NCBI GenBank assembly: GCA_037137395.1
Contig: JBAXKK010000058.1
Location: 1 to 16,840 of the forward strand
DNA: 16,840 bases
Reading direction: 5' to 3'
From: Elusimicrobiota bacterium
Lineage (GTDB): Bacteria > Elusimicrobiota > Elusimicrobia > Elusimicrobiales > UBA9959
Both the position numbers and the translations under genes were made by a program. Each line of letters begins with the position of its first letter. Positions within the stretch are counted from its first letter, which is position 1. Positions 1-16,840 of this stretch are shown here, in pieces. The notes under the pieces are model-generated. The model searched no databases, was not told where the DNA came from, and was given only the letters and a program-made list of their open reading frames with translations.

Positions 1-121
1 CAATCCACCTTAGGAAGAGCCTAATACCAGTCTAGACTCTCCCGACCACCTCAGCGTCCGTAACGGCTCGCGCGGATGGTGGGGTATTAAACCTGTATAT
101 CTGGCTGCATCAGGCGGCTAT

Positions 122-853
122 GTGGAGGATATTGGCGGGTATCGCATTCACACTTTTACCACCAGCGGCGCGATTACATTTATCGCCGCGGGTGATGTTG
201 AAGTCCTTGTCGTTGCCGGCGGAGGAGGCGGAGGCTATGGTGCTGCTGGCGGTGGCGGCGCCGGCGGGTTGATTTATCGTGCTACTTATCCGGTTCTCGC
301 GCAGCAATATACTGTAACTGTCGGTAATGGGGGCGGGGATAGAGCAAGCGGGCAAAACAGTGTTTTTTCAGACTTAACCGCTGTTGGCGGGGGTTATGGT
401 TCGAGTGGAAATGGCGCAGCCGGTGGTTCCGGTGGCGGCGGCGGGTATCAGGGAAGTATAGGCGGAAGCGGAACTACGGGACAGGGGCATGATGGCGGCA
501 GGGGTTACGCCGCCGATTATTATCCGTCGGGCGGCGGCGGCGGCGCGGGTGCGGCTGGAGAAACTCCTGCGGATGGTAATGATGTTGGCCCGCATAATGG
601 CGGAGTAGGTCTTCAATATTCACAATTCCCCGGCGGTTCTCCGGCTGGTTGGTTCGCCGGCGGCGGCGGTGAGGGTGGTTCTGATCAGGGTTCTGCTGCA
701 GGCGCAGGTGGTACCGGCGGCGGCGGCGCGGGTTCTGTTCACGGAACAGCCACAAGCGGAACGGTTAATACCGGTGGCGGTGGTGGCGGCACGCATACTG
801 GCACGGCGGGAGCCGGTGGCTCCGGCATAGTAATCATCCGCTATCTGAAATAA
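122..853 (+). CDS. Glycine-rich domain protein (C-terminal part; true start uncertain, possibly truncated)
   Basis: Translation has the motifs of a widespread Gly-rich domain: GGYRIHTFTTSG, VEVLVVAGGGGGG, NTGGGGGG and terminal GGSGIVIIRY. The frame is open upstream of the GTG at 122 back to position 14 (in-frame TAG at 11-13) with no ATG. Confidence 0.7.
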   Translation: MEDIGGYRIHTFTTSGAITFIAAGDVEVLVVAGGGGGGYGAAGGGGAGGLIYRATYPVLAQQYTVTVGNGGGDRASGQNSVFSDLTAVGGGYGSSGNGAAGGSGGGGGYQGSIGGSGTTGQGHDGGRGYAADYYPSGGGGGAGAAGETPADGNDVGPHNGGVGLQYSQFPGGSPAGWFAGGGGEGGSDQGSAAGAGGTGGGGAGSVHGTATSGTVNTGGGGGGTHTGTAGAGGSGIVIIRYLK

Positions 854-932
854 ATCGGGCTATCGCGGGGCCACACTACGGGGCCAGGTCTTGAAATTTA
901 GCGTTTTCGCACTATTGTAAAAAAAGGTAGTA

Positions 933-955
933 AAAAAGGTAGCGTCTACTTTTTT
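933..955 (+). terminator. Possible intrinsic terminator-like hairpin after the Gly-rich gene
   Basis: AAAAAGGTAG-cgt-CTACTTTTTT stem-loop with A/T tracts on both sides; the left arm TAAAAAA(A)GGTAG is tandemly duplicated (918-930, 931-942). The stem is weak. Confidence 0.35.
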
Positions 956-1002
956 AGGAGTAATCCGGGGACGGTGATGAATGGCACTAACTTAAGCCCT
1001 AA

Positions 1003-1308
1003 CCTGAAAGTTGCAGTTGCAACTTTCCGCCCGCACTGCGGGCGCCCATTCGGGAGGCATAGTCACGCATAAACCGCATAGCGGTTTTGCGCGACCCCGC
1101 CTCGGTGTTTTCGCTGCGCAGGAAAACACCTGCGGCCTTGCGGCCCGGACGCGAGGCATAATTATGCCTCGTTCTAAGCCGGGCCTCACCTTCTCGGATA
1201 CATCGCACATAGCGCTTGATCCTCGACCCGCTGCTGCGGAGAATCCTGCAGAATAATTCTGTTCCTTGATTTTATCAATGAGATATACCTTAAACTGCAG
1301 GATTCAGG
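1003..1308. mobile_element. Nested 306-bp MITE with CCTGAA ends (IS1380-like, family tentative)
   Basis: Imperfect 16-bp TIRs CCTGAAAGTTGCAGTT (1003-1018) / AACTGCAGGATTCAGG (1293-1308), 13/16 match. 4-bp direct repeat CTAA on both sides (999-1002, 1309-1312). Both ends recur elsewhere in the window. Confidence 0.75.
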
Positions 1309-1371
1309 CTAACCGGCAATTTTCCCCGGTTTTCGCTTTTTAACCGTCCGCAGTTCAGGTTTTATGTGTTA

Positions 1372-1466
1372 CGTCTTTCCGGCGAAAGCCGGAATCCAGA
1401 TATTCTTGATGCTGGATACCGGCTTTCCCCCCAGTTTTCACGGTGGGACAAGTCGCCGGTAGGACG
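1372..1466. repeat. Palindromic REP/dRS3-like repeat unit (GTC.TTCCGGCGAAAGCCGGAATCCAG ... CTGGATACCGGCTTT..CGCCGGTA.GAC)
   Basis: Internal hairpin TTCCGGC-GAAA-GCCGGAA, arm ATCCAG..CTGGAT and outer CGTC..GACG. The right half is interrupted by a ~27-bp insert (CCCCCCAGTTTTCACGGTGGGACAAGT). Matches my recollection of the common GTCATTCC(C/G)GCGAAAGC(G/C)GGAATCCA repeat class. Confidence 0.65.
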
Positions 1467-1615
1467 ACCGGCTTCCGTCGGTGAGACGAACCAATGAGAC
1501 TTTTAGACCAAAAGCGCCTTAAGTTAGTGCCATTCGGGACGGTGATGTTATCGGTAATGCTCCTCGCAATCTGTAAAAGGGGCGCTTAAATCGTTTTATG
1601 CCGGAACAGAATATG

Positions 1616-1624
1616 TGATATACT
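1616..1624 (+). promoter_or_regulatory. Putative extended -10 promoter element for ATPase 1
   Basis: TGaTATACT (TGn + -10 hexamer) about 40 nt upstream of ATG 1666; no convincing -35. Confidence 0.4.
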
Positions 1625-1665
1625 GTTCTGTAGAAAAACAATATCCCGGAGGGACTTCCTACGCT

Positions 1666-2934
1666 ATGAACGAAATATTTGACGAATGGGATGCGTATGC
1701 GCTGAAAAAGAACCTTATCCCGCGGGCTTTAGACCCGGAAAAGATCCTGCGCGAGTCGGCTCTTAAAATAGTCGCGCTTACAGGAATACGCCGCTGCGGC
1801 AAATCAAGCGCGCTTATCCTGCTCAGGCAGAAGCTTGAGCGGGAAGGTAAAAAGGCCGCATATCTGAACCTTGAGGACAGCAGGATCAAGGATTCCCCGT
1901 CCCTGCTTGATGACATCCTTAAATGGTTCGGGGATTCCGGCTGTCTTTTACTGGATGAAATCACCAACGCCGCGGACTGGGAAGGCTGGTTGTCAAGAAA
2001 TCACGAGATGCTGAAAGGCCGGCTGAACCTGGTCATAAGTTCTTCCCGCAGTTCGCTGGCCAGACCCTCAAAAGCGCTGAGGGGAAGGATCGCGGCGCAT
2101 GAGCTCGGGCCCCTTTCATTGCCTGAATTTCTGAAATTCAAGCAAGTACAGGTGGAACCGACCACTGCGGGAACAGGGAGATGGGAAAAAGCTTTTTCCG
2201 ATTATCTCATTTACGGCGGCTTCCCTGAAGTGGCGCTCACCGCGGACAGAACAGACAGAGTCAGGCTGATTGGCTCCTACTTTCGTGATATAGTCGGGTT
2301 GGATGTGGCTGAAATTTCATCCTCGGAAATATCCGCTGTTGAAACGTTTGGGAAATACATAATTGAAGCGCCGTATTTTTCGGCTTCAAAATGCCTGCGT
2401 TTTTTTCAAACGCTCGGCCATAAGATCGGTAAGTCAAAACTGCTCCAGCTTGAAAAATACGCGCAGGACAGTTATCTTTTTTTCTTCGTTCCTATCTTCT
2501 CTCATACCATCAAGGACCGGGCTCAATACCCCCGCAAGGCGTATCAAGGCGACACCGGATTCCTTTATGCCATAAGCGGCCGGACCGACATGGGCAGACT
2601 TTTTGAGAACGCGGTCTACCTGGAACTGCGCCGCAGGCTTTCCCCCATGATGGATATTCATTATTGGAAAGATCCGGATGGAGCGGAGACGGATTTTGTC
2701 GTTCGCGAAGGGCTGCGGGCCGTGAAAATTATTCAGGCATGCTATTCCATAAAAGACAGAAAAACGGAAATGCGCGAAACCAGCGGCCTTGTCGCCTGCG
2801 CCCGGAAATTAGGATTATCCGGGGGAACGATAGTTACAGTAAGTGAAGAAGGTGTAAAAAAGATTGAAGGTGTAAAAATCCGCTTCGTCCCTTTTAGAAA
2901 ATGGCTGGCAGCCCCGGGTCTCGGCAAACCATAA
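1666..2934 (+). CDS. ATP-binding protein, AAA_14 + DUF4143 family (ATPase 1)
   Basis: Walker A GIRRCGKS, YLNLED, Walker B LLLDEI, YLIYGGFPE, PRKAY..DTG, GRLFENAVYLEL, and C-terminal ETDFVV..IIQACY (PD-(D/E)XK-like). ATG 1666 (GGAGGG at 1648-1653) is preferred over the ORF-track GTG 1615, which overlaps the putative -10. Confidence 0.88.
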   Translation: MNEIFDEWDAYALKKNLIPRALDPEKILRESALKIVALTGIRRCGKSSALILLRQKLEREGKKAAYLNLEDSRIKDSPSLLDDILKWFGDSGCLLLDEITNAADWEGWLSRNHEMLKGRLNLVISSSRSSLARPSKALRGRIAAHELGPLSLPEFLKFKQVQVEPTTAGTGRWEKAFSDYLIYGGFPEVALTADRTDRVRLIGSYFRDIVGLDVAEISSSEISAVETFGKYIIEAPYFSASKCLRFFQTLGHKIGKSKLLQLEKYAQDSYLFFFVPIFSHTIKDRAQYPRKAYQGDTGFLYAISGRTDMGRLFENAVYLELRRRLSPMMDIHYWKDPDGAETDFVVREGLRAVKIIQACYSIKDRKTEMRETSGLVACARKLGLSGGTIVTVSEEGVKKIEGVKIRFVPFRKWLAAPGLGKP

Positions 2935-2955
2935 CAGCAACAGGGGACGTAGATG

Positions 2956-2991
2956 CTAACCTGAAAGTTGCAACTGCAACTTTCAGGTTAG
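2956..2991. repeat. Perfect 16-bp-stem palindrome derived from the left end of the inner MITE
   Basis: CTAACCTGAAAGTTGC-aact-GCAACTTTCAGGTTAG; 2963-2991 is the exact 29-bp reverse complement of 999-1027. Confidence 0.85.
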
Positions 2992-3144
2992 TATCGTTCA
3001 TCTCGCCCCCGAAAACTTAAAACTACAAGAATATATTACACTATTTTAATTTGGTCCGTAAGCGCCGAAAGACTATTTCCGACTTGTGTGGAAAAAATAG
3101 TTCGAGTGGCCTGCATTTTCTGAAACTGTAGTATGTTCACCTAT

Positions 3145-3195
3145 ATGTTAAAATACATGTGTGTAATTTAACATGATGGTTAAATATGCTATAGT
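3145..3195 (+). promoter_or_regulatory. Putative leaderless promoter and overlapping palindromic operator sites for ATPase 2
   Basis: TGcTATAGT (3187-3195) ends 6 nt before ATG 3202 and there is no SD. Inverted repeats ATGTTAAA(3145-3152)/TTTAACAT(3167-3174) and ATTTAAC(3166-3172)/GTTAAAT(3179-3185). Confidence 0.55.
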
Positions 3196-3201
3196 GCCTG
3201 T

Positions 3202-4320
3202 ATGAAAAAAACAATCAGATATCTCGCCAAACAGATATTAAAAGACCTTGATAAAAAAATGGTGTTTGTCGGCGGCCCGCGGCAAGTAGGGAAAACAACG
3301 CTGGCTAAATCGCTGCTGACGAATCCCGCGGGATATCTGAATTGGGATGCGCCGGAGCATCGGGAGAAGATCCTTTCCGGACAATTACCGGACTCCGATT
3401 TTGTTGTCTTTGATGAAATACATAAGTATAGGCATTGGCGTAATTATCTTAAGGGATTCTATGATCTACGCGGAGAAGATAAAAAAATAATAGTTACCGG
3501 CAGCGCCAGGCTGGACATATACCGATTCGGAGGGGATTCTTTGCAGGGGCGCTATCACTATTTGCGCCTTCACCCGCTCTCCGCCGCCGAACTCGGTATT
3601 TCCTCGCAAAAAGATTTTATGGAATTATTACAGTTAGGCGGCTTCCCCGAGCCTTTTTTCAGTTCCTCGGAAATTGACGCTAAACGCTGGTCAAGAGAAT
3701 ATCGTACGCGCTTAATTCGTGAGGATATATTGGGGCTTGAGCACATTCAGGACATAGGTCAGCTTGAATTATTAATACTTCGTTTGCCCGAACTTGTGGG
3801 CAGTCCCTTATCCGTTAATTCATTGCGGGAGGATTTACAGGTAGCGCATAAAACCATTGAGCGCTGGATACAGACTTTAGAGAGGATGTACGCGGTGTTT
3901 AGGCTCTCGCCGTTCGGTGGTCCTGAAATTAAAGCCGTTAAAAAAGAAAAGAAGCATTATCATTACGACTGGTCTTTGATAAAAGATTTGCCCGCGCGTT
4001 TTGAAAACATGGTCGCATCACACCTTCTTAAATGGGTGCAATTTGAGGAAGACGCCAAGGGTAGGGATATTGAACTCAGGTATTTGAGGGATATAGGCGG
4101 CCGCGAAGTTGACTTTGTTATTATGGAAGACGGCGCTCCCATAGAGTTTCTGGAATGCAAATGGAGCGACAGGGATATTTCAGGCGCGTTAAAATACGTA
4201 CATGCGCGCTATCCGAAAGTTAAAGCCACTCAGGTTTATGCGGAGGGGTCCGCGGATTATGTGTCTAAGGACGGTATAGCCGTTATGCCGGCGGTAAAAT
4301 ATCTGTCGCGCTTAATATAG
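3202..4320 (+). CDS. ATP-binding protein, AAA_14 + DUF4143 family (ATPase 2)
   Basis: Walker A GPRQVGKTT, YLNWD, Walker B VVFDEIHK, IVTGSA, SLQGRY, GGFPEP, RFENMVASHL, and C-terminal EVDFVI..FLECKW (PD-(D/E)XK-like). Confidence 0.92.
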   Translation: MKKTIRYLAKQILKDLDKKMVFVGGPRQVGKTTLAKSLLTNPAGYLNWDAPEHREKILSGQLPDSDFVVFDEIHKYRHWRNYLKGFYDLRGEDKKIIVTGSARLDIYRFGGDSLQGRYHYLRLHPLSAAELGISSQKDFMELLQLGGFPEPFFSSSEIDAKRWSREYRTRLIREDILGLEHIQDIGQLELLILRLPELVGSPLSVNSLREDLQVAHKTIERWIQTLERMYAVFRLSPFGGPEIKAVKKEKKHYHYDWSLIKDLPARFENMVASHLLKWVQFEEDAKGRDIELRYLRDIGGREVDFVIMEDGAPIEFLECKWSDRDISGALKYVHARYPKVKATQVYAEGSADYVSKDGIAVMPAVKYLSRLI

Positions 4321-4329
4321 CGCTGTCAG

Positions 4330-4360
4330 AAAAGCCCGGGGAATGTGCCCCCGAGGTTTT
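4330..4360 (+). terminator. Possible intrinsic terminator after ATPase 2
   Basis: Imperfect GC-rich stem (CGGGG..CCCCG) flanked by AAAAGCC / GGTTTT, about 10 nt after the stop codon. Confidence 0.4.
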
Positions 4361-4361
4361 A

Positions 4362-4390
4362 TTGTCATCTTTTAAAATATATTGTAGTAT
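4362..4390 (+). promoter_or_regulatory. Sigma70-type promoter for tRNA-Val/thrS
   Basis: -35 TTGTCA (4362-4367), 17-nt AT-rich spacer, -10 TAGTAT (4385-4390), 9 nt upstream of the tRNA 5' end. Confidence 0.7.
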
Positions 4391-4399
4391 TTATGAATA

Positions 4400-4474
4400 G
4401 CCCAGTTGGCGCAGCGGTAGCGCGTTCCCTTGACATGGGAAAGGTCATAGGTTCGATCCCTATACTGGGCACCA
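4400..4474 (+). tRNA. tRNA-Val (anticodon GAC)
   Basis: Cloverleaf: acceptor GCCCAGT/ACTGGGC, D arm GCGC/GCGC, anticodon stem TTCCC/GGGAA with loop TT-GAC-AT (GAC 4432-4434), T arm ATAGG-TTCGATC-CCTAT, encoded ACCA end. Confidence 0.97.
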
Positions 4475-4482
4475 TTTTTAGC

Positions 4483-4563
4483 AGGGGACAGGGTAAAGGG
4501 TGCAGGGTTTAGGGGTAATGAGTGCCTTAAATCTCTACCCTATATCGCACCCTCTACCCTTTC
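4483..4563. repeat. Heptamer array family A (AGGGTNN)n with a complementary (NNACCCT)n arm
   Basis: AGGGGAC AGGGTAA AGGGTGC AGGGTTT AGGGGTA (4483-4517); arm GCACCCTCTACCCT (4547-4560) is 13/14 complementary to 4490-4503. Confidence 0.75.
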
Positions 4564-4570
4564 TTACTTT

Positions 4571-6328
4571 ATGGCAGAAGAAAAAAAAGACGGTTTTATT
4601 GAGATGATGCGGCATTCCCTGGCGCATGTGATGGCGCAGGCGGTGGTTGAGTTGTTCCCGGGCGCTAAATTGGCCATCGGCCCCTCGATAGAGAACGGCT
4701 TCTATTACGATTTTGATTCCGAACACCATTTCACCCCCGAAGACCTGCCCAAAATAGAAAAAAAGATGAAGCACATCATCGCGCAAGCCCAGAAGTTCGA
4801 GCGCATCGAACTTACCCGGGACGCGGCGCTGCGCCATTTTGAAGAGAAGGGGGAGAAGTTTAAGGTGGAGCTTATTAACGATCTGCCCGCCGCTGAGCCA
4901 ATAAGCATTTATAAAAACGGCCCCTTTGAAGATCTCTGCCGCGGTCCCCATGTGGCCCATACCGGCCTGCTCAAGGCTTACAAGCTCGTTTCCATCGCCG
5001 GCGCTTACTGGCGCGGCGACGAGAAGCGGCCCATGCTCCAGCGCATCTACGCGGTCGCCTTTGAGACCAAAGAAGAGCTGGACGCCTATATTAAACAGCA
5101 GGAAGAAGCCGCCAAGCGCGATCACCGCAAGCTCGGCAAGCAGCTTGATCTCTACAGCATAAATGAAACCGTGGGGCCCGGCCTGGTACTTTGGCACCCT
5201 AACGGCGCCCGCATCCGTAACGCCATAGAGACCTTCTGGAAGGAAGAACATTCTAAAGGCGGGTACGACCTTATTTATACGCCCCATATCGGCAGGGCCA
5301 ATCTCTGGCAGACCTCGGGCCACCTGGATTTCTACAAGGATTCCATGTACGCCCCGATGGATATAGACGGCATAGATTATTACGCTAAGCCGATGAACTG
5401 CCCGTTCCACATACAGATATACCAGAGTTCTCTTCACTCTTATCGCGATTTGCCGCTCAGATGGGCGGAGCTTGGCACGGTTTATCGTTTTGAAAAAGCC
5501 GGGGTTCTGCACGGCCTCATGCGCGTGCGCGGGTTTACCCAGGACGACGCTCATATTATCTGCACGCCGGAACAGATGGAGGCGGAGACGCTTGAAGTGT
5601 TGCGTTTCAGCCTGAGTATCTGGCGCGCTTTCGGATTTACCGATATCAAGGCTTATCTCGCCACGCGCCCCGCCGACGCCGTGGGGGAACCGGCGCGCTG
5701 GGAAGAAGCCCAGAAAAGTCTGCTGGCCGCCGTTAATAAAGAGGGGATAAAAGTTGAGATGGATGAAGGCGGCGGCGCTTTCTACGGCCCCAAAATAGAT
5801 CTTAAGGTGAAAGATTCGCTCGGCCGGGAATGGCAGACCACGACAATCCAGTTCGATTTCAATCTGCCCGAACGCTTCCAGATGGAATACACCGGCGCGG
5901 ACGGTCACAGGCACAGGCCGTATATGCTCCACCGGGCGCTGCTGGGTTCGCTTGAGCGGTTCTTCGGCATTCTGATAGAGCACTTCGCCGGCAATTTTCC
6001 GCTTTGGCTCGCCCCCGTGCAGGTTAAGGTGCTGAATATTACTTCGCTTGAAGAAGGCTACGCCAGCGAGATAGCGGCCAAACTGAAGGCTGCCGGTCTC
6101 AGGGTGGTCTCAGATTTGCGTTCCGATACCATCTCCTCCAAAGTCCGCGACGCCGCGAACGAGAAAGTCCCCTACGCTCTTATAGTCGGCAAAAAAGAAA
6201 TGGCAGAGGGCAAAGTCTCACTGCGGCTGAGGGGAAACCAGAGCGTTTACGGCCTTGACCTCGCAGAGGTGACGGCGAACCTGGTGAAAGAGGCAGCCGA
6301 AAGACGCCTGACCAATTCTTACAGCTAA
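4571..6328 (+). CDS. thrS: Threonine--tRNA ligase (short form lacking the N-terminal TGS domain)
   Basis: RHSLAHVMAQAV and DLCRGPHV editing-domain motifs, GAYWRGDE, RDHRKLG, KPMNCP, GLMRVRGFTQDDAH, GAFYGPKID, HRALLGSLERF, and the C-terminal anticodon-binding domain. Confidence 0.98.
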   Translation: MAEEKKDGFIEMMRHSLAHVMAQAVVELFPGAKLAIGPSIENGFYYDFDSEHHFTPEDLPKIEKKMKHIIAQAQKFERIELTRDAALRHFEEKGEKFKVELINDLPAAEPISIYKNGPFEDLCRGPHVAHTGLLKAYKLVSIAGAYWRGDEKRPMLQRIYAVAFETKEELDAYIKQQEEAAKRDHRKLGKQLDLYSINETVGPGLVLWHPNGARIRNAIETFWKEEHSKGGYDLIYTPHIGRANLWQTSGHLDFYKDSMYAPMDIDGIDYYAKPMNCPFHIQIYQSSLHSYRDLPLRWAELGTVYRFEKAGVLHGLMRVRGFTQDDAHIICTPEQMEAETLEVLRFSLSIWRAFGFTDIKAYLATRPADAVGEPARWEEAQKSLLAAVNKEGIKVEMDEGGGAFYGPKIDLKVKDSLGREWQTTTIQFDFNLPERFQMEYTGADGHRHRPYMLHRALLGSLERFFGILIEHFAGNFPLWLAPVQVKVLNITSLEEGYASEIAAKLKAAGLRVVSDLRSDTISSKVRDAANEKVPYALIVGKKEMAEGKVSLRLRGNQSVYGLDLAEVTANLVKEAAERRLTNSYS

Positions 6329-6344
6329 TCAGCGGGAGTGTGAC

Positions 6345-9300
6345 ATGAAGAAAATCTTCCTTGCTTTACTTCTGATCGGGCCCGTGAGCGCGCGGGCTGA
6401 GCTCACTACGGCGCAGCTTAGCGAAGACGAGGCTGCTTTTCAAACTCTCTCCGACCTTTATCGCGCCGCCGCCGACCGGTCCGCCGTAGTTGGCGCCTTT
6501 GATAAATTTATTAAAAAATATCCGAAGAGCGTCCGGGCCGCCGACGCGCAATTTATGCAGGCCGAGGCCTATATGTCCAAGGGCCTTGAACTCCTGCGTC
6601 AGGAAAAGCTTTCAAAGATGGCTTCCGACGCCCGCAGCCTCTCAGGCGACAACCAGGCGGCCATAACCGAACTTAGCAACGCCGCGGCGGCTTACCTCAA
6701 AGTGATAAAAAATTACCGCAAGTCCGGCCTGGAATCCTCGGCTCAGAATCGTATCGGCGAGGCCTATTATAATATGGGCAATTGGGCGCGCGCGATAAAA
6801 GAATTTGAGCGCGTGGAGGACAAGTACCCGGACAGCTACATCGTGCCGGAAAGTCTGCTGGGCATTGTTTATGCCAATATCGCCGCCGGCAAGTTCCCTG
6901 CCGCCCAAGCAACATTGTTCCATCTGGAGGAAAGTTACCTCCCGTACATGAAGGACCCCTCGGTTATTTTTGCCAAGGCCGTTATTGAAATGAGTAACAA
7001 AAACTACCCCGCGGCCCAGAAGATGTTTTACCGGCTGGACACTATCCAGGCGCGGATATTGCTGGGAAAATCATACCTTTACGAGGGCAAGACATATATG
7101 GCGGCGGGCGTGTTTGAGAAACTGCTGAAGGATTTCCCCGATTCCGATTATAAGGAAGAGGCGGAATTTATGACCGCCGATTCTTTTTTCTACGCCAAGG
7201 ATTTTGACGGCGCCATTGTGAAGTATGAGAATTTTCTTAAAAAATATCCCGTTTCCAAGCTTAAGAGCGCGGCCGTCTTCCGCATAGGCGCCTCGCAGTT
7301 CAGCAAGAAGGATTATTCCAGCGCGCGCTCCAATTTTCAGAGCATTATAGACCGCACCCCCCAGGACCTTTTCGCGCCGTACGCCCAGTTCTTCATCGCG
7401 GAATCGTATCTTGAGAACAAGCAGACCAGAGACGCGCTTTTCGCCTACACGAAGGTCACGGTGAATTACGCGGGTTCCTGGGTCGCCCCGGCCTCACAGT
7501 ATAAGCTGGCCTGGTGTCAGTATCTTCTGGAAGACTATCCCCAGGCCGTGCACGCCCTGGACAGCTTCCTCGCCCTGTATCCCGGCCACACGCTGGCCAA
7601 GAACGCCTGGCACCTCGCGGGCAACGCCAACCTGGAACTGAAAAAGCCGCGCGAAGCTCTGCGGGCTTTCCAGAACGCGCTGGATCTGGCGCCTTCAAGC
7701 GAGATAGCCGAACAGTCACTTTTTCTTATGCTGCGCACCGAATACGAGCGTGGAAATTATAATAATATCCTTACCTCTTACCAGTTTGTTTTTAAACACC
7801 TGCCTCCGCTGGGTTCCAAGTGGCGCGCGCTCAGCCTTCTGTATGTCGCCGACGCCTATATGCGGCTTAATCTGACGGACGACGCCCGTAATATCTACAA
7901 TACCGTCACGCGCATTTACCCTAATGATGTTTCGGCCATTTACGCCCAGGAAGGCCTGGTCTGGTGCAGTGCGCTGGCCGGAGCCGGCGATATAGCCATG
8001 AAGACCGCGGAGAAGCTGAAGACCATGAAGGCAGCCTTCCCCGATATCCCGCCGTCAGAAAGCGTGGACACCCTGGCCATAGCCGACAGCTATTTTAACC
8101 AGAAGGATTTTGAGAAAGCCTACCAGCTTTACGATAAATTTGTTACCGAAAATTCCGCCAGCACCTACGCGGCCGGCGCGCTTTACCGGGCTGGGCTGTC
8201 GCTGTACCGCCTGCGCTATTACAGCCAGGCCGTTGAACAGTGGGTGAAGCTCTCAAAGAATTATCCGTCCGCCCCCGAGACGGAGCTGGCCGATTTTCAG
8301 ACCGCCGACACTTATTTCAGGGCGCAGAAATACGCCGAAAGTATTACCGCCTATAACACCATCATCGCGAAGTATCCCAAAAGCTTCCAGCTCCCGCTCG
8401 CCTATCTGCGCGTGGCCCAGGTCTATTACAACCTGAAGCAGGACGCCCAGGCGGTGGCGCAGACCAGGACCGTGATAAATAATTTCCCGTTCTCCACCGA
8501 GGCGTATGACGCGCTGGATCTGGCGGAAGTGATTTTTGATCGCGACACTGGCATGGATTTTAAGGCCTACTTTACGGGCCTTTCCTCCGTTGAGCCTAAA
8601 ACTAAATCTTCCGGAGAGGCCCTGTTCCGCCTGGGCCGCCGGTTATTTGAGACTAAGAACTATCCCGGCGCCGTGGAATACCTTAAAAAATTCTGCGTGC
8701 AATACATCGATCATTCTTCGGTCAAGGACGCGCAATTCTATCTGGGAGAATCCTATTTCCAGACCGGGGATATGGAGGGCGCGGCCGCCGTATTCGAGCG
8801 CTTCGCGACTAATTATACCGACGCTACGGAACACCCGCTGGCGCTATTTCGGCTGGGCAACGCTTATTACAACTCCAAGAAATACGCCCCCGCCGTCAAG
8901 GCGTACGCCAAACTTACCGAACTTTACCCCGATAACGAATACATAAAGCCCGCGCTTTTCAACCTGGCGCTCTGCTACAAGAACACCGGAGCCACCGATC
9001 TGGCCGAGGAGACTTACCACAAGTATTATGAGCTGTCAGCTAAGCCTGAAGAAGCGCTGGGAGCGCTCTGGGAAATCTTTAATATTCAGAAGACAAGGGG
9101 CGATCTGGCCGGGTCAATTAAAACGCTCACCGAGATCTACGGCGAGGCGGAGGGCAAGGAAGACGCGCTTGAGGCCCTTTATCAGATGGGCGAAATAAGT
9201 TTAGAGGGCAAGCAGGCGGACGAGGCGCGCGATTACTGGGAGCGGCTGGCCCTCCAGAAACCTTTAAACAGCTCCTGGCGTCTGCAGGGCCTTGTAAAGC

Positions 9301-9647
9301 TCGGCGAGATCTACGAGGGGGAGAAGAACTACCCCGAAGCGGCCCGCGTCTATGAGGATATTTCAAAAAACGCGGCCACGCAGGAAGTGTCCAGGGCCGC
9401 CGGGGAGCGGGCCAAGGCGCTTCTCCGCATGGCATATCAGGAAAAGGCCGCGCCCGCGCCTAAGCAGGAGCGGGCCGCGCCCGATGCAAATGCGGCAGAA
9501 GCCAGAGACGCAGGCGAAGCCCGGCCCGAAGCGGAGACCCAACCTGCCCCTAAGAAGACGCTGAGAAAAGTGAGAAAGGTTAAAACGCCGGCAAAGGTCC
9601 AGGATCTGCCGGGGATGCAGGAAACAAAGACAGAGGCGGGGAGCTAG
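6345..9647 (+). CDS. Large exported tetratricopeptide-repeat protein (YbgF/BamD-like repeats)
   Basis: Signal peptide MKKIFLALLLIGPVSARA; recurring TPR signatures (A.F..AE.Y, F...YP.S) along almost the whole length; Ala/Pro/Lys/Glu-rich disordered tail; SD GGGAG. Confidence 0.9.
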   Translation: MKKIFLALLLIGPVSARAELTTAQLSEDEAAFQTLSDLYRAAADRSAVVGAFDKFIKKYPKSVRAADAQFMQAEAYMSKGLELLRQEKLSKMASDARSLSGDNQAAITELSNAAAAYLKVIKNYRKSGLESSAQNRIGEAYYNMGNWARAIKEFERVEDKYPDSYIVPESLLGIVYANIAAGKFPAAQATLFHLEESYLPYMKDPSVIFAKAVIEMSNKNYPAAQKMFYRLDTIQARILLGKSYLYEGKTYMAAGVFEKLLKDFPDSDYKEEAEFMTADSFFYAKDFDGAIVKYENFLKKYPVSKLKSAAVFRIGASQFSKKDYSSARSNFQSIIDRTPQDLFAPYAQFFIAESYLENKQTRDALFAYTKVTVNYAGSWVAPASQYKLAWCQYLLEDYPQAVHALDSFLALYPGHTLAKNAWHLAGNANLELKKPREALRAFQNALDLAPSSEIAEQSLFLMLRTEYERGNYNNILTSYQFVFKHLPPLGSKWRALSLLYVADAYMRLNLTDDARNIYNTVTRIYPNDVSAIYAQEGLVWCSALAGAGDIAMKTAEKLKTMKAAFPDIPPSESVDTLAIADSYFNQKDFEKAYQLYDKFVTENSASTYAAGALYRAGLSLYRLRYYSQAVEQWVKLSKNYPSAPETELADFQTADTYFRAQKYAESITAYNTIIAKYPKSFQLPLAYLRVAQVYYNLKQDAQAVAQTRTVINNFPFSTEAYDALDLAEVIFDRDTGMDFKAYFTGLSSVEPKTKSSGEALFRLGRRLFETKNYPGAVEYLKKFCVQYIDHSSVKDAQFYLGESYFQTGDMEGAAAVFERFATNYTDATEHPLALFRLGNAYYNSKKYAPAVKAYAKLTELYPDNEYIKPALFNLALCYKNTGATDLAEETYHKYYELSAKPEEALGALWEIFNIQKTRGDLAGSIKTLTEIYGEAEGKEDALEALYQMGEISLEGKQADEARDYWERLALQKPLNSSWRLQGLVKLGEIYEGEKNYPEAARVYEDISKNAATQEVSRAAGERAKALLRMAYQEKAAPAPKQERAAPDANAAEARDAGEARPEAETQPAPKKTLRKVRKVKTPAKVQDLPGMQETKTEAGS

Positions 9648-9690
9648 AAGCTGCTGTCATTAATTCCTAACTATTACTATTGGAGGTTTT

Positions 9691-10311
9691 GTGGAAAATA
9701 TTAACTATTTAAGTATGTTGCGTGACAGCTTTACGCTGATCATCCTGATATTCTGTTCGCTGCTGTCTTTCACCGTGGCTTTTGAGCGTTGGTGGTATTT
9801 CAGGAAGGCCCGCCACAGGAAAGTGGACGATTTTCTGGCGCATATAAGCGGACTGCTGAAAGAGGATAAGGCGGATAAAGCCGTTGATTACACCGGCAAG
9901 ATAGATTCCCCCGTAGCGAGGCTGTTCAACTACGCCTTGCGCCACCGCGAGATGCCCAGGCGCGACATAGAAGAACTGCTGGCCACGAAGCGCCAGGAGG
10001 AGAAGCTTAACCTTGAAAAGTTTCTTGGCGTGCTGGGTACCATGGGTAATATCGCGCCTTTCATCGGCCTCTTTGGCACGGTGATCGGCATTATAAAGGC
10101 TTTTCGCGACCTCGCGCTCTCCGGCGTCGGCGGTCCCACCGTGGTCGCCAGAGGTATAGCGGAAGCGTTAGTGGCTACCGCGGCCGGCCTGGCAGTGGCT
10201 ATCCCCGCAGTTATCATCTTCAACTATTTTATGCGGCGGGTAAAAGTTATCATGAGCGAACTTGAGATCTTCTCCTCGCGCCTGATGATAATAATGGGAT
10301 CGAAGCACTAG
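9691..10311 (+). CDS. exbB: MotA/TolQ/ExbB proton channel family protein
   Basis: LGTMGNIAPFIGLFGTVIGIIKAF and GIAEALVATAAGLAVAIPA motifs, three hydrophobic segments, SD GGAGG before GTG. Confidence 0.93.
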   Translation: MENINYLSMLRDSFTLIILIFCSLLSFTVAFERWWYFRKARHRKVDDFLAHISGLLKEDKADKAVDYTGKIDSPVARLFNYALRHREMPRRDIEELLATKRQEEKLNLEKFLGVLGTMGNIAPFIGLFGTVIGIIKAFRDLALSGVGGPTVVARGIAEALVATAAGLAVAIPAVIIFNYFMRRVKVIMSELEIFSSRLMIIMGSKH

Positions 10312-10323
10312 GGCGCAGCGCCC

Positions 10324-10374
10324 GCCATAAGCCGTAAATTTAGATACGGCTATTGCCATAGGCTATAGGCAGAA
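10324..10374. repeat. Heptamer family B, orientation 1 (GCCATAA GCCGTAA .. GCCATAG GCTATAG GC)
   Basis: 10350-10370 CTATTGCCATAGGCTATAGGC is complementary over 21 nt (2 G-U pairs) to 10966-10986. Confidence 0.7.
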
Positions 10375-10400
10375 ACTGGTTAGTTCTTAATATCTAATTT

Positions 10401-10805
10401 ATGGGCTTTTCTTCAAGCAATTCCGACGACGCTATAACTGACATCAATGTCACGCCCCTGGTGGATGTGTCTTTGGTGCTGGTTATAATTTTTATGGCCG
10501 TGGCTCCGTTCGCGGTGCAGTCAGGCATCAAGGTTCTGCAATCAAAATCCAGCGCCCAGGTGGGCAAGGTTTCCGCCTCGGAGAGCATCCAGGTTAAGTT
10601 GACCCTGAACGGCGTGATAAAGCTTAACGGTGCCGAGGTATCGATGCTGGATTTTCCGGCGCGCATAGCCCAGGCTATTCTGGCCAGCAAAGATAAATTC
10701 GTGATTATCAAGGCCGACGACGGGAATAAAGTCGGCGAAGTTGTTACGATGATGGACACCGCGAAGCAGTCCGGCGCCCTGAAGATGGCGTTAATGAAGA
10801 ACTAA
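10401..10805 (+). CDS. exbD: ExbD/TolR biopolymer transporter, copy 1
   Basis: DINVTPLVDVSLVLVIIFM transmembrane motif with the conserved Asp; VIIKAD..V..MD.AK.SG periplasmic motif. Confidence 0.92.
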   Translation: MGFSSSNSDDAITDINVTPLVDVSLVLVIIFMAVAPFAVQSGIKVLQSKSSAQVGKVSASESIQVKLTLNGVIKLNGAEVSMLDFPARIAQAILASKDKFVIIKADDGNKVGEVVTMMDTAKQSGALKMALMKN

Positions 10806-10819
10806 GTATGGCTTACGGT

Positions 10820-10896
10820 GTGAATCGTAAAGCGTAAATCGGGAAGCGGGAAGCGTTAATCGGCAATCGTGAATCTGGAATCGTAAAGCGTAAATA
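10820..10896. repeat. Heptamer array family C, 11 units (GTAAAGC/GTGAATC-type)
   Basis: GTGAATC GTAAAGC GTAAATC GGGAAGC GGGAAGC GTTAATC GGCAATC GTGAATC TGGAATC GTAAAGC GTAAATA, strict 7-nt period. Confidence 0.9.
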
Positions 10897-10914
10897 GTAA
10901 GAAGTCTTTATTCT

Positions 10915-10981
10915 GCTTACGGCCTAAAGCCTATAGCTTATGGCGTAGTTCGCTTACGGCCTAAAGCTTATAGCTTATGGC
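10915..10981. repeat. Heptamer family B, orientation 2: 30-bp direct repeat x2
   Basis: GCTTACGGCCTAAAGC(C/T)TATAGCTTATGGC at 10915-10944 and 10952-10981 (29/30 identical, 7-nt spacer), itself built of heptamers GCTTACG GCCTAAA GCYTATA GCTTATG. Confidence 0.9.
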
Positions 10982-11001
10982 AATAGATATCGTTAAATAT
11001 T

Positions 11002-11424
11002 ATGTCCTTTAAAGTTGAGACTAACGACGACAGTCTGGTTACAGGTATAAATGTCACGCCACTGGTGGATGTCTGCCTGGTGCTGGTCATAATATTCATG
11101 GTCACCGCCCCGCTTCTGTCGGAGCCTGTTTTTAAGGTGAATCTGCCGCAGGCTCGTACACAGGAGGGGGAAGAAAAGGAAAAGATAGTCGTATCTCTGG
11201 CTCAGGAAGCCAAGTACGCAGTAAACGAAAAGGCATTCACCGCGAAGGACGATTTTTATAAGGCGCTGGAACGCGCTATCCGGGAAAGCGGCCTTAAGCT
11301 TGTGATTATAAAGGCCGACCAAAACGCCGGTTATGGCCTGCTGACGGATGTTATGCAGCGCGCGAAAGAAGCCGGGGCGGCCAGCATTACTATAGCAACA
11401 GAGCAGACAAAAAAGAAAAAATAA
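11002..11424 (+). CDS. exbD: ExbD/TolR biopolymer transporter, copy 2
   Basis: GINVTPLVDVCLVLVIIFMVTAP, VNLPQA, VIIKADQNAGYG..DVM..AK.AG motifs. Confidence 0.93.
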   Translation: MSFKVETNDDSLVTGINVTPLVDVCLVLVIIFMVTAPLLSEPVFKVNLPQARTQEGEEKEKIVVSLAQEAKYAVNEKAFTAKDDFYKALERAIRESGLKLVIIKADQNAGYGLLTDVMQRAKEAGAASITIATEQTKKKK

Positions 11425-11440
11425 CCGGTGGTTATTTTTT
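11416..11440 (+). terminator. A/T-rich hairpin overlapping the exbD2 stop (terminator or attenuator-like)
   Basis: AAAAAATAACC-ggt-GGTTATTTTTT, perfect 11-bp stem but with very little GC. Confidence 0.35.
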
Positions 11441-11441
11441 C

Positions 11442-11545
11442 AGTGATTAGTGAATAGTGCACAGTGGATAGTGGTTAGTGAATAGTAACAGACTTGCCAC
11501 TTACCACTGATCACTTATCACTGACCACTTATAACTTATCACTTA
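11442..11545. repeat. Heptamer array family D: 7 x AGTGNNT facing 7 x YCACTKA (local hairpin)
   Basis: AGTGATT AGTGAAT AGTGCAC AGTGGAT AGTGGTT AGTGAAT AGTAACA (11442-11490), a 6-nt gap, then CCACTTA CCACTGA TCACTTA TCACTGA CCACTTA TAACTTA TCACTTA (11497-11545). Confidence 0.9.
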
Positions 11546-11564
11546 CTTATTACCCTGTTTAACT

Positions 11565-12656
11565 ATGCATTCTCATTCCGATAAAACGCTTCTTTACTCC
11601 GCGATCGGAGCTGTTTTATTTCATGGCTTGTTCTTTTTTTTCTATATTAATTTTGTTCTGCTTGCTCCTACAACCAGAAATATCGTCATAAGCAATGTTG
11701 ATCTGCTGCTGCAGGAAAAGGTGGTCCGTGTTCCCAAGGCGCCCGGCAATAAAACCCTTGATTTCTTAAAGCTGGCCCTGCCTAAGATACCTAAGATTGA
11801 GATGGTCCCGGTGGCCAAACTGCCGGAGATAAATATAAAGGTGCCGGAGGCTCGCAAAAAGAACTTTGACCTGCCGCAAAAACTTCTGGAACGCTCAGGC
11901 CGGATGCAGGCGCAGGAGCGGCTGGAGATGGACACGGCTAAACGGGCTGCGGCGGCGATGAATGCTGACCTCGGCATCAAGGCTGAACGCGCCACTGCGG
12001 CCCTGGCGCCCAAAATTGAACTTGAGGAAGTAGGCATGAAGAAAGCGCCTACTCTGCCTGAGAATCTCCAGTTTGACGAGAACGCCCGCTCCTTCACGCC
12101 GCAGACCATGCAGGAGCTTAATATCGCGGTGGAGCGGGCGAAGAAATCATCCGCTCTGCCCCAGGGGCTTTCCGAAAGGCAGGGCGAGGTAAGCGCTATT
12201 CGCGAGAGTGCCCGCATTACCCCCGCTATGCCTGAGCGTCTTGCGGAAGCTATAAGCGCGCCCGCTGAGAGCCTGACGCAGGGCCTCAGGGCCAAACCGG
12301 TAATATTAGCCGCGAGCCTGGGCGGGCCTAAAAACGCCTCCATGAAGCAGGCTGAAGAAACGAATAAAGTGGAGATAGAAGGGCCGATTTCAAAGCGGAA
12401 AGTGCTTAAATATTACGTGCCGCCTTTCCCGTCCTGGGCGCGCGAGCGCGGGTTGCTGGAAGCCTCGGTGTCTATCAAGTTTTTTGTTAACAATTCTGGC
12501 CGGGTTCTAAATAGCGCGTCGGTGGAAAAGACATCCGGCTATAGCGCTTTAGACCGAAGCGCCATTGACGCGATTAAAAAGTGGCAGTTTGAGCCCATTA
12601 GCGGCGCGGAATCCCGGCAGTGGGGAATAATCACGTTTAAATTTGTAATAGATTAA
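11565..12656 (+). CDS. tonB: TonB-family energy transducer (N-terminal anchor, long linker, TonB_C domain)
   Basis: N-terminal TM helix with His (AVLFHGL); C-terminal PPFPSWARERG..V.IKFFVNNSGRV..VEKTSG..LDRSAIDAIKKWQFEP TonB_C pattern; follows exbB-exbD-exbD. Confidence 0.88.
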   Translation: MHSHSDKTLLYSAIGAVLFHGLFFFFYINFVLLAPTTRNIVISNVDLLLQEKVVRVPKAPGNKTLDFLKLALPKIPKIEMVPVAKLPEINIKVPEARKKNFDLPQKLLERSGRMQAQERLEMDTAKRAAAAMNADLGIKAERATAALAPKIELEEVGMKKAPTLPENLQFDENARSFTPQTMQELNIAVERAKKSSALPQGLSERQGEVSAIRESARITPAMPERLAEAISAPAESLTQGLRAKPVILAASLGGPKNASMKQAEETNKVEIEGPISKRKVLKYYVPPFPSWARERGLLEASVSIKFFVNNSGRVLNSASVEKTSGYSALDRSAIDAIKKWQFEPISGAESRQWGIITFKFVID

Positions 12657-12658
12657 GT

Positions 12659-12770
12659 GCTATAGGCTATAAGTTGTAAGTTTTAAGGGAGAACGCTTTC
12701 CGCTTTACGTTTTCCGCTTTACGATTCCAGATTTACGCTTTACGATTCCCGATTCACGCCATAGGCAGAA
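12659..12770. repeat. Composite array: family B units + 9 reverse-complement family C units + family B units
   Basis: GCTATAG GCTATAA GTTGTAA GTTTTAA (12659-12686); GCTTTCC GCTTTAC GTTTTCC GCTTTAC GATTCCA GATTTAC GCTTTAC GATTCCC GATTCAC (12695-12757); GCCATAGGCAGAA (12758-12770). Confidence 0.9.
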
Positions 12771-12802
12771 AAAGTTGCAAGACGGAAAAATAGGAGCAAT
12801 TT

Positions 12803-13777
12803 ATGAAACTAAATATTCGCGGTAAAGCTTTACCCTCAGTTTTATTTTTGCCGGTCCTGCTTACGGCCTACGGCTTATGGCCAGCGGCCTTGGGCGCTCA
12901 GCCCCTGGCTGAGGGGGCGACTTCATACAACGAAGTTCCTCAGGAAATCGTGATCAAGTCGGAAAGCGAGGACAAGATCCGGACCACCAAGCCGCCGCTG
13001 AAAATTCAGACGGATGATTTAGATAGCATCAGAGAATCGCTCCAGCCGGACAAGGACCTTTTTCTGTACGGAGAGTTCGCGAGCATTTCTCAGGATTATC
13101 CGGAAAATTTGTTTTCGGCCAGGATTATCCAGCCCTGGCGCGCCGGGTTCAGCGATAAAACCGTTATAGCTTTTTATCCGCTGCGCAAATTTTCAGAGGC
13201 TTTTAATAGGAATTCATTTGACAGCAATTCCAAAGATATCCAGTGGACGCTTTCAGTTACCGACGAGGAAGGCAAGATCTTCCACAAATACGCCGGTTTA
13301 GGCCTGCCGCCGGAATCTATATTCTGGACCGGTGAGAACGATCAGCGGGAGTGGCTTAAAGCCGGACATAATTACGCCCCGGTTTATGTCTTCGTTGACG
13401 AGATGGGCGCGCTTAAGACGATTGTCGGAGATATTATCAAGTTTACCGCTATCGTATTCCAGAAGGACAGCAATCTTAATATAGGTCTGGATTCGGTGGC
13501 CGTATTCGGGCCAACTAAGTCCATGAAAACCGTTGATAAGGTTCTGGGCGAAGCTCTGCTTACCGCCACATGCGACCTTATTAAGCGGCGCTATTATAAT
13601 GTTCCGGTCAAGGTAAATGTTTACGCCCAGACCAAGGACCTGGCCGAGCAGCAGGCCGACCAGGTAAGTAATTTTCTTAGAAAAGAGCTTATGAGCGGAT
13701 CAAATCTCGTCAGCTATGAAGGTTTTGACGAAAGTTTCTCCCAGCAGCGTATAGATGTGGTTTTGATGAATAAGTAG
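12803..13777 (+). CDS. Exported hypothetical protein; FlgD-Ig-like segment plus degenerate OmpA-C-like C-terminal domain
   Basis: SD AGGAG; signal peptide ending [38 protein letters not shown] resembles the W.l.i.d..G...W.G.d..g Ig-like motif; the C-terminus ([31 protein letters not shown]) parallels OmpA-C topology. Domain calls are by eye. Confidence 0.7.
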
Positions 13778-13790
13778 TGCGGAAAAAAAT

Positions 13791-14666
13791 ATGAAAGGAA
13801 TAATATTGGCCGGCGGCTCGGGCACCCGGCTGTATCCTATTACCAACGCGGTCTGCAAACAATTGCTGCCGGTGTATGACAAGCCCATGATCTATTATCC
13901 CCTGTCCGCGCTGATGCTGGCCGGGATACGCGAGATACTTATTATTTCCACGCCTAAGGATCTGCCCCGGTTCAGGGAAATTTTCGGCGACGGCGCGGCC
14001 TGGGGGCTCAAGTTTGAATATAAAGAACAGGCCCGCCCCGCCGGTATAGCCGAAGCTTTCGTAATCGGCAGGGAATTCATCGGCGACGAGGATGTCTGCC
14101 TGATCCTGGGCGATAATATCTTCTACGGCCAAGGCCTGACCGATGCTTTAAGAAAAGCTGCCGCCGAGGTAGCCGAGCGCAGAAACGCCGTCGTGTTCGG
14201 CTATTATGTTACCGACCCCCAGAGGTACGGCGTGGTGGACTTTGACGCGCGCGGCAACGCCGTCTCAATTGAGGAAAAACCTGGAACCCCAAAATCCAAT
14301 TATGCCGTCACCGGCATCTATTTTTATCCTAACGATGTGGTTGAAATAGCCGGCGGCATGAAGCCCTCGCTGCGCGGCGAACTTGAGATAACCGACGTCA
14401 ACAGGGAATACCTTAAAAGGGGCGCCCTGAAAGTTGAGCTTCTCGGGCGCGGCTACGCCTGGCTTGATACCGGCACCTTCGAAAGCCTGCTGGAGGCGAG
14501 CGGGTTTATCGCCACCGTCGAGCGCCGGCAGGGCCTGAAGATTGCCTGCATAGAAGAAATTTCCTATTTGCTCGGCTATATCACCAAGGATGCCGTGCTG
14601 CTTATGGCCGAGTCCATGAGCAAGAATACCTATGGAGAGTATCTGAGGAAAGTAGCCCAGGAGTAG
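13791..14666 (+). CDS. rfbA: Glucose-1-phosphate thymidylyltransferase
   Basis: [81 protein letters not shown]. Confidence 0.98.
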
Positions 14667-14852
14667 ATGTAAAGCAGTCTAGAGGCAAAGCAGTTTAGAA
14701 GCAAAGCAATTTAGAGGTAAAGCAGTCTAGAGGAAAAGCAGTCTAGATGCAAAGCAATCTGGATGTAAAGCAATTTAGTGGTCTGTTTTGCGTCTAAACG
14801 GCTAAATCGCTAAATGGCCTTGCCTCTAAATTGCCAAACGGCCTTGCATCTA
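14664..14852. repeat. Family E: 7 x 16-bp tandem repeat plus a complementary octamer arm
   Basis: Consensus TAGAKGYAAAGCARTY, 7 copies at 14664-14775, starting at the rfbA stop codon. The arm at 14788-14852 has 8-nt units TTGCGTCT AAACGGCT AAATCGCT AAATGGCC TTGCCTCT AAATTGCC AAACGGCC TTGCATCT, partly complementary to the tandem repeat. Confidence 0.92.
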
Positions 14853-14861
14853 AAGGATATT

Positions 14862-15404
14862 ATGCCTTTTGAGTTTGTAAAATTAAAACCGGACGGCCTT
14901 GTGATGGTTAAACCCCGCGTTTTTACCGACGAGCGGGGTTTTTTTCTGGAGGCTTATAGATTCAGTGATTTTGAGAGGGCCGGGATAAAAGAAAACTTCG
15001 TCCAGGATAATCATTCAAGATCCGCCAGGGGCGTCCTGCGGGGCCTGCACTATCAGAAGTCCCCTGCCGCCCAGGGCAAACTCATGCGCTGCACTCTGGG
15101 CCGCATCCTTGATGTCGCCGTGGACATAAGAAAGGATTCCGCTACTTTCTGTGAATGGGTGGCAGTTGAATTGGGCGCCGATAACGCTCACATGCTCTAT
15201 ATTCCTCCCGGCTTCGCCCACGGCTTTCTGGTTTTAAGCGATATCGCGGAAATAATATACAAATGCACCAGCGAGTTTGCCCCGGAGCTTGAGGTCGGCA
15301 TACGCTGGAACGATCCGCGGCTCGGCGTAAAATGGGGCGTAACTGATCCGGTTCTGTCTCCCAAAGACAGCGTTCTCCCCTGGTTTAAGGACGCGGATAT
15401 TTAG
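14862..15404 (+). CDS. rfbC: dTDP-4-dehydrorhamnose 3,5-epimerase
   Basis: DERGFFLE, FVQDNHSRS..GVLRGLHYQ, QGKL.RC..G.ILDVAVDIR, IPPGFAHGF. Start set to ATG 14862 (SD AAGGA 14853-14857); the ORF-track start 14814 lies within the repeat arm. Confidence 0.97.
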   Translation: MPFEFVKLKPDGLVMVKPRVFTDERGFFLEAYRFSDFERAGIKENFVQDNHSRSARGVLRGLHYQKSPAAQGKLMRCTLGRILDVAVDIRKDSATFCEWVAVELGADNAHMLYIPPGFAHGFLVLSDIAEIIYKCTSEFAPELEVGIRWNDPRLGVKWGVTDPVLSPKDSVLPWFKDADI

Positions 15405-15422
15405 CCTGAATCCTGCAGTTTA
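15401..15422. repeat. Solo right end of the inner MITE forming the rfbC-rfbD spacer
   Basis: TTAGCCTGAATCCTGCAGTTTA is the exact 22-bp reverse complement of 1291-1312. Confidence 0.85.
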
Positions 15423-16270
15423 TGAAAATTTTAATTACAGGATCAAAGGGTCAGCTGGCTGAGGCGTTCATCCGCCGCTTTGAGGAACAAGGTCACGATT
15501 ACCTGGGCCGTGACCTGGACACCCTTGATATTGGCGCGCGCGACGCGGTCATTCGGGAGGTCCGTGTTTTTAAACCGGACCTGATAGTCAATTGCGCGGC
15601 CTATAATCTGGTGGACAAAGCCGAACAGGACTCAGAGACGGCGCTCAGGGCGAACTCCCTCGGTCCGGAAAATCTGGCGCTTGCCGCCCTGGAGACCGGC
15701 GCTTTCCTTATCCATTTCGGTTCCGATTATATATTTGATGGCGCCAGGGCTCCGATCCCTTACGCCGAAAATGATAGCCCGAATCCCCTGAATAAATACG
15801 GCGCTTCAAAGCTGGCGGGAGAAAAATTGATAAGGGCGTCCGGCGCCAGGCATCTCATCCTGCGCGTTAGCTGGGTGTTTGGGAACGGGAATCAGAATTT
15901 TATGTCAAAGCTGCTGGAATGGGCCAAAAGACCCGGCGCGATTACCGTAGCGGCGGATGAGATTTCCGTGCCGACCTACGCCGGCGACATTGTTTACGGC
16001 GCCATGGCGGCGCTAAAGGCCGGCCTTGAGGGGACATGGCATTTGCCCAATACCGGCTCCTGTTCAAGATATGAGTGGGCGGGTCTGATCTTGAAAACTT
16101 TAAGTATTGATAAAGAGCTGATCCCCGGCCGCATGGCTGATTTTAATCTTCCGGCCCGGCGCCCCGGTTTTTCCGCCATGTCCAACGCCGCTATCTCAAA
16201 GGAGCTGGGTATAACCATACCCGCCTGGCAAGATTCCGCGTGGGCTTTTATAAGGAGACAGAATGCCTAA
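15422..16270 (+). CDS. rfbD: dTDP-4-dehydrorhamnose reductase
   Basis: [44 protein letters not shown] (YxxxK), [10 protein letters not shown]...D, PARRP.FS. Confidence 0.96.
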
Positions 16271-16840
16271 AGTGATGATAGTCCTTCCGGCGTACAACGC
16301 CGAAAAAACCCTCTCGGCCACCCTCTCTGATATACCGGCCGAATATCGGTCCAATGTGATACTTGTGGACGACTGCTCTAAAGACAAGACGGTGGAGGCG
16401 GCCGCTGGCTTCGGCATTACCGTCGTTCGGCATGAGTCCAACAAGGGCTACGGCGGCAACCAGAAAACCTGTTACCGCGAAGCCCTTAAGGCCGGCGCCG
16501 ATATCGTAGTGATGCTGCACCCGGACTATCAGTACAACCCGAAGGTTATCCCGCATCTGGTCGGCGTGATAAGCGCCGGGATTTGCGACATGATGCTGGG
16601 CAACCGCATCCGCACCCGCCGCGAAACTCTGGCTGGCGGCATGCCTTTCTACAAGTATCTCTCCAACCGCTTCCTCTCTCTGCTCTGCAATGTGGTGGCC
16701 GGTGAAAATCTGGGCGAATGGCACAGCGGCATGCGCGCTTATTCCCGCGAGGTGCTTTTAACCATCCCCTGGGAGAATAATACCGACGACTTCGCTTTTG
16801 ACATGCAGTTCCTGGCGCAGGCTTCTTATTTCGGTTTCAG
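16263..16840 (+). CDS. Glycosyltransferase family 2 (DPM1-like), 3'-truncated by the window edge; absent from the ORF track
   Basis: ATG 16263 overlaps the rfbD end, SD AAGGAG 16252-16257. Translation [54 protein letters not shown], open to the end of the window. Confidence 0.93.

What the first reader, a model, noticed from the sequence alone, without database searches (positions are those of the whole stretch)
4483..14852. Operon-wide system of paired short-period repeat arrays: five sequence families, each with its own reverse-complement partner
Seen: six spacers of the tRNA-thrS-TPR-exb-tonB-rfb run (4475-4570, 10312-10400, 10806-11001, 11425-11564, 12657-12802, 14667-14861) are filled with degenerate periodic arrays: A AGGGTNN, B GCYATAR/GCTTAYG, C GTAAAGC/GTGAATC, D AGTGNNT (all 7-nt) and E TAGAKGYA-AAGCARTY (8/16-nt). 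The families share little sequence but share one architecture: fixed period, conserved core with variable positions, and a complementary array downstream. In A, C, D and E the purine-rich arm comes first on the mRNA strand. Spacers under about 20 nt lack arrays. Inference: this is not simple slippage, since slippage does not create inverted partners. It looks like one mechanism writing orthogonal 'zipper' pairs into operon junctions, either RNA structural/processing signals or footprints of a cassette-type mobile element. I recall similar arrays flanking small inserted genes such as four-helix-bundle (TIGR02436-like) ORFs in other genomes, but cannot verify that and no such ORF is present here.
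Basis: partly seen in the sequence, partly recalled or inferred. Interest (0 to 1): 0.85.

Follow-up and report, generated by a model that had tools for sequence, protein, structure and literature searches.

The report
Gene-less heptamer hairpin cassettes at junctions
The gaps between these genes hold mirror-image runs of 7- or 8-base repeats that look like gene-less copies of a small, poorly described mobile cassette, gained, lost and swapped at the same gaps between close relatives, rather than a purpose-built set of RNA zippers.

Summary
The arrays are real and genome-wide: 519 period-7 arrays versus 22 in shuffled DNA. Local inverted pairs have a fixed arm order (245 to 1). A, D and E are local hairpins. 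B and C are not partner-specific long-range zippers: the C/B stretch at exbD1-exbD2 is one copy of a directional module with 42 detected copies, and tonB-orf324 holds a similar stretch reversed. Arm order reads the same on both strands, so it shows no transcription polarity. Partners do not covary and G-U pairs are not favoured on the mRNA. The genome's one S23p-type four-helix-bundle gene (PF05635) sits between C arms as a clean insertion. Relatives carry A-, B-, C- and D/F-armed cassettes, and 59 of 79 homologous loci across phyla have complementary arms. The same junctions are empty, carry another family, or hold DUF559 or Y1-transposase cassettes in relatives; a sister species shows in-place family swaps. 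Best reading: selfish, gene-less relatives of an IVS-like cassette; the mobilising enzyme is unidentified. Paired heptamers are in print (Xanthomonas, Geobacter); I found no paper linking them to PF05635. This scan noted that link before on other genomes.

The parts
4400..4474 (+). tRNA-Val(GAC), upstream neighbour of the first array
   Evidence: ARAGORN; Rfam RF00005
4483..4565 (.). Family A local hairpin (AGGGNNN arm 4483-4517; complementary arm about 4533-4565), ending 5 nt before the thrS start
   Evidence: (MFE z -3.1); an A-like hairpin follows the tRNA in G001, G002, G004
4571..6328 (+). thrS, no Shine-Dalgarno match
   Evidence: TIGR00418
6345..9647 (+). TPR protein (YbgF/BamD-like repeats); flanking spacers of 16 and 43 nt are array-free
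9691..10311 (+). ExbB/TolQ-like gene
10324..10372 (.). Family B first-type arm(s) (GCCATAA/GCTATAG) without a local partner; G001, G002, G008 and G016 have a complete local B hairpin at this junction
10401..10805 (+). ExbD/TolR-like gene 1
10806..10985 (.). B second-type remnant (10806-10818), then the directional C-arm/linker/B-arm module (C 10820-10896, linker about 10895-10916, B 10917-10981); G001 has only the B arm here
11002..11424 (+). ExbD/TolR-like gene 2
11442..11546 (.). Family D local hairpin (AGTGNNN arm 11442-11490; CACTTAN arm 11495-11546)
   Evidence: (MFE z -4.8)
11565..12656 (+). TonB family gene
   Evidence: TIGR01352
12659..12766 (.). Short B units and TAAG-type units, then a C second-type arm (12695-12757) and a B unit: resembles the C/B module in reverse; absent from G001
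   Evidence: (matches C49:12074-12167)
12803..13777 (+). 324-aa ORF with no NCBIfam or Pfam match; its N-terminal leader contains a translated B arm
12861..12881 (.). B second-type arm read as codons inside orf324; also in G001 and G002, degenerate in G004
13791..14666 (+). rmlA; its 13-nt upstream spacer is empty here but holds a 107-nt TAAG-family hairpin in G001
14664..14854 (.). Family E local hairpin, 8/16-nt period (first arm 14664-14775 starting at the rmlA stop; second arm 14781-14854); the junction is 4-6 nt in G002 and G004
   Evidence: (MFE z -5.6)
14862..15404 (+). rmlC
   Evidence: TIGR01221

Best explanation
These are gene-less (non-autonomous) members of a family of small junction-resident cassettes whose full form is first arm (4-5 tandem 7/8-mers) - four-helix-bundle gene (PF05635, S23p type) - reverse-complement arm, built like an ORF-bearing 23S rRNA intervening sequence but sitting between genes. 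SHOWN: fixed arm order, many families, cargo-bearing forms, clean presence/absence, rapid turnover and in-place family replacement, conserved unit cores with free variable positions. INFERRED: cassettes arrive horizontally and persist just after stop codons, where most first arms supply stops in all frames and second arms are stop-poor and may even be translated; gene-less copies multiply and are remodelled by unit slippage and by copying of repeat modules into existing hairpins, which yields swaps and the C/B hybrid; the pentameric four-helix-bundle protein is the likely reader of the 4-5 cores per arm. The enzyme that moves the DNA is not identified. The apparent long-range B and C pairs in this operon are a by-product of high copy number.
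For: 519 versus 22 period-7 arrays; 245 local pairs in one order versus 1 in the other, and for family D 5 of 41 genomes with the forward order versus 0 of 41 with the reverse. The one S23p-type gene of this genome lies between C arms; the 430-nt cassette is replaced by about 18-32 nt in G004, G006, G009 and G015. By eye 25 of 26 full-length S23p-type loci from this genome and relatives have both arms, including A, B, C and D/F types; 3 of 3 Avd-type loci have none. Across phyla 65 of 79 loci have both arms and 59 of those are complementary (shuffled partners 24.6, max 34; control 0 of 67). Protein and arm similarity correlate across phyla (rho 0.20, permutation p 0.002, 64 loci). The window's junctions are 3-21 nt or overlapping in several relatives and carry other families, DUF559 or Y1-transposase cassettes in others. 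Against sister species G001 (830 kb sampled, 308 junctions): 54 same family, 15 different or partly different, 23 in one genome only, 216 neither; hand-classified swaps 11 of 72 occupied versus clean gains 8 of 198 empty, odds ratio 4.3, p 0.005. Arms of local 7-mer pairs have 4 or 5 units in 275 of 424 cases; the solved homologue has 5 chains (2GSC).
Against: One cargo gene (C family) faces at least 11 array families here, and no remnants were found between other arms. G002 (98% complete) has many hairpins but no stand-alone PF05635 gene was found. At 11 distinct junctions where a relative has a cargo cassette, this genome has a different family (6) or no array (5), never the same family, so simple on-site cargo deletion is not shown. 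No E-family cargo cassette was seen. PF05635 has no known catalytic activity. The protein-arm correlation is weak (nearest cross-phylum neighbour beats the average in only 25 of 64) and co-transfer alone explains it. Core conservation (4.7% versus 12-14%) could reflect host function.
Confidence: 0.6

Rival explanations
1. Domesticated RNA signals: the host keeps a hairpin at these junctions for RNase III-type processing, mRNA stability or SD-independent initiation, and only the sequence turns over.
For: Cores change less than variable positions, loops and array-free spacers between sister species (4.7% versus 14.4, 10.6 and 11.9%; 48 junctions, biased by requiring detection in both). Occupied junctions tend to stay occupied when the family is swapped. 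The mRNA strand folds more stably in 106 of 183 pairs (p 0.025, 1.3 kcal/mol). Genes starting within 14 nt of a second arm have an SD match in 6% of 63 versus 42% of 442.
Against: G-U 223 versus A-C 205 on the mRNA strand (p 0.41); core deviations 84 versus 64 (p 0.12); no partner covariation; similar occupancy of divergent and convergent junctions; relatives with empty junctions also show no SD there by eye; bridging mini-ORFs are depleted, 17 of 59 versus 24-31 in shuffles.
Confidence: 0.2
2. Local mutational origin: slippage makes a heptamer run and template switching or cruciform repair writes its inverted copy.
For: Some arms are perfect runs (G001 exbD2-tonB); 12 of 48 non-zero length differences between sister species are multiples of 7.
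Against: An arm is no closer to its own partner than to other arms of the family; arm order is fixed at 245 to 1; the same vocabularies and a 24-nt non-periodic linker recur at distant loci (5 copies) and the vocabularies recur across phyla around one gene family.
Confidence: 0.08
3. REP/REPIN-like elements mobilised in trans by a Y1 (RAYT-type) HUH transposase, with the four-helix-bundle gene as a mere passenger.
For: 4 Y1_Tnp genes in the genome; in G009 a Y1 transposase with palindromic flanks and a gene-less copy of those flanks occupy junctions of this same operon; the C/B hybrid forms BIME-like tandem mosaics.
Against: 0 of 4 Y1 genes here are flanked by heptamer arms of the 11 modelled families; they have their own repeats. 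Arms track PF05635 in 65 of 79 loci.
Confidence: 0.07
4. Orthogonal long-range zippers: B and C arms at different junctions pair specifically to loop out exbD1 or exbD2-tonB.
For: The duplexes are possible (C:C' -59.8, B:B' -54.2 kcal/mol); among orphan arms 200-6000 nt apart, first-then-second order is 22 versus 4.
Against: No partner specificity; C arms are absent from both junctions in G001; neighbouring C/B modules are inverted in only 4 of 13 cases; same-type neighbours (43) outnumber complementary ones (26), and several long pairs enclose an inserted element; fold z for 10300-11010 is -1.7.
Confidence: 0.05

Closest known systems
ORF-bearing 23S rRNA intervening sequences with S23p/PF05635 (PMC4990558: abstract and Introduction read)
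   Same: Complementary arms around a four-helix-bundle ORF; sporadic, horizontally acquired; the paper says IVSs replace a small pre-existing stem-loop, as swaps here replace existing hairpins.
   Different: Here between protein or tRNA genes, hundreds of copies, almost all gene-less, arms built of tandem 7/8-mers in many families; RNase III excision untested.
Convergent GGGAATC heptamer pairs of Xanthomonas and GGGGA(C/T)T repeats of Nostoc (Rehm et al. 2015, PMC4692102: abstract and first third of Results read)
   Same: Intergenic heptamer arrays, preference for four units, 70-75 convergent inverted pairs per genome, lengths differing between species.
   Different: Read there as G-quadruplexes, one family per genome; most families here have no G-tracts; no cargo link in the parts I read.
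Paired tandem hepta/octanucleotide 'global regulator binding sites', classes 1-4, of Geobacter metallireducens (Aklujkar et al. 2009, PMC2700814: passages read; supplements not opened)
   Same: Several families in one genome, 3-5 tandem units, paired on opposite strands at variable distance, absent from the sister species.
   Different: Proposed as IHF/HU sites; no cassette model in the passages seen.
TAACTGA repeats of Beggiatoaceae (MacGregor 2015, PMC4679880: abstract and passages read) and cyanobacterial STRR (recalled)
   Same: Heptamer runs beside start codons, SD usually missing, stops in all three frames in one orientation only.
   Different: Described as direct repeats of one unit with a proposed translational role; inverted partners were rare there.
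REP/REPIN/BIME with RAYT transposases (recalled)
   Same: Many gene-less hairpins per one gene-bearing copy, operon junctions, mosaics, lineage-specific blooms.
   Different: Arms are tandem periodic arrays, and the associated gene is a four-helix bundle, not an HUH nuclease.
Avd of diversity-generating retroelements (10.1101/2023.10.23.563531: passages read)
   Same: Related fold (PF22296 E 6e-7, below cut-off); a pentameric, positively charged barrel with RNA stem-loop binding.
   Different: Avd-type genes seen here lack arms (3 of 3); no RT lies within the cassettes examined.

Membership tests
PF05635 heptamer-armed cassette (undescribed family; IVS-like) | Tandem 7/8-mer arms in fixed convergent order | tested here: met
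   245 versus 1
PF05635 heptamer-armed cassette (undescribed family; IVS-like) | Same arm vocabularies occur around PF05635 genes | tested here: met
   A, B, C and D/F types found; E not found
PF05635 heptamer-armed cassette (undescribed family; IVS-like) | Cargo gene or remnant between the window's arms | tested here: not met
   tblastn with 24 homologues hit only C76 and the Avd-like C52 gene
PF05635 heptamer-armed cassette (undescribed family; IVS-like) | Discrete presence/absence at orthologous junctions | tested here: met
23S rRNA intervening sequence | Located in an rRNA helix | tested here: not met
   window copies lie between tRNA or protein genes; no 23S gene was found in this assembly, so an rRNA copy was not examined
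23S rRNA intervening sequence | Excised from the transcript by RNase III without religation | not testable with these tools
   needs RNA end data
REP/REPIN-RAYT | Repeats flank a Y1 HUH transposase in the same genome | tested here: not met
   0 of 4 Y1_Tnp genes have arms of the modelled families
REP/REPIN-RAYT | 5' GTAG/GGAG tetranucleotide before a short imperfect palindrome (recalled) | not tested
   no dedicated test run
MITE / non-autonomous IS | Target-site duplication and a cognate transposase | tested here: inconclusive
   no consistent duplication seen by eye in the gains printed; flanks had diverged; no cognate transposase identified
Heptameric long SSR / STRR | Intergenic tandem 7-mers far above chance | tested here: met
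   519 versus 22
G-quadruplex repeats (Rehm et al.) | Four G3 tracts | tested here: not met
   only family A has GGG cores; B, C, D and E do not (unit profiles)
Structured cis-regulatory RNA | Covariation and G-U tolerance on the transcribed strand | tested here: not met
   no Rfam match but the tRNA

The most novel reading that the evidence does not exclude
PF05635 pentamers are sequence-specific readers of 4-5 tandem 7/8-mer cores and define a distinct class of bacterial mobile element with no nuclease of its own. It homes into pre-existing hairpins (rRNA helices, other copies of itself), overwrites them family by family using host recombination or processing enzymes or a reverse transcriptase in trans (this genome has an Avd-RT pair), and accounts for the long-unexplained excess of heptamer repeats in bacterial genomes.
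Probability: 0.3. Interest if true: 0.85.

Novelty: new variant of a known kind. Interest (0 to 1): 0.6.

Why it matters
About a quarter of co-oriented gene junctions in this genome (354 of 1484) carry these arms, and they turn over between sister species, so they are a large and mostly unannotated force on intergenic DNA and even on protein leaders. Tying them to PF05635 gives the unexplained bacterial heptamer repeats and the function-less S23p/IVS protein one testable hypothesis: a five-subunit ring binding four to five cores. This genome supplies a matched gene and arm pair and quantitative rules (fixed order, no covariation, in-place replacement) that any mechanism must explain.

Tried and rejected
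Transcription polarity of arm order: rejected as untestable, since an inverted pair reads the same on both strands. G-U bias: one search printed A-C 321 through a double count; the per-family totals give 205 and one search gives p 0.41. Partner covariation: none. Alternating inversion of C/B modules: 4 of 13. Bridging mini-ORFs, a lead from earlier scan notes: depleted. Cargo remnants in this genome: none. Y1 transposase, DUF559 and PDDEXK_3 (GxxExxY-type, recalled) genes as cargo in this genome: the 4 Y1 and 1 DUF559 matches have no arms; PDDEXK_3 gave only a below-cut-off hit. Promoter and terminator scans are at chance level (10 versus 9.3; 21 versus 14.8 +/- 4.0). Rfam: only the tRNA. Sequencing runs: no RNA holder listed; laid DNA contigs gave no informative length polymorphism in the arrays. 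23S rRNA not found in the assembly. The Atlas search returned only PF05635 clusters. Literature: 9 full-text searches found no paper linking heptamer pairs to PF05635; subscription journals are largely outside the library, and the supplements of PMC2700814 and PMC4692102, which list the repeat loci, were not opened. Gene calls in my scripts are simple longest-ORF calls, so start sites and junction classes carry some error.
Full report
OBSERVATION. The window holds tRNA-Val, thrS, a TPR gene, exbB, two exbD, tonB, an unassigned 324-aa ORF and rmlACD. A, D and E fold locally (MFE z -3.1, -4.8, -5.6); the three B/C spacers do not. A B-type arm also lies inside the leader of orf324. One spacer above 20 nt (43 nt) has no array. 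Independent contigs span the 12657-12802 array unchanged.

GENOME-WIDE ANATOMY. The assembly (2.70 Mb, 174 contigs) has 519 period-7 and 112 period-8 arrays against 22 and 18 in shuffled DNA. Eleven family profiles give 834 merged strong arms (about 9 false calls expected at that threshold). Local same-family pairs within 200 nt are in one order 245 times and in the other once; a model-free pattern for family D finds the forward order in 5 of 41 genomes and the reverse in 0 of 41. Because an inverted pair reads the same on both strands, this is a property of the element and not of transcription. Arms occur at 354 of 1484 co-oriented, 37 of 210 divergent and 42 of 212 convergent junctions. In co-oriented pairs the first arm starts within 25 nt of the stop codon in 150 of 185. 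First arms often carry stops in all three frames (F 81 of 84, D 76 of 123, C 58 of 115, B 97 of 210) while second arms rarely do (C 1, B 12), but families K and N keep the order without stops. Arms of local 7-mer pairs have 4 or 5 units in 275 of 424 cases. Many loops contain an AAGGA/CTCCT motif shared across families (24-29 of 245 loops per 6-mer).

ARE THEY ZIPPERS? Real partners pair no better than swapped ones (0.751 versus 0.762 +/- 0.005, 149 pairs). G-U and A-C mismatches on the mRNA strand are 223 and 205 (p 0.41; one search corrects a double count); core deviations are 84 versus 64 (p 0.12); the mRNA strand folds slightly better in 106 of 183 (p 0.025). The exbD1-exbD2 stretch is one of 42 detected copies of a directional C-arm/linker/B-arm module, with an identical 24-nt linker at five loci; tonB-orf324 holds a similar stretch reversed, recognised by blastn though not in that list. 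The module lies either way on the mRNA (19 versus 12) and neighbours are inverted in only 4 of 13 cases. The window's C:C' duplex is beaten by 9 of 15 unrelated C arms, and sister species G001 lacks both C arms. Orphan arms do show some long-range order (22 versus 4), partly because other elements sit inside hairpins (for example an MNT-HEPN pair). Long-range pairing in this operon is possible but unspecific.

CARGO. The genome has one S23p-type PF05635 gene, bracketed by C arms (homologue of 2GSC, E 1e-30). G001 shares the cassette; G004, G006, G009 and G015 have about 18-32 nt instead of 430. By eye, 25 of 26 full-length S23p-type loci from this genome and ten relatives have both arms, including A, B, C and D/F types; 3 Avd-type loci have none, and 3 fragments were set aside. 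Of 79 scorable loci among the 80 returned from one genome per species, 65 have both arms and 59 of these are complementary (shuffled 24.6; control 0 of 67); the first-arm form is purine-rich in 60 of 64. Protein and arm similarity correlate weakly across phyla (rho 0.20, p 0.002), which co-transfer or recognition would both give. Against a simple picture: no remnants lie between other arms here, G002 has many hairpins and no stand-alone gene found, and at 11 distinct junctions with cargo in a relative this genome has another family (6) or none (5) (11 of 23 loci had no syntenic junction).

TURNOVER. In 12 relatives the operon's junctions are empty (exbD1-exbD2 3-4 nt in G002, G004, G005; rmlA-rmlC 4-6 nt in G002, G004; exbD2-tonB overlapping in G009), or hold other repeat families, DUF559 cassettes (G008) or a Y1 transposase with palindromic flanks (G009). 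With 830 kb of G001 (about a third of it; 4-fold divergence 20%), 308 orthologous junctions split into 216 neither, 54 same family, 15 different or partly different and 23 one-sided. After dropping 31 long junctions I classified by hand about 11 swaps among 72 occupied and 8 clean gains among 198 empty junctions (odds ratio 4.3, p 0.005); the classification is approximate, and empty junctions may simply be non-permissive. In swaps both arms usually change together while flanks, and sometimes the outermost old unit, remain. Cores change at 4.7% versus 14.4% for variable positions, 10.6% for loops and 11.9% for array-free spacers (48 junctions; biased by requiring detection in both genomes).

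TRANSLATION. Genes starting within 14 nt of a second arm have an SD match in 6% of 63 against 42% of 442 controls; thrS, both exbD and tonB lack one. Their orthologues at empty junctions also show none by eye, so these were probably coupled genes before insertion (inference). Bridging mini-ORFs are depleted (17 of 59 versus 24-31).

MECHANISM. Most likely (0.6) these are selfish, gene-less relatives of the PF05635 cassette. Shown: architecture, cargo link, gain, loss, replacement and core conservation. Inferred: horizontal arrival, survival just behind stop codons, spread and remodelling by slippage and by copying into existing hairpins, and recognition of 4-5 cores by the pentamer. Unknown: the catalyst; an Avd-like gene next to a reverse transcriptase is present, but nothing links it to the arrays. 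Rivals: domesticated RNA signal 0.2, local mutational origin 0.08, RAYT-driven REP-like 0.07, long-range zippers 0.05.

KNOWN SYSTEMS. It works like an ORF-bearing IVS in build (PMC4990558, abstract and Introduction) and like REP/REPIN in population structure (recalled), but fails membership of both. Convergent heptamer pairs (PMC4692102, abstract and part of Results), multi-class paired hepta/octamer sites (PMC2700814, passages) and SD-less heptamer runs with one-way stops (PMC4679880, abstract and passages) are in print under other interpretations. Nine searches found no paper tying them to PF05635. Earlier notes of this scan report that link on other genomes; I tested it independently here and count those notes as leads only.

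VERDICT. Observation confirmed; interpretation partly supported. A new variant of a known kind, interest 0.6; the boldest reading (a nuclease-free, hairpin-homing element class read by a pentamer) has probability about 0.3.

Noticed in passing
G000:C52:12491-13982 (L002, L229): Avd-like four-helix gene directly upstream of a reverse transcriptase: a probable diversity-generating retroelement, without heptamer arms.
   Followed up: partly
window 999-1312 and 2952-2995: A non-periodic dispersed element of about 310 nt (10 matches of 150 nt or more in the genome) and a 44-nt perfect palindrome sharing its end; a related sequence sits inside a D hairpin at G000:C69:6748-7026.
   Followed up: partly
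window 1376-1480: Another dispersed palindromic repeat with 18 blastn matches in the genome.
   Followed up: no
window 1615-2934 and 3202-4320: Two tandem AAA_14 + DUF4143 ATPase genes upstream of tRNA-Val; a homologue lies after orf324 in G009.
   Followed up: no
window 12803-12890; L022 orf324 5' end: orf324's leader contains a translated B arm in G000, G001 and G002, while in G008 a palindromic element of the DUF559-flank type occupies the leader; relatives without either have shorter leaders.
   Followed up: partly
L022:7664-8126 and 9755-10261 (G008); L023:4392-5206 (G009): The same operon junctions hold DUF559 genes between CCCCCTTT/AAAGGGGG palindromes and a Y1 transposase between REP-like repeats: three unrelated hairpin-flanked cassette types use the same sites.
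   Followed up: partly
G000:C4:41650-42704 (L225); C49:8971-10809 (L226); C27:26877-27379 (L227): Long-range arm pairs enclose an MNT-HEPN pair, an AbiEii-type pair and the RNase P RNA gene.
   Followed up: partly
L038, L039, L059, L060: Weaker PF05635 matches inside open frames of about 1170-1200 codons in G006, G002, G008 and G019: a possible fused domain.
   Followed up: no
G010: A relative in another genus has a bloom of D-family hairpins (73 overlapping pattern matches) with short A/T loops.
   Followed up: no
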